This document shows, piece after piece, positions 1 through 64,000 of a stretch of 64,000 nt of DNA. The stretch's first letter is position 1; the number at the start of each line of letters is the position of its first letter. The stretch covers positions 1,504,001-1,568,000 of the forward strand of contig CAXXHO010000003.1 of the NCBI GenBank assembly GCA_963667725.2. The letters are read 5' to 3'. A program made the translations under genes and the position numbers. The stretch is from Treponemataceae bacterium (GTDB lineage: Bacteria; Spirochaetota; Spirochaetia; Treponematales; Rectinemataceae). The notes under the pieces were generated by a model. That model had not been told where the DNA came from. It worked only from the letters and a program-made list of their open reading frames with translations, and made no database searches.

Positions 1-637
1 AATGATCGCTCATCTTCGCCTGCGCCGCGGCTGAAACCTTTCCGCGCAGGAAGGAATCGTCCACCTGTGGGCGGGACCTGATCTTGCCCAGGACGCGCAC
101 GAGATCCTCGCGCATCACCGAAAATACCTTGGCTATCCCATCCTCGGTGCTTCCGATTTCGAAGAGATCCAGAAGGACATCGTAGGGCTGTTCCCCCTTC
201 GGGTCCAGGACCGAGGCCATCTCGATATTGAGATCGACCATCTTCTGCAGATAGGGCGCGAAACGCGAAAAGTCATTTTCCTTCCGCGCCTGTACCCAGG
301 AAGCCTGGGAAAGGCTCGTCTGCCTCGCCATCTCCGTCACGAGCTCCGCGGGCAGCTTCGACTCTCTCTCGAATTCGCGTTTCGCCACGCGCAGATAGGC
401 CAATTCCAGGCCATCGAGGTCCTTGTCCTCTTCCAAGGCGGCCAGGAGATCGCCGATCTCGGGCTGGACGGCCTTTTCGTGAGCCAAACCCTGGATGAGG
501 GCGAGTTGTTCGGCCCTTTCCTCTACCGCGCGCTCCGGCAGATAGGTCTCCTGATCCCAGCCCAGCAACGCCCCTATATGGGTAAAGAGCGTGCGCTGGC
601 GATCTATCTCGATCAATCGCATGATTTCATCGCGCAT
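1..637 (-). CDS. Carboxypeptidase Taq (M32) family, N-terminal part (runs off window)
   Basis: Not in the ORF track. Hand translation from ATG at 637 (GAGGAG RBS upstream) gives MRDEIMRLIEIDRQRTLFTHIGALLGWDQETYLPERAVEERAEQLALI. The LL.WDQET..P......R..Q pattern is the typical M32 N-terminus. Confidence 0.85.
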   Translation of the reverse strand, partial: MRDEIMRLIEIDRQRTLFTHIGALLGWDQETYLPERAVEERAEQLALIQGLAHEKAVQPEIGDLLAALEEDKDLDGLELAYLRVAKREFERESKLPAELVTEMARQTSLSQASWVQARKENDFSRFAPYLQKMVDLNIEMASVLDPKGEQPYDVLLDLFEIGSTEDGIAKVFSVMREDLVRVLGKIRSRPQVDDSFLRGKVSAAAQAKMSDH

Positions 638-722
638 CGTTTCTCCTCGAAAAAATATATTTCGGATATGCTACCACGGTGCCGAAAAGTGTACAACCGC
701 GAAGAAACCAGGCTATACTGGA

Positions 723-2771
723 ATGGTGTACCTCCATGAATTGAGACAGCCCGTATCGACGCTGCGCGGCGCCGGTCCATCCATCGTCTCCCGCCTCGGC
801 CGGCTGGGCATAACGACCATAGCCGATCTCCTCACCCACTATCCCAGGGATTATGAGGACCGTTCCAGCTTCCGCTCCTTTTCCCATTTCGCGGACGGAG
901 GGTCCGTACACACCGCCGCCATCGTCACCGCCCACGAGTGGTTCGGTTTCGGCAGGATGAAGACTTTAAAAATACTCGTCAGCGACGAATCTTCGGAAGC
1001 CGCCCTCATCTGCTTCAACCGGCCTTTCCTCGAAAAGACCCTGCCCGTAGGCGCCAAGGTCGTCGTCCACGGCAAGTTCCAGTTCCGCTATGGTGAAATA
1101 CAGTCCTCAGCCTTCGATGTCGAACGCCTGGAGAAAGGCGCCAATCCCATAACGGGGCTTGTCCCCGTCTATCCCCTCACCGAAGGCCTCGCCCAGGGAG
1201 TCATGAGGAAGCTGATCCACGCAGCCATCGAAATGTACGGATGCCGGGTCGAGAATGAAATCGATCCCGCCGTCATCGCCGAACGAAAACTTCTTCCCAA
1301 GGCCCAAGCCCTTGCCTTCATCCACTTCCCCGCCGCCATCGCCGAGCGGGAAGCCGCGCTCAGAACCTTGGCCTATGAGGAACTTTTCAAGTTTCAGCTG
1401 AGCATCGCTCTGCGCATCAGGGCGCGCCGCTCCCAGAGCCTCCCGCGCAAGCCCGCCGCGGGAATTCTCGCCGAGCGGCTCCTGCAGCGCCTGCCTTTTT
1501 CTCTCACGCCCGACCAGACCAAGGTCCTCGCGGAAATCGCCGCCGACATGGATGAACCCCACCCCATGGCCAGGCTCCTCCAGGGCGACGTCGGTTCCGG
1601 AAAGACCATCGTCGCCCTCCTCGCGGCGCTGCGGGCTGTGGAGAGAGGTGGCCAAGTCGCCATCATGGCTCCCACCGAGCTCCTCGCGCGCCAGCATGCG
1701 GCCACGGCCGCCAAGCTCATTGAACCGCTCGGCATCCACCTCGCCTTCCTCACCGGCAACGTCGACGACGCGGCGCGGCCGCCCCTCCTCGAAGCCCTCA
1801 AGGCAGGCGCCATCGACATTGTCATTGGCACGCACGCCCTCTTCTCCCCCGACGTGGTCTATAAGTCGCTCAAATTCATCGTCATCGACGAGCAGCACCG
1901 CTTCGGCGTCATGCAGAGGATTGCCTTGTATAAAAAAGGAGACATCCCCGATATGCTCATGATGACGGCCACACCTATTCCGAGAAGCCTCGCGCTTACG
2001 CTTTTCGGCGACCTGGCCGTTTCTTCGATAAAAAACCTGCCTCCGGGGCGAAAACCCGTAAAAACGCATCTGGCAAAAGCGGGAAACGAGTCGAAGGTGT
2101 ATGATTTCGTGCGCAATATTATTCGGGAAGGCCGTCAGGCTTTCTTCGTCTACCCGCTTATCGACCAGTCGATCGACCAGCCGGACAAGGCTTCGCTCAA
2201 GAGCGCCGAGGAGATGGCCGGGCGGCTCGCGACGGAAATATACCCTGAATTCTCGGTGAGCCTGCTCCATTCCAAACTGAAGGAAGACAAGAAAAGGCGC
2301 ATAATGGATGATTTCGTGAGCGGAGCGACGAAGATACTCGTCGCCACCACCGTCGTCGAAGTGGGCGTGGACGTGCCCAACGCGGCCGTCATGGTGATCG
2401 AACACGCGGAACGTTTCGGGCTCTCGGCCCTCCACCAGCTGCGCGGCCGCATAGGAAGAAGCGAATATCAAAGCTATTGTTTTCTAATTTATTCCGGGGA
2501 TATCACAGAGGACGCGGTACAACGCCTGAAAGCGCTTTACGATTCATCTGACGGCTTCGCCTTAGCCGAAGAGGATCTCAAGATAAGGGGTCCGGGGGAA
2601 TTGCTGGGCACCGCTCAATCCGGCGCCCTCCGCCTTCTCATAGCCGACCCGCTGCGCGACTTTGAGCTTCTGAAGCTCGCCAGAGCCGACGCCTTCGCCG
2701 TCGTCAAGGATGACCCTGACTTCATCAAGGCCGGACATGGCGTCTACAGGCGGGGACTCGATTCAATTTAA
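723..2771 (+). CDS. recG: ATP-dependent DNA helicase RecG (start ATG 723 or GTG 726)
   Basis: Wedge domain (HYPRDYEDR), RLLQGDVGSGKT, DEQHRFG, MTATPIPRSL, GLSALHQLRGRIGR, GFALAEEDLKIRGPGE. Confidence 0.97.
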   Translation: MVYLHELRQPVSTLRGAGPSIVSRLGRLGITTIADLLTHYPRDYEDRSSFRSFSHFADGGSVHTAAIVTAHEWFGFGRMKTLKILVSDESSEAALICFNRPFLEKTLPVGAKVVVHGKFQFRYGEIQSSAFDVERLEKGANPITGLVPVYPLTEGLAQGVMRKLIHAAIEMYGCRVENEIDPAVIAERKLLPKAQALAFIHFPAAIAEREAALRTLAYEELFKFQLSIALRIRARRSQSLPRKPAAGILAERLLQRLPFSLTPDQTKVLAEIAADMDEPHPMARLLQGDVGSGKTIVALLAALRAVERGGQVAIMAPTELLARQHAATAAKLIEPLGIHLAFLTGNVDDAARPPLLEALKAGAIDIVIGTHALFSPDVVYKSLKFIVIDEQHRFGVMQRIALYKKGDIPDMLMMTATPIPRSLALTLFGDLAVSSIKNLPPGRKPVKTHLAKAGNESKVYDFVRNIIREGRQAFFVYPLIDQSIDQPDKASLKSAEEMAGRLATEIYPEFSVSLLHSKLKEDKKRRIMDDFVSGATKILVATTVVEVGVDVPNAAVMVIEHAERFGLSALHQLRGRIGRSEYQSYCFLIYSGDITEDAVQRLKALYDSSDGFALAEEDLKIRGPGELLGTAQSGALRLLIADPLRDFELLKLARADAFAVVKDDPDFIKAGHGVYRRGLDSI

Positions 2772-3274
2772 GCTTTCCGCGGACCGCCATTCGTCAAGAC
2801 GATTTCGGAACTGCCCATGAATTCGAGAATCTTCTCTTTTCTTGCCCTGGGCCCCAGCAGCTCCCTCACCCTGAGATATTTGCGGCGCAAATACTGGATG
2901 GAAGGAATGCTGGTGTCAAAATGGCTGGCGAGCTCCCAGTCCTTGTGCAGATATTTATCCGAGGAATCCTTCTTGTTGAGTTCAAGGAATTCCTGGAGAC
3001 GTTCCTTTGTCCACTGAACCGTCTGGCCCCTGGAGTAATCGTGCATATCCAGACGCCTTCTGGTTCTCTCATCCGCCCCTTCCATCTTTTTCTTCTTCCA
3101 GAAAGGATTGCGGTTGCGGGCAAAGAGAATATCCGCTTTGGTGAACCCCGTCGCTTCCATCCACAACTTGGCCAGCTTCGCCTTCTCGGCGGGCAGCAGC
3201 TTGGAGCGGAGGGAGCGTTCAACGTACTCTTCCGGAGTCGTGGACTCCAGAATCAGCTTTTCCCACTTCTTCAT
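2768..3274 (-). CDS. Basic hypothetical protein (168 aa), possibly nucleic-acid binding
   Basis: Clean ORF MKKWEKLILES..., with its own promoter (TTGAAA-N17-TATATT-N6-ATG). Lys/Arg rich. Confidence 0.75.
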   Translation of the reverse strand: MKKWEKLILESTTPEEYVERSLRSKLLPAEKAKLAKLWMEATGFTKADILFARNRNPFWKKKKMEGADERTRRRLDMHDYSRGQTVQWTKERLQEFLELNKKDSSDKYLHKDWELASHFDTSIPSIQYLRRKYLRVRELLGPRARKEKILEFMGSSEIVLTNGGPRKA

Positions 3275-3312
3275 AGTTATAATATAGTGAACTTGCAAGC
3301 GTATTTCAAATG

Positions 3313-3357
3313 AAATCGAAGGGGGCGGCGCGCATCGCGCGCCGCCCCCTTCGATTT
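3313..3357. terminator. Strong stem-loop downstream of pckG
   Basis: Inverted repeat aaatcgaagggggcggcgcgc / gcgcgccgcccccttcgattt. Confidence 0.8.
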
Positions 3358-3428
3358 ATGGCTGATTCGGAATCGGCGAAAGGCACGGAGCCGCTCAACG
3401 CTGAAACGCGAGCTTCTCCGGCGGTCGC

Positions 3429-5252
3429 TCAACTTGCCGAGAATTTGTCCGCGAGACCGGCGAGTTCCTTGAAAAGGGCGTCGGGAATCCTGTCGCCGAG
3501 GCCCAGGAGGTAGTGCCTGATCAAGTCCACTTCCTTCCTCCATTCTTCCGGCGAAACGGCGAAGCACTTCGCCAGAGCCTCTTTCGACATGGCGAGCCCC
3601 TCGATATCGAAATCCTCGACCGCGGGCATCAGCCCGATGGGCGTGTCGACCGCCGAAACCTTGTCGTCGCAGCGCTCGAACATCCATTTAATGACGCGGG
3701 CGTTGTCCGAGTATCCAGGCCAGAGGAACTTACCCTGATCGTCCTTCCTGAACCAGTTGACGTGGTAGATCCTGGGCAGCTTGAGCTCAGGTCTGCCAGC
3801 GAAGGACAGCCAGTGCGCGAAATAGTCGCCGATGTTGTATCCGCAGAACGGCAGCATGGCGAAGGGATCTCTCCTCAGGCGCCCAACCTGCCCCGCCGCG
3901 GCCGCCGTCGTTTCGCTGGAGAGCGTGGCGCCTAGGAATACTCCATGGTTCCAGCTCCTCGACTCATAGACGAGAGGAACGGTCGTCGAGCGGCGTCCGC
4001 CGAAAATAATGCCCGAGATGGGCACACCGTCGGGATTTTCCCAGTCCTCGTCGAGGGAGGGACAATTGGATGCGTGGACAGTGAACCTGGAATTCGGATG
4101 GGCCATGGGGCCGGTTGGCAAAGTCTCGCCCTTCGCCGGCGGGTTCTCGATGAGGTTTCCCTTCCAGTCGATGGTGCCTTTGGGAGCGTCGTAGCCGATG
4201 CCTTCCCACCAGACGTCGCCTTCGGGCGTCAGGGCGCAGTTCGTGAATATCGTGTCACGCTCGGCGCAGCGCATGGCATTGGCGTTGCTTTTATAGGAGG
4301 TATTGGGCGCGACGCCGAAGAATCCGGCTTCCGCGTTGATGGCATAAAGCCTGCCGTCGGCGCCGAATTTCATCCAGGCGATATCGTCGCCTACTGTCTT
4401 GACGGTCCAGCCGGGCAAGGAAGACTCGAGCATGGCGAGGTTCGTCTTGCCACAAGCCGAAGGAAAGGCGCCGGCGAAATATTTCTTCTTTCCCTCGGGA
4501 TTGGTGAGGCTTAAGACCATCATGTGTTCGGCGAGCCATCCTTCATCCCTGGCGATAACCGACGCTATACGGAGGGCGAAGCATTTCTTGTTGAGAAGGG
4601 CGTTGCCGCCATAGCCCGAACCGTAGGACCATATGGTGCGCTCTTCGGGGAAATGAGCGATGGTCATCCTGTCGGGATCGCAGGGCCAGCCTTCCTTGCA
4701 TGCCGAGCTGGGTCTTTCGCTCTTCCCGCATGAATGGAGGCAGCGGACGAATTCGCCGGATGTTCCCAACTTCTCCAGGACGGCGTCGCCCGTTCGGGTC
4801 ATGATATACATATTGACGGCGACATAGGCGGAATCCGTTATCTCGATGCCGATCTTAGCCATGGGGCTTTTCACCGGTCCCATCGAATAGGGAACGATAT
4901 ACATGATCCGTCCTCTCATCGCTCCGGCGAACAGAGGGGCGAGTCGACGCTTCATCTCATCGGGCGCTACCCAGTGGTTGGTGGGACCAGCGTCGCCTTC
5001 GGTCTTCGAACAGATGAAGGTTCTTTCCTCGACGCGCGCCGTGTCGGCGGGGTCCGATTCGGCGAGATAGGAATTGGGTCTCGCGGAGTCCGACAATTTC
5101 CTGAATGTTCCCGCTTTTATAAGACGACCGCAGAGCCGGTCATACTGTAGCTCGGAGCCGTCAAACAATTCGACGGCATCGGGCTGGCATAGCTCCGCCA
5201 TCTCCGTAATCCAGGCATTGACGCCCGGATGGACAAATTTGGGAATATTCAC
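3429..5252 (-). CDS. pckG: Phosphoenolpyruvate carboxykinase (GTP)
   Basis: GSGYGGNALLNKKCFALR, WLAEHM, AFPSACGKTNLAM, VGDDIAW, HPNSRFT, DPFAMLPFCGYN, HVNWFRK. GTG start with AAGGGGG RBS. Confidence 0.97.
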   Translation of the reverse strand: MNIPKFVHPGVNAWITEMAELCQPDAVELFDGSELQYDRLCGRLIKAGTFRKLSDSARPNSYLAESDPADTARVEERTFICSKTEGDAGPTNHWVAPDEMKRRLAPLFAGAMRGRIMYIVPYSMGPVKSPMAKIGIEITDSAYVAVNMYIMTRTGDAVLEKLGTSGEFVRCLHSCGKSERPSSACKEGWPCDPDRMTIAHFPEERTIWSYGSGYGGNALLNKKCFALRIASVIARDEGWLAEHMMVLSLTNPEGKKKYFAGAFPSACGKTNLAMLESSLPGWTVKTVGDDIAWMKFGADGRLYAINAEAGFFGVAPNTSYKSNANAMRCAERDTIFTNCALTPEGDVWWEGIGYDAPKGTIDWKGNLIENPPAKGETLPTGPMAHPNSRFTVHASNCPSLDEDWENPDGVPISGIIFGGRRSTTVPLVYESRSWNHGVFLGATLSSETTAAAAGQVGRLRRDPFAMLPFCGYNIGDYFAHWLSFAGRPELKLPRIYHVNWFRKDDQGKFLWPGYSDNARVIKWMFERCDDKVSAVDTPIGLMPAVEDFDIEGLAMSKEALAKCFAVSPEEWRKEVDLIRHYLLGLGDRIPDALFKELAGLADKFSAS

Positions 5253-5384
5253 GATAGCCCCCTTAAATTTTGTGTACTTAAGGGATACACCTGCTTTTAA
5301 AAGTTGACAAGGGGGATTTCGGATAGCAGGACGACGTTTCAACGCTTGAAATTATTGTGTCAAATTGAAAAAAAAGTTGCCGTC

Positions 5385-6728
5385 CTATTCGATGCGCCGA
5401 AACATCAGGGCGGAAAAGCCTTTTTTCTTTTTTTCGCCCAGTCGTTGCATGGCTGAGGGCTTTACCTTGTCAAAACGCGTCGTTACCGTCGGCGAGGAAA
5501 CGATGACGACAGCCCCGCCCTTCTTGACTGACCTGCGGATGAATTCCCAGTCCGGCTTTATGAAATCGTATTCAGGCACTTCTTCGGGAAACCAAAGGAT
5601 GGCGTCGAAGGAGGCGTCGCCGACAGTATCGCCGTCGATTGACTGGAGGGGGAAATATTCGGGATGGGGCGAGTTCAGGGCATCGATATTGGCCTTCGTG
5701 GCGAAAAGCGACAGCAGGTCGCGCGACAGGGCGTGGATTCTGGCGGGGCCGAGGGCTTTGCATGCCCAGAGCGCCGGCAGCCCGATGCCCGGCTCCGAAA
5801 TAAGCAGGTCCCGCACGAGGCTGCCGGCGCAGGCTTTTTCGAGAGCCTCCAGCGCCATCTCCGTCGCGAAGCTCGTGGTGTCGAATTCAGGGAGGCCCCA
5901 GAAACCGGAAACAGGCACCGGATAGCGCCCCAGTTTTCTCGCCGCCGAGCTGCGCCGGTACTGCTCCAAGCCTTCCAGCCTTCGGTCGGGGGAAGGATCC
6001 AGCGCCGCGGCGGGAATACTCAAGGCTGTCGGCTCAAGGTTATCCGCGGAAGCGGGTTTTTCCAGAATGAATACCGTATGCCCCTTCCCGGCCGATTTTC
6101 CGATAAGACTCATGCCCGAGGAGGCGCACCAGGCATCGGCCAGTTCGGCCAAGGTGTTGACTATGACGAAAGCCATCCTGCCGCCGGGATTGAGAAGCTT
6201 GCCCGCGCAGACGTTGACGAATCGCGAGAGTATGACCGGCCCGGCCTTGGCCGGCAGGTTGGAAACGACGGCGTCGAAAGGACCCAGCGGATCGTCTTCC
6301 CCCAACAAGCCGGGAGCGATGATGACTTCATTCAGGCGTTCTTCGTTGTTCTTGTGTTTGGGCGGTCTTTTCCCGATGGGCGGAGCCGCGCTGCCGTCGA
6401 TATTGAAGCGCATCACGGGAATGCCGTTTCTCCAGCAATTTCTTTCCGAAAAGGCGCAGGCAAGGATATCCCTGTCCCTCATGACGACTTTGGCCCGAGG
6501 GCAGGAGGCCGCCAGCGAAATCCCTATGATGCCGGTTCCGCAGCCCGCGTCCAGAATCGTCCTGGCTCCCGTTATGACCTCGTCATGGGCTATTTCCTTG
6601 AGGAGAAACCTCGTGCCCGTATCGATGGCGAAGGAAGAAAAGAGCGCGTGGGAGAGGTCGAAGCCGAGCCGGGCTCCGCGGTAGGCATAGTCTACCGTCT
6701 TGTTCACAAGGAGCTGGAGGTCAGTCAT
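5385..6728 (-). CDS. Class I SAM-dependent methyltransferase, RsmC/MTS-like, two-domain
   Basis: LFSSFAIDTGTRFLL, ILDAGCGTGIIG, VVSNLPAKAG. A second degenerate MTase-like domain occupies the C-terminal half. Confidence 0.8.
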   Translation of the reverse strand: MTDLQLLVNKTVDYAYRGARLGFDLSHALFSSFAIDTGTRFLLKEIAHDEVITGARTILDAGCGTGIIGISLAASCPRAKVVMRDRDILACAFSERNCWRNGIPVMRFNIDGSAAPPIGKRPPKHKNNEERLNEVIIAPGLLGEDDPLGPFDAVVSNLPAKAGPVILSRFVNVCAGKLLNPGGRMAFVIVNTLAELADAWCASSGMSLIGKSAGKGHTVFILEKPASADNLEPTALSIPAAALDPSPDRRLEGLEQYRRSSAARKLGRYPVPVSGFWGLPEFDTTSFATEMALEALEKACAGSLVRDLLISEPGIGLPALWACKALGPARIHALSRDLLSLFATKANIDALNSPHPEYFPLQSIDGDTVGDASFDAILWFPEEVPEYDFIKPDWEFIRRSVKKGGAVVIVSSPTVTTRFDKVKPSAMQRLGEKKKKGFSALMFRRIE

Positions 6729-6773
6729 GCGCGACGGCCTCCGTCGAAAAACCCGGCTTCGAAGGTTGGAAAA

Positions 6774-7337
6774 TCAGTTGTTTACCCGCTCCACGTAATC
6801 GTTCGACTCGGTGTTGACGAGAATCCGCTCGCCCTGCTTGATGAAGAGGGGAACGCGCACCACAAGGCCCGTTTCGGTGGTGATGGGCTTGGTCGCTCCG
6901 GAAACGGTGTCGCCCTTGATGTAATTCTCGCTCTCCACGACCGTGAAGATCATCTTATAGGGAATCTTGATGTCGATGGCCTCGCCTTCCCACATGACGA
7001 GGGTGTAGGTCTCGCCTTCCTTGAGATAGGGCTTTTTCTCCGCCTGGATCTCCATGGAGACGCCGAACTGCTCGAAGGTTTCGTTGTTCATGAACATGAA
7101 GTACTCGCCGTCGGAGTACTGGTACTGGCAGTCCTCGAGGTCGACCTGGGCATCCTCGACGGAGTCCGCGGTCTTGATCGTCTGCATGATGACGTTGCCG
7201 GTCTTCAGGCTTTTGGCCTTGACTCGGGCGAAGGCCGAGCCTTTGCCGGGGCTTACGAATTCCCGATCCACTACGATGTGGGGGACGTTATTGATGAGAA
7301 GGCATGTTCCTAGATTGATTTCGCCGCCGCGAACCAT
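6774..7337 (-). CDS. efp: Translation elongation factor P
   Basis: VSPGKGSAFAR loop, KGDTVSG, ETGLVVRVPLFIKQGE. Confidence 0.97.
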   Translation of the reverse strand: MVRGGEINLGTCLLINNVPHIVVDREFVSPGKGSAFARVKAKSLKTGNVIMQTIKTADSVEDAQVDLEDCQYQYSDGEYFMFMNNETFEQFGVSMEIQAEKKPYLKEGETYTLVMWEGEAIDIKIPYKMIFTVVESENYIKGDTVSGATKPITTETGLVVRVPLFIKQGERILVNTESNDYVERVNN

Positions 7338-7527
7338 GATAATTTCCTTTTATTGTCCGCCTTTTGAGGGCTACAATAATCGCATGAGGGATAGACGCTG
7401 AAAACGCCGCATTATTTCGCACCTATACTATTGCAAAATAAGGATTTTTGTAAAGATGCGGAGCCGTATCCCATTCGGACATGGCCCCACCCCTCCCCGG
7501 GTTCCCGCCCGGTTCCTGATCTCTCCT

Positions 7528-8499
7528 TCAGACGCCGTAAGCGGGGAAGGACTCAAAGGGAAAATTGATCACTTCGCTTATGTCGGACTGGCCGAGGAGA
7601 ACCATTGCCAGCCGGTCGAACCCTATCGCCACGCCCGAGCAGGGCGGAAAATCCTCAAAAATGGAGGGATAGCCTGGGTCGATTTTATGCGGGACGAGGC
7701 TGTTCGCCTTTTTTGCTCCCTGGCTGGTGAAATACGCCTTCACCGCCTCGGGGCTGCCCGTCTCGGTGAAGCAGTTCGCGATCTCGATGCCGTGTACGTA
7801 GAGTTCCCACCGCTCCTTGTAGGGCTTCCCTGGGATATCCTTGGCCAGGCACTCGATGCCGCGGGGGTATTCGTCCAGGACGAGGGGTCTGTCGACGGAG
7901 AGGGCCGGTTCGACGAGCGTGAGGAAAATGACGTTGAAAGCGTCCTCCCATGAAGAAGTATCGTCGATCATGAGGTTCTTGGCTTTCGCCGCCCCGATCA
8001 TGGCGCCGGTTTCCCCCAGCGCGTCGAGATCGAGGCTGGCGTATTCAGCGAAGGCTTCCGCCATCGTCACGCGCCTGAAGGGGGGCAAGGCGCTCTTCGG
8101 GGTATCGCTCGCGGCCAGCGTCCTGAAAAGCTCCTCCGTGAGTCCGATGTTGTCGCGGCTGTTCGCCCCTATCGTGTAGTATTCCAGCATGGTGAATTCG
8201 GGGTTGTGGATTCTGCTCAGCGACTCGGCGTTCCTGAAGGATTTACAGAGCTGGAACACGCTCTCCTTGGTGCTCGCTATGATGCGCTTCATCCATATTT
8301 CCGGGGAAGGGATGAGGTAGACCGGGTATCCTGCCCTGTAGGGGTGCACGAAGGCCGTGGCGAAGGCTTCCAAGCAGGATTCGGGGATCAGCGTGGGGGA
8401 AAGCGTCGGAGTGTCGGTTTCCAGGTAGTTTCTCGAGAGGAAAAAATCCCTGGTGAGGGTGACGAGCCTTGATCGGGCTCTCATGGTTTCAGTCGTCAT
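7528..8499 (-). CDS. epmA: EF-P beta-lysine transferase (class II LysRS paralogue lacking the anticodon domain)
   Basis: YLIPSPEIWMKRII, FQLCKSFRNAE, HNPEFTMLEYY, EIANCFTE, PPCSGVAIGFDRL. Adjacent to efp. Confidence 0.9.
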   Translation of the reverse strand: MTTETMRARSRLVTLTRDFFLSRNYLETDTPTLSPTLIPESCLEAFATAFVHPYRAGYPVYLIPSPEIWMKRIIASTKESVFQLCKSFRNAESLSRIHNPEFTMLEYYTIGANSRDNIGLTEELFRTLAASDTPKSALPPFRRVTMAEAFAEYASLDLDALGETGAMIGAAKAKNLMIDDTSSWEDAFNVIFLTLVEPALSVDRPLVLDEYPRGIECLAKDIPGKPYKERWELYVHGIEIANCFTETGSPEAVKAYFTSQGAKKANSLVPHKIDPGYPSIFEDFPPCSGVAIGFDRLAMVLLGQSDISEVINFPFESFPAYGV

Positions 8500-8535
8500 G
8501 CGGACAGTATAGCGGCCCGGTAAGAAAAAATCAGC

Positions 8536-9600
8536 CTAGATCGCCTGCCGCGCGCTGCGCCTGAACGCTTCGATCGACATCCAGGCCATGCCGAGCGCCG
8601 ATCCTTCAAGATCGCGCCGAATGACGCCGTCATCGTTTTCCGTGAAATAGCGCGCGGGCAGAGAAGGTCCCAGGCGGCCGATGTCGCTGTGAGCGATGGG
8701 GTCGGTCCTGAAATGCGGACAGGCCTCGAGGCAGGTGTCGCAGCCGTAGAGTCTCCCGTTCCATGCGGCCGCGATGTCAGAGGGCCGGTCTTCGTCCAGA
8801 GCGGTCCAATGCTGTATGCAGCGCTTCCTGTCATATCGGGAGGCTTTCCCGTCGCTCATATCATCCTCATCGCTCCCGCGGCCAGCGCTCATAGCGTCCA
8901 GCGCGCCCGGTGCTCCCAGCGCGCCTGTCGGGCAGGTGTCGACACAGCGTCTGCAATTCCCGCAAAGATTCCTGAGCGGAACCGGCAGTGCAGGCTCCAA
9001 ATCCACGGGGCAGAGCAGAAGTCCGAGCACGACGGCCGAGGAATATTCAGGATCGGTTGCGAGCTTCTCTTCCCTGCCGCGTTTGGCGATCAGAATCGTG
9101 TTTTTACCCGCCCATCCCAGGCCGGCCTTTACGGCCAAAGGCTTTTCCGGCAGTCCTGAATTGACGAGCCTGTGCCATTTCCGGGCGGAAGGCAGAACGA
9201 GGCCCGTTTCGGCCGCGTCGGCGATCGTGCGCGCCACAGCGGAGAGCATCCTCCCGGAAAGTTCGTTGTACCAGTTCGCCCTGGCGAACCGGGCTATCTT
9301 GAGCGGGGGCGAGCTTGTGGTCTTGCCCGGTCGCGCGTCGGCCCAGGGCGGCGCGGGATAATCGCCCTCGCCGTATCGCAGCGCGAGGACGGCGACGCTC
9401 TTGACGGAATCGACATCGTACTTGCGCCGCGCCGCCTCCGGCACGGCAGCGGCGGCGAGAGTTTCCATGAAGGATTCGCGGGGAAGAAAAGCGATACCGT
9501 AGAAGCCCTCGGCGGCGAGGTTCGCCGCGAGCAGGCTCCGCACGAGCGCGGAGCCCCCCGCGCCGCCGGCGCGGGGGCGCTCCGCTGCGCCTTGATTCAT
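8536..9600 (-). CDS. queG: Epoxyqueuosine reductase QueG-like Fe-S protein
   Basis: IARFAR, PEKPLAVKAGLGWAGKNT, CGNCRRCVDTCPTGA, RCI, YGCDTCLEACP. Confidence 0.75.
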   Translation of the reverse strand: MNQGAAERPRAGGAGGSALVRSLLAANLAAEGFYGIAFLPRESFMETLAAAAVPEAARRKYDVDSVKSVAVLALRYGEGDYPAPPWADARPGKTTSSPPLKIARFARANWYNELSGRMLSAVARTIADAAETGLVLPSARKWHRLVNSGLPEKPLAVKAGLGWAGKNTILIAKRGREEKLATDPEYSSAVVLGLLLCPVDLEPALPVPLRNLCGNCRRCVDTCPTGALGAPGALDAMSAGRGSDEDDMSDGKASRYDRKRCIQHWTALDEDRPSDIAAAWNGRLYGCDTCLEACPHFRTDPIAHSDIGRLGPSLPARYFTENDDGVIRRDLEGSALGMAWMSIEAFRRSARQAI

Positions 9601-9607
9601 GAAGGGA

Positions 9608-10888
9608 TCAGGGAAGCGGGAAACGCGCCGTCAGGCTGAGCACGGCTTCCTTGACGCGCTCGATCACGGCCTCGTCGCCCTTCGATTTCAGCACGTCCAT
9701 GATGAAGCCGCCGATGGTCTCCATTTCGGCCGGTCCCATTCCGCGCGTCGTCACCGCTGGCGATCCGACGCGGATGCCCGAGGTCACGAAGGGGCCTTTC
9801 TGGTCGAAGGGGATGCCGTTCTTGTTGACCGTGATGTTGGCGGCGTCCAGCCATTTTTCCGATTCCTTGCCTGTTATGCCCAGGGGGCTCAGGTCGACGA
9901 GCATGAGGTGGTTGTCGGTGCCGCCCGAGACGATTCGCGCTCCGCCCGCGGAGAGGGCCTTGGAGAGCGTGGCCGCGTTCGCGATCACCCTGTCGATGTA
10001 TTCGACGAATCCAGGTTCCTGGGCTTCCTTGAGGGCCACGGCCTTGCCCGCGATGACGTGCATGAGCGGTCCGCCCTGGATGCCGGGCATTATGCTCGAG
10101 TCGACAACCTCCGACCATTTCTTGATCTCGCCCTTCGGCGTCTTGATCCCGCGATCGTTCTCCCCGTCGCGTCCGACGAAAATCATGCCGCCGCGCGGAC
10201 CGCGGAGCGTCTTGTGCGTCGTCGTCGTCGTGAAGTCAGCTATGGCTATCGGGCTGGGGTGCCTGCCCGTGGCGACAAGTCCGGCTATATGGGCCATATC
10301 CACCATGAGATAGGCTCCCACCTCGTCGGCTATGCGCCTGAAGGCGTCGAAATCTATGATGCGCGAGTAGGCTGAAGCGCCAGCGATGATCATCCTGGGC
10401 TTGTGCTCCCTCGCGAGCTGGGCCAGCTGATCGTAATCGATCGTCTCGGTGTCGCGCTTCACGCCGTAGCGGACGACGTTGTACAGCTTCCCGGAGAAGG
10501 AAACGGGCGCGCCGTGCGTCAGGTGGCCGCCGTGCGCGAGATCCATGCCGAGTATCGTGTCGCCGGGATTGAGCGCCGCGAAGAGCACGCCCATGTTGGC
10601 CTGGCTGCCCGAATGGGGCTGGACGTTGGCGTGGTCCGAGCCGAAAAGCGCCTTGGCCCTGTCCCTCGCCAGGTTCTCGGCCATGTCGACGAACTCGCAT
10701 CCGCCATAGTAGCGCTTGCCCGGATACCCTTCCGCGTATTTGTTGGTGAGCACCGAACCCACGGCCTCGAGGACCGCGCGTGAAGTATAGTTTTCGCTGG
10801 CTATGAGCTCGAGCTTGTCGCGCTGGCGCGCCATCTCGCCCTGCATCGCCGACCACAATTCCGGATCGAAGGATTCAATTGTCGCCAT
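9608..10888 (-). CDS. glyA: Serine hydroxymethyltransferase
   Basis: [53 protein letters not shown]. Confidence 0.98.
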
Positions 10889-10974
10889 AGAGCCTCCTCG
10901 GATGAATTAATCCCGATATGACTGGCAGTATACAATGTGAAACAATTTTCGGCCACCGCCGTCCCGCCACGCGT

Positions 10975-12636
10975 TCAATAAGATCCGATTATTTCGATTT
11001 CCTGCCAGGAACTTGAATAGACGCCGCCTATCGATTCCTCGAAAAGAGTCTGGAAGGACCAGGGAACCTTGGCCGTTTCAGCGCCTGATCCTCCCAGAAG
11101 CGGTGAAACGCTCACTAAGCCTCTCGAAATGGCTACGTGCTTGTTGTCGATCGATCCGAAATAATGGGCGGGATCGTCGAGGGCGGCGTCGAAACCCAGG
11201 GGCTTTACGCCAAGGGAGAGGATGGGATCATAGGGAATCCATCCCACCGCCGGAAGATAGTACTCCATCCAGAAATGGGGAATGCCGGCTCCATCCTTTC
11301 TCACGAGAAAGCCCGATACGGGCAGAGCGGGAACTCCGGCGGCTCGAAAAAGGGCGCTCGCGAGCAGGGCATAGGATTTCGAGTCTGCCTTGCCTTCCTT
11401 CAGCGCCGACAGAGGCGTGTCCCTCGTTCCCGAAGAGGCTTTCCACGCTATGCTTTTCGCGAGCCAATTCCGGATGAGAAGCGCCTTCTTCTGAAGATTC
11501 TTTTCTCTCCCCGTAACCTTGACGATGAGGGTCAGTATTTCCTTGGCTTTTGAGGGCACAAGACTGTCTTCCGTCACATATGCCTGAAGGAAAGGCGGTA
11601 TCTTGCCGTTCTGGAAGCTGTCGCGATACGTATCCAGATCGCTTTCCACGCTGTGGACCGTAATGAGCGCCGTCCTGCTCACCACAACTTCGTTCCCCGG
11701 AAATTCCGAGATCTTAAAGACCGCCACTTTGCCGTAATCGCTCATGAAAGGCTCGGGGTTTTCCTCCTGCATGGAGTCGAGGTTCTGGGAAAACGAAGAC
11801 GCCGGATTGGGCAGGTAGAGCACGACCGTGGGAGGCTCCTTCGTGTCCGGTTTCTTTATCCGTATCGTGAGCCGCATCGAGTAGACGGCTGGATCGAAGA
11901 GATATTTCGACCCCGATCCCTGCTTCACGCCAAACGTGAAAGGCGCCGAATCGCCCTGAGGCGTGCTTACGACGATTGTCCCGGAACCGGCTCCTTCGGG
12001 GACGCGCGCCGAGATGCTCTTGTCGTCCCAACGCTCGTACATGAGATTTGGATCTTCGGGTTCGACATAGGTGGCATCGCGGTTCATCCTGGCGTCAGCC
12101 GGAGCGGCGTCATCGCTTCCAGAACCGGTGCCGGCCGAGTTCCGTGAAAACAGCACATCGCTGAACTGCACATTGGAACCGAAATTTATGCCATCGATCT
12201 CCACGAGGGACCCTATCGCCGCCTCCGCGGGATTTACGGCCATAATGGCGGGCCCCGTCGCGGCTTGAACCGGGTTATCCGGTTTTTCGGGGAGCCGTCT
12301 GGCGCTTATGACGATTTCCGCGTTGCTGCTTCCGAAAGGCGTTACTATCTGAAGGAGACCCGAATCGGTCGAAGGGGGAAGGCGAAGCGTGATCTCCTCG
12401 TCATTCCATGATATGTAGGCTGACTGGGTGAGTGGCAGTGAGTCCATAAGGACCTGGCGGTTTTCCCGAATGTCACCGAAATTCTTTCCCCTTATGGCGA
12501 CTACCCCGTCGGCGCTGAAGGCGAGCGGATCGACGGATAAGATCTTCGGCGTCTCGAGGAACCTGAATATCGCCGCCGAGGCCGCCAGGAGAAGGAGGAG
12601 GATACCGGTGATATTCCTGCGCGCTGCTTTCCTCAT
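10975..12636 (-). CDS. Membrane-anchored protein with IPT/TIG domains and a transglutaminase-like domain
   Basis: N-terminal TM. Two IPT-like repeats (IRGKNFG...SWNDEEI; IDGINFG...WDDKSISARVP). C-terminal ALFRAAGVPA...HFWMEYY...GWIPYDP. Confidence 0.75.
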   Translation of the reverse strand: MRKAARRNITGILLLLLAASAAIFRFLETPKILSVDPLAFSADGVVAIRGKNFGDIRENRQVLMDSLPLTQSAYISWNDEEITLRLPPSTDSGLLQIVTPFGSSNAEIVISARRLPEKPDNPVQAATGPAIMAVNPAEAAIGSLVEIDGINFGSNVQFSDVLFSRNSAGTGSGSDDAAPADARMNRDATYVEPEDPNLMYERWDDKSISARVPEGAGSGTIVVSTPQGDSAPFTFGVKQGSGSKYLFDPAVYSMRLTIRIKKPDTKEPPTVVLYLPNPASSFSQNLDSMQEENPEPFMSDYGKVAVFKISEFPGNEVVVSRTALITVHSVESDLDTYRDSFQNGKIPPFLQAYVTEDSLVPSKAKEILTLIVKVTGREKNLQKKALLIRNWLAKSIAWKASSGTRDTPLSALKEGKADSKSYALLASALFRAAGVPALPVSGFLVRKDGAGIPHFWMEYYLPAVGWIPYDPILSLGVKPLGFDAALDDPAHYFGSIDNKHVAISRGLVSVSPLLGGSGAETAKVPWSFQTLFEESIGGVYSSSWQEIEIIGSY

Positions 12637-12648
12637 CCTACTATCGGA

Positions 12649-13278
12649 TCATGGATTGGAGCGCTTGTCGACCCTGATCTCCACGACGATCGGGGCTCCG
12701 TCCCTGGTATCGAGACCTAGAGGATAGTAGAAAAGCCTTGCCCCCAGGGGCAGACTTAAGGATTGGACCGTCGTCTTGAAGGAGAGCGAATCGTCAGGCA
12801 TCTTCACCCAAACCATTCCCTGCACCATGAGGTCGATGATGGCGGCGCGAAGCGCGATAGGGACGATCTGGACGAGAGCCACGACATTCTTGCCCACCAG
12901 GCGCACATCGAGAGGCGCGGAGAAAGGCAGGGATCTCGCGAGGGTTTCGCTCCAGGAGATTCCCGGGGAGCCTTCGCGCGCCGACGCGGCCGCTCTCGCT
13001 CCCGCGGCGCCGTCCGCCGCGGCGGTGCTGTTCGACGCGGCGGCTCTGTCCGACGCGGCTCCGCTATCCGGACTCTTCGTCTGGAGAGCGCGCACCATAT
13101 CCGGCGTCAGGGAAAAAGCCGAACGGATGCGGAACGACAGCTCCGGAGCGGTATTAGGCTCGGTCTTTCCTGGCGCGGCCGATGCCTGGGCGCTCAGGAC
13201 CAGGCTGTTGCAAATGAAGATCATGAGAAGCGGATAGCGAGCCAGCTTCGTCATCCTTCCGGAATTGATGCCGCTCAC
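12649..13278 (-). CDS. Exported hypothetical protein in the ECF sigma operon
   Basis: Signal-peptide-like N-terminus, overlap with the anti-sigma stop codon, and an Ala-rich insert. Confidence 0.7.
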   Translation of the reverse strand: MSGINSGRMTKLARYPLLMIFICNSLVLSAQASAAPGKTEPNTAPELSFRIRSAFSLTPDMVRALQTKSPDSGAASDRAAASNSTAAADGAAGARAAASAREGSPGISWSETLARSLPFSAPLDVRLVGKNVVALVQIVPIALRAAIIDLMVQGMVWVKMPDDSLSFKTTVQSLSLPLGARLFYYPLGLDTRDGAPIVVEIRVDKRSNP

Positions 13279-13880
13279 CGTGTTGAACCTGCGTAGGAAG
13301 TCGTGGTGACTTCAAGAATTGCCGCGTCGGGAGAAGACACGACGATCGGGTTGCCGATCTGGTTGAATATCGATTCCTGGGGCATCTCTATCATCAATGG
13401 TTCCACCGAAGACTGCTTCATGTATTGGGCGATCATCTCGAGGGTCGCCGCCTGGGGAGCTATCGTTTTGGATGCCGAGGCCATCAGGCCCGCCCTGTTC
13501 ATGAAGGGGGTAAAGAGACCCAAGCTGATTCCGACCAGGAACACGAGGGCCAGGAGACTGGCCGCGAGAAAGGGCATCGGCATGGGAACGCGCTGGGTCC
13601 AGAGATGTCGCAGGCGTTCGACTCCGCTCGTCCCGACGTTTCTATCCGCCGCGCCGAAATCGATCGACGCGCCAATTCTCGCCTTGGCCGCCGACAATGC
13701 CCTCAGGTCGGCTTCGGCGTCGATGGCGAGCATGGATCGCTGGAGCGTACGGAAAGATTCGACCTTCCGGGAACACTCGCGGCATCCGCTTACATGAATC
13801 TCCATCCGCTCTTTCCAGGGGGAGGGAATCTCATCGTCCACAAAGGCGGACAGAAGCGCATCATCAGGACACATGGCCAT
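13275..13880 (-). CDS. Zinc-binding (ZAS) transmembrane anti-sigma factor
   Basis: CPDDALLSAFVD...HVSGCREC (HxxxCxxC) plus one TM helix. Overlaps the ECF sigma gene. Confidence 0.88.
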   Translation of the reverse strand: MAMCPDDALLSAFVDDEIPSPWKERMEIHVSGCRECSRKVESFRTLQRSMLAIDAEADLRALSAAKARIGASIDFGAADRNVGTSGVERLRHLWTQRVPMPMPFLAASLLALVFLVGISLGLFTPFMNRAGLMASASKTIAPQAATLEMIAQYMKQSSVEPLMIEMPQESIFNQIGNPIVVSSPDAAILEVTTTSYAGSTR

Positions 13881-14457
13881 CCTCCCGGTTCATCCGCGCG
13901 AGAAGGGCTTCCCTGGCGCGGAAAGCGCGCACTTTTACGTTGCCTTCGCTGATTCCAAGCACTTTACCGATCTCTTTGTAATTCATACCGCCATATTCCT
14001 TGAGAATGAGCACCATTCTCAGTTTTTCGGGAAGCGTGGAGAGAAGCTGCTTGATCGCGTCCGACGATTCCTGCCGCAGCACCTCTTCTTCAACGGAGGG
14101 CTGGATTCCCGCTTCGGCGCCCGTCTCCTTGATGGAGAAGGAACCGGCTTCTGAATCCTCGATGGGCGAAGCTTCGCTGCGCCACCACTTTTCGTAAGCG
14201 CGGGTTTCCCTTCCCTTCCGCTTCGCATAGTTGATCGCGCCATTCTTCACGACCCTGATGAGCCAGTATTTGGCGTCATTTCGCGTCGGAAAGATCATCT
14301 TCTTCTCGACGAGCTTGCCGAACGCGTCATGGACGACATCTTCGGCCGCTTCGGCGGAATTAGTGATCCTGAACGCTATCCTGAGCAGCATATCGGAGTT
14401 CGATTCATAGATCGCGCGAAAATCGAGTTCGTTGTGCTGCGTACCAGAAGATAACAA
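13864..14457 (-). CDS. ECF sigma factor (RpoE-like)
   Basis: AEDVVHDAF, KYWLIRVVKN, LPEKLRMVLILKEYGGMNYKEIGKVLGISEGNVKVRAFRAR. Confidence 0.93.
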   Translation of the reverse strand: MLSSGTQHNELDFRAIYESNSDMLLRIAFRITNSAEAAEDVVHDAFGKLVEKKMIFPTRNDAKYWLIRVVKNGAINYAKRKGRETRAYEKWWRSEASPIEDSEAGSFSIKETGAEAGIQPSVEEEVLRQESSDAIKQLLSTLPEKLRMVLILKEYGGMNYKEIGKVLGISEGNVKVRAFRAREALLARMNREDGHVS

Positions 14458-14487
14458 TGTACTTTCCTTATTGTTACGGGGATGGCG

Positions 14488-15918
14488 TCAGAGCTTCTTC
14501 CACGTCGTGCCGGCGGGGCCGTCCTCGAGCGCGACTCCCATTTCCTTCAATGTTGCCCGTATGGCGTCGGCCGCGACCCAATTCTTCGCCTTCTTGGCGT
14601 TTGCCCTCTCCGCTATCAGCCCTTCTATGCGAGCGACGGTGCCGGCATCGACAGAAGCCTCGGCTCTACGCGCCGCGCCGAGGCCAAGCCCCAGGACAAT
14701 ATCCATGTCCAAGGCGGCCGCGAGAGCCTCAGCGGGAGGAATCTGCGGATCGCGCACCAGCTGCCACAGCTCGGCAAGGGCGCGCGGCGCTGAAAGGTCG
14801 TCGGCCAGGGCTTCGTCAAAGCGCGCGAGCCTCTCCTTGGCCGAGGAACCCAGCTCGGAAATATTCGCCACGGTCTTGTCGCCTGCTTTCGCGCGCAGCT
14901 CGAGCACTTTTTCGACAAGAGCCTTTCTGGAGGCTTTGGACTGTTCCATGGCTTCCCAGGAGAAGGTAAGCTGGCTTCGGTAATGTCCTCCGAGGCAGAA
15001 ATAGCGATAGTCGAGCGGATCGATGCCTGCGTCGATGAGGCTCTGAAGGGTGATGAAGCCGCCCTTCGACTTGGACATCTTGCCCTTGTCCATGATGAGG
15101 AATTCGGCATGAAGCCAGTAATTCACCCAGGTCTTGCCCGTGGCCGCCTCGGACTGGGCTATTTCGTTCGTATGGTGGACGGGCACGTGGTCGATGCCGC
15201 CGGCGTGGATATCGAAGGTTTCGCCTAGGTATTTCATGCTCATCGCCGAGCATTCTATATGCCAGCCGGGATAGCCCTTGCCCCAGGGGCTGTCCCATAT
15301 GAGCGCCTGGTTTTCGAACTTGGATTTCGTGAACCAGAGCACGAAATCGTGCGGATTTTTCTTGTTTTCATCCACTTCGATCCGCGCGCCCGCCTTGAGA
15401 TCGTCCATCCGCAGGTTGGCCAGTTCGCCGTAGGTCGGGAATTTCGTCACGTCGAAATAGAGATTGCCGCCCGCCATATACGTATAGCCGTTCGCCTCGA
15501 TGCGCCGGATGAGGGCGATCATCTCCTGGACATGCTCGGTGGCCTTGCAGACCACGGTCGGACGCTCTATGCCGAGGCGTCCTGTATCGGCGAAAAAGGC
15601 GTCCGTGTAGAACTTGGCTATCTGGAGCACGCTTTCGCCCCGCTCCTTCGCGGTTTTCACCATCTTGTCCTCGCCGGTGTCGTCGTCGCCGGAAAGGTGA
15701 CCGACATCGGTGACGTTCATCACATGCTTCACTTCGTAACCGAAGCGGCGCAGGGTCTTCACGAGAATATCCTCGAAAACATAGGTGCGGAGGTTGCCGA
15801 TGTGGGCGTAATTGTAGACGGTGGGTCCGCAGCCGTAAAAGCCGACCTTGCCTGGCTGAAGCGGCTTGAATTCCTGCAACGAGCGACCCTTGGTATTGAA
15901 AAGCCTTAACACGGGCAT
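14488..15918 (-). CDS. cysS: Cysteine--tRNA ligase
   Basis: [38 protein letters not shown]. Confidence 0.98.
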
Positions 15919-15980
15919 CGGTTATCCTCCAGCGGCGGGCTTGCAATTTGGCCGCACAATCACCACTATTGGTGGCGACC

Positions 15981-16916
15981 ATGAAAAACCTATGGCAAAT
16001 CGCCCAAAAAATCAATATAGAACCGGGAAGAATCCATTTTTCCGAACCTATGGCCCCGCATACGACATTCAGGATAGGCGGTCCAGCTGATATTTTCATA
16101 AAAATATCCTCGCCGGCTGAACTCGGCCGCGCCGTCGCCTATTTGGCGGAAGAAAACATTCCCTGCTTCGTTCTCGGCGGCGGGGCCAACATCCTCGTGG
16201 GAGACAGGGGCATCCGCGGCGCCGTGCTCGATCTTTCCGCATTGTCCTGGGCGCGGTCAGAGGGTTCCACGCTCATGGCCGGCGCCGGCATAAGCGTGGA
16301 TAGGCTCTGCGAAAACGCCCTCGCCCTGGAACTCGAAGGCCTGGAAAACTTCTATGGCATGCCCGGGAGCCTGGGCGGCGCCGTCTACATGAACGCCCGC
16401 TGCTATGAAAAGGATTTTTCCGAGACGATACAGGAAATAACCATCGTTTCCCCCGCCGGTGAAATAAAAAAAGTACATCCCGCGGCGGACCAATGGGCTT
16501 ATAAAAAATCCCCTTTCCAGCCCGGCGGAGCCTGGGCGGGATGGATCATCGCCGGAGCGACCTTCGCGCTGCGCGAAGGGAAAGCGGAAAGCGTAGCCGG
16601 AATCATGCGCTCGAGAAAACTGGACAGAGCCGGCAAGGGACACTACCGTCTTCCCTCCGCCGGCTCCGTCTTCAAGAACAACAGGAATTTCGGCAGACCG
16701 ACGGGGGCCATCCTCGACGGTCTGGGGGTAAAGGGGATGCGTGTCGGCGGGGCGGCCGTTTCCTCCTGGCATGCCAACATATTCGTCAACGCTGGAGAAG
16801 CCACCGCGCGCGATATGAGGGCTCTCATCGAAAAAGCGCAGGCCATGGCCTTTGCCGCCTATGGTTTCGAACTGGAACCGGAAGTGCTTTTCATCGGGGA
16901 ATTCCAGGACCGGTAA
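15981..16916 (+). CDS. murB: UDP-N-acetylenolpyruvoylglucosamine reductase
   Basis: HTTFRIGGPA, LGGGANILV, GMPGSLGGAVYMNA, PSAGSVFKN, HANIFVN, LEPEV. Confidence 0.96.
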   Translation: MKNLWQIAQKINIEPGRIHFSEPMAPHTTFRIGGPADIFIKISSPAELGRAVAYLAEENIPCFVLGGGANILVGDRGIRGAVLDLSALSWARSEGSTLMAGAGISVDRLCENALALELEGLENFYGMPGSLGGAVYMNARCYEKDFSETIQEITIVSPAGEIKKVHPAADQWAYKKSPFQPGGAWAGWIIAGATFALREGKAESVAGIMRSRKLDRAGKGHYRLPSAGSVFKNNRNFGRPTGAILDGLGVKGMRVGGAAVSSWHANIFVNAGEATARDMRALIEKAQAMAFAAYGFELEPEVLFIGEFQDR

Positions 16917-16967
16917 GAGCAAATAACGCCTTGCGTTAGCGCGCTATGCCATTTACACTAAAACTAT

Positions 16968-19481
16968 ATGAATTCGATGAATGAACCCGCTGGCATTTTT
17001 GCCTTGATCATGGCCATAGCAGTCATCGCCCCCTATCTTTCGGATTTCGTCGGGGTGCCGGTTGTCGCCTCCATGACGCTTATTGGCATACTTATCGGCC
17101 CCCAGGTTCTTGGAATCCTCGAACCCAACATTCTCATCCAGTTCATCGGCTCGCTCGGGATGATCTATGTGTTTTTCGCCGCCGGCACCGAGGTCAATCT
17201 CGGCATTTTAAGGAAACGCACAAAATCTGTCCTGATTTTCGGCGCTCTCACTTTCATCATACCCTTCCTTTTCGGTATTGCCTTCGGCCTTTTCCTCTTC
17301 GGCCAGAAGCCCCTCTCCGCGATTCTTCTCGGGGCGTTTTTCGCCTCCTCCGGCTCCCTGATGATTCAGCCGATGCTGAGGAGCGACCTCCTGAGCAGGG
17401 AATCGGCCGAAGTGGGACGCGGCGGAGCCGGTCTTTCGAGGATCGCGGTGGCGATCGTCGTATTTCTCTCCGGCATCGCATTCCCCGAGAGCGGACTGCT
17501 GCCAGGCTTAAAGACCGTCGGCATATGGGCCGCGTATTTCGCCGGGCTCTACTTTTTCCTGCCTCGCTTCGCTTCCTTTGTCATACGGAAAACCAGGATA
17601 CAGGGAAGCATCGATGCCGTCTTCATTCTCTTTCTGCTTTTCGCGAGCGCGGCGCTCGGTATCTATGTCGGAGTGCCAGGCTATATCGGCGCTTTCTACG
17701 CCGGCATCCTCATCGCCCCCGCTTTTTCATCGTCCAAATCGATATCGTCACGGATAGATCTGATCGGCGATTCGCTTTTTCTGCCCTTCCTCCTCATCTT
17801 TATCGGCGTCTCGGCCGATTTCTCGCAGATTCCCTCGCTTCCGATAGCTGTAGCCCTCATCGCCGGGTCGGCGGTCTTCGGCTTGGGCTCTAAATTCCTC
17901 GCGGCTTCCTTTGCCGGAAAGATCCTAGGTTATTCGGCCGCCGACAGGGGGCTCCTCTTCGGTTTTTCCTCTACCTTCGCCGCTTTTTCACTGGCGATCG
18001 CCCTGGTAGCGGGCAACTCGGGACTTTTCAACCATCCCCTGGTCAATGGAGCGATCATCCTCGTCATTGTTTCGAGCATCTCGGCTTCGCTCGCCGCCCG
18101 CAATTCCGGTTCATCGATTCTTCTCAAGAAATCCCTGATGCCGGAGCGCCCGTCGCGAGACGGCGAACGCATCATGGTAGCCCTTTCCAAGCCGGGGACG
18201 GCGCACTACCTCATGGACCTGGGCATAGCGCTGCATGGGCGGGATTCCCTCTCCCCGCTCTTCCCCCTGGCGGTGATCTCCGAAACGGAAACCGATGGGG
18301 AATCACGCCAACATGCCGAAACCATGCTCGCCGCCGCCATCATGCAGGGTGTTTCGGCACAAATTTCGGTCATTCCCGTATCCCGAGTCGAAGTGAACAT
18401 CGCCCAAGGCATACTCAGCAGCGCCGAAGAACAGAACGCCGACACCATAATCATCGGATGGAACAAGCCTCCCAGGCTCTCCAACGCGTTCTTCGGATCC
18501 ATCATCGACCAAGTGGTCAATGGGGGCAAGCAGATGGTCCTGGTGGCCCGAGCGGTGACGCCCTTCGCCGCCTCGCACACGGTGGCCATCATCCCTTCCC
18601 TCTGCGATCGGCACGCGGGATTCACACGCGCCGCCCTTGTGCTGGGCGCGCTCTCCAAAAAAAATCAGGCCAAGCTGCATATCGTCACCTTGAGCGGTCA
18701 GGGCGCCAAGTTGGCCAGCGCGTTGAAAGTAGCGGGCTATCCAGCGCAGATACAGACTATCGAGGTGGAATCCTGGAAGGAGATAGGGAAGGCGATAAAA
18801 CTATTGCCGGCCATGCCCAAGCTTTTCGTCCTGTTCAGCGCCAGACCTTCCGAACCGTCCTGGCATCCGGCCATTGAAAGGTTGCCGCACCGCATCGGCG
18901 AGGAATTCCCCGACGCTAACCTGCTCATGATCTATCTGGCCGATCCGACCGCGACATCGGAAGGCGAATCCAGCGAATTCAAGAGGGGCCGGCTTTCCGT
19001 CGGAACCAGCGAGATTCCCGTCGTCATTCCAGCCAAACCTAGTCCCGCGTCGCAGATTCTCAAGGATGCGGTGTCGAGGGGAAATATTCGCGTCAACATG
19101 AAGCATTCGGCCATAGCCGACGGCATTTTCGAACTCGTCTCTTCCGCTTTTCCTTTCGACAGAAAACTATCGAGCAGGTTGGGAACGAGGCTGACGGAAA
19201 TCGTTCAACGTCAGCCGATCGAAATAGAGCCCGGCGTCGTGCTCATCCATGACCGCGTCGAGAGCATCGACGCGCCCATCGTCTGCATCGGATCCCATCG
19301 AAAGGGCTTCCGTATATCCCTGCTCGAAAAACCAGTGAGAATCATCATCGTGATTTTCGTGCCCGAACTGGAAAGCCCCGAGGATCATCTAGCCTTCCTG
19401 GGCGAGATCGCGCATCTTTTTAGGGAGAAGGACCTTTCCAGGCGACTGATCGAAGCGGATTTGCCGGAAGATATTCTATAG
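16968..19481 (+). CDS. CPA2-type cation:proton antiporter-like domain fused to USP-like and PTS EIIA-like domains
   Basis: About 380 aa of TM helices (GILIGPQVLG, FAAGTEVN, IGAFYAG). USP-like IIIGWN...FFGSIIDQV. C-terminal IEPGVVLIH...EDHLAFLGEIA. Confidence 0.8.
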   Translation: MNSMNEPAGIFALIMAIAVIAPYLSDFVGVPVVASMTLIGILIGPQVLGILEPNILIQFIGSLGMIYVFFAAGTEVNLGILRKRTKSVLIFGALTFIIPFLFGIAFGLFLFGQKPLSAILLGAFFASSGSLMIQPMLRSDLLSRESAEVGRGGAGLSRIAVAIVVFLSGIAFPESGLLPGLKTVGIWAAYFAGLYFFLPRFASFVIRKTRIQGSIDAVFILFLLFASAALGIYVGVPGYIGAFYAGILIAPAFSSSKSISSRIDLIGDSLFLPFLLIFIGVSADFSQIPSLPIAVALIAGSAVFGLGSKFLAASFAGKILGYSAADRGLLFGFSSTFAAFSLAIALVAGNSGLFNHPLVNGAIILVIVSSISASLAARNSGSSILLKKSLMPERPSRDGERIMVALSKPGTAHYLMDLGIALHGRDSLSPLFPLAVISETETDGESRQHAETMLAAAIMQGVSAQISVIPVSRVEVNIAQGILSSAEEQNADTIIIGWNKPPRLSNAFFGSIIDQVVNGGKQMVLVARAVTPFAASHTVAIIPSLCDRHAGFTRAALVLGALSKKNQAKLHIVTLSGQGAKLASALKVAGYPAQIQTIEVESWKEIGKAIKLLPAMPKLFVLFSARPSEPSWHPAIERLPHRIGEEFPDANLLMIYLADPTATSEGESSEFKRGRLSVGTSEIPVVIPAKPSPASQILKDAVSRGNIRVNMKHSAIADGIFELVSSAFPFDRKLSSRLGTRLTEIVQRQPIEIEPGVVLIHDRVESIDAPIVCIGSHRKGFRISLLEKPVRIIIVIFVPELESPEDHLAFLGEIAHLFREKDLSRRLIEADLPEDIL

Positions 19482-19512
19482 CGTCCCAAACCTGAGGAAA
19501 CCGGATCAAAAT

Positions 19513-19557
19513 AAAAAACCTCCCGTAAGGAAAAGCATCGCTTTTCCTTACGGGAGG
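19513..19557 (-). terminator. Intrinsic terminator of the giant OmpA-domain gene (between convergent genes)
   Basis: Stem cctcccgtaaggaaaagc / gcttttccttacgggagg, followed by a U6 tract on the minus strand. Confidence 0.85.
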
Positions 19558-19611
19558 CATGTTGAGGGTTATGGCTCTACCCCATACCCTCAGCCGGCTC
19601 AGGTCCGCCGC

Positions 19612-22600
19612 TCACTGATTCTTTATCAGGACGAACTCCACGCGCCTGTTCTTCCATCGATTCTCCACATCGGAGAAACTCACCACCGGTCTGCGCGATC
19701 CCAATCCCTCGACGCTCAGTCTTCGCGCGTCCACCCCGTTCTGAATGAGCATGGCGCGCACCAGCTCCGCTCTGCCGGTGGACAGGGGGATGAGTTCCTT
19801 GGTTTCTTCGCTGTCAATTCTCGACTGCGAATAGCCGAGCATCTTGCCCACGTTGTTGGCGTGACCTTCGGTGAGAATCCTGTAGTCGGGGAACTTGTTC
19901 AGGATCTGGGCAACCCTCGCGATAACTTTCTCGTTATTGGCGATGATATCCTGGGACAGCCCGACAAAATCGGCGTAATTAGCCCTGAACACTATCGAGG
20001 GAATCTTTATCTTGAGCTTGTCGCCGTCGCGGATCACAAGCACGTCCACGGCTATGACGCCGGACACTGTCGTGGTGTTGCCCAACGCGTCGCGGGCCAC
20101 GAACTTGAATGGATAATCGCTGGCGGATTCCACCAGTTCGCCGCGCGGCGACTTGCCGTCCCAGACGATCTTGGCGGGAGGTTTCCCCTTCCCGTTCCAT
20201 TCCGTGAAGAGCCTCTCCGAACTGACGGCGTTGGGATTGCTCGACTCGACGATGGCGGTCTCGAAGACTTCAAGCTTCCAGTCAACGATTCCGGCCGCGC
20301 CATCGACATCGATGCCGAAGGTTAGGCGATCGCCGGCTCCATCTCCGTCGGGGCTGAAATATTCGGGATCGACGCTGATAGTGACCGAGGGCGGGTCGAC
20401 ATCGACGAGCACCGGAGCGCTCGAAGCCTGGGCCACGTCTCCCTTGGAATAGTTCACCACCAATTTGCCGATGTAATCGCCCTGGACGACCTGTCCCTGC
20501 AAGTCGCGCCCATCCCACACGAGACGCGAGGGCACATCGGAACCCGAGCCGCCGAAGAAGCTCTTTTCCTCGCCCTTCTTGTCGATAAGGGCAAAGCGCC
20601 ACGACTCGATGCCGTCCCTTTGCTCGACGACGATCGTGAAGGATACCTCATCACGTATGCCGTCGCCATTGGGCGACATGCCAGTGTCGGAAGTAGTCAC
20701 GTAGACCTTGGGCTTCGTTCCATCGACCCTTATGCCGGCAATCTTCGCCGAAGCGGCGTTGCCTGCCAGATCGGTGGCTCCCACTTCATAGCTGTAAACG
20801 CCATCGCGCACAACGGCGCCGGAAGCGTTCTTGCCATCCCATACGAAGCTCTTCGCCTCGGATTTCCATGACCAAGTCCTGATGATGGCGCCGGAAGCAT
20901 CCCTGACGCGGCCATTCCAATCATCGCCCACCGAAGAATTCTGGGTGAATGTTACCGTATCCTTGTTGCCGTCGCCGTTGGGCGAGAAGAGAAGAGGAGC
21001 GGCCGAAGCCGAAATTGTCGGTCCCACCGTATCCACAAGAATGGAGGGGCTCGACAGAGAGAACGCGTCGTCGTTGTTATACAGAAGCCTCAGGGCAACC
21101 TGATACTTGCCGTCGGGCACCAGTATGCCGGAGTCGGTCCTGCCATCCCAGGCATATTGATCCTTCATGTCAGTTGAACCTCTCCAGGCCTTGACGGGAT
21201 TCGCCTGGCGGTTTCCAGCCGCGTCTAGGGCATGAACCGCTATCTCATATTCCCTGATAGTCTGGGGTTTCGGCGCCTGAATATTCATGTACAGGACGTC
21301 TTTCACGCTGTCCCCATTCGGGCTGAAAGCCTTCTGGTCGACATCGAAGCGCACCGTTTTTTTAGCCGCGTCCACTTCAATGGGAAGCCGCTGGGAGACA
21401 AAGCTGTTTTCGGCCTGGTCTATCGAGCGGAGTTCGTAATAGTACATGCCATCGGGTACGGCGGCTCCCGTCTGGTTTTTGCCGTCCCATACGATGGAAT
21501 CGAGCTGCTTGTCCCAGGACCAATAGCGGACGATCTTCTCGCCGGAAGAGATAATCTGCCCCTGCCAGGCATCGCCGGGAACCGACTCCTGGGCGATATC
21601 GACGCTGTCCGATCTTCCGTCGCCGTTCGGCGAGAAGATATTGGCGGACAGGCGCAATGTCGCCTGAGGCGCGATCCTGTCCACGACGAAAGGACCGACT
21701 TCGCTGGCCAGATTGTCGTCATTCCTATAGAGAACGGTGAGGCGGGCGCGATAAATGCCGTCGGGGGCCGGCAATCCGGAATCCGTCACTCCGTCCCAGA
21801 GATACTGGCTCCTGAAATCGGTAGAACCTCTCCAGCTCTTCACGGGCAGATTGGAGGCGCCCGAGCCTTCCTGCATGATGAGAAGCTCATAACTCTTGAT
21901 TCTATCCGGATACTGGGCGCTGGCTCCGAAGAGTATGCTGTCTTTCTTGCCGTCGCCGTTGGGGCTGAAGGCAAGCGTATTGGCGTCCAGTCTCACCGCC
22001 TTTTTCTCCGATTCGACGGTGATGGTGATGCCGGGGCTCACCGTCCTGTTGCCGGCGTTATCCACCGACTCCGCTACATATCGGTATTTACCGTCGCGCA
22101 CGACGGTACCGGTCTCGTCCTTGCCGTTCCAGGAGAAGCTCCGTACCTCGTCCTGCCATGAATAGCTCTTCACCACTTTTCCGTCGGCCGCGACGATGCT
22201 GCCGACCCAATTGTCGCCCGCAAGCGAATTCTGGGTAATCTCAACGCTGTCGGACCTGCCGTCGTTGTTGGGGGAGATGATATCAGGCGTCGCGCTCACG
22301 TTGATTCTCGGCATTATTCTGTCGAGAAGAATGGTCGGCGCCGAAGCCTCGATCTCATCGCCATTGAGATAATTCACGGTGATGCTCGCCGCGTATCGGC
22401 CATCGGGAGCCTGGACACCGGAATCGGTTTCGCCCTTCCATGTCGCGCTCTGAGGCACCGAACCGCCCTTCCACACCCTCACCGCATTCATGGCCATGGG
22501 GCCTTCCTGGGCGACAATTCGCAGTTCGTAGCTCTTCACGCGTTCGGGAGCCTGGACAAATACGCTCATGCCGAGATCGTCGCGGAAACCGTCGCCGTTC

Positions 22601-25600
22601 GGGCTGAAGCTCCGCTGCTCTATGCTCAATCGAACTGCTTTCTTTTCCGTTTCCACGCTGACAGGAAGCTTGCCGGAAGAATAACTGTTGCCGCCTGAGT
22701 CGGAAGAAACAAGCTCATAGAGGTAACTGCCATCGGGTACAATGCTTCCGGTACTGTCTTTTCCGTCCCAGACGAGGGTTTCGAGCTTTTCGTTCCACGA
22801 CCAGCTGTTGATGACCTCTCCCTTGCCGGTGCTCACCGTTCCCTTAAACACATCGCCCGATGTGCCTTCCTGCGAGAAGGTGATGGTATCGAGGACTCCG
22901 TCGCCATTGGGGGAGAAGAGCCGGACTGAAGCGTTCACGCTTGCGCGCGGGGGAATCCTGTCGACGGAGAAAGGACCGACTTTGGTTTCGGCCTTGTCGC
23001 CGTTGGGATAGGCAACGTTAAGATAGGCGACATAGGCGCCGTCGGGAGCCGCGATTCCGGAATCGGAGAGGCCATTCCAATTAAAGCTCTGGGGAAGGAC
23101 AAGCCCTCCCTGCCACGATTTCACGGCCTTTCTGCCAGCGGACGAAGGATCGGTCCCGCCGGCCTCGGCCTGGACGATCCAGAGGTTCCAGCCGGTCAGC
23201 TTCGTGCCTGACGTCGCGTCGGAACTTAAGGTCAGGGTATCCTTGACCCCGTCGCCATTCGGGCTGAAACAGAGGCTGTCAGCCGCCAGTTTGAGTTCCT
23301 TCTTCAGCGTATCCACTTCCAGGGAAATTTCGCGCGAAGCGAAACTGTTTCCCGCCTTATCCAGGGCCTCTACGACATATTTATAGGCGCCGTCGGGAAC
23401 TATCAATCCCGAATCTCCCTTGCCGTCCCAGGTCAATGAGGGCAATTCGCCGGCGAAGGTCCATTTCTTTACGGGATTTCCCTTGGCATCCAGCACCTTG
23501 GCCGTCCAAAGGTCTTCATTCGTTCCAGACTGATCTATGGCGATCTTGGATTGTTCAGGATTTCCCGCTGGGTTGAAGGAAGCCTTATCGGCCTTTACCT
23601 GGGCTTTGGGATAGGTCCTGTCGAGGAGTATTTCCGCGCTTGAGATTTTCGCCACGAATCCGTTTATATAGACAAGCTCCAGCTCTGCCTTATATCGTCC
23701 TTCGGCGAGAGCCTTGCCCTCTTTATCCTTGCCTTCGAAGACATAGGCATCGGCCAGGACGTCGCCCGCATCGCTGCCGAAGGACAATCCCGCCTTGCCT
23801 GCCTGTCCGAGGCTCGCTATCGCGAATTTCCAGGAGACAAGCCCGTCTTTCGTCTCGATTTCCGGCGTCAGCGTTACATTCTCGGCGATTCCGTCGTTAT
23901 TGGGGCTGAAGGCTTCGCGATTCAGATTGATCGCGACAGCTGGTTTTTTCGTATCCACACGTACGCGGTTGGAGGTCGTGGCGAAGCTGTTGCCCGCCTT
24001 GTCCATCGCGAAAACATAGACTTCATACTCTCCATCGGTCACGATCCCGCCCTTGTCGTCGCGCCCGTTCCATTCGAGAGCCTCAGGCAGGACCTGCGGA
24101 TAGTGTCTAACTACTTTCTCGCTTTTCTGCGCGTCGCGAATGACGAGGTTCCAGGTTTCTTCCTCTGAACTCTTGAACGAGAAGATATATTTATCCCTGC
24201 TGTCGTCGCCGTCCGGACTGAAAACAGTATTCTCGTCGGTGAGCGCTATCGATGCCGAAGGCGGCGTCCTGTCCATATAGAAGGGCGCGGAAAGCTTCTG
24301 CGGCGTATATCCGTTCGCGTAGCGCAGTTCGACGCCGGCCTCGAACTGGCCGTCGGCGAGGGTTTCACCCTTGGAAGACAGTCCTGAGAAGAGATAGGAT
24401 TGTTCGGGGCGGGTATCTGCGCCGCCTTGAACCGTCCAGACTTCCTTTCTTTCAGGGTCGAGGACAAAGACTTTCCAGGATTCAAGACCCTGGAATGATT
24501 CGATGGATGTCGTTATATGGAGCGAATCGCGGATGCCGTCGCCGTTCGGGCTCATCACCGATTCGTCCGTCGCGATAGTCACCGCTGGCCTTGTCGTATC
24601 GATCGTAATATTCCGAACTTCGCTGACAGCCTTGTTGCCCGCCTCATCCTCTGCCGAAAGCTTCAGGCTGTAGGTGCCGTCGGGGGCTCGCTTGCCGTCA
24701 GCCGCGGTGCCGTCCCAGGTAAAATCGCCCGGGGCGCTGTCCTTGTATTCATATGCCCTTATTACCTTGCCCGAAGCATCGGCTATATCGATAGTCCAGG
24801 TTTTTTCCGGAGATCCGGCATTCCTGAAGGCGAGATTATCCTTGCTTCCGTCTCCGTCGGGGCTGAACAACATCGACGGCTCGAGCGGCCAGACATTGGC
24901 CTGCGGTTTTTTCGCGTCCACGACAACCGTTATGCAGCTCTGATAGTCGAGATTGTAGTTGCCGTTGTCATCCCACGAGACGAGACTCACCGTGTACGCG
25001 TCATCGAGAACCTTCATTCCCAGATCGTCGCGGCCATCCCATACGATGGACTGGGGGACATCGACATTTTTTTTCGTGTAGACGAGAGCGTCCCCGAGCA
25101 CCCCGATTCCGCTTACCGTTTCCACCCTGTCGTTGGACGTGCCGAGGGTCTTGATGATCTTGCCCGAGGATTTGTCCTCCACGGTCATCTTCCATCCGGC
25201 GATATAGCGCTCATCGGAAATTTTTACGGGAATCTCCAGGGTATCCTGCTTGCCGTCGCCGTCGGGGGAGATATACGCGGTGCCGCGGAACGGAACGGGC
25301 AGCTCGGCTTCGATCACGGGAGCCGTTTTATCTTTTATGCCAAAACTCAGGTTGAACCCCGCCCCCATCGCGTAGAGGGAATCGTAGAGAGGAGCGATGG
25401 CCACGGACGTGCTGACGGAAGCATCTTTATGAGACTGTTTGCCGAGGGTGAACCCTTTGCCGAGCGGAATTGTTCCGGAAATGCCGAGCGATGGCAGGAA
25501 GCTTCTGCCCGACCCGGCTATGGTATCACGCATGCCGATGGACCAGCCGAGGCGCAGGGAAACATATTCTCTGAATCCGAAGCCGACGGAAACGTCGGCC

Positions 25601-26343
25601 CCAAGATCCTGGAAGGATGGACTCCATAGATCCAGCGCCACATCGAGATTCCAGTTGTAGGATTGGAGAAGATAGCTTCTCATGCCGAGGCCTAGGGTAA
25701 AAGCCGAAGGATAGGAGCTGGCGGCGCCCCCGAAAATCCCCGTCAACGGCACCGTGGAATAGCCTTTACCGATATCGAGGATGGATAAGCCGAATCGCGT
25801 ATCTTTCAGGAACCCAAGATTCCCAGCAAACCATGTTGCGCCGAGATCGAGCCCTATGCCCCAGCCAAAATTGGCGTTCCCGCCGAGGGTGATATCGATG
25901 GCGCTTCCAATATAAAGCGTAGAAAGAAGATCCTTGGAAAAATTAACCCTGAGGCTGCCGAAAGTGCCCAGATCCATGTCCGTCATGGCCGCGGGAACCG
26001 AGAAAAAACTCGCGCTGCCGCCCCACACGCCATAAGGCACCGGTATCGAAAAGGAAAGGGCCGCGCCTGAGCCCCAGCCCTGGGCAGCGGTCCCGAAATC
26101 GGTGACTCCGGTGTACCCCGCTTCGATCTGGGTGAGCTGGCTCCCCCCCGTCGCCGAAGGGTTCAGCTGTGTGGCCCAGGGCGAAGCCGGGCCGGTGACC
26201 GTAGGCGTCGAAGCCAGCCCCCAGGGGGAATAAAGGGAGCGCAGGAAAAAAGCGCCTTGGGGAGGGTCATATCCGAAGATGAATACATTGCATGCTATTG
26301 CAAGGATGAATGCTGCGGTCAGGGTTTTCTTCATAAAGGACAT
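19612..26343 (-). CDS. 2243-aa envelope protein: probable N-terminal beta-barrel, 16 FlgD-Ig/CHU_C-like repeats, C-terminal OmpA-like domain
   Basis: Signal peptide, then about 310 aa of amphipathic Gly/aromatic strands. 16 copies of FSP(N/D)GDG..D...WDG.....DG.Y. C-terminal EGHAN...LSTGRA...GLGSRRP...NRRVEF. Confidence 0.88.
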   Translation of the reverse strand: MSFMKKTLTAAFILAIACNVFIFGYDPPQGAFFLRSLYSPWGLASTPTVTGPASPWATQLNPSATGGSQLTQIEAGYTGVTDFGTAAQGWGSGAALSFSIPVPYGVWGGSASFFSVPAAMTDMDLGTFGSLRVNFSKDLLSTLYIGSAIDITLGGNANFGWGIGLDLGATWFAGNLGFLKDTRFGLSILDIGKGYSTVPLTGIFGGAASSYPSAFTLGLGMRSYLLQSYNWNLDVALDLWSPSFQDLGADVSVGFGFREYVSLRLGWSIGMRDTIAGSGRSFLPSLGISGTIPLGKGFTLGKQSHKDASVSTSVAIAPLYDSLYAMGAGFNLSFGIKDKTAPVIEAELPVPFRGTAYISPDGDGKQDTLEIPVKISDERYIAGWKMTVEDKSSGKIIKTLGTSNDRVETVSGIGVLGDALVYTKKNVDVPQSIVWDGRDDLGMKVLDDAYTVSLVSWDDNGNYNLDYQSCITVVVDAKKPQANVWPLEPSMLFSPDGDGSKDNLAFRNAGSPEKTWTIDIADASGKVIRAYEYKDSAPGDFTWDGTAADGKRAPDGTYSLKLSAEDEAGNKAVSEVRNITIDTTRPAVTIATDESVMSPNGDGIRDSLHITTSIESFQGLESWKVFVLDPERKEVWTVQGGADTRPEQSYLFSGLSSKGETLADGQFEAGVELRYANGYTPQKLSAPFYMDRTPPSASIALTDENTVFSPDGDDSRDKYIFSFKSSEEETWNLVIRDAQKSEKVVRHYPQVLPEALEWNGRDDKGGIVTDGEYEVYVFAMDKAGNSFATTSNRVRVDTKKPAVAINLNREAFSPNNDGIAENVTLTPEIETKDGLVSWKFAIASLGQAGKAGLSFGSDAGDVLADAYVFEGKDKEGKALAEGRYKAELELVYINGFVAKISSAEILLDRTYPKAQVKADKASFNPAGNPEQSKIAIDQSGTNEDLWTAKVLDAKGNPVKKWTFAGELPSLTWDGKGDSGLIVPDGAYKYVVEALDKAGNSFASREISLEVDTLKKELKLAADSLCFSPNGDGVKDTLTLSSDATSGTKLTGWNLWIVQAEAGGTDPSSAGRKAVKSWQGGLVLPQSFNWNGLSDSGIAAPDGAYVAYLNVAYPNGDKAETKVGPFSVDRIPPRASVNASVRLFSPNGDGVLDTITFSQEGTSGDVFKGTVSTGKGEVINSWSWNEKLETLVWDGKDSTGSIVPDGSYLYELVSSDSGGNSYSSGKLPVSVETEKKAVRLSIEQRSFSPNGDGFRDDLGMSVFVQAPERVKSYELRIVAQEGPMAMNAVRVWKGGSVPQSATWKGETDSGVQAPDGRYAASITVNYLNGDEIEASAPTILLDRIMPRINVSATPDIISPNNDGRSDSVEITQNSLAGDNWVGSIVAADGKVVKSYSWQDEVRSFSWNGKDETGTVVRDGKYRYVAESVDNAGNRTVSPGITITVESEKKAVRLDANTLAFSPNGDGKKDSILFGASAQYPDRIKSYELLIMQEGSGASNLPVKSWRGSTDFRSQYLWDGVTDSGLPAPDGIYRARLTVLYRNDDNLASEVGPFVVDRIAPQATLRLSANIFSPNGDGRSDSVDIAQESVPGDAWQGQIISSGEKIVRYWSWDKQLDSIVWDGKNQTGAAVPDGMYYYELRSIDQAENSFVSQRLPIEVDAAKKTVRFDVDQKAFSPNGDSVKDVLYMNIQAPKPQTIREYEIAVHALDAAGNRQANPVKAWRGSTDMKDQYAWDGRTDSGILVPDGKYQVALRLLYNNDDAFSLSSPSILVDTVGPTISASAAPLLFSPNGDGNKDTVTFTQNSSVGDDWNGRVRDASGAIIRTWSWKSEAKSFVWDGKNASGAVVRDGVYSYEVGATDLAGNAASAKIAGIRVDGTKPKVYVTTSDTGMSPNGDGIRDEVSFTIVVEQRDGIESWRFALIDKKGEEKSFFGGSGSDVPSRLVWDGRDLQGQVVQGDYIGKLVVNYSKGDVAQASSAPVLVDVDPPSVTISVDPEYFSPDGDGAGDRLTFGIDVDGAAGIVDWKLEVFETAIVESSNPNAVSSERLFTEWNGKGKPPAKIVWDGKSPRGELVESASDYPFKFVARDALGNTTTVSGVIAVDVLVIRDGDKLKIKIPSIVFRANYADFVGLSQDIIANNEKVIARVAQILNKFPDYRILTEGHANNVGKMLGYSQSRIDSEETKELIPLSTGRAELVRAMLIQNGVDARRLSVEGLGSRRPVVSFSDVENRWKNRRVEFVLIKNQ

Positions 26344-26564
26344 GGGTCTTCTCCCTCTTATTGCGACAATGAGCTAACAAGATAGCTACCACAATTACCC
26401 GAAAAAAACAAAGCCGCCGAAACGACTTCATCTCTCTTCGAAATGTGGGAACCATCTGTCCCATTATATGTTTTTCGACAACTTATCCCCTCGGGACAAG
26501 CCTCAAGTTTAGAATAGGATCATTCTATCATGATTCGAGAGGAATTGACCCGGAATTTACGTGG

Positions 26565-27542
26565 CTATTGATAGATTATAAGGCCAGGACGGGGGTCGAG
26601 AGCCATCACCTCGGCGGGGGATAGGAGGGGATTATCCCAGCCTGCCAACGGGAATTCCGATTTAAAGAAAAGCTTGAACCCCTTCACGGGCATGTTCTCC
26701 GCCTTGGCGATGAGAGAGTATGTGCTTCTTTTGAGCGAGGGGCTGCCGAAACCATCGGCGGTATGAACAAGGACGACGCGATCGAGACCGGCTATGACCC
26801 TCTCCCTGTTCGAGATCATCTTCTCATGGAATTGGTGGACCACAAGCATCCTGATGCCGGGAATATTGTTGGCTATTATGTACTCCTGCATGATTCGTTG
26901 AGCCTGATTCAGTTCCTCGGCGGTGATGGAACCGATCTCCTTCATTGGAATGAGCGTTCTCCATTCGGGATCTATGGCGAGATGTACGTTGGGATACTTG
27001 AGGAAGGGAAGAATCTTCTCCATGGATTCCTTGACCGTATATTTGCCGATCTGATGGTCAACGAACACGATCATGCCCTTGGATTGGGCATAGTTGATGT
27101 ATTCCTCCAGGATGGAATCCTTGAGATAGCCGATATCCCCGCCCGGCCAGCAGGTGCCGTAAATTATGTAATAGGCGGGAACGATTCCGTCGGAGCCGTT
27201 TACCTCGTCGTAATAGCCGGCATAGGTCTTCACCCTTTGGGCGATTTCTTCCTTGGAGTAGAGCCCCAGGATGCCCATTTTCCTGGAATTGGGGTGGCCG
27301 TAGAAGGCGACCACCGTGTTATTCGCGAGCATGGGAACCCGGTCGGCCAGCGTGCCCGCCCCGCCCTGCAGCGAGGGTTTCGACACCGTCTGAGGCAGGG
27401 AAAACTGAAAAGCCTTTCTGTATAAGGTTGGGAACAGTCGATACGGCGCGTTGTCCGTGGAAGCGACATCGATGATCAGGACAAAGATGAAGAGAAAAAA
27501 CAGGCCAATTCTTTTCACGGACATTGATGCTCCCAATCCCAT
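26565..27542 (-). CDS. Exported hypothetical protein, possibly glycoside-hydrolase-like
   Basis: N-terminal hydrophobic segment. Blocks VAFYGHP, LAIDPEW, LVVHQF, ADGFG, GFKLF. Start is uncertain. Confidence 0.6.
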   Translation of the reverse strand: MGLGASMSVKRIGLFFLFIFVLIIDVASTDNAPYRLFPTLYRKAFQFSLPQTVSKPSLQGGAGTLADRVPMLANNTVVAFYGHPNSRKMGILGLYSKEEIAQRVKTYAGYYDEVNGSDGIVPAYYIIYGTCWPGGDIGYLKDSILEEYINYAQSKGMIVFVDHQIGKYTVKESMEKILPFLKYPNVHLAIDPEWRTLIPMKEIGSITAEELNQAQRIMQEYIIANNIPGIRMLVVHQFHEKMISNRERVIAGLDRVVLVHTADGFGSPSLKRSTYSLIAKAENMPVKGFKLFFKSEFPLAGWDNPLLSPAEVMALDPRPGLIIYQ

Positions 27543-27798
27543 TCAACTGAGGTTCTAGTCATGTATCGTCACGATCGGCGCATTTCTTGACCGATACGCT
27601 ATAAAATAGCATCGAGCGGCCGATCGAGAATCGTGGAGGGCTATCGGGGAATTTTTTGCTCGGACGGGGAACATTTTTCCGTATGACCGGAAAATTCATA
27701 ATAAAAGCCTAGGTTAAATAAACTGACTAATTTAATAAATATTTTATATTTATATTTATTATATATATTTATAAGTTTTTTATTTTTATTTATTTATT

Positions 27799-27814
27799 TG
27801 GCACGAATTCTGCT
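27799..27814 (+). promoter_or_regulatory. sigma54 (-24/-12) promoter
   Basis: TGGCACGAATTCTGCT versus consensus TGGCAC-N5-TTGCW (one mismatch, GG/GC spacing exact). Preceded by an extremely AT-rich tract. Confidence 0.75.
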
Positions 27815-27923
27815 TAATAATATGTGTCCATGAAAATGGATACGGCGGGATCCGGAAGCCCAGGCTTTACAGCAAAGCAGGCGCCGGCCCCAACCGAAAA
27901 TATTTCTTTTTAAGGAGCTTACT

Positions 27924-28448
27924 ATGAAAAAAGCACTTATCGCCGTAGCGATTGCTTTCCTCGTCATCGGTGCCGCATCGGCGCAGCCTTTCGCCCAGCA
28001 GAGCCGCCCCTGGTTTGGCCAGCAGGGAATGGGACAGATGAACGTACCCAGTTATGGCCGCGGCTACAATCTTCCCGCACAGAACACCATCGTTCTCGAA
28101 AAAATCACGCTTGAAGGCAACCTCGAACTCGTCGATTCCCGCGTGGCGATCAAGAAAGACAATAAGACCTATTTCGTGATGATCCCCAATCGCCTCTACG
28201 GCTTCGTCGATGGACTCAAGGAAGGCGCTAGCGTGAAGATCGAAGGATCTTCCCACGAGATCGTCGGCGTGAAAGACAGCTTCGCGGTTCGTGCCGAGAC
28301 CCTGACCCTCAACGGCAAGACGATCGACCTCGGCGCGACCGCAGGAACCTTCGGCGGCCGTGGCGCGATGGGCGGCGGAATGATGGGCGGCAGCGCTTGG
28401 GGCGGACAGAGACCGCAGGGTGGCAGAATGGGCTATTGGGGCCGCTGA
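27924..28448 (+). CDS. Secreted protein with Gly/Met/Gln-rich termini and a small beta domain
   Basis: AAGGAG RBS, signal peptide MKKALIAVAIAFLVIGAASA, C-terminal GGRGAMGGGMMGG. Confidence 0.85.
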   Translation: MKKALIAVAIAFLVIGAASAQPFAQQSRPWFGQQGMGQMNVPSYGRGYNLPAQNTIVLEKITLEGNLELVDSRVAIKKDNKTYFVMIPNRLYGFVDGLKEGASVKIEGSSHEIVGVKDSFAVRAETLTLNGKTIDLGATAGTFGGRGAMGGGMMGGSAWGGQRPQGGRMGYWGR

Positions 28449-28476
28449 ACCTGAGCGCCATTCCCAGCTTTGAATG

Positions 28477-28516
28477 AATGAGGCGGCCGCACCGATCGGT
28501 GCGGCCGCCTCATTTT
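28477..28516 (+). terminator. Intrinsic terminator
   Basis: aatgaggcggccgcaccg / cggtgcggccgcctcatt plus a T tract. Confidence 0.8.
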
Positions 28517-28548
28517 ATGCATCCCACACAGCAAAAGCGCCATATAAT

Positions 28549-28586
28549 AGAACAGCCGTCCACGATGATTCGTGGACGGCTGTTCT
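28549..28586. terminator. Second stem-loop, likely the rpmB terminator
   Basis: agaacagccgtccacga / tcgtggacggctgttct. Confidence 0.7.
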
Positions 28587-28651
28587 TCTTCTAAAAGGTT
28601 ATCCTCAGCGGCAATCGATCAATGTTGAAAAGCTCTTCGCAAGAACGGTTA

Positions 28652-28843
28652 TCAGACGTACTTGACGACTTTGCCGGCCTTGAGACACTTCGCGCAGATT
28701 TTTACTGTCTTGACCGTTCCCTCGACCTTGGTCTTCACCTGGATGAGGTTGGGCAGCCAAGCTCTTCTGGTACGATTCTTCGCGTGGGAAACGTTATTGC
28801 CATACATAGGGCCTTTACCGCAAACTTCGCATACTCTCGACAT
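28652..28843 (-). CDS. rpmB: 50S ribosomal protein L28 (zinc-ribbon form)
   Basis: [33 protein letters not shown]...CAKCLK. Confidence 0.97.
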
Positions 28844-28931
28844 AGTTGGACTCCAAACGGAATAGTTCAGGTACTTTACCGGAAATGAACAGGAATGTAA
28901 AGCCCCATAGATAGCCGGCCATCGCCACTAT

Positions 28932-30263
28932 TCATTTCATGCCGGACATGTAATTCGCCATGGCCTTCTTGCCTTTCGAGGAGACCATCTTCTTCATCAT
29001 GACGCGCGATTTCTCGAACTTCTTCAGAAGCCGATTGACCTCGGCGACCGAGGTGCCTGAACCTTTCGCTATCCTCGTGCGGCGGGAAGGTCCAATGATG
29101 AGATGATTCCGCCTCTCCTTTTTCGTCATGGAGCGCAGGATGGCTTCTTCGTACTTCATCCCTTCCAGGTCTATCTGGTCTTCGTTCACCTGACCGGCCA
29201 AGCCGGGAATCATGTCGAGCATGGACTTCACCGAACCCATTTTTTTCATTTTCTGCAGTTGGTCGAGGTAGTCCTCGAGCGTGAAGTTTTCTTCCGAGAT
29301 CTTCTTTTCGAGCGCTTCGGCCTCTTTCTGGTCATAGACGGTCTGGGCTTTTTCCACAAGGGAAACCACGTCGCCCATGCCGAGAATACGGCTCGCTATT
29401 CGGTCTGGGTGGAAGGGTTCGAGTCCGTCCATGTGTTCGGAGGTCCCGATGAACTTGATGGCTTTGCCCGTCACCGACTTGAGCGAAAGAGCGGCGCCGC
29501 CTCGCGTATCGGAATCGAACTTGCTCAGGATCACGCCGGTGATGCCGATTTTTTCGTCGAAGGCCTTGGCGATATCCACGGCCGCCTGGCCCGTCATCGC
29601 GTCCGCGACGAGAAGGGACTCTATGGGATGCACGGCATCCCTGACCCTCGCGAGCTCCGCCATCAAGGCATCGTCGATCTGCAGGCGTCCCGCCGTATCG
29701 ATGATCACGGTGTCGAAGGATTCCCGCTTCGCGCGGGCGAGAGCCGCCGCGGCGACCCTGACCGGATCCTTGGTCTCCTCGGCATGAACGGCCACACCTA
29801 CCTGAGCGCCGAGTACCGTAAGCTGCTCCACGGCGGCCGGCCTTACGAGGTCGCAGGCCACGAGGAGGACCTTCCTCCCCTTGCCCTTGAGCCGGTTCGC
29901 GAGCTTAGCCGCTGTCGTCGTCTTGCCGGAGCCCTGAAGTCCGAGAAGAAGTATGACGGACTGCGTGTCCGGTCCCCTGATGTTCAAGTCCTGGTCTTCA
30001 TCGCCCAGGAGGGCAACCATCTTGTCGTGGACGATCTTCACGAACTGCTGGCCGGGGCTGACCGAACGAAGGACTTTTTCGCCCTTTGCTTCCTCCAGCG
30101 TGGAGTTGACGAATCGCCGCACGACGCGGAGGTTTACGTCAGCCTCGAGAAGGGCCATCTTAATCTGGTCTACGGCATCGTCTACGTTTTTTTCGGATAT
30201 GGAAGATTTTCCGCCGATCGTTCGGAACGCATCGACGAATTTTTCAGTAATTTTCTCAAGCAT
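28932..30263 (-). CDS. ffh: Signal recognition particle protein
   Basis: ALLEADVN, GLQGSGKTTT, DTAGRLQID, DSDTRGGAALS, FHPDRIASRILGMGD, and a Met-rich M domain. Confidence 0.98.
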   Translation of the reverse strand: MLEKITEKFVDAFRTIGGKSSISEKNVDDAVDQIKMALLEADVNLRVVRRFVNSTLEEAKGEKVLRSVSPGQQFVKIVHDKMVALLGDEDQDLNIRGPDTQSVILLLGLQGSGKTTTAAKLANRLKGKGRKVLLVACDLVRPAAVEQLTVLGAQVGVAVHAEETKDPVRVAAAALARAKRESFDTVIIDTAGRLQIDDALMAELARVRDAVHPIESLLVADAMTGQAAVDIAKAFDEKIGITGVILSKFDSDTRGGAALSLKSVTGKAIKFIGTSEHMDGLEPFHPDRIASRILGMGDVVSLVEKAQTVYDQKEAEALEKKISEENFTLEDYLDQLQKMKKMGSVKSMLDMIPGLAGQVNEDQIDLEGMKYEEAILRSMTKKERRNHLIIGPSRRTRIAKGSGTSVAEVNRLLKKFEKSRVMMKKMVSSKGKKAMANYMSGMK

Positions 30264-30402
30264 CGGGAAACCACCATATAACACGGGATTGTCGCGAAAA
30301 ATGTATAGTCAAAAGGTCCCATGGTCAACCGCATCGCGCCGAGGCCTCATCGAGCCCGGCTTGGCCGAGGTTTTGCCGGGCCAAGTCCGGCCTTGCTGAG
30401 AC

Positions 30403-30975
30403 TCAAAGCGTGCCTTTCAGCCCGACATCCTCCGCGGCCATCCTCAATGCCAGAATACAGTCGTTTATGAGTTCGTCCAGCGGAACGCCCAGCATCTCCG
30501 CTCCTTTCTCGATGACATCGCGGCGGATGGCGGCGGCGAAATTCGCGGTTTTCCACTTTTTCTTGACCGACTTCACTTCCATATCCAGTACGCTCCTGGA
30601 TGGCCGCACCACGGCGCAGGCGAAGATAAAACCTGTCAGCTCATCGACGGCATAGAGGACCTTTTCCATCCGGGCTGTCGGTTCCACATCGCTGCAGAGC
30701 CCCCAGCCATGGCTCAGGACGGCATGGATGACATCTTCGCCAAAACCAGCTTTTTCAAGCATAGGGCGCGTATGGGAAAGATGCTCCTCTGGAAACTTCT
30801 GATAATCGATATCGTGCAGGAGCCCCACCACTCCCCAGAAATCCTCATCCTCACCGTATTTCTTGGCGAAATACCGCATGGCGGCTTCCACCGAAAGCGC
30901 GTGGCGATACAGGGAATCCTCGCTGTTATACTGGCGCCAAAGCGAAATCGCCTCGTCTCTGTTCATGGTCCGCAC
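30403..30975 (-). CDS. HD-domain (HDIG-like) phosphohydrolase
   Basis: RHALSVEAAM, GLLHDIDY, AVDELTGFI. Confidence 0.88.
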   Translation of the reverse strand: MRTMNRDEAISLWRQYNSEDSLYRHALSVEAAMRYFAKKYGEDEDFWGVVGLLHDIDYQKFPEEHLSHTRPMLEKAGFGEDVIHAVLSHGWGLCSDVEPTARMEKVLYAVDELTGFIFACAVVRPSRSVLDMEVKSVKKKWKTANFAAAIRRDVIEKGAEMLGVPLDELINDCILALRMAAEDVGLKGTL

Positions 30976-30976
30976 C

Positions 30977-32878
30977 TCACTTGAGATTGAAGATTATTTT
31001 CGCGCCCTCGCCCACCGCCGATCCGGGAGCGGGCTGCTGCGACTGTACATAGCCATCGCCGTTGATGACGATCCTGAGGTCCTTCCTTTCAAGGAGCGGC
31101 AGGAGGGAACGTTTGGGAAAACCCGTAAAGTCGGGCATGGTCGATCCGATGGCCGCCAAAGTCTCCACGGGCAGCACCACGGATCCTCCGTGGACGACCG
31201 TGGGCGATTTGCCGCGCTCTATGTCGATGCAGGACAGGACAGCCTCGGCGGCGTCCCTGAGAACCGGCGCCGCGATCTGCCCGCCCAGGTAGGAAGCCCC
31301 CCGCGGCTTTATTATGGCGATATAGAGAACGACGCGGGGATTGTCCGCCGGGAAAATGCCCATCGTGCTCGCTATGTAATCCTTTTCGGAATATGCCCTC
31401 GTCTTGGGATCTATCATCTGGGCTGTGCCGGTCTTGACCGCCATCCTGATATCGGAGACTTTGGCGCGCCAGCCCGTGCCCTGCATGCTCGCCGTCGTCT
31501 CCATGGCGTCGAGGATTGCCTTGGATGTTTCCTCCGAAACGACGCGGCGGACAATCTGCGCCTCGTGGGTGAACACCTCTTCCCCATCGGCCGTCTCGAT
31601 GCGCGAAACCGTCGTCGGCTTGAGAAGAAATCCGCCGTTCGCGATGGCCGCGCCGGCCGTGACCATCTGCAGCGCCGTCACCATCACTTCCTGCCCGATC
31701 GCTATGGTGGGTTTGGAACGGCCCGACCATTTCTCCGGTTCGCGCAGGGAACCAGCGCTTTCGCCTGAAAGGCCTATCCCCGTCTTCATGCCAAAGCCGA
31801 AGGTCTTCAGCCGCTCGTAAAGATCGTTTTCAGAGACACGGTCCGATGCGTAACCAACGCCCGCGTTGCTGGAATGAGCCAGAACGCCTGCATAATTCTG
31901 TTTGCCGTAGACGCCCAGGTCCTTGATCACGATTTTCTCGCCGCTTGGGAGCGTCCTGCGGTAGGCTCCATCGCAATCGAAAATAGTCTTGGTCGTGATA
32001 GCGCCCATGTCGAGTATGGAAGCCATGCTGAAGAGCTTGAAAACCGAACCGGGTTCATAGGAATAAAGAGAGAGAAGATCCCTTCTTTTCTCGACATCGT
32101 AGGAAGCGTACTTATTGAGATCGAAGCCCTGCCCTCCGACATAGGCGAGAATCTCGCCCGTTCGCACATCCATGGCGAGAGCCAATGCGGATGAGGCGCC
32201 ATTGGCCTTGACCGCGCCCTCCATGATCTCCTCGATCATGTATTGAAGATTCGCGTCTATGCTCAGCGTCACCGTATCGCCGCGCGGAACCTTGCGGCCG
32301 GGATCCAGATCGCGCCCCGTTCCGTCAGTGGCCTTTCTGGGTTTGGGCTTCAGTTCGCTTTCATATTTGGTCTCTATGCCATCGAGGCCGATATTCCCTT
32401 CCCCCGTGAACCCGATCAGGTGCGAGGCCAGCTTGCCTTCCGGATAAAGACGTCCTGATACCTCGTCGGCCTGGACGCCCTTAAATTTGCCCGTTTTCTT
32501 GGCTTCGATGATCGGGCGAGCCGTTTCCGAGGAAACGCGCCTGGCGATATAGAAATAATTCTGGCTCCCGTCGTCGTAGCGGGAGGCGATGCTCTCCGCC
32601 GGAACGCCCAGAATCTTCGCGAGTTCGGGAATTTCCCGCTTGAACGATTCAGGTTTCGTGGACGGGCGCCAAATCGAAATATTGTACTTGGGCACATCCA
32701 TGGCCAGGACTCGGCCGTTCCTGTCCTGGATCGTGCCCCGCTCACCCGAGTCATCCAAACCTGCCTCCCCGCTTTTTTCGGCGGTGAGGGCAAGCTGGGC
32801 ATATCTGGCCATAACCAGCGAGGCAAATATCCCGAGAACAGCCATGGCCGTAACCAGGCGTATCTTTCTTGTTTTCAT
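30977..32878 (-). CDS. ftsI: Class B penicillin-binding protein (FtsI-like) with a C-terminal PASTA-like domain
   Basis: RGTIQDRNG, RLYPEG, YEPGSVFK (SxxK), HSSNAG (SxN), KTGTAQ. Confidence 0.88.
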   Translation of the reverse strand: MKTRKIRLVTAMAVLGIFASLVMARYAQLALTAEKSGEAGLDDSGERGTIQDRNGRVLAMDVPKYNISIWRPSTKPESFKREIPELAKILGVPAESIASRYDDGSQNYFYIARRVSSETARPIIEAKKTGKFKGVQADEVSGRLYPEGKLASHLIGFTGEGNIGLDGIETKYESELKPKPRKATDGTGRDLDPGRKVPRGDTVTLSIDANLQYMIEEIMEGAVKANGASSALALAMDVRTGEILAYVGGQGFDLNKYASYDVEKRRDLLSLYSYEPGSVFKLFSMASILDMGAITTKTIFDCDGAYRRTLPSGEKIVIKDLGVYGKQNYAGVLAHSSNAGVGYASDRVSENDLYERLKTFGFGMKTGIGLSGESAGSLREPEKWSGRSKPTIAIGQEVMVTALQMVTAGAAIANGGFLLKPTTVSRIETADGEEVFTHEAQIVRRVVSEETSKAILDAMETTASMQGTGWRAKVSDIRMAVKTGTAQMIDPKTRAYSEKDYIASTMGIFPADNPRVVLYIAIIKPRGASYLGGQIAAPVLRDAAEAVLSCIDIERGKSPTVVHGGSVVLPVETLAAIGSTMPDFTGFPKRSLLPLLERKDLRIVINGDGYVQSQQPAPGSAVGEGAKIIFNLK

Positions 32879-32902
32879 CGTTTATCCATGGAAACCAAAA
32901 AC

Positions 32903-33352
32903 CTAGAAGCGGGGGAATGGAAACGCTTTCCCCAGTATATTGTTCATCGGCACCAGGCCGAATTCCCTTGAGTCGATGGACTCGTATTTGTTGTCGCCCA
33001 GGAGGAAGTACGCGGCGCGACTCCCAGGCTTCCCGGAATTTTCCATGCCCTCCTCGATCCAGACCCTCTTGATGATCAGGTTCCGGGTATCGGGATTGAA
33101 TGCGGCGACGATGTCGCGATTCTCAGGCTCTCCCCAAAGGAATAAATAGCCGCCCAAAGGATTCCTGAGCCCATACGCCGCCTTGAGAATAATGACAATA
33201 TCATTCGATCCAAAACTGGGGAGCATGGACCTCCCCTGGACCAGGGCTGCGTCTATGATAAAAGTCCTTCCCAAGATCAACGCCGCCACGACGCAGGCCA
33301 GAATCCTGCCCACGCTTACGGAGCCGGGCTTTGGTCCGTTGAATCTTTTCAA
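32903..33352 (-). CDS. lepB: Signal peptidase I (S26), short form
   Basis: GRSMLPS, IIKRV, LGDNKYESIDSREFG. Probable TTG start after GGAGG. Confidence 0.8.
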   Translation of the reverse strand: MKRFNGPKPGSVSVGRILACVVAALILGRTFIIDAALVQGRSMLPSFGSNDIVIILKAAYGLRNPLGGYLFLWGEPENRDIVAAFNPDTRNLIIKRVWIEEGMENSGKPGSRAAYFLLGDNKYESIDSREFGLVPMNNILGKAFPFPRF

Positions 33353-33446
33353 TCCTTTGCCTCCGGACACCGCTTCCCAAAACAGCATGATGAAGAAAAA
33401 TCTTCGATAATATATCGGCGAAACTCTTCCGATACTCAAAAAACCT

Positions 33447-34850
33447 ATGGATACTGAAACTAACCGGATAAAAAGCAGAAGAGACAGTGTTTCTTCATCG
33501 CAATATCGCCCTAAACCCTTCCTTACCATTCTCGACGGCAAGCCCACCACGGCAGGCAGGGAGCGCCGCTCCGGTCATCATCCTTCCAAATCCATATTCC
33601 AGAAAAGCGGTATAAGATTCCAGTCCTATGCGAATGAGGGGCTGAAAAATGTCACCGCCAAGGGGAAAGTCGGTTTTAAAGCGACAGCCAGGACCCTGAT
33701 CGACCTTCCTAAGTCCATATTCTCGCCCAAGGCAATAAAAGAGCCAGCCTCCGCCGATGAGTGGACGGAAGCTCAGGCCGAGGCCGGCGGACAGATAGCC
33801 GGTGGGCAGAAAACCGGTGAACCGAAAGCCGGCCGGATGGAAGTCATCGCCCTTCTTCACAACATTCAGGCATTCACGGCGCAACTGGGAAAGTTCCGTC
33901 CGGATACCAGCCATGCGCGCAAGATAGTCCTCGCTGTTCTCATCGCCGCGATCGTCATCTCGGCCGGAGCCGCCGCGATCATCGGCGCCACGAGATTCCC
34001 CGTTTCGCCGGGGAATCTCATTCTTCCCGACGAGGAATCGGCGCAGGCTGCCTTGATGGCCTATCTCGAACCGGATTCAGCAGACCAGGAAGCCCTCCAA
34101 TCGGGAGCCCTTCCCCCCATCCCCGTCTCCGTGAACATAAAATCCTACACGGTCAGAAGCGGCGATACCGTCGAAAGAATCGCGAAAAAGTTCGGCCTCA
34201 GGCAGGATACCGTCATTTCGGCCAACAATCTCCAAAGCGCCAGCTCGATCCGTCCGGGGCTGCAGCTCAGGATACCGAACATGGATGGCGTAAGCCATAA
34301 GGTGCGTAGCGGGGAAAGCCTTCTCTATCTCGCTAAAACTTATTCCATAGACATGACCCGCATCGTGGACGCCAACGACCTGGCAAGCGGCACGATAAAT
34401 ACCGGTCAGAGTCTTTTCATTCCCAACGCGAGGCTATCGTCGGCCACCCTGCGCAATTTCTATGGGGAGCGCTTCATTTGGCCGGCCAGAGGCCGCATCT
34501 CTTCCCCCTTCGGGTACAGGGCCAATCCTTTCACCGGCCTGAGAACCTATCATTCGGCCATCGATATCGTCGTCTCGCTGGGGACGAGGATAAAAGCTAC
34601 CAACGACGGAACCGTCGCCGACACCGGCTACAACTCCGTATTCGGCAACTACGTCATCCTGAAACACGCGAGCGGATATCAGTCGCTTTACGCGCACCTG
34701 AGCCAAATTTCCGTCAAGGAAGGGTCCTCCGTCGCCCAGGGGGCCACTATCGGGTTATCGGGCAACACGGGTCAGAGCACCGGTCCTCACCTGCACTTCA
34801 GCATATTCAAGAACGGCCAGGCTCTCGATCCCACGAAATACGTGAAATGA
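33447..34850 (+). CDS. LysM x2 + M23 metallopeptidase (NlpD/MepM-like), membrane anchored
   Basis: TM helix. LysM domains YTVRSGDT and HKVRSGES. M23 motifs HSAID, YAHL, STGPHLHF. Confidence 0.92.
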   Translation: MDTETNRIKSRRDSVSSSQYRPKPFLTILDGKPTTAGRERRSGHHPSKSIFQKSGIRFQSYANEGLKNVTAKGKVGFKATARTLIDLPKSIFSPKAIKEPASADEWTEAQAEAGGQIAGGQKTGEPKAGRMEVIALLHNIQAFTAQLGKFRPDTSHARKIVLAVLIAAIVISAGAAAIIGATRFPVSPGNLILPDEESAQAALMAYLEPDSADQEALQSGALPPIPVSVNIKSYTVRSGDTVERIAKKFGLRQDTVISANNLQSASSIRPGLQLRIPNMDGVSHKVRSGESLLYLAKTYSIDMTRIVDANDLASGTINTGQSLFIPNARLSSATLRNFYGERFIWPARGRISSPFGYRANPFTGLRTYHSAIDIVVSLGTRIKATNDGTVADTGYNSVFGNYVILKHASGYQSLYAHLSQISVKEGSSVAQGATIGLSGNTGQSTGPHLHFSIFKNGQALDPTKYVK

Positions 34851-34860
34851 TTCCATGGAG

Positions 34861-34905
34861 ACTCTGGAAGCTCTAGAAGCTCCGGAGCCTCCGGAACTTC
34901 CGGAG
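34861..34905. repeat. Five degenerate 9-bp tandem units
   Basis: actctggaa gctctagaa gctccggag cctccggaa cttccggag. Confidence 0.7.
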
Positions 34906-34927
34906 ACCCAAAATATCACCGTCTAAT

Positions 34928-34965
34928 AAAAGATACAGAAGGCCAAAGGGTTCTGTATCTTTTTT
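34928..34965 (+). terminator. Probable intrinsic terminator of the M23 gene
   Basis: aaaagatacagaa / ttctgtatctttt plus a T tract. Confidence 0.65.
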
Positions 34966-35074
34966 AATATCTTTTCATAGTTTTTAGCGCGACAGCATCC
35001 TCAAGAAATCTAAACTTCGAATCTATTTCTTTATGCTGATGAATAATAAAAAATATAAAATTATATATGCTATA

Positions 35075-35090
35075 TGGCACGGCGTTTGCA
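35075..35090 (+). promoter_or_regulatory. sigma54 (-24/-12) promoter of the RpoS-like sigma gene
   Basis: TGGCACGGCGTTTGCA is an exact match to TGGCAC-N5-TTGCA. It has an AT-rich tract upstream and lies 24 nt before the ATG. Confidence 0.88.
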
Positions 35091-35114
35091 TTTAAGGAGC
35101 CAGGAGGAAGTGCC

Positions 35115-35948
35115 ATGCCCAACCTTTCCACAAAAGATGAATGCCTCACAAGTTATTTCAAGTCGATACGAGGGATACGGCTTCTTACGAGGGAAGAAGA
35201 AGAATCCTTGTCCTTGAAAATAGCGCATGGTGACCAAGCCGCCCGCAAACGACTTATCGAAGCTAATCTCAGGCTTGTCGTGCGCATTGCGAGATCGATG
35301 TGGAATCCCTCCCTCACCCTCATCGACCTTATCCAGGAAGGCAATATCGGCCTCATGAAGGCCGCCGAGAAATTCGACGGCGCCCGGAAGGTCAAATTCT
35401 CGACCTACGCCGCGTGGTGGATCCGTCAGTCGATAAGCCGCTCCCTCGTCAATACGGGAAGGACGATTCGGCTGCCCCACCGCAAGGAAGAACTAATAAG
35501 GAAAGTTCAGGCCGAGAAGAGCATCATGAGCCAGACGCTGAACAGACAGCCCACCTCCAGGGAAATTTCCGACAAGCTGGGCATCCCCGAAAAAAAGCTG
35601 AACGACGTGCTCATGTTTGCGGAAAAGGTCGGCAGCTTCGAGTCCCAAGTGGACGAAGACACGGTTGACCTGCTCGATATGCACGAGGACTTCACCTATT
35701 CGCCCGAAAGGCTTTTTGGCGAGCACATCGCGCGCGAGCAGACGGTTCATCTTCTTTCCGTCCTCCAGGAGAGGGAAAGGAACGTCATCAGCCAACGCTT
35801 CGAGATAGGCGGGCGCAGCCGACGATCGCTCAAGCAGATGGGCCTCGAGATGAAGCTTTCGCCGGAAACGGTGCGCCATATCGAGAAAAGGGCGCTCAAG
35901 AAGCTGCAGACCGAGGCGGCCAAAGGCTATCTCTGCATGACTGCCTAG
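35115..35948 (+). CDS. RpoS/RpoD-family alternative sigma70 factor lacking region 1.1
   Basis: AGGAGG RBS. Region 1.2 (YFKSI...LLTREEE), ANLRLVV, DLIQEGNIGLMKAAEKFD, KFSTYAAWWIRQSI, RTIRLP, region 4 ETVRHIEKRALKKL. Confidence 0.92.
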   Translation: MPNLSTKDECLTSYFKSIRGIRLLTREEEESLSLKIAHGDQAARKRLIEANLRLVVRIARSMWNPSLTLIDLIQEGNIGLMKAAEKFDGARKVKFSTYAAWWIRQSISRSLVNTGRTIRLPHRKEELIRKVQAEKSIMSQTLNRQPTSREISDKLGIPEKKLNDVLMFAEKVGSFESQVDEDTVDLLDMHEDFTYSPERLFGEHIAREQTVHLLSVLQERERNVISQRFEIGGRSRRSLKQMGLEMKLSPETVRHIEKRALKKLQTEAAKGYLCMTA

Positions 35949-35970
35949 GACAGGGCAGAAATTAGGGCTC

Positions 35971-36002
35971 TGGGCGGGGTCGCCTGCCGGCGGCCCCGCC
36001 CA
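35971..36002 (+). terminator. GC-rich stem-loop after the sigma gene
   Basis: tgggcggggtcgcc / ggcggccccgccca, with a weak U tract. Confidence 0.55.
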
Positions 36003-36041
36003 CGTCTTGTCCAAGGTTCACCGCGTGGATACTATGGCAGC

Positions 36042-37169
36042 GTGGCTTCGAAAAAACACGGCGGACGCAGGACAAAGGCTTCAGGAAGCCGAGGGCACGG
36101 CGCATCTTTCCTTATCGCGGCACTTGCAATCCTGGCGCTCGCGGTTTGCGTAGCTTTTGTTTCCTACCTGAACAGACCTTCGGAAACGAGGACGACCACA
36201 ACCACCGCACCCTTCTCGCCGACGACGCTTTGGCCCTACGGACAGCCCGAGTACTCCATAGAAGTGCCCGAGGGCTATGAGGCCCTCCTGCCGGACAGCC
36301 AAGCCCCGCCGGTACCCGAAGCTGATGTCGCGACTGTACCCGCGCAGAAGCCCCACATAGAGCCAGCAAAAAAAGCCGTGGCAAGCGATAATCGCCCCAC
36401 CTTGCCGCCGAAGGAAAAGGCGAAGCCGTACATTCTCACGGTGCGGGAAGAAAGGCTGAAAGAAGGTCGCAAGCCTACCCTCATCATCGTCATCGATGAC
36501 GCGGGGTACAACTTGAGACAGCTGCAGCCCTTTTTGGCCCTGCCCTTCCCCATTTCGATAGCGGTGCTGCCGCAGGTGGACCACAGCGCCGAAGCAGCGA
36601 GACTCGCCGCGGAAGCAGGAAAGGAAGTCCTCCTGCATCAGCCCATGCAGGCGCTGGGCGGCAACAATCCCGGGCCGGGAGCCATTCTCCTCGGCATGAA
36701 GCCCGAGGAAGCCGCTTCCCTCGTGGCCCGAAACCTGGAGCGCCTTCCCCAGGCTGTCGGCGTGAATAATCATATGGGTTCTGCGGTCACAAGGGACGAA
36801 GCGCTCATGGCGGCCACCCTCGACCTTGTCAAAAAGCGTGGCATCTATTATCTTGATTCTCTCACGGCACCGGGAACTGCGACGGCAGCCCTCTGCCTTG
36901 AACTAGCCATACCATATTGGGAGCGTGACGTGTTTCTGGACAACTCTGGCGATAAGCAATCGGTACTCCACGCTCTCGATGAGGGCAAGAAGGTCGCCTC
37001 GACCAGGGGCGCCGCTGTGCTGATCGGCCATGTCTGGTCGGCCGAACTCGCGCAGACGCTCATGGATATATACCCTCAGCTCGTCGAAGAAGGTTATTCT
37101 TTATCGACCATATCCAAGTACATGATCAGGAGCGCGACGGGAGACGACGATGCTCGTCCTGGGGATTGA
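36042..37169 (+). CDS. Divergent polysaccharide deacetylase family (YibQ-like)
   Basis: TM plus Pro/Thr linker. IIVIDDAG, LLHQPM, NNHMGS, YLDSLT, RDVFLDN, LIGH. Confidence 0.9.
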   Translation: MASKKHGGRRTKASGSRGHGASFLIAALAILALAVCVAFVSYLNRPSETRTTTTTAPFSPTTLWPYGQPEYSIEVPEGYEALLPDSQAPPVPEADVATVPAQKPHIEPAKKAVASDNRPTLPPKEKAKPYILTVREERLKEGRKPTLIIVIDDAGYNLRQLQPFLALPFPISIAVLPQVDHSAEAARLAAEAGKEVLLHQPMQALGGNNPGPGAILLGMKPEEAASLVARNLERLPQAVGVNNHMGSAVTRDEALMAATLDLVKKRGIYYLDSLTAPGTATAALCLELAIPYWERDVFLDNSGDKQSVLHALDEGKKVASTRGAAVLIGHVWSAELAQTLMDIYPQLVEEGYSLSTISKYMIRSATGDDDARPGD

Positions 37170-38178
37170 GTCCTCCTGCGACGAATGCTCGGCGGCCATT
37201 GTCGAAGACGGCAGGAAAATTCATTCGAACATAGTCGCGACGCAGATTCCCCTCCATGCGCAATACCAGGGGGTCGTTCCGGAAATCGCCAGCAGGGCTC
37301 ATACGCAGTGGATAGAAGGTGTCGTAAGGCAGGCTCTTCGCGAAGCGTCCATCGCGCCATCGGGAATCGACGGCGTGGCCGCCACCTTCCAGCCCGGGCT
37401 TATAGGCTCTCTTGCCGTGGGCCTTTCTTTCGCCAAAGCCATGTCATTCGCCCTCGGAAAGCCTTTCAAGGGCATCAATCACATGCTAGCCCACCTCTAT
37501 GCCCCTCGCCTTGTCGACGACATCGAATATCCCTTCATCGGGCTTCTGGTATCGGGCGGTCATTCGATCATCTGCCTGGCCGAGGATTTCGACAGGTTCA
37601 GCGTCCTGGGGACAACGATAGACGACGCCGCGGGCGAGGCTTTTGATAAAGTCTCCAAGCACTACGGTTTCGGCTATCCAGGCGGCCAGATCATAGACGA
37701 ACTCGCCGAGAAGGGAGATGCCGAAGCCTTCAAGTTCCCGACGCCCTCCCTCCACAAGGGCGACCATCGCTACGACCTTTCCTATTCCGGATTGAAAACC
37801 GCCGTCATCCACCATCTCGACAGCTACCGGCGGAACGGCGCCGAGACTACTCCCGAGAATATCGCCGCTTCGTTCAGGAAAACCGCCATCGACATGCTGC
37901 TGTCCAAGCTCCTCCTCGCGGCTGAGGATACGGGGATTCGACGCATCGTCGCGGGGGGCGGAGTCGCCGCCAACGCCTACCTGCGCCGCCAGCTCGATGC
38001 CCGGAAGGACCTCGAGATACATTTCCCGCCCCTTGCCCTCTGTGGCGACAACGGCGCCATGGTGGCGGGCATCGCCTATCACTATTTCGCGCGCGGGGAA
38101 AAGGATGGCCTGGATCTTGCGCCGCAATCGCGCGTACCTATTTACAAACGCGGGGCGAACGGAGGCAAAACGTCATGA
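37150..38178 (+). CDS. tsaD: tRNA N6-threonylcarbamoyltransferase
   Basis: LGIESSCDE, GVVPEIASRAH, NHMLAH, VSGGHS, DDAAGEAFDK, SYSGLKT, DNGAMVA. Confidence 0.97.
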   Translation: MLVLGIESSCDECSAAIVEDGRKIHSNIVATQIPLHAQYQGVVPEIASRAHTQWIEGVVRQALREASIAPSGIDGVAATFQPGLIGSLAVGLSFAKAMSFALGKPFKGINHMLAHLYAPRLVDDIEYPFIGLLVSGGHSIICLAEDFDRFSVLGTTIDDAAGEAFDKVSKHYGFGYPGGQIIDELAEKGDAEAFKFPTPSLHKGDHRYDLSYSGLKTAVIHHLDSYRRNGAETTPENIAASFRKTAIDMLLSKLLLAAEDTGIRRIVAGGGVAANAYLRRQLDARKDLEIHFPPLALCGDNGAMVAGIAYHYFARGEKDGLDLAPQSRVPIYKRGANGGKTS

Positions 38179-39281
38179 TCGCGCTTGAAAAGGCGGCCCA
38201 GACCGCCATAGAACAGTGTCTGGCCATGAAGGCTGGCGAAAAGCTCCTCATCGTGTCCAATCCCGGCACCGAACAGGCCATGATCGCCGAAGCCCTGAAG
38301 GCCGCCGCGGGAAAAGCTGGCGTTCTGACGACGCTTCTCTACCAGCCTATCAAGACCCAAGGCGACTATGCCGAGGATTTCATCCTCGAGGCGATAGCGT
38401 CCAAACCCGATGTCCTCGCCTCCATTTCCACGGAGAAGCTCGGCAAGGACAAATACCGCATCGCGGCGCCCCTGACCGCTCCCGACGGAAAGAAATACGA
38501 CCATATTTTCCATTATCTGCTCCATGGGACCAAGGAAATGCGCGCCTTCTGGTCGCCGGGCATGACGGTGGACATGTTCACGCGCACCGTGGCCATCGAT
38601 TATTCCCAGATGCGCTCGAGGGCGCTCGCCCTCAAGAAGGTTCTCGACGAGGCGGTCGCGCTCCAGATATCGGCGCCGTCCGGCACCGATATTTTCATCG
38701 GCATCGAGGGCAGGAAGACTTTCATCGACGATGGCGATTTCGGGGAGCCCGGCGCGGGCGGCAACCTTCCTGCCGGGGAAGTCTTCATTTCGCCCGTCGT
38801 CCAATCCGCGGAAGGAACCATCGTGTTCGATGGCTCCATCGCCGATATCGCGGGCGACATCATCATTGAGACACCCATATCCTGCGCCGTATCGGGCGGC
38901 TACGTGATAAGCTGCGAGGGCGCCTTAGAGGCCGAACGTCTGGAAAAAGCCCTGCGCACCGGCATGGACATGGCTTCATCCCTCGTGAAAAAAGGAGGGA
39001 TGAGCCCCGAGGAAGCCCTTCGCTACGCCACGAATGCGAGGCATATAGGGGAATTGGGCATAGGACTCAATGTCGAAGCCACGATAACCGGGAACATGCT
39101 GGAAGACGAGAAGGTCTACGGCACCTGTCATTTCGCCATAGGCTCCAACTATGACGAGGACGCCCCCGCCATGATCCATCTCGATGGTCTCGTGAAACGG
39201 CCGACGATTACCGCGCTCCTGCCGGGCGGAAGAGAAATTACCCTCATGAGGAATGGCGACCTATTTTCATGCGGTGAATGA
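38175..39281 (+). CDS. M29-family (thermophilic metalloprotease-like) aminopeptidase
   Basis: GNLPAGEVF, IGELGIGLN, LEDEKVYGTCHFAIG, IHLD. Confidence 0.85.
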   Translation: MIALEKAAQTAIEQCLAMKAGEKLLIVSNPGTEQAMIAEALKAAAGKAGVLTTLLYQPIKTQGDYAEDFILEAIASKPDVLASISTEKLGKDKYRIAAPLTAPDGKKYDHIFHYLLHGTKEMRAFWSPGMTVDMFTRTVAIDYSQMRSRALALKKVLDEAVALQISAPSGTDIFIGIEGRKTFIDDGDFGEPGAGGNLPAGEVFISPVVQSAEGTIVFDGSIADIAGDIIIETPISCAVSGGYVISCEGALEAERLEKALRTGMDMASSLVKKGGMSPEEALRYATNARHIGELGIGLNVEATITGNMLEDEKVYGTCHFAIGSNYDEDAPAMIHLDGLVKRPTITALLPGGREITLMRNGDLFSCGE

Positions 39282-39300
39282 ATAAGCTATACTCTCCGTC

Positions 39301-40884
39301 ATGGAAAACAAGAAAGCTATGCATTGGGCGGATCAGACCGCCGAAAAGATAATCGCCGAGTGGGGCGATAAGGAAAGCTACACCTGCGCGTCGGGCATCA
39401 CGCCGTCCGGTACCGTGCACGTCGGCAATTTCAGGGAGATGATCTCCGTGGAGCTCGTCGTGAGAGCCCTCCGCGACAGAGGCAAGAAAGTCCGTTTCAT
39501 CTACAGCTGGGACGATTACGATGTGTTCAGGAAAGTGCCCCTCAACATGCCCCAGCCCGAAATGCTCGAAAAATATCTCCGCTTCCCCATCACCATGGTT
39601 CCCGATCCCTGGGGCAGGAACGAATCCTACGCCCGCCACCATGAGGTGGACGTGGAATCCGTGCTCCCAGCCGTCGGCATCTATCCGGAATTCCTCTATC
39701 AGGCCGAGCGCTACCGCTCGGGACTCTACGCCGAGGGCATGAAGCGCGCGCTCGAGATGCGCGAACATCTCAAGACTATTCTCGACAAATACCGCGACGA
39801 CGACCACAAGATCCAAGGCGAATGGTGGCCGGTATCCGTCTTCTGCTCGGCATGCGAAAAGGACACGACGGAGATCGACGGCTGGGACGGCGACTGGGGT
39901 CTCACCTACCACTGCGAGTGCGGCCACAAGGAAACGGGCGATCTCCGGACGCTGAAGGGAGCCAAGCTTGTATGGCGCGTGGACTGGCCCATGCGCTGGA
40001 ACCAGGAACATGTGGATTTCGAGCCCGCCGGCAAGGATCATCATTCCCAGGGCGGTTCCTTCGACACATCGAAGCATGTCGTCGAGGATGTCTACGGCCG
40101 CAGGCCTCCCGTCACCTTCCGCTACGACTTCATCGGCATCAAGGGTTCACCGGGGAAGATGTCCTCATCGAAGGGCAAGGTGGTCGATCTGCCCGATCTG
40201 CTCAGGGTCTATCAGCCCGAGCTCGTGCGCTATCTCTTCGCCGGAACCCGTCCCAACACCGAATTCGTCATCAGCTTCGATCTGGACGTGATCAAGATTT
40301 ACGAGGACTACGACAAGACCGAACGCATTTACTGGGGCGCGGAAAAAGCGAAGGACGAGGATTCCGAAGCCAGGGAGAGGCGAATCTACGAACTGTCCCA
40401 GGTAGGCGCCTTACCCGCCGAGGCTCCCTACCAGGTGCCCTTCAGGCATCTGACCAGCCTGCTTCTCATCCATCAGGGCGACGTAGACCAGGTCCTCGCT
40501 TCCCTTCCCGGCATCAAGCCTTCCCAGGAGGAAGGAATCCGCCGCAGAGCGGCCTGCGCCTGGTATTGGGTCAACGAATGCTCCCCGGAGGATTTCCGCT
40601 TCAGCGTGAAGAAACCCGGCGAGAAGGTCGAGCTCTCCGAAGTCGAACTCGCCGCTGTTAGGCATCTTCGCGACGATGTCGTCTCCAGGCTGGAAAGCTT
40701 CGCCGACGAGAAGGCGGTGGCCGCGGCCATCTACGATGCGGCGACGGCGGCGGGCACCGACGGCAAGACCTTGTTCAAGGCAGCCTACCAGGCTCTCGTC
40801 GGCAAGGACCAGGGTCCCCGGCTCGCCGGATTCCTCGGCACGCTGGGCAAGGAAAAGGTCATGTCAATTCTGGCGCTTTACTGA
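39301..40884 (+). CDS. lysS: Class I lysine--tRNA ligase
   Basis: HWAD, GITPSGTVHVGNFRE, WRVDWPMRW, EPAGKDH, KMSSSKG, DQGPRL. Confidence 0.97.
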   Translation: MENKKAMHWADQTAEKIIAEWGDKESYTCASGITPSGTVHVGNFREMISVELVVRALRDRGKKVRFIYSWDDYDVFRKVPLNMPQPEMLEKYLRFPITMVPDPWGRNESYARHHEVDVESVLPAVGIYPEFLYQAERYRSGLYAEGMKRALEMREHLKTILDKYRDDDHKIQGEWWPVSVFCSACEKDTTEIDGWDGDWGLTYHCECGHKETGDLRTLKGAKLVWRVDWPMRWNQEHVDFEPAGKDHHSQGGSFDTSKHVVEDVYGRRPPVTFRYDFIGIKGSPGKMSSSKGKVVDLPDLLRVYQPELVRYLFAGTRPNTEFVISFDLDVIKIYEDYDKTERIYWGAEKAKDEDSEARERRIYELSQVGALPAEAPYQVPFRHLTSLLLIHQGDVDQVLASLPGIKPSQEEGIRRRAACAWYWVNECSPEDFRFSVKKPGEKVELSEVELAAVRHLRDDVVSRLESFADEKAVAAAIYDAATAAGTDGKTLFKAAYQALVGKDQGPRLAGFLGTLGKEKVMSILALY

Positions 40885-40905
40885 ACACCGAGCTGTACAA
40901 AATAG

Positions 40906-40936
40906 AAAAGACGGCCATCACGGCCGTCTTTTTTTT
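40906..40936. terminator. Bidirectional intrinsic terminator between lysS and the nitroreductase
   Basis: aaaagacggcc / ggccgtctttt plus a long T run. Confidence 0.85.
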
Positions 40937-40963
40937 GCTTACGATGGTATGGACGCCGGGAAT

Positions 40964-41746
40964 TCAGCGCCAGTCCTTCAGCATGGAAGCGACGCTCCTG
41001 CGCATTTCGACGCTGTAATCGGCCGCGAATTTGCGGGCATACAGGGACTGGCCTACGTTTTCGGCGCCGTTTTGGGGGAGGAAGTTCCCGTAGCCCGGGC
41101 CTGTATACAAGGACATCAACGCTTCGTCCGAAGGCAAGGCGTAACGGTTTTTCCGGACCACCAGTTCCCGGGGAAGACGGGCCGGCTGAGGTCTGCGGGT
41201 CTGCTGCTCCGTCGGGTACCCGAGGCAGAGCATCGTAACCGGAAAAGTGTATCGCGGAAGACTAAGCAGGTCGCGGTGTATTTCCCAGTTCTCCATGACA
41301 TCGCCTATGTAGCAGGAGCCGAGGCCGAGGCTTTCGGCCGCGCAGACCGTAGTCTGCGCGGCGATGAGGGCGTCGCAGCAGGCGAGAAACAGGTCGGACT
41401 CCTGGGGCGAGAGAAGGGGTTTCCCCTCGCGCATGCATGTATCGCCCACGCCGCTCTTTTCGAAAAAGGCCATCATCCTCGCGTAGTCCGCAAGGAAAAC
41501 CAGAACCCAGGGCGCTCGGGCGATGAAAGGCTGGTCGTCGCAGGTCACCGCGAGCCTCTCCTTCAGGGCTTGATCTTCGATGTCCAGGACCGTGTACAGC
41601 ATCAAGTTGCCCGCCGTGGGAGCCCTCAGCGTGGCCGCCAGGATCTTGTCCTTGATTTCCCCGGGAATAGGCCTGTCGTCGTAGGCTCTCACGGAGCGTC
41701 TCTCCAAGAACACTTTCGAAAAATCCATATTGATCTCCACGGTCAT
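40964..41746 (-). CDS. Nitroreductase family (NfsA/FRP-like) flavoprotein
   Basis: ERRSVRAY, APTAGN, DALIAAQ, AESLGLGSCYIG, LGYP...RLP. Confidence 0.92.
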   Translation of the reverse strand: MTVEINMDFSKVFLERRSVRAYDDRPIPGEIKDKILAATLRAPTAGNLMLYTVLDIEDQALKERLAVTCDDQPFIARAPWVLVFLADYARMMAFFEKSGVGDTCMREGKPLLSPQESDLFLACCDALIAAQTTVCAAESLGLGSCYIGDVMENWEIHRDLLSLPRYTFPVTMLCLGYPTEQQTRRPQPARLPRELVVRKNRYALPSDEALMSLYTGPGYGNFLPQNGAENVGQSLYARKFAADYSVEMRRSVASMLKDWR

Positions 41747-43551
41747 AGTAATTCAGCCACCAGGCTCTCGAATTCTTCGGTCTGGCGCGTAAAGACAGAA
41801 AGCGCCGAAAGCCAGAATTCGGGTTTCTCGATATCGAATCCGGCCTTTTTCGTCACGTCCACCGCCGACGCCGTCCCCGTTTCGGCAAGGAGTTCCCTGT
41901 AGGAGCGCGCGAAGTCCGGGCCTTCCGCCTTGTAGCGCTCGTAGAGTCCCAGTCCGAAGAGCTGCCCGAAGGCATAGGGGAAGTTATAGAAGGAAAGCGA
42001 GGGAATGTAGTAATGCCCCTTCACCGCCCACATGTAGGGATGGAGCTTTTCAGGGTCCAGACCGTCGCCGTAGGTTCTGTTCTGGGCGTCCAGCATCATC
42101 GAACAGTATTGTTCCGAACTCAATTCGCCGGTCTTCCGCTGGGCGAAGATCGCTTTCTCGAAATAGAAACGCGAGAGGATATCGACGATGACCTGGCAGC
42201 CGTCCTGGAGATGCATCTCGACGAGGGGCAGGCGCTCGGCGGGGCTTGCGGAGGCGAGCGCGGCTTCCGACACGATGGTCTCGGCGAAGATGGAAGCGGT
42301 CTCGGCCAGGGTCATTGGGTATTGGGTGAGCGCGTAGGGTTTGTCGATGATGCACTCATGGTGCCAGGCGTGGCCAAGCTCGTGCGCCACCGTGCTCACC
42401 GAAGAAAAGCTTCCGTCGAAGTTACACAGCACGCGGGCCGCCTTGGCGCTGGGAAAATCGGTGCAGTATGCTCCCCCCACCTTTCCTTCCCTGGGCTGGG
42501 CGTCGATCCAGTTCGAGTCGAAGGCCCTGGCCGCGAAGGCGCCCATGGCCGGATCGAAGGAGGAGAATTTGTCGCGGACGAAATTTCGCGTCGCTTCCCA
42601 GCCGAAAGTTGGCAGCGGAACGCCTTTCTTCTCCACGGGCGCGAACAGGTCGAAGAAGGCGAGCCGGGGCTGGCCGAGGGCCTTGGCCTTGGCCTTGAGA
42701 TAGCGCCTCCAAGTAGGCAGCGAGGATTCCATCGCCGAGATCAGGGCGTCGAGGGTCGCCGCGCTGATGCGCGCTTGGGCCATGGATTTTTCCAGGGCAT
42801 CTTTCCAGCCGCGCCGGGCGTTGAGTGAATTCGTGGCGCCCTTAACGCCGTTGAGGGCGGCCGCCATGGGAATTTCGACCGATTTCCATGCCGCGAGCTC
42901 GAGGTTGTAGGCCTTTTCGCGCATGGTCCTGTCGGGATTGAAAGCCAAGTTCCGCAGCTCGATGACCGTCTTCTTCTCAGCCTTCGCTTCATCCCATACG
43001 ACGGAGGTATTCGAGCTCACCGATTCCTGGAGCCTGGACCAGGCGTCAGCGCCGCAGCGGCCTAGATCCTCGGCAAGGTCTTCAAGCTCGGGGGCCATCT
43101 GCCTGGACTGGAAAAACAGCTCTTCGCGGACATGGAAGGCATAGGGAGCCAGTTCAGGATCGTGAGCGAGCGCCGTTTCGAGGGCGTCTTTCCTAGCGGC
43201 GAGGGCGTTTTTGTATAGGACATCGGCTTTCTTGGCCGGAAGCATGAGTTCTTCGACGGCATTGAGTTCGGAAAGAGCGGCCTGATCGCGGGTCGCCGTG
43301 CTGAAACGCGCGTAGGCGTAGGCTGAAAGCGTTTCAAAGAGGGAACCCATCTCATCGTTGAGGGCCAGCGCTTTCCTGAGCCAAGCGGCGACGTCTTCGC
43401 CTGGAGCGACACTGGCGCTCACCTCGTAGAATCCGACGGCTTCCGCCGCGAGGGCCGAGGCCTTCGTCTTCGCGGCGCGATATTCGTCCGAATCGAAGCC
43501 CGGGAAAATCGGGGTCAAATCCCATGTGGGAAGTCTTTCAGATCCAGCCAT
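41743..43551 (-). CDS. M3B oligoendopeptidase F family
   Basis: WDL..IF, GKVGGAYC, AHELGHAWH, LAETASIF, FYNFPYAFG. Confidence 0.93.
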   Translation of the reverse strand: MAGSERLPTWDLTPIFPGFDSDEYRAAKTKASALAAEAVGFYEVSASVAPGEDVAAWLRKALALNDEMGSLFETLSAYAYARFSTATRDQAALSELNAVEELMLPAKKADVLYKNALAARKDALETALAHDPELAPYAFHVREELFFQSRQMAPELEDLAEDLGRCGADAWSRLQESVSSNTSVVWDEAKAEKKTVIELRNLAFNPDRTMREKAYNLELAAWKSVEIPMAAALNGVKGATNSLNARRGWKDALEKSMAQARISAATLDALISAMESSLPTWRRYLKAKAKALGQPRLAFFDLFAPVEKKGVPLPTFGWEATRNFVRDKFSSFDPAMGAFAARAFDSNWIDAQPREGKVGGAYCTDFPSAKAARVLCNFDGSFSSVSTVAHELGHAWHHECIIDKPYALTQYPMTLAETASIFAETIVSEAALASASPAERLPLVEMHLQDGCQVIVDILSRFYFEKAIFAQRKTGELSSEQYCSMMLDAQNRTYGDGLDPEKLHPYMWAVKGHYYIPSLSFYNFPYAFGQLFGLGLYERYKAEGPDFARSYRELLAETGTASAVDVTKKAGFDIEKPEFWLSALSVFTRQTEEFESLVAELL

Positions 43552-43987
43552 TGTTTCCGTCCTTCCAGCCGATGAGTTCCTCCGGCTTGAAAAATAATTT
43601 TATTTCCCGCCTCGCCGATTCGGGCGAATCAGAGGCATGGATGATATTGAGGTTCGTGTGCATGGCGAAGTCTCCCCTGATCGTGCCGGGAGCGGCTTCC
43701 TCGGGTTTGGTCGAACCGCAGAGTTTCCGCAGCAGGGCGATGGCATTGTCGCCCTCCAGGACCATGGCGACCACCGGTCCGGAACAGATGTAGTCCACGA
43801 GTTCGCCGAAGAAGGCTTTCGCTTTATGCTCGGCATAGTGTTCCTCGGCGAGCGTCCGGGGGATGCTCATGAGTTTCATGCCCACGATATCGAGGCCTTT
43901 GCGCTCGATCCGCGAGATTATCTCGCCCGCGATGCGACGCGAGAGGATTCCGGGCTTCAGCATGGTGAAAGTTCTTTCGATGGCCAT
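43538..43987 (-). CDS. ndk: Nucleoside diphosphate kinase
   Basis: ERTFTMLKP, HYAEH, PGTIRGDF, NIIHASDS. Confidence 0.97.
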   Translation of the reverse strand: MAIERTFTMLKPGILSRRIAGEIISRIERKGLDIVGMKLMSIPRTLAEEHYAEHKAKAFFGELVDYICSGPVVAMVLEGDNAIALLRKLCGSTKPEEAAPGTIRGDFAMHTNLNIIHASDSPESARREIKLFFKPEELIGWKDGNNGWI

Positions 43988-44099
43988 TGTCTCTCCTCCT
44001 CATCATCCTAGCATCCCCGGCCGAAAGATTCCAGAAAGAAAGGATTGGCTTCCCAAATAGTTGCCGCGCGGCCTCCGGCGCGGCATACTTAATCTATCG

Positions 44100-45176
44100 A
44101 TGAATATTGAATTCCATTACTATGCCCTGCACTATCTTTCCCGATGCGCGGGTTTCAACGAAAATGACGCCTCCACCATCGCCATCTCGAGCCAGATGGT
44201 CGACGAGTGCATCGCGCCCTGGGAGGTTTCTGGAAGGAACCCAGGCTCGAGTCCGGGAGGCAGCGCGGGATCGATTGCCGGGAGTGGCGCGAGATCGGCC
44301 GCAGGAAGCGGCGCCAGAGGCAGGCGGCTTACACAGGTTACGCAGAATTATGTGTTCTGGGACGAAACCGTGGCCAGGGATATTTACAGGCCTTTTCACT
44401 TCATACCCGGCGACGCGCGGCTGGCGTCGGCCAGACGAGTCGACGGCCGCGCGGGACGTTTCGTGGTGACGGAGGATTCGCCCCTATCGAGGGAGATTCT
44501 CATCGCGGCGCTGAAGACGAAGGATCTGTTCAGGATCGGCATCGCCCTGCATGCTTACGCCGACACATGGGCGCACCAGAATTTCTCGGGCGATTCGGAA
44601 GCGCAGAATGCCCTGGACCCCTCGTCGCCCATCCCGGCCGCCGGCCATCTGCACGCCCTGAAGAGTCCCGACGTGCCGCGGCTAGTCTGGCAGGATCAGC
44701 GCCTGAGAGAGGATTTTCGCGGCGTCAGCAACGCGGCGAGGTTCGCGAAGGCCGCGTCGATGATCTACCGCTTTCTGTGCACCTACAACCGGCGGAAATT
44801 CGACGACGAAGTTTTCGTGGTGGGCAGGCTTGAGGAATTGTGGAACGGCAGGGGGGCGGCAGGAGATAGCGCCGCCCGCGCGTCGGACTACATCGTGGAC
44901 TTCGACGTGCCGCCCTATGAGGGCGAAGCCTGGGCGAAGCGCGCGGGCGGCGCGGCCAACGGCATCCTCCAGGCGCCGGATCCCTACAGGTCAGGCTATG
45001 ACCGACTCGCCTGGCTGAAGAACGCGGCCACGAAAGCCTCCTCCGCCTTCGGATCGACGAGGGGACGCGTCCCGGAATCCGGCTTCGAGGATTCGGCATT
45101 CGCGTTTTGGAACAGGGCAGCGCGGGATCACCGGCGACTCTGCCGATCATTATTCGAGCAACGAGGTATCGCATGA
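44100..45176 (+). CDS. Conserved hypothetical protein (DUF6765-like), putative metal-binding hydrolase
   Basis: MNIEFHYYA...AGF, SQMVD, FHFIPG, IGIALHAYADTWAHQNF, GH.HA. Confidence 0.7.
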   Translation: MNIEFHYYALHYLSRCAGFNENDASTIAISSQMVDECIAPWEVSGRNPGSSPGGSAGSIAGSGARSAAGSGARGRRLTQVTQNYVFWDETVARDIYRPFHFIPGDARLASARRVDGRAGRFVVTEDSPLSREILIAALKTKDLFRIGIALHAYADTWAHQNFSGDSEAQNALDPSSPIPAAGHLHALKSPDVPRLVWQDQRLREDFRGVSNAARFAKAASMIYRFLCTYNRRKFDDEVFVVGRLEELWNGRGAAGDSAARASDYIVDFDVPPYEGEAWAKRAGGAANGILQAPDPYRSGYDRLAWLKNAATKASSAFGSTRGRVPESGFEDSAFAFWNRAARDHRRLCRSLFEQRGIA

Positions 45177-46207
45177 TTTTTTTCCACCGCCGACGTCTAA
45201 ATTCCATCTTTCCGCTAACGATCGCGCTAGCCATCGCCCTTCTCGCCGGCTGCGCGACGATTCCCGAGGAAGTGTACAAAACGGAACCCTCGACCCACCT
45301 GGAAGTCACCCCCCAAGTTTATATCCGGCTTTCGGGGAGAGCGCTGCGCGACATCACCCAAGGCATTGAAGACGAAGAAATGAACGCTATAGCCACCGCC
45401 ATTGCCAGGAATGGCGCGAATGGGGTTGGAGGAGCGGCTGACAGCCGATCTTCGGGCAAGAATTCCGCGACTAAGGTTGACACGTCCATGCTCGAGAATT
45501 TCGTCTATAGGACAAGAACCTTCGGAGCGGGCATCAGGGGAATCGGAACCGCTGCTCCAACCATGGAAGCGGTCTTCATCGGGGATTTCCCGGTCATCTC
45601 GGTAAGGCTGGCCATGGCCATGGATTCCAACTGGCGAAGAATGGATGATGGCGGCTACAAATCCGTCAACAATCCGATCTACATCAGACCCCTGCAGCCC
45701 GGCCTCATCCACGCGGCTACATCCGAAATCCCACCCTACGTGGGATACGTGGATATCGAAGCCTACCCGAAGAACTTCGCCGAACTCTCCCGATCGGACA
45801 TATTCATAGCCGCCAATTACCCATCGGCCTTTTTCGCCGGCTCCCTTCCCATGGAAGCGGCTTCCATTCCCATAGGCGCGATCGTCGTAACCGGACGCTT
45901 TTCGGACAAGACAGGCATGGCGGCCTATCAAGCTTCCCAAAAGGAAACCGGCGGCGCCCCCAAAGGCCCAGAACCCCGATACATCCTCGATATCCATATG
46001 CTGATGAAAGATGAGGCCACGGCGAAGGCCTATAAACCTGTTGTAAAGTTCCTTTGGACGGCGGCCGCCGGAAAACTGTTCCAGGGAAACGTGGATTTGA
46101 GCGCTTCGCCACTCACGCTGGAAAACGACAGTTATGTGGTGAGGAATATCGAGATGGACGCTACCGCGCTTCGATCGGTGCTCGTCACATCGCTTCTGGC
46201 TCCATGA
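45173..46207 (+). CDS. Putative lipoprotein
   Basis: ATGA overlap with the upstream gene. Basic N-terminus, hydrophobic stretch and lipobox LLAG-C. Confidence 0.78.
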   Translation: MIFFHRRRLNSIFPLTIALAIALLAGCATIPEEVYKTEPSTHLEVTPQVYIRLSGRALRDITQGIEDEEMNAIATAIARNGANGVGGAADSRSSGKNSATKVDTSMLENFVYRTRTFGAGIRGIGTAAPTMEAVFIGDFPVISVRLAMAMDSNWRRMDDGGYKSVNNPIYIRPLQPGLIHAATSEIPPYVGYVDIEAYPKNFAELSRSDIFIAANYPSAFFAGSLPMEAASIPIGAIVVTGRFSDKTGMAAYQASQKETGGAPKGPEPRYILDIHMLMKDEATAKAYKPVVKFLWTAAAGKLFQGNVDLSASPLTLENDSYVVRNIEMDATALRSVLVTSLLAP

Positions 46208-46220
46208 GCGGTCAGGTGAA

Positions 46221-47642
46221 TCAATTGCCCTGGCTTCTCTCGTAAGGCAGCGATCCGGCGGGAGCCGGTTTTGCCTTGGCAAAAGCCGCCATGAGATCGA
46301 CAAGAGCCTGAGGCAGCGGATAGTCGGGATTCGTGAAGGAATCGTAGTTTTCCTTCTCCGTGTTCACCTGCTTGAGGGCGTAATTCATCGAAGGGATGAC
46401 GCGGGCGGCGGCCCCGGGCCTAGCGTCGAGGAGCCTCTCGAAGGCCGCCCGCGGCACCTGTAGATCGGCCGAACCGTAAATAAAGAGAACGGGCGCCCTC
46501 ACCTTGGCCAGTTCCGCCGCCGGGCTGAATCTCAGCCAGGAGGCCAGCCATCCGAGGCGGGGGCTCGCGAAAAAATCCGAAAGCGCGCCCGAGGGCGCTG
46601 GAAAGGACTTCCCGGCCAGCAGCGCCTCCACGATCGCCTCGGCCTCGGCCCTCGTCGCTTCATCGAGTTCGCCGAGGGAAGTCCTGAGATCTTCCAGCGG
46701 CTCCCGGCCCGAACTGTCCAAAACCAGAAGCCCGTCAATGACGAATCCTTCTTTCGACAGCAGGTTGGCCGCGGCCGCTCCCACCCATGCTCCCTCGTTC
46801 ATCCCCGCGACGACGATCCTGGAGAACCCATCCATGCCGCCGAGCAGCTTCAAAGCCTGGACGGCATCGAGGACATGTTCCGTCAGGCTTGCCGTCACGC
46901 CATGGCGCTCGAGCATGTACGACTCCCCAGAGCCCCGCTTGTCGTACCGGTAGGAAGCGACGCCCTTCGCCGCCAAGGCCCCTGCCAGCTTGGCCAGACT
47001 GTCCGATTTCCCGGGAACGTTGTAATTATTGCCGTTTCTGTCGGTCGTTCCGGCTCCCGCGAGGAGGAGGACGAGTGGCTCTTGCGGCTGACTGGATTCC
47101 GGCAGGAGCAGCGTGCCAGGAAGAAGGCCGTCCTCGGTGGGGATGGATAGGGCTGTCTCGTCCCGATCAGGCGCCGGGGCAGTCTTGGTAAGTTTGAAGG
47201 AACCTTTCCATGACGCGGATTTGGCCGTGCCGATGATAGCGCCGCCCGTGGCCGAGGCGTAGAATCCCTCGAAGACTAGCTCCTCATCGGGGCCGAGGGC
47301 ATCGAGGGAGAAATGAATTCTTCCTTCGCTCCAGCTCACATCGTCGAGAGGGTAGCCGAACATCGACTGTTCGGGAATGTCCATCAGGGCTCCCTGACCT
47401 TTCGCCAGGATTTTCAGCCTGAGGCTCGAGGCAAGAGAGCCCTGCCCTTCCTCTCCCCCCTGCCCCCCGATCCCCGCCGCGCCGGCTAGGGCGGCCTTGC
47501 GTATCGCAAGGCCGCCTTCCCATACTCCTTCTGAGATGCTTTTTTTCTGAGTGTCGGGCTCGGGGCTCAAGGCATGGGATGTCGGACCGCCCAAGGCGAA
47601 TGCCAGGAAGAAGACTATGGCTGTGGCAAAAATACGCTTCAT
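46221..47642 (-). CDS. Secreted alpha/beta-hydrolase-fold protein with altered catalytic residues
   Basis: Signal peptide. LPGTLLLP, AGAGTTDRNGN, RYDKRG, AGMNEG, YGSADLQV, MNYALK. Confidence 0.8.
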   Translation of the reverse strand: MKRIFATAIVFFLAFALGGPTSHALSPEPDTQKKSISEGVWEGGLAIRKAALAGAAGIGGQGGEEGQGSLASSLRLKILAKGQGALMDIPEQSMFGYPLDDVSWSEGRIHFSLDALGPDEELVFEGFYASATGGAIIGTAKSASWKGSFKLTKTAPAPDRDETALSIPTEDGLLPGTLLLPESSQPQEPLVLLLAGAGTTDRNGNNYNVPGKSDSLAKLAGALAAKGVASYRYDKRGSGESYMLERHGVTASLTEHVLDAVQALKLLGGMDGFSRIVVAGMNEGAWVGAAAANLLSKEGFVIDGLLVLDSSGREPLEDLRTSLGELDEATRAEAEAIVEALLAGKSFPAPSGALSDFFASPRLGWLASWLRFSPAAELAKVRAPVLFIYGSADLQVPRAAFERLLDARPGAAARVIPSMNYALKQVNTEKENYDSFTNPDYPLPQALVDLMAAFAKAKPAPAGSLPYERSQGN

Positions 47643-47653
47643 GATGACTCCGC

Positions 47654-48283
47654 CTAAGCTCTCAGGGCCTCCGAGAACCTTTCGTAGACGGAATCAGGAG
47701 ACCCCGAGCCGTCGATGGTCACAAGACGATCCAGGCTGCCGTACCATCGAATGAGCGGCTCGGTCTGGTCCCTGTAGGCCGCCAGTCTGGTCTTGATCGA
47801 CTCGTCGCGGTCGTCCGATCTGGTATACAGCAGGCCGCCGCACGCGTCACAGACGCCTTCTTTCACCGGAGGCAAATTGGAAATATGGTAGATCTTTCCG
47901 CAGTCCCTGCAGACTCTTCGTCCGGTGAGGCGAAACAGAATCATCTCGTCTTGGACATCGAAATTGACGACGAGATCCACCTTGTCGATCGATTGGAGCG
48001 CCTCGGCCTGTACGACAGTCCGGGGGAATCCGTCCAGAATCCAGCCATTCTTCGCGTCGGCCAGAGAAAGCCTCTCTTTCACGAGCGAGATCGTCAAGTC
48101 GTCCGGCACGAGACTGCCTTCCGCCAGTATGCTTTTCACTTTCTTGCCAAGCTCGGTCTCGTTCTTGATGGCCGCCCGGAAGAGATCGCCGGTGGATATA
48201 TGGGGAACACCCAGTTTTTTGGAAGCCATTGCCGCGAGTGTGCCCTTACCAGCCCCCGGAGGGCCCAAGAATACCATTTTCAT
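47654..48283 (-). CDS. adk: Adenylate kinase (Zn-LID type)
   Basis: FLGPPGAGKGT, HISTGDLFR, ILDGFPRT, CRDC...CDAC. Confidence 0.97.
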   Translation of the reverse strand: MKMVFLGPPGAGKGTLAAMASKKLGVPHISTGDLFRAAIKNETELGKKVKSILAEGSLVPDDLTISLVKERLSLADAKNGWILDGFPRTVVQAEALQSIDKVDLVVNFDVQDEMILFRLTGRRVCRDCGKIYHISNLPPVKEGVCDACGGLLYTRSDDRDESIKTRLAAYRDQTEPLIRWYGSLDRLVTIDGSGSPDSVYERFSEALRA

Positions 48284-48401
48284 GCCGAATACGCTCCAAT
48301 ATTGATTTCTATCGAACAAGAATATCCCTTGGAAAGGTTTAAGTAAACTGGCCTCGATCCGGCCGGAACGCGCGCTCCAGCAAGTTCGCGCTCCAGCGAG
48401 C

Positions 48402-49364
48402 TCAAGTTCTATCGAGCTTATGTTCCGGCCGGATGGACCAGGGCTGGTTCATGTTATAGCGGAATATTATCTCCAGTTTGTCCCGAATGCTCTCCGTCGG
48501 GAGAAAGAGCGTGATGGCGCGATTCCGGCGAAAATCGGTGCTTGAGGGCGTTCCGACCACGCTTCGGTCGAAATGGACCTCTATCCCCTGGTCCCTTATC
48601 TGCTTGAGATACGGCGCGGATTTTCCCTTTGCGTTTCTTCTCGCCACGTAGACGGAATGGCTGAACTCGACGCCCGAGAGCGAAGCCTGTTTTCGCCATA
48701 CGTTCAGGTCTTCCTCGATGAAGCGCGCCGCGATCGGGAGGACATCCGACCCTATGAGATGGGTCAGCTCCAGTTTCATGCCCGTGTGCATCGCTATGAA
48801 CCTGCGGATAATCTCTATCGTATCGGCGTCATTCCCGAGATCGAGGGGCAGAATGAAAGGTTCAAAAAGCCCGGCCAGCTGCATTTTAGCGATCTGGAAC
48901 CTGAAGGGGTAATCGGTTTTCTGGGGCTTGCCCGGATTGGACGAACCTTCGGGAACGACGATCATGATGTCGGAGCCGTTATGAGGGGAAGCGAGGAGTC
49001 TGAGCGCTATGGTGAGGTGCGTCAGCTGGAAGGGATCGAAGGAACCGATGTACATCGCCACCCGGGCGACGCCGTTGGGATAGCGCACGATTTTCGGATA
49101 ATCCCTCGTATCGAGGGGATGCATCTCACCCTTGCGCGCTTTTTCGTCTATATCGTAGAGCGCCTGGACGATGAGGTGTTCATAATATGAATAATCTTTG
49201 AGTTCGAGTGGTCCGATATAGCCCAGATGGGGAAGGGATTCGAATATCTTCTTCAGCCGCTTGGCGAGAAGATCAACTTTTTGGTTTGAAAATTTGGATG
49301 GCCACAGACAGGGAAAGCTGTAGGAAGAACCCGGCAAAGGCTCTTTTTTGTCTAGTTGATCCAT
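48402..49364 (-). CDS. HIGH-superfamily nucleotidyltransferase-like (NadD-like) protein
   Basis: MYIGSFDPFQLTH, NPGKP, LIGSDV, PSSTDFR. Confidence 0.65.
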   Translation of the reverse strand: MDQLDKKEPLPGSSYSFPCLWPSKFSNQKVDLLAKRLKKIFESLPHLGYIGPLELKDYSYYEHLIVQALYDIDEKARKGEMHPLDTRDYPKIVRYPNGVARVAMYIGSFDPFQLTHLTIALRLLASPHNGSDIMIVVPEGSSNPGKPQKTDYPFRFQIAKMQLAGLFEPFILPLDLGNDADTIEIIRRFIAMHTGMKLELTHLIGSDVLPIAARFIEEDLNVWRKQASLSGVEFSHSVYVARRNAKGKSAPYLKQIRDQGIEVHFDRSVVGTPSSTDFRRNRAITLFLPTESIRDKLEIIFRYNMNQPWSIRPEHKLDRT

Positions 49365-49598
49365 TGCTACAGTATTCAATGGAAAATACATTAATGCAAC
49401 AATTTTTGATTAAGATATTTAAATAATATTTTACCGATATAATTAACAATATATTACCTTCTCAAATATTTTTTATATTTATCTCTATTTATCTATATTT
49501 TTTTCTTGACAAACTGTTTAAGCGGCGCATACTGCAATAATACAGGAACCAATGGTTGGCACAAGCTTGTACTTCGGTTCGATCGACAAGGAGGCTTT

Positions 49599-50114
49599 AT
49601 GCCATCGATCACCGTGAAACAGCCAAGTTCGGACATCGAGCGGATTGTTCACAACAACCTCGGAACTCCAGGGAGCCTGCTGAAAATTCTCGAGCAGGCC
49701 CAGGAAAACGATCCCAAACATTATCTGTCGGAAGAGACCCTCAAAAATGTCGCGCAACTCGTGGGAGCGCCGCTCTCGCAGGTTTACTCGATGGCGACAT
49801 TTTACTCTTTCTTCAACCTCAAGCCGCAGGGCAAGCACTCCATCGTCGTCTGCAGGGGAACGGCTTGCCATACCAGAGGCTCCCTCTCCCTTCTCAACGA
49901 AGCGCTGTCCCGCATGGGAATCCAAGGGTTCAAGGAAGAGGAGGAGAATTCGGCGACAAGCCCCGACAGCTTCGTCTCCATCAGGACGGTCGCCTGCTTT
50001 GGCCAGTGCGCCCTCGCCCCTGTCGTCATGATAGACGGGGTGGTGAAATCCAGGATGACCATCGGAAAACTGGTCTCCCTCCTCGATAAGCTCAAAAAAG
50101 GAGGCGACAAATGA
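49599..50114 (+). CDS. hydC: [FeFe]-hydrogenase gamma subunit (NuoE-like [2Fe-2S])
   Basis: AAGGAGG RBS. ATFYSFF, VCRGTACH, VACFGQCALAP. Confidence 0.92.
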   Translation: MPSITVKQPSSDIERIVHNNLGTPGSLLKILEQAQENDPKHYLSEETLKNVAQLVGAPLSQVYSMATFYSFFNLKPQGKHSIVVCRGTACHTRGSLSLLNEALSRMGIQGFKEEEENSATSPDSFVSIRTVACFGQCALAPVVMIDGVVKSRMTIGKLVSLLDKLKKGGDK

Positions 50115-53100
50115 ACGCCGTCATCGACCTCGGAGACCTCCGGAAAAAAGGATTGTCCCATATCGTCAACGGAACGCCCTGGATATCGGTAGGATTGGGT
50201 ACCTGCGGCATCGGCAACGGAGCCGATGAAGTATTCGCCGCCATAGAAGAGTCCATCAAGAGCACGAAAATAGCCGCCAAGGCGAGGCGCGTGGGCTGTT
50301 TCGGTTTCTGCGCGGCCGAACCCGTCGTCATGGCATATCGCCCGGGCAACCCCCTTCTCATGTTCGCCGACGTAAAGGCCTCGAAGGCCCTTCTCCTCGT
50401 GAAAGGCCTGGCCGATGATGCCGCCTTCGAAAAGATCGCCAAGCTGGCCGAAGCCAAGATAGAGTCCTGGGATTTCAGGACTCATACCGTGACCTTCGGT
50501 CAAGGCTTTCCCTTCCTTCCTACTTGGAAAGAGCTGGCCTTTTTCAAGGGACAGGAAAAACTGGTTCTCAGGGACTGCGGTCTCATCGATCCCGAGCAGA
50601 TTGAGGAATATATCGGGGTAGGAGGCTACACAGGCCTTCTCAAGGCGCTCACCACCATGACGCCCGACTCGATAATCGAGGAAGTGAAAAAATCCGGCCT
50701 TCGCGGACGAGGCGGAGCGGGCTTCCCGACCTGGAAAAAATGGCGGATCATGCGGGACAACGTCCTGGCCAGTCCAGGGGAAACCTACGTCATCTGCAAC
50801 GCCGACGAAGGCGATCCGGGCGCTTACATGAACAGGAACGAGATAGAATCCGATCCCCATATGCTCCTCGAAGGGATCATCACCGGGGCATACGCCATGG
50901 GGGCGTCGCAGGGCATCGTTTACGTGCGCGCCGAATACCCACTGGCAGTGCAACGCCTCACCAAGGCGCTCGAACAGGCGAGAAAAGCCGGCTTGCTCGG
51001 CAAGAATATACTGGGAAGCAAGTTCAATTTCGACATCGATATCGTGACGGGCGCGGGCGCTTTTGTCTGCGGCGAGGAAACCGCTCTCATCGCTTCCATC
51101 GAGGGCAAGGCTGGACGTCCCGCCCCCAGACCGCCCTTCCCCGCCCAAAAAGGGCTTTACGGCAGGCCCACGACCATCGGCAACGTGGAATCCTGGTGCA
51201 ATGTGCCGGTCATCGTCGCCCGGGGCGGAGAGTATTTCGCCGCGATCGGAACGCCTTTGAGCACCGGCACCAAGGTCTTTTCCTTTGTCGGCAAAGTGCG
51301 CAACACCGGTCTCGTGGAGCTGCCCCTGGGCTCCACCCTCGAAAGCGCCGTGTACGGCATGTGCGAAGGCATGGGTCCGAAGAAGAAAATAAAGGGACTC
51401 CAGTCGGGCGGTCCCTCGGGCGGCTGCATTCCCGCCTCGCTTTTCAAGACGCCTATCGACTATGAGCACCTCACCGAACTGGGCGCCATCATGGGCTCGG
51501 GCGGCATGGTCGTCATGGACCAGGACAACTGTATGGTCGACGTGGCACGCTATTTCATCAGCTTCACCGCGAGCGAGTCCTGCGGCAAATGCACGCCCTG
51601 CCGTGAGGGTACGGCCCAGATGCTCAACATTCTGCAGGGCGTGGCTGACGGCGAGGCGAGCGAGCAGGATCTCAAGACGCTGGAGGCTCTGGCCCTCTCC
51701 GTGAAGGATTCCGCCCTCTGCGGACTCGGTCAGACAGCGGCCAATCCCGTGCTCACTACCCTGAAGTATTTCCGCGACGAATACATCCAGCACATCAAGG
51801 CCAAGCGATGCCCGGCCGGCATCTGCGAAAATCTCTATGTAGCCCTCTGCGAATCCTCCTGCCCGCTGCATATGAACATCCCAGGCTACCTGCAGCTCCT
51901 CAAGGAAAACAGGATAGAGGATGCCTTCGAGCTCACCCTCCGCGAGAATCCGCTGCCCGGTTCCCTCGGCCGCATCTGCCATTTCCACTGCAGGATGCGC
52001 TGCAGGCGCGACATGCTCGACGAGCCGGTGTCCCAGGGTGAAATCCATCGCTACCTCGCCGATTCCATGTACAAAATGGGAAGGGAAAAATCGATCTACA
52101 ACAGGCTCATCAAGGAAAAGCTGCCTCCCACCGGAAAAAAGATCGCCATCGTCGGCGCCGGTCCAGCGGGACTCGCGGCGGCCTTCTGGCTTTCGCGGCT
52201 CGGTCATGAGGTTACAGTCTACGACGCCGAAAGCGAGGCCGGCGGCGTGCTCAGATGGGGAATTCCCTCCTACCGTCTGCCCAAGGACGTACTGAAGAAG
52301 GAAATTTCCTTCATCCAGAAACTGGGCGCGCGCTTTATCTTCAATACCAGAATGGAGACGAAGGAACAATGGCAGAGGCTTCTCGATGCCTCCGACGCCG
52401 TCATCATCGCCGCGGGAGCCGGAAGCGAGATAAGCCTCAACATTCCCGGGGAGAACCTGAAAGGCGTCATCCCCGCGAGCGAACTGCTCAAGAATATCAG
52501 CGAAGGCCAGAAGCCCAAAATCGGCAGCGAAGTGATCGTTGTTGGCGGAGGGAACTCGGCGATCGACGCGGCCAGGTCAGCGCTGAGGCTCGGCGCCCAT
52601 GTCACGCTCGTGTACAGAAGGGCTCGCTCCGATATGCCTGCCAACGTCGAGGAACTAACCGGCGCGCTGGAAGAAGGCGTTTCACTCACCTGCATGACCC
52701 AACCCGTCGAGGTGCTGGGCAACGGAAACGCGCAGAATCCCAAGGCCAAGGCGCTCAGGGTCCAGAGAATGAAGGCCGGCCCAGTGGATTCCTCGGGCCG
52801 CCCCAGGCCTGTGCCCACCGACGATTTCTACGAGATTCCATGCGACTCGATCATCGTCGCCATCGGCGAGAAGGTGGGGATTCCGGGTCTGGATGCTATC
52901 GATGTTGGCGTGGAGCGGGACGGCCGCCTCAAGGCCGATCCCTATTCGCTGCGTTCCGCCAATCCCAAGGTGATTGTCTGCGGCGACGCGGCCATGGGGC
53001 CAGCGACAGCGGCCGAGGCCATGGGACAGGCGCGGATCGCCGCCGAATCGCTCGACGAGACGCTCACCGGCGAAAAACGCTTCCAGAAATTGTTCAGGTC

Positions 53101-53311
53101 CTTCGAATACAAGATGCAGGTGCCCAGCAAGCTCACCAAGGCCAAGATGACCAGGGCGGTATTCATACCGGTGGATGCCCGAAAGAGCAATTTCATGGAA
53201 ATTTCCCTCGGTTACACGGGCGAGCAGGCGCGGATCGAAGCCGAACGCTGCTTGCGCTGCGATGTTCGCGATCGGAAGCGCCAGACCTACAGCGCTCCGC
53301 TGGAAGAATAA
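50111..53311 (+). CDS. hydB: [FeFe]-hydrogenase beta subunit (NuoF-like) fused to a GltD-like FAD/NAD(P)H oxidoreductase
   Basis: N-terminal thioredoxin-like segment (TCG...GCFGFC). GRGGAGFP, NADEGDPG, FVCGEETAL, ESCGKCTPCREG. Then CESSCP...GRICHFHC...C, GAGPAG, GGGNSAIDAAR, YRR, GD...GPA. Confidence 0.92.
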   Translation: MNAVIDLGDLRKKGLSHIVNGTPWISVGLGTCGIGNGADEVFAAIEESIKSTKIAAKARRVGCFGFCAAEPVVMAYRPGNPLLMFADVKASKALLLVKGLADDAAFEKIAKLAEAKIESWDFRTHTVTFGQGFPFLPTWKELAFFKGQEKLVLRDCGLIDPEQIEEYIGVGGYTGLLKALTTMTPDSIIEEVKKSGLRGRGGAGFPTWKKWRIMRDNVLASPGETYVICNADEGDPGAYMNRNEIESDPHMLLEGIITGAYAMGASQGIVYVRAEYPLAVQRLTKALEQARKAGLLGKNILGSKFNFDIDIVTGAGAFVCGEETALIASIEGKAGRPAPRPPFPAQKGLYGRPTTIGNVESWCNVPVIVARGGEYFAAIGTPLSTGTKVFSFVGKVRNTGLVELPLGSTLESAVYGMCEGMGPKKKIKGLQSGGPSGGCIPASLFKTPIDYEHLTELGAIMGSGGMVVMDQDNCMVDVARYFISFTASESCGKCTPCREGTAQMLNILQGVADGEASEQDLKTLEALALSVKDSALCGLGQTAANPVLTTLKYFRDEYIQHIKAKRCPAGICENLYVALCESSCPLHMNIPGYLQLLKENRIEDAFELTLRENPLPGSLGRICHFHCRMRCRRDMLDEPVSQGEIHRYLADSMYKMGREKSIYNRLIKEKLPPTGKKIAIVGAGPAGLAAAFWLSRLGHEVTVYDAESEAGGVLRWGIPSYRLPKDVLKKEISFIQKLGARFIFNTRMETKEQWQRLLDASDAVIIAAGAGSEISLNIPGENLKGVIPASELLKNISEGQKPKIGSEVIVVGGGNSAIDAARSALRLGAHVTLVYRRARSDMPANVEELTGALEEGVSLTCMTQPVEVLGNGNAQNPKAKALRVQRMKAGPVDSSGRPRPVPTDDFYEIPCDSIIVAIGEKVGIPGLDAIDVGVERDGRLKADPYSLRSANPKVIVCGDAAMGPATAAEAMGQARIAAESLDETLTGEKRFQKLFRSFEYKMQVPSKLTKAKMTRAVFIPVDARKSNFMEISLGYTGEQARIEAERCLRCDVRDRKRQTYSAPLEE

Positions 53312-53323
53312 AGGGGGAATGCC

Positions 53324-55105
53324 ATGGAAACCAAAACTATAACGATTACCGTCGACGGACACAGCCTGGAAGTGGACCCCGAGCAGAACCTCATCGAGGC
53401 CTGCGCCAAAGCCGGAGTAAAGATTCCGACGCTCTGCTACATGAAGGATATATCGTCCAACGCGTCCTGCGGCGTATGTGTCGTCGAAGTCGAGGGCGCC
53501 AAGTCGCTCATCAGATCCTGTGTCCAGAAACCGATGCCGGGAATGAAGATCCACACGGCCAGCGCCAGGGTGATAAATGCCCGCAGGACGGCCATCGAGC
53601 TTCTCCTGGCCAATCATCCGACGGACTGTCTTTCCTGCATACGATCGGGAACCTGCGAGCTGCGGACGCTTTCGGAGTCCCTCGGCGTTCGCGCCTCCCA
53701 TTTTCCCAAGCTCAAGAAATACCCGCAGCCCGACAATTCCTCGGACGGCCTCGTGCGCGACGACTCCAAGTGCATACTCTGCGGGCGCTGCGTGGCCGTC
53801 TGCGCCGAAGTCCAGTCCGTTCACGCGATCGCCTTCGCGGGACGCGGCGCGAGGACGCGCGTCAGCACCTTCATGGACAGGGGACTGGCGCATAGTCCCT
53901 GCGTCCAGTGCGGCCAGTGTTCGGTCGTCTGCCCCACCGCCGCGATTTCGGAAAAAGACCAGTCCCAGGAGGTTCTCGGGGCGCTCGCCGCGCCAGGCCT
54001 CACTATGGTGGTCCAGACGGCTCCCGCTATCCGCGCCTCTCTCGGCGAAGCCTTGGGGATGCCGCCGGGAAGTCTCGTAACGGGCAAGATGGTCGCCGCT
54101 CTACGGCGCCTCGGATTCTCCAAGGTGTTCGACACCCAGTTCACGGCCGACCTCACCATCATGGAAGAGGGCACCGAGCTCATCAACAGGATCAAGGGCG
54201 GAGGCACCCTGCCGATGATCACCTCCTGTTCGCCCGGATGGATCAACTTCATCGAAACCTTCTATCCGAGCCTCCTGCCCCATTTATCCACATGCAAGAG
54301 TCCCCAGCAGATGTTCGGCGCGGTGGCCAAGACCTTCTATTCCGAAAAAGCCGGAATTGCTCCGGAGTCCATGCGCGTGGTCTCCATCATGCCCTGCACG
54401 GCCAAGAAGGGCGAGACGAAGCGGAACGGAATGGATTCGGCCTACACCTGGTGGAACGAAAAAGCCGGAATGAAACCCGGGCCGAAAAAGCCTGTCCATT
54501 ATCAGGATGTCGACTGGGCGCTCACGACCAGGGAATTGGCGAGAATGATACGCCTCGCCGGCATCGAGATAGCCTCCCTGCCCGAGGAAGAATTCGACAG
54601 CCCGCTCGGAACGTCGACGGGAGCGGCCACCATCTTCGGCACGACGGGCGGCGTCATGGAAGCGGCCCTGCGGACCGTCTACGAAATCCTCGAGGGCAAA
54701 CCCCTGCCCAGAACCGACTTCACACCCGTCAGAGGGCTGCAGGGCATCAAGACGGCCGAAGTGCCCGCGGCGGGGATGAAGATTCGCGTGGCCGTGGCCC
54801 ACGGCCTGAAGAACGCCCGCGTCATCCTTGACGAAATGGCCGCTGGGAAAAGTCCTTACCATTTCATCGAAGTGATGTCCTGCCCCGGCGGATGCATCGG
54901 CGGAGGCGGCCAGCCCGTCCTCCCCGACATGGAAAAAAAGCTTGCGCGCAATCTCTCGCTCTATGCCGAGGATCTCAGGCTTCCCGAACGAAAATCCCAC
55001 CAGAATCTGGAAGTGAGCGCACTCTACAAGGAATTCCTGGGAAATCCCGCGGGGCACTTGTCGCATGAGCTGCTTCATACAACCTATGCGGCCAGGAATT
55101 TCTAG
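53324..55105 (+). CDS. hydA: [FeFe]-hydrogenase catalytic subunit (group A, M3-type Fe-S architecture)
   Basis: [2Fe-2S] domain, HPTDCLSC..C, two CxxCxxCxxxC motifs. H-cluster motifs TSCSPGW, MPCTAKKGE, EVMSCPGGCIGGGGQP. Confidence 0.96.
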   Translation: METKTITITVDGHSLEVDPEQNLIEACAKAGVKIPTLCYMKDISSNASCGVCVVEVEGAKSLIRSCVQKPMPGMKIHTASARVINARRTAIELLLANHPTDCLSCIRSGTCELRTLSESLGVRASHFPKLKKYPQPDNSSDGLVRDDSKCILCGRCVAVCAEVQSVHAIAFAGRGARTRVSTFMDRGLAHSPCVQCGQCSVVCPTAAISEKDQSQEVLGALAAPGLTMVVQTAPAIRASLGEALGMPPGSLVTGKMVAALRRLGFSKVFDTQFTADLTIMEEGTELINRIKGGGTLPMITSCSPGWINFIETFYPSLLPHLSTCKSPQQMFGAVAKTFYSEKAGIAPESMRVVSIMPCTAKKGETKRNGMDSAYTWWNEKAGMKPGPKKPVHYQDVDWALTTRELARMIRLAGIEIASLPEEEFDSPLGTSTGAATIFGTTGGVMEAALRTVYEILEGKPLPRTDFTPVRGLQGIKTAEVPAAGMKIRVAVAHGLKNARVILDEMAAGKSPYHFIEVMSCPGGCIGGGGQPVLPDMEKKLARNLSLYAEDLRLPERKSHQNLEVSALYKEFLGNPAGHLSHELLHTTYAARNF

Positions 55106-55150
55106 GGCTTCTCGTCCATGTCGTTTTTTCGATGTTTCATGATTGTCGTG

Positions 55151-55185
55151 ACGAGGGCGTCCCGCGAAAAGCGGGACGCCCTCGT
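55151..55185 (+). terminator. Stem-loop after the hyd operon
   Basis: acgagggcgtcccgc / gcgggacgccctcgt. Confidence 0.75.
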
Positions 55186-55241
55186 TCCATAATCCAGAGC
55201 CTTCTCTGGACAAAAGCCCGCCGGCAAGGTACTACAGTAAC

Positions 55242-55937
55242 GTGCGAATAAAAGCGGTCGGCTTCGACCTGGACGGAACATTGTATCCCGCATGGCTTAT
55301 GTACGCGGCTTCCGCCGACATCGGGATGCTGCACCCCAGACTTCTCGGCGCCTATGGCGCGGCTCGCAGGGCTCTGCGGGCGCCGGATGCGTCGGCGCCT
55401 CAGGATACAACAGATCCGGAAAACGGGAAACTCATCTCCCAGGCCTTCAGAAAACGCCAGGCATCAATGATCGCCAGGAATCTCGGCGCCGATATGGATG
55501 AGGTGACCGCTTCCATCGATACGCTGATTTATTCAACCATAGAAAAGCGATTTAGGTTCATCAGGCCTTATAAGGGCGTCGCCGACTGTCTGCGGACGCT
55601 CCATCAATCCGGGCTTCGTCTCGGCATTCTGTCGGACCTGCCGCCGTCACAAAAAATCAGGCTGCTGGGTTTTTCGGGAATTTTCGATTCCATGCTCTGC
55701 TCCGAGGATTCCGGAGCGCTCAAGCCGGATCCGCGTCCTTTTTTTGCCCTCGCCGCCAGTTTGGGCGTCGAACCGGAATGCATTTTATATGTAGGCAACA
55801 AACATGACTACGATATCATGGGCGCCAGAGCCGCCGGCATGAAGACTGCCCTGATCGGGAAGGGAAAGGATGCCGATGCCGATTTCACCTTCAGACGCTG
55901 GGACGCCCTTACGCAATGGATTCTAGCCCGTATTTGA
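55242..55937 (+). CDS. HAD-superfamily hydrolase
   Basis: FDLDGTLY, ILSD, KPDP, YVGN...DIMGA. Confidence 0.9.
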   Translation: MRIKAVGFDLDGTLYPAWLMYAASADIGMLHPRLLGAYGAARRALRAPDASAPQDTTDPENGKLISQAFRKRQASMIARNLGADMDEVTASIDTLIYSTIEKRFRFIRPYKGVADCLRTLHQSGLRLGILSDLPPSQKIRLLGFSGIFDSMLCSEDSGALKPDPRPFFALAASLGVEPECILYVGNKHDYDIMGARAAGMKTALIGKGKDADADFTFRRWDALTQWILARI

Positions 55938-55945
55938 GCCATCCG

Positions 55946-56764
55946 TCATATCCTGTATACGTCCCCGTTTCTGGCAAACCGCAACCTGCCGTTCTCCGGC
56001 GGCACCGCGCCGAAATGCGTGGCGACGAGCCGGGCGCCGGGGGACAATAAAGGCATTACGCGCGCTTCGATCTCCGCCGGGCTTAAATGCACTTCGCCCT
56101 CCCAAGGCCGTCTCTCGGCATCCGTTCCGGTAGCTCTCCCGGCATCCGTCCCGTCTTCCGCGTCCAGGGCACCCTTGCCACCGGAATCGCAGAGTACGAG
56201 ACGCCCGCCGTTGGACAGGAGGGCCTCGAGGCGGGGGCTCCATTTCGTGTCGGAGGTCGCGATGAAAAGCGGCGCCTCTTCCGCCTCCCTGCCTATACGT
56301 ATCGAATACGTGAGGGGAGAATGTTCGGCCTTGAAAAATTCGAGCCAAAGCCCGCCGGCCGCTTTCATCCTCTCGCCTTCTTTTATTTCGGCCGCTTCCA
56401 GGGCCGAGAGGCTCCATTCCACATAGGGGTGTTCGGGCGAAATGGCCAAGCCAAGAATCGTTCTCATCCACTCCCGCAATCCTGAAGGCGCGATGAGCTT
56501 CAGCGGAGCGGCTTCGCGCCCGCCCTGCCCCTTGTTTCGCGTCAGGTAAAGATTGAAAAGCAGAAAGGGCAGGCCAAAGCAATGGTCGCCATGAAAATGC
56601 GTGATGACGATAGTATCGATGTCGCATAAAGCGACATTTTCGCGCATGAGGGACTGGAGGATGTCGGGAGGGGCTTCTACGAGCAGGTGCCCATCGACCA
56701 GGCAGGAATTGAAGGGTAAGCCTTCGTTTTCAAATCCGCCCACGCCAAGAATCTTCACTTCCAT
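55946..56764 (-). CDS. Metallo-beta-lactamase-fold hydrolase (RNase Z/AtsA-like)
   Basis: ITHFHGDH, AEHS, TSDT, VATHF. Confidence 0.85.
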   Translation of the reverse strand: MEVKILGVGGFENEGLPFNSCLVDGHLLVEAPPDILQSLMRENVALCDIDTIVITHFHGDHCFGLPFLLFNLYLTRNKGQGGREAAPLKLIAPSGLREWMRTILGLAISPEHPYVEWSLSALEAAEIKEGERMKAAGGLWLEFFKAEHSPLTYSIRIGREAEEAPLFIATSDTKWSPRLEALLSNGGRLVLCDSGGKGALDAEDGTDAGRATGTDAERRPWEGEVHLSPAEIEARVMPLLSPGARLVATHFGAVPPENGRLRFARNGDVYRI

Positions 56765-56808
56765 GTCAACTCCGTTAGCCTCGCCGGCGAGCTAGTCTCG
56801 CTGGCGAG

Positions 56809-59800
56809 CTAGTCTCGCCAAACCTCCGCGACGAATGGCTGGGTCTTCAGGTATTCCACATCCCTGTCGAGGGCGGAGCAGGAAATATGGGCACCCGCCC
56901 GCACGATGGCTTCCCCGCCCTTATCCTTGAGGGGGATATGGAAGGTCAGCGAACAAGACCCCGGAAGTGAATATATCGCATCGCGCAGCTCGATCATGGT
57001 TTCCTCATCGTACCTGCTTCCGTTCTCCACCGAAGCGAGGCGAATGTGCAGTTCCCGCCAGGACTTTTCCTTCAGGGAAGCCGGATCGAGAAGTTCCTTC
57101 ACCTGGAGAGAGGGCTTCCCCCGCGATCCGTCAAAGGTTCCCTTTATGCAGTAGACGCGGTCGGTAGCCAGCTGGGAGCGCAGCAGCTCCAGCGTATCGG
57201 GGAAAACCACTATCTCGATGGAGCCGGAATAATCTTCCAGGAGGCCGAAGGCCATTTTCCGTCCCGCCTTCGTTATTATCTCCCTGAACTCCATCATCAT
57301 GGCCACTACGATATATTCCTTGTCCTGGGTGGCGTGTTCGAGGTGGGAGAGATCGAGGGATGAGGAGCGTTCCCATATCTGCCTATATTCATCCATGGGA
57401 TGGCCGGTGAAATAGAAGCCGAGGAGAGCCTTCTCGAAATCCAGCATTTCCTGGCGGCCGTACTCCTCGCAGGGCTCCATGTTGAAGGGCGGGAACACCG
57501 TCTCGTCCCCTGAGTCGAAGAGGCTGCCCTGCCGCGAGGATTCGTGCTCCATCTTGGAAGAAACCCAGTCCAGGGCCCGTTCCAGGTTGAGCATCAGTTC
57601 CTTCCGCCTGCATCCCAGCGAATCGAAACAGCCCGCGTGAATAAGAGATTCCAGTATTTTCTTGTTAAGTCCAACGCTGGACATGCGCGACAGGAAATCG
57701 ACGAAATCGGAGAAGGGACCTTTGTCCTTCCTCTCGTTCATGATGGCGTTGGCGATGCCCGCTCCCACGCCCTTTATGCCCAGGAAACCATAGACGATTT
57801 CTCCCTTTTCCACGCTGAACATGGCTTCGGAGTAGTTGATGTCGGGCGGCAGCACCTTTCTGCCCATGGCCTTGGCTTCGCTTATGTACTGCGTCAGTTT
57901 TCCCGTGTCGTTTATCTCGTTGGTGAGGTTGGCGGCCATGAATTCGGCGGGATAGTTGGCCTTGAGATAGGCGGTGCGATAGGCGACGACGGAATAGGCC
58001 GCGGCGTGGGACTTGTTGAAGCCGTAGCCCGCGAAGGGGGTGAGGATGTCGAATATTTCCTCGGCTTCCTCTTTCTTGTAGCCCCTTTTCAGGGCTCCCT
58101 CGATGAAGGGCGCTCTTTCCTTGGCGAGGATTTCCGGTTTTTTCTTGCCCATGGCCCTGCGGAGGAGGTCGGCTCGCCCCAGGGAATAGCCCGCCACCTC
58201 CTGCGCCGCCTGCATTACCTGTTCCTGGTAGACGATGACGCCGTAAGTCGCCTTGAGGTATTTCTCGAGGGAGGGATGGGGATAGGTTATGGGGATCTTT
58301 CCGGTCTTGGAATCGATGTACTTGTCGATGAAGTCCATCGGGCCAGGCCGGTAGAGGGCGTTCAGGGCTATCAAGTCCTCGATCGTGTTCGGCTTGGCCC
58401 TTTTCAGGATGTTCTGCATGCCCGAGGATTCGAATTGGAATATCGAGGTGCTCTTGCCTTCGCCGAGGAGCTGGAAGGTCTTCCTGTCGTCCTCGGGGAT
58501 ATCGTCTTCCTTGAGCTCGATCCCCCGTTTCTTGATGAGGTTGAGCGTGTTCTTGATCAGGGTCAGGGTCTTGAGTCCGAGGAAGTCCATCTTGACCAGG
58601 CCGCAGTTCTCCAGATAGTCCATCGTGTACTGCGTCGAAATATTGCCGGTCTTGGGGTCCTTGTAGAGGGGGACGAAGTCCGTGAGGACGGATTTCCCGA
58701 TGACGATGCCCGCCGCGTGTATGGAACTGTGCCTGTGCAGGTTTTCCAGCCTCAATCCGATCTTGAAGAGTTCCTGGTAGCGCGGGTCGTTGGCCAGGGT
58801 CTGGAGTTTCGGCTCCATCTCGAAGGCAGTCTCCAGGGTCATGTGGGGATCTTCGGGGATGAGCTTGGCTATGTTGTTCGCGTCCTCGAAGGAAATATCG
58901 AGGGCGCGCGACACGTCCTTTATGACGGCCTTGGCCTTCAGGGTCCCGAAGGTGATGATCTGCCCCACCCTATCCACGCCATATTTCCGCGTGACGTACT
59001 CGATCACTTCCCCTCGTCTTTCATAGCAGAAATCGATGTCGAAGTCAGGCATTGAGATTCGTTCGGGATTGAGGAAGCGCTCGAAGAGGAGATCGAATTT
59101 CAGAGGATCGATATCGGTGATCCTTAGGGCGTAGGCCACGATCGAGCCCGCTCCCGATCCGCGGCCGGGGCCGACGGGAATGTCGTGCTGCTTGGCCCAG
59201 TCGATGAAGTCCCAGACAATGAGGTAGTAGCCGGTGAAGCCCATCTTGATGATGACCGAAAGCTCGTATTCGGCTCTGTCCCGGATCGTCTTGTCGGCGT
59301 TGGGATAGCGCCTGGAGAGGCCTTCATAGGTAAGATGGCGCAGGTAGGCTTCGGGAGACTCGAACTCGGGCGGAATCTCGTAGTCGGGAAGCATGGGTCC
59401 GGGAAAATCTATCTTGAGCTGGACCATCTCGTTGATCTTGAGGGTGTTTTCGAGAGCCTGAGGCACTTCGCCGAAGAGGGCCGCCATTTCGTAGGCGGTT
59501 TTTAGGTAGAACTGGTTGTTGGGAAAGCGCATGCGTCCTGGCTCATTCCGCTTGCGGTTCGTGCCCACGCAGAGAAGGATGTCCTGGGCTACGGAATCCT
59601 CCTGGTTTATGTAATGAAGATCGTTCGTGGCGACAAGCGGCAGCCCAGTCCGCCTGGACATGGATATAAGCTCGCGGTTGACGAGTTTCTGCTCCTCCAG
59701 TCCGTGATCCTGCAGTTCGAGATAGAATCTGTCCTTTCCGAAGAGTTCCTGGTAATAGAGGACTTTTTTTTCAGCCGCATCCCTCTTTCCGGAGAGAATG

Positions 59801-60240
59801 AGAGAGGGGATTTCGCCCGCTATACAGGCGGTGGAGGCGATAAGTCCCTTGGAATACATCGCGAGGATTTCGTCGTCGATTCGAGGTTTATAGTAGAAGC
59901 CCTCGGTGTAGGAAAGCGAGGTGAGCTTCATGAGGTTGCGGTAGCCTTCCTGGTTTTCGGCCAGGAGGATGAAGTGCCAGTACTTGTTGCCGTTCTCGGT
60001 TCCGGCTTTTTCCCGGCGGGATCCGCCGGCCATATAGAACTCGCAGCCGATGATGGGATTCACGCCCTCTTCCCTGCAGGCTTTGTTGAAAGTGAGGGCC
60101 CCGAACATATTGCCGTGATCCGTTATCGCCAAGCCGGGCATTCCGTAGCGCTTGGCCGTGGCGACAAGTTCCTTGATGGGAGCGGCTCCGTCGAGGAGGG
60201 AGAAATCTGTGTGGTTGTGAAGATGCACGAATTCCGACAT
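56809..60240 (-). CDS. dnaE: DNA polymerase III alpha subunit
   Basis: PHP domain HLHNHTDFSLLDG, GPGRGSGAGS, ERISMPDFDIDF, KMDFLGL, YGFNKSH. No intein seen. Confidence 0.98.
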   Translation of the reverse strand: MSEFVHLHNHTDFSLLDGAAPIKELVATAKRYGMPGLAITDHGNMFGALTFNKACREEGVNPIIGCEFYMAGGSRREKAGTENGNKYWHFILLAENQEGYRNLMKLTSLSYTEGFYYKPRIDDEILAMYSKGLIASTACIAGEIPSLILSGKRDAAEKKVLYYQELFGKDRFYLELQDHGLEEQKLVNRELISMSRRTGLPLVATNDLHYINQEDSVAQDILLCVGTNRKRNEPGRMRFPNNQFYLKTAYEMAALFGEVPQALENTLKINEMVQLKIDFPGPMLPDYEIPPEFESPEAYLRHLTYEGLSRRYPNADKTIRDRAEYELSVIIKMGFTGYYLIVWDFIDWAKQHDIPVGPGRGSGAGSIVAYALRITDIDPLKFDLLFERFLNPERISMPDFDIDFCYERRGEVIEYVTRKYGVDRVGQIITFGTLKAKAVIKDVSRALDISFEDANNIAKLIPEDPHMTLETAFEMEPKLQTLANDPRYQELFKIGLRLENLHRHSSIHAAGIVIGKSVLTDFVPLYKDPKTGNISTQYTMDYLENCGLVKMDFLGLKTLTLIKNTLNLIKKRGIELKEDDIPEDDRKTFQLLGEGKSTSIFQFESSGMQNILKRAKPNTIEDLIALNALYRPGPMDFIDKYIDSKTGKIPITYPHPSLEKYLKATYGVIVYQEQVMQAAQEVAGYSLGRADLLRRAMGKKKPEILAKERAPFIEGALKRGYKKEEAEEIFDILTPFAGYGFNKSHAAAYSVVAYRTAYLKANYPAEFMAANLTNEINDTGKLTQYISEAKAMGRKVLPPDINYSEAMFSVEKGEIVYGFLGIKGVGAGIANAIMNERKDKGPFSDFVDFLSRMSSVGLNKKILESLIHAGCFDSLGCRRKELMLNLERALDWVSSKMEHESSRQGSLFDSGDETVFPPFNMEPCEEYGRQEMLDFEKALLGFYFTGHPMDEYRQIWERSSSLDLSHLEHATQDKEYIVVAMMMEFREIITKAGRKMAFGLLEDYSGSIEIVVFPDTLELLRSQLATDRVYCIKGTFDGSRGKPSLQVKELLDPASLKEKSWRELHIRLASVENGSRYDEETMIELRDAIYSLPGSCSLTFHIPLKDKGGEAIVRAGAHISCSALDRDVEYLKTQPFVAEVWRD

Positions 60241-60259
60241 GGCCGAAGTATAGCCTACT

Positions 60260-61681
60260 TTACGCGTAGCCCGCCAGAACCCCGATCATGAGAAGGCCCA
60301 TGGTGAGGATGAGAACGGCCGCCTGCAGGAGCCAGGTTTTTTTGAACCATTCGGGCCAGGAAAGCCCCGCCACGCCCAGTGCTATGAGGAGCACGGCATT
60401 GGTGGGGTAAATCATGTTGGAGAATCCGTCGCCGAAGGCGAAAGCCTGCACCGCCAGCTGGCGGGAGACGCCCGCAAGGTCGGCCAGGGGAGCGAGAAGG
60501 GGCATTAGCAGAAAAGCCTTGGCGGTGGCCGATCCGATGAAAAAATTCATTCCAAGGGTGAAAACATAGATGAGAGCCGCGGCTCCATAGCCGCTCGATT
60601 CCCCAATGACGGAGGAAGCCCCGTGGAGGATGGAATCCATGATTCCTCCGGAGACGATGATATGCTTGACCGCCATCGCCATGAGGATGAGGACGACGCC
60701 CGGGAGGATTCCGGCCACGCCCGATCCGAAAGCCTTGAGGCAATCCCGGAAGGAAAGACCGGCGACGAGGCCGGAGCCGAGGCCGGCGAGCAGGAATATG
60801 AGGGCGATGATGGGCATGGAATAGTCGGCGAAGGTTCTCGTCAGCGAGATCGTCATGATGACGGCGATGAGGATGAGGATGGAAAGGCCGAAAAATCTGG
60901 CGCCGCGGCCAGGCTTTAGTCCGGCCATCGCCTCCGGCACGACATCGACTGGGAGGCCAGCGGCGGCGGCGCCGGGTTTTCCGGATTCGCACTTTTTCGC
61001 CATGGCCGCGAGCCAAAGATAAAAGAGGGCGTAGACGCAGATGAAGACGATTATCCTGAATCCCGAACCAGAAAACATGGGCAGCCCGGCGAGGCGCTGG
61101 GCCGTGCCGATAGTGAAAGGATTCGCGATGGCCGCCGCGAAGCCGAATCCCGTCGCGAGAATGCTCATTCCCAGTCCTACGTAGATGTCCCAGCCCAGGG
61201 AAAGGGAGAGGGCTATCGCCACGGGCACGAGGGGTACCGTTTCCTCGAAGATGCCGAGGAGCGATCCGATCCCCATGAAAAAGAACACGACAATGGCGAG
61301 AAGGAGGTAGCGGCGCGCGGAAAACCTTCTGGCGATGAGAGTCACGGCCTCCTTGAGCACCGATGCCTTGTCCAGGACCGCGAAGGCGCCACCCACGATC
61401 ATGATGAACAGTATTATGACGATTGCCTGGAGACCGTCGCTGGAAGCGAGCACTTCGAGGGGGGCGGTAAACCAGCGCCAGACCGGATAGGCGGGCTTTT
61501 CCGTCATGATGTAGGTATCGGGCACCACCTGGAGGCCATATTCGCCCATGACGCGCTCATATCGGCCGGAAGGCAGGACGGCGGACAGGATGCCCGCTCC
61601 CAGCATCAGGGCGAGCAGCACGAGAAAGCTCGTGAGAAAGGCTTTTTTGGAAATGCGGAGCCCCGACTGTCGCTGAGCCAT
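60260..61681 (-). CDS. YfcC/DcuC-like (IT superfamily) membrane transporter
   Basis: Polytopic. GIFEET, ANPFTIGTAQRLAGLPMFSG, FFIGSATAKA, FAFGDGFSNMIYPTN. Confidence 0.87.
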   Translation of the reverse strand: MAQRQSGLRISKKAFLTSFLVLLALMLGAGILSAVLPSGRYERVMGEYGLQVVPDTYIMTEKPAYPVWRWFTAPLEVLASSDGLQAIVIILFIMIVGGAFAVLDKASVLKEAVTLIARRFSARRYLLLAIVVFFFMGIGSLLGIFEETVPLVPVAIALSLSLGWDIYVGLGMSILATGFGFAAAIANPFTIGTAQRLAGLPMFSGSGFRIIVFICVYALFYLWLAAMAKKCESGKPGAAAAGLPVDVVPEAMAGLKPGRGARFFGLSILILIAVIMTISLTRTFADYSMPIIALIFLLAGLGSGLVAGLSFRDCLKAFGSGVAGILPGVVLILMAMAVKHIIVSGGIMDSILHGASSVIGESSGYGAAALIYVFTLGMNFFIGSATAKAFLLMPLLAPLADLAGVSRQLAVQAFAFGDGFSNMIYPTNAVLLIALGVAGLSWPEWFKKTWLLQAAVLILTMGLLMIGVLAGYA

Positions 61682-61783
61682 CGTCTTCCTCCATAAGGGC
61701 GGTAAAAAGCCGGCAGGTTATGCCGCATAATGTTGACCTTGCCGTCATACTACTTCATACTTTTGTCGAAAGGAAGATTTTGA

Positions 61784-63142
61784 ATGAATGACAATGCTAT
61801 ATCGGCGGCAATTTATCCCGATTTGCCCTCCAAACTATCGCGCCTCGTCAGCTTTCCCACGGTTTCGTCCTACAACCCAGGCGATGAGGACGACGCGGCC
61901 TTTCTGGCGCTGAAAGGCGAGCTTCCCCTTCTCTATCCACGGGTACACGCGATGCTGGAGAGGGAAGAACCTTCCGACAGAGCCCTTCTCTACACCTGGA
62001 AGGGAAAAAACCCCGCCCTCGCGCCGGCGCTGTTCTGCGCCCATTTCGATGTCGTGCCCGTTCCCGACTCAACTGGCTGGAAGCACGATCCCTTCGCGGG
62101 GGACATTATTGAAGGCGAACTCTGGGGCCGCGGCACCCAGGATATCAAGGTGCTCATGGCTTCCATTCTGGAGGCCGCCGAAAAGCTCCTGGAGCGCGGC
62201 TTCGAGCCTGAACGGACAATCTATTTCGCCTTTGGCGGCGACGAGGAGGTAGGCGGCCATAGGGGCGCCGCGGCCATCGCCGACCTTTTTGCCGCCAGGG
62301 GGATCAAGGCTTCTTTTCTCGTGGACGAAGGAGGCCCCATCTCGGTAGGCATGCTTTCCTTTGCCGCGCGCCCCCTTGCCCTCATCGGCGTGGCGGAGAA
62401 AGGCTATGCCGATCTTTGCGTGCGCGTGAAAGGTTCGGGAGGCCATGCCTCCATGCCGCCGCGGCACACAGCCCCCGGCGATCTCGCCAGGGCAATCGCC
62501 GCGATCGAGGCGCGGCCCTTCCCAACGAAACTCACGCGCACGGTGCGCTCATTTTTCTCTCGCCTCGCGCCTGAATCGAAACTGCCTTACCGTTTCCTCT
62601 TCAGCCAGCTCTGGCTTACTGCCCCGGTTCTCATGAGGGCATTCGCATCCGGACCGACCACGAACGCCCTGATCCGCACGACAGTGGCCTGCACCATGCT
62701 CAAGGGCAGCCCGAAGGAGAATGTCCTCGCGGACAATGCGGAGGCTACGCTGAACGTGCGCATTCTTCCCGGCGAAACTTCAGAAGAAGTCATAGCGAAG
62801 CTGAACCGCATTGTGGCGCCCTTTGGCGCTACGGTATCCCCCAAATATAAGGATCATGTCATCGAGCCTTCCAGCGAATCCGGAACGGACCATGAGGGAT
62901 GGAAGGCCATCGAGTCGGCATTGAGGACATCCCATCCCCAGGCGGGTTGCCTGCCCTTCCTCTTCAGCGCCGCCACCGATACGAAGCATTATAAGAATGT
63001 CGTCGGCGCGATCTACAGATTCACGCCCCTGATCCAGTCTCAGGAAGATCTTAAGGGGGTTCATGGCGACAACGAGCGGGTAAAGCTGAGCGATCTCGAT
63101 CGTTGCGCGCTTTTCTACGGCACGATGATGGCATCTCTCTAG
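61784..63142 (+). CDS. M20 family peptidase/amidohydrolase
   Basis: AHFDVVP, WGRGTQDIK, DEEVGG, DEGG, AEKG, GGHASMP, HGDNER. Confidence 0.92.
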   Translation: MNDNAISAAIYPDLPSKLSRLVSFPTVSSYNPGDEDDAAFLALKGELPLLYPRVHAMLEREEPSDRALLYTWKGKNPALAPALFCAHFDVVPVPDSTGWKHDPFAGDIIEGELWGRGTQDIKVLMASILEAAEKLLERGFEPERTIYFAFGGDEEVGGHRGAAAIADLFAARGIKASFLVDEGGPISVGMLSFAARPLALIGVAEKGYADLCVRVKGSGGHASMPPRHTAPGDLARAIAAIEARPFPTKLTRTVRSFFSRLAPESKLPYRFLFSQLWLTAPVLMRAFASGPTTNALIRTTVACTMLKGSPKENVLADNAEATLNVRILPGETSEEVIAKLNRIVAPFGATVSPKYKDHVIEPSSESGTDHEGWKAIESALRTSHPQAGCLPFLFSAATDTKHYKNVVGAIYRFTPLIQSQEDLKGVHGDNERVKLSDLDRCALFYGTMMASL

Positions 63143-63259
63143 ACTGAAAATCGCATCGAATAAAGGAAGCGGGCATTCCGAAAACGGGCATTTCGGAAGC
63201 GCGCTTCCGATTTCTTATTTTTTCTTGCCTCGGATCATCTCCTGTATTAAGTTTTTGTA

Positions 63260-63817
63260 ATGAAAATCAAATTTTTATCGATTATGATCGCTTTCGCGAT
63301 GATCGGTTCCGCTGTTTACGCGGTGGATATAAACGGTTCGATAGCCCAGGGCGAGTACGCGAGGGAAACCTCGTTCGACAACGGAAATTTCAGACTCCAC
63401 TGGAAAATAGAGGGTGACGCGATATTCATGGCCATCGACGCGAAGGCAGCCGGATGGGTCTCTATAGGATTCGAGCCGACCAATATCATGGCGAATGCCG
63501 ATATGGTTTTCGGCATCGTGGACAAGTCGGGCATGTTGCAGCCGATAGATGCCTGGTCCACCGGTATGTTCGGACCGCATCCGCCTGACGTGAATCAGGG
63601 GGGCAAGGACAGCATTCTCGCCTCCGCGGCCGGAAGAACCCAGGATCGAGTCGTATTCGAATTCTCCCGAAAATTGAATACCGGCGACAAATTGGACAAG
63701 GTCATCCCCGCCAAAGGCTCTTTCAAGGTGATCTGGGCCTACAGCTCCAGTCTGCAGTTCACCGCGAAACACAGCAAGGCCGGCAAGGCCACGCTCGAGA
63801 TGGACGGCTCCGAATGA
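63260..63817 (+). CDS. Secreted DOMON-domain protein (heme-binding type)
   Basis: Signal peptide. GWVSIGF...MANADM, FEFSRKLNTGD, IWAY...KHSKAG. Confidence 0.85.
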   Translation: MKIKFLSIMIAFAMIGSAVYAVDINGSIAQGEYARETSFDNGNFRLHWKIEGDAIFMAIDAKAAGWVSIGFEPTNIMANADMVFGIVDKSGMLQPIDAWSTGMFGPHPPDVNQGGKDSILASAAGRTQDRVVFEFSRKLNTGDKLDKVIPAKGSFKVIWAYSSSLQFTAKHSKAGKATLEMDGSE

Positions 63818-64000
63818 GCCTCCTCCCCTTTCACCTGGGGCTCATGGCGACGGCAACCGCCGCCATGCTGGCAGCCATCATCGTCGCGAGGTTTTTCAGA
63901 AAGAAGAAGTGGTGGCTCAGGGCACATAAATCGCTCAACCTTGCCGCCGTCGGTCTGGCATTCTTGGGGTTTGTTCTCGCGTTTATTATGGTGCAGTCCT
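63814..64000 (+). CDS. Membrane protein, cytochrome b561-like N-terminus (runs off window)
   Basis: Not in the ORF track. ATGA overlap with the DOMON gene. Hand translation: MSLLPFHLGLMATATAAMLAAIIVARFFRKKKWWLRAHKSLNLAAVGLAFLGFVLAFIMVQS. Confidence 0.65.
   Translation, partial: MSLLPFHLGLMATATAAMLAAIIVARFFRKKKWWLRAHKSLNLAAVGLAFLGFVLAFIMVQS

Follow-up and report, generated by a model that had tools for sequence, protein, structure and literature searches.

In Borrelia burgdorferi, the Rrp2-RpoN-RpoS cascade places one sigma factor under the control of another, with rpoS transcribed from a -24/-12 promoter. Promoters of this class conform to a sigma-54 consensus of the YTGGCACG-N4-TTGCW type, in which the GG and GC doublets lie 10 nt apart, and the NtrC-glnAp2 system illustrates the complete layout, combining a -24/-12 promoter with paired sites 100-150 nt upstream, an A+T-rich spacer, a receiver-AAA+-HTH activator and a cognate kinase. 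In the accessible portion of Francke et al., Borrelia is the only case cited of sigma-S under sigma-54 control (PMC3162934). Caimano et al. give Borrelia RpoS a loose position among diverse bacteria, in a paper in which the word Treponema does not occur (PMC6719511). We found no report in the full-text literature of a sigma-54 promoter preceding an RpoS-like gene outside Borrelia, although an early genome-survey note in subscription journals could exist.

Here, we describe a locus whose sequence and phylogenetic context support Borrelia-type RpoN-RpoS wiring in a non-Borrelia spirochaete, together with a probable enhancer and a second cascade that runs in parallel. The locus lies in a 64,000-nt stretch of a Treponemataceae genome (hereafter, the window; contig CAXXHO010000003.1, positions 1,504,001 to 1,568,000), the coordinates of its features are collected in Table 1, and all positions below refer to the window unless a contig is named. 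We put at roughly 80% the probability that the gene encoding the sigma factor P0001 is the orthologue of Borrelia rpoS and is transcribed by RpoN polymerase from the promoter immediately upstream, by the mechanism outlined below.

The locus has in common with the B. burgdorferi cascade an orthologous sigma factor (support 100/99), a PF04748 gene downstream and a sigma-54 promoter directly upstream, and the source genome also carries rpoN and an Rrp2 orthologue with an adjacent kinase gene. It differs in possessing a candidate enhancer some 150 nt upstream that has no counterpart at the Borrelia locus; in the 24 nt that separate the end of the promoter from the ATG, compared with a motif start 74 nt before the chosen GTG in the Borrelia-like genome; in its upstream neighbour, a LysM-M23 peptidase gene rather than the rod-binding/FlgI genes of Borrelia; and in the nine activators and second sigma-54-preceded sigma gene of the source genome, where the Borrelia-like genome has a single activator and a single gene of that kind. 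The predicted arrangement resembles that of NtrC-glnAp2, but it would drive a sigma factor gene, not a metabolic operon, and the candidate sites differ in sequence from those of NtrC.

Table 1. Features of the sigma factor locus (window coordinates)
Feature	Position	Strand	Basis or remarks
LysM + M23 peptidase gene, 467 aa, upstream neighbour	33447-34850	+	Pfam PF01551, PF01476
13-nt perfect inverted repeat AAAAGATACAGAA/TTCTGTATCTTTT	34928-34963	.	terminator-like hairpin for the peptidase gene and candidate enhancer (UAS)
A+T-rich spacer, candidate enhancer to promoter	34964-35074	.	75.7% A+T; window 57.8% G+C
Sigma-54 -24/-12 promoter TGGCACGGCGTTTGCA	35075-35090	+	GG 35076-77, GC 35088-89; exact consensus match
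Predicted 14-nt leader	35101-35114	+	predicted transcription start ~35101; Shine-Dalgarno (SD) AGGAGG 35102-35107
277-aa sigma-70-family factor P0001 (clade A; Borrelia RpoS orthologue)	35115-35948	+	domains, NCBIfam, tree, AU test, synteny
G+C-rich hairpin after the stop codon	35971-36002	+	14-bp G+C stem in a fold of -41.7 kcal/mol (z -4.3); no T run
Divergent polysaccharide deacetylase PF04748, downstream neighbour	36042-37169	+	Pfam

The P0001 gene opens with an ATG at 35115 and closes with a stop codon at 35946-35948. The initial annotation had described its product as an RpoS-like member of the RpoD/RpoS family lacking region 1.1, and the Pfam search agrees with the architecture, recovering Sigma70 r1_2, r2, r3 and r4 and no region 1.1. 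The label RpoS-like stands insofar as P0001 is orthologous to Borrelia RpoS, but not in the proteobacterial sense: P0001 shares with proteobacterial RpoS (sigma-38) a group-2 architecture (regions 1.2 to 4, no 1.1), and the corresponding TIGR02394 is its best NCBIfam model, yet the score of 220.4 bits lies well below the curated cut-off of 378.7 (for NF004207, 211.5 bits against 394), so that P0001 is not a proteobacterial RpoS equivalog. Assignment to the housekeeping group 1 (RpoD) was likewise rejected, given the length of 277 aa, the missing region 1.1 and scores below the cut-off of every RpoD model; the genome encodes a separate RpoD of 577 aa (C3:1152288-1152968).

For phylogenetic placement, short sigma factors, RpoD and FliA-like proteins were combined in a quick tree (81 of 112 extracted proteins) and a careful tree (68 rows). 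Four groups were recovered besides FliA, namely RpoD, a small group denoted "Y", and two clades that we refer to as A and B. Clade A unites P0001, its phylum-wide orthologues and three RpoS proteins of Borrelia/Borreliella, with support of 100/99 in the careful tree; the Borrelia affiliation of one locus (L163) was established by exact look-up of its protein, which shares a 90% cluster with B. burgdorferi RpoS. Grouping of Borrelia RpoS with clade B was rejected by the AU test (p 0.00064, a value weakened by the delimitation of clade B from the first tree before the test). Gene order points the same way. Among 30 order-level loci, a homologue of the peptidase gene lies 5' of the sigma gene in 28 (the exceptions being L036 and L037) and a PF04748 homologue lies 3' in 28, and a PF04748 gene also directly follows Borrelia rpoS (L163:534-1445). 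The shared downstream gene is independent support for orthology to Borrelia RpoS, and the sigma-70 phylogeny that had been proposed as a check on the initial annotation thus nests Borrelia RpoS within the clade of P0001.

The promoter was found exactly where it had been reported, as a perfect -24/-12 match whose 3' end lies 24 nt before the ATG. It is intergenic and points at the sigma gene, with the Shine-Dalgarno sequence in between, and is the single match to TGGCAC-N5-TTGCW without mismatches on either strand of the 64-kb window; with up to one mismatch allowed, the window contains four matches, compared with 1.14 expected, a number reached in 4 of 100 shuffles. The predicted transcription start was placed at the usual 12-nt distance from the GC. 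On the plus strand between the peptidase stop and the ATG (34850-35115), no sigma-70-like promoter was found. Across the 4.22-Mb genome, a strict -24/-12 pattern occurs 9 times and a relaxed one 45 times, and several of the relaxed matches are located 24-62 nt 5' of long ORFs with a ribosome-binding site, often beside an activator gene; these are pattern matches and yield neither a count of true sigma-54 promoters nor a regulon size, because the crude intergenic filter misfiled even the TGGCACGGCGTTTGCA promoter as coding, an open frame extending 5' of the ATG.

Complementarity between ATGGCAC (35074-80) and GTGCCAT (35110-16), considered as a possible regulatory pairing, was dropped, as the relatives retain only "CCATG" and the leader folds no better than shuffled sequences (z +1.2). 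None of the sequencing runs containing the locus is registered as RNA. Contigs from two runs labelled as metatranscriptomic cDNA, for which an RNA origin is a guess, cover 33485-34816, 35139-35966 and 36071-36368, and no piece spans either intergenic region; such contigs cannot reveal a transcription start, and the uncovered stretches prove nothing.

Conservation of the promoter was assessed with the pattern TGG[CT]A-N6-NTGC-N within 250 nt of start codons that were picked by rule, so that motif-to-start distances are approximate. A close orthologue of P0001 was identified in 33 of 41 genomes of the same order, counting the source genome (G000), and none at that level in G016, G020, G026, G027, G030, G034, G036 and G038. 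In the best 30 of these 33 genomes' loci, the motif is present upstream in all 30 (29/29 excluding the source locus), and 26 satisfy a stricter pattern. The phylum-level set consisted of the best 40 best-hit regions from a search of 151 Spirochaetota genomes, reduced to 37 loci by removal of two duplicates (L151 and L162) and one member of the other clade (L152); 33 of the 37 carry the motif, and two of the four without it under this pattern (L132 and L140) show near-matches by eye. The search for GG-N10-GC upstream of orthologues that the initial annotation had called for therefore returns the motif in 62 of 66 loci other than our own, and upstream of the Borrelia gene (1/1), compared with none of 24 other sigma genes (RpoD, 0/14; "Y", 0/4; FliA-like, 0/6). 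Positions left free by the pattern also follow the consensus, with T before TGG in 41/63, C or T at position 6 in 63/63, and A or T after TTGC in 62/63. The motif starts 35-45 nt 5' of the chosen start codon in 42 of the 62 motif-bearing loci, and a very short leader thus seems typical. An additional profile search of contigs with the orthologue alignment was not used for counts, its patterns being common to every RpoD-type protein; Firmicutes and other RpoD genes dominated its output, and the two highest-ranking loci alone were relevant (44-45% identity; one from a Spirochaetia bacterium, the other from an Alkalispirochaeta MAG). In family f17, a single match was obtained in 15 of 16 genomes, which in the one genome checked (G098) is a 590-aa RpoD-type frame, in line with the description of Leptospira interrogans as lacking RpoS in the accessible part of a review (PMC12655853). 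Because nearly all of the related spirochaetes examined keep the promoter, the Borrelia-type sigma-to-sigma circuit is likely to be old and phylum-wide.

Both intergenic regions contain hairpins, as had been noted from the sequence, and folding together with arm analysis bears them out. The downstream stem, which may act as a terminator or as a transcript-stabilising end, is kept in two genus-level relatives (L014 and L015), and a strong hairpin is found in some, although not all, other relatives. The upstream repeat, after which TTTTTT follows, has a folding energy of -16.2 kcal/mol (z -4.9). It places a terminator-like structure between the peptidase gene and the sigma gene, but is probably more than the insulator that had been suggested, since its arms coincide with a conserved candidate enhancer. 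They contain the half-sites GATACAG (34932-34938) and CTGTATC (34953-34959), about 150 nt before the predicted start, and the palindrome occurs only twice in the genome. Upstream of clade-A promoters in general, TCATACA is found in 22 of 64 loci, where base composition predicts 2.1 and a coding control gives 6 of 64, and 91 of 128 [CGT]ATAC[AG] words, counting both strands, fall between -160 and -81 relative to the motif. The ATACA-type sites are phased: across the order they fall near -134 and -100, and in the source genus at -143 and -121. There the half-sites form an inverted pair separated by 22 nt; those of other families are direct, with a separation of 33-34 nt, and the two arrangements may thus not represent one site. 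The intervening A+T-rich tract, which the initial annotation had also pointed out and which contrasts in composition with the window (Table 1), may have a role in DNA bending or looping.

The simplest objection to an RpoN-dependent promoter is that the motif is a product of chance or a relic, with the gene transcribed by the housekeeping sigma factor, for instance from the A+T-rich tract or by read-through. Weak sigma-70 promoters in A+T-rich DNA can indeed escape a consensus scan, but the scan of 34850-35115 found no such site on the plus strand, a terminator-like hairpin stands between the peptidase and sigma genes, and a fortuitous motif would hardly be kept at a near-fixed distance in 62 of 66 other loci while being absent upstream of 24 other sigma genes. 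Moreover, the clade-A loci (327,338 strand-bases) contain 70 pattern matches, of which 62 occupy the expected site and only 8 lie elsewhere, and we regard this explanation as very improbable. A better case can be made that the sigma-54 promoter is real and that the upstream repeat is only the terminator of the peptidase gene, activation being enhancer-independent, as in Borrelia, or relying on another site. The repeat has the anatomy of a two-way terminator (A run, 13-bp stem, T run), which could by itself account for its presence in close relatives; the upstream region of Borrelia rpoS contains no ATACA-type words; and enhancer-independent activation by Rrp2 is announced in the title of Blevins 2009, as given in a reference list (PMC3037356). 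A mere terminator is harder to reconcile with arms whose sequence is fixed while the centre varies in 7 of the 9 closest loci, L013-L021 (L013-L018 and L020), with the occurrence of similar words at fixed distances, and without hairpin potential, in more distant relatives, and with their 10-fold enrichment over composition. We therefore judge the terminator-only explanation unlikely, although far from negligible, and consider the repeat a likely activator-binding enhancer; the sequence pattern suggests that it may serve as terminator and enhancer both.

The remaining components expected of a sigma-54 circuit, which the initial annotation had proposed to look for, are present. A single rpoN gene is located on contig C3 as a complete 459-aa ORF with AID, CBD and DBD domains, and the genome contains nine strong matches to PF00158 (Sigma54_activat); Pfam scans of three of them (L004, L005 and L008) showed a receiver-AAA+-HTH_8 architecture. 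Among the nine is an Rrp2 orthologue, L004 (C3:822899-824236), which is the reciprocal best hit of Borrelia Rrp2 (L208) at 53% identity; Borrelia Rrp2 also has reciprocal best hits in S. thermophila, T. denticola, T. primitia and T. pallidum. A second candidate, L008 (C3:1041091-1042491), is the reciprocal best hit, at 55-57% identity, of Treponema primitia L222, a receiver-AAA+-HTH protein outside the Rrp2 family that is encoded directly 5' of the clade-A sigma gene of that species. A histidine kinase gene lies immediately 5' of both L004 and L008. In tblastn searches with L222 and L004, an activator adjoins the sigma gene in 1 of 30 order-level loci (L036, genome G039) and in 0 of 42 phylum-level loci, the latter figure being no evidence of absence because these loci included only about 600 nt upstream. 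L008-like proteins occur in 36 of the 41 order-level genomes and in none of the four genomes of family f3, which is without a typical clade-A gene. The co-occurrence of L008-type activators with clade A is thus suggestive and imperfect, with two discordant genomes (G027, with an L008-like activator and no clade-A sigma found, and G031, with the sigma and no L008-like match at E<=1e-100) and with paralogues at about 50% identity that blur orthology.

Clade B, which is separated from clade A with support of 100/99 in the careful tree, comprises a paralogue in the source genome (C5:870411-871256, minus strand), T. denticola TDE0937 and T. pallidum TP1012 ("sigma-43"), so that the source genome contains one gene of each clade. 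The T. denticola gene in our set (L164) matches the published TDE0937 forward primer exactly. Members of the two clades are alike in being short sigma-70-family proteins of similar length, and a sigma-54 motif precedes the gene in 10 of 15 clade-B loci; in the C5 paralogue, TGGCACGGATGTTGCA is followed by AAGGAG and ATG, a layout like that of the P0001 gene. Clade-B proteins differ in their separate position in the tree and in their identity to P0001 of 36-38%, and clade-B promoters have an upstream palindrome of the GTGTCATTTTGACAC type, unlike those of clade A. In the available part of a study of T. denticola (PMC2965109), TDE0937 is induced 2.8-fold by heat, 21.8-fold by oxygen and 14-fold by osmotic downshift and is proposed to be a stress regulator, RpoS homologues being described as missing from this species; T. 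denticola Rrp2 is called unstudied in the accessible text of another report (PMC12070737).

These observations bear on the identity of the activator, which cannot be read from Borrelia, where Rrp2 acts without an enhancer according to the Blevins 2009 title. Should the activator of the P0001 gene be L004 together with its adjacent kinase, the full Hk2-Rrp2-RpoN-RpoS chain of Borrelia would be conserved here. This is quite possible, if short of probable: L004 is the reciprocal best hit of Borrelia Rrp2 (53% identity) and adjoins a histidine kinase gene, Borrelia RpoS and P0001 fall in one clade, and the genome scan showed no local sigma-54 promoter beside L004, which implies that its target is elsewhere. 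However, T. pallidum-like and T. denticola-like genomes keep Rrp2 while having only the clade-B gene behind a sigma-54 promoter, and clade B has a different upstream palindrome, a combination consistent with a division in which Rrp2 acts on clade B and a different activator on clade A; moreover, the clade-A gene of T. primitia has the gene of an activator from another family directly 5' of it. Judged on sequence relationships, the L008-type family appears to be at least as good a candidate as Rrp2 for the activation of the P0001 gene. A broader and more tentative scenario, which as a whole we consider somewhat unlikely, is that spirochaetes ancestrally possessed two parallel sigma-54-to-sigma cascades, each with its own enhancer and two-component activator (ATACA-type sites with an L008/L222-type activator for clade A; a GTGTCA-N-TGACAC palindrome with Rrp2 for clade B). 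Borrelia would then represent a stripped-down rewiring in which clade B and the clade-A enhancer were lost and Rrp2, formerly the clade-B activator, was put over rpoS, and the treponemes of syphilis and periodontitis would have kept the clade-B arm behind its sigma-54 promoter.

Under our main reading, in which the P0001 gene is an RpoN-dependent orthologue of Borrelia rpoS, the RpoN holoenzyme would wait as a closed complex on the GG and GC elements until a phosphorylated receiver-AAA+-HTH activator, either L008 or the Rrp2 orthologue L004, binds the GATACAG/CTGTATC half-sites about 150 nt upstream. The activator would loop across the A+T-rich spacer and use ATP to open the promoter; transcription from about 35101 would then produce a 14-nt leader starting with the ribosome-binding site, and the new sigma factor would redirect core polymerase to a further regulon. 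The initial proposal that this organism uses the same RpoN-to-RpoS wiring as Borrelia thus appears well founded, given rpoN, the candidate activators, the conserved motif, the placement in clade A and the shared downstream gene.

Sigma-54 control of sigma-S, cited as a Borrelia case, is thereby also supported for free-living and termite-gut-type spirochaetes, and the T. pallidum-like and T. denticola-like genomes covered by the search have a sister gene behind a promoter of this type. For the Borrelia field, the comparison supplies an evolutionary baseline that may help to separate what was inherited from what was rewired, among the changes being the disappearance of the enhancer and the dependence on BosR that came later. 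The comparison also provides a testable hypothesis for how the stress-induced TDE0937 is switched on, and opens an unstudied global regulator of environmental spirochaetes to regulon analysis.

The clade-A sigma gene, the orthologue of Borrelia rpoS, is flanked in the window by cell-envelope and housekeeping genes, namely those for a PASTA-domain PBP transpeptidase, an S26 signal peptidase, a LysM-M23 peptidase, a PF04748 deacetylase, TsaD and an M29 peptidase. The stretch between the stop codon of the peptidase gene and the hairpin, the candidate enhancer, contains a run of short repeats and palindromes that overlap; CTCCGGAGCCTCCGGAACTTCCGGAG is one example.

Coordinates of the features described in this part
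Feature	Location	Strand
Neighbours of the clade-A sigma gene	window 30977-33550 and 36042-39281	
Palindrome and repeat run	window 34857-34905	
TGGCACGAATTCTGCT	window 27799-27814	
TGGCACGGCGTTTGCA	G000 C8:6011-6026	
Sigma-70-family gene	L004:169-981 (G000 C3)	
Clade-B sigma gene and its promoter region	G000 C5:870411-871327	minus
Activator and clade-A sigma genes, T. primitia ZAS-2	G039 C1:114552-116986	both the same

Further sigma-54-like motifs occur in the source genome (G000). The 16-mer TGGCACGGCGTTTGCA, on an 18-kb contig outside the window, is identical to that of the window promoter and is followed after 83 nt by the start of a 485-aa ORF; comparison of its flanks with the window locus revealed no relationship. 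Within the window, TGGCACGAATTCTGCT carries one mismatch, is apparently intergenic, and lies 109 nt upstream of a 174-aa ORF whose N-terminus resembles a signal peptide.

The source genome encodes other sigma factors. Adjoining the Rrp2 orthologue (locus L004), and convergent with the kinase/Rrp2-orthologue operon, is a gene for a 270-aa sigma-70-family protein with regions 2, 3 and 4, probably a FliA-type factor. A second short sigma factor, encoded outside the window, belongs to clade B, with T. pallidum TP1012 and T. denticola TDE0937 as its sister proteins; its gene is preceded by its own sigma-54 motif, TGGCACGGATGTTGCA, followed by AAGGAG and the ATG, and a GTCATTTTGACAC-type palindrome lies upstream.

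In T. primitia ZAS-2, the clade-A sigma gene (locus L036) is directly preceded by a receiver-AAA+-HTH activator gene (L222), and the gap between them contains two ATACA-type sites and a sigma-54 promoter.
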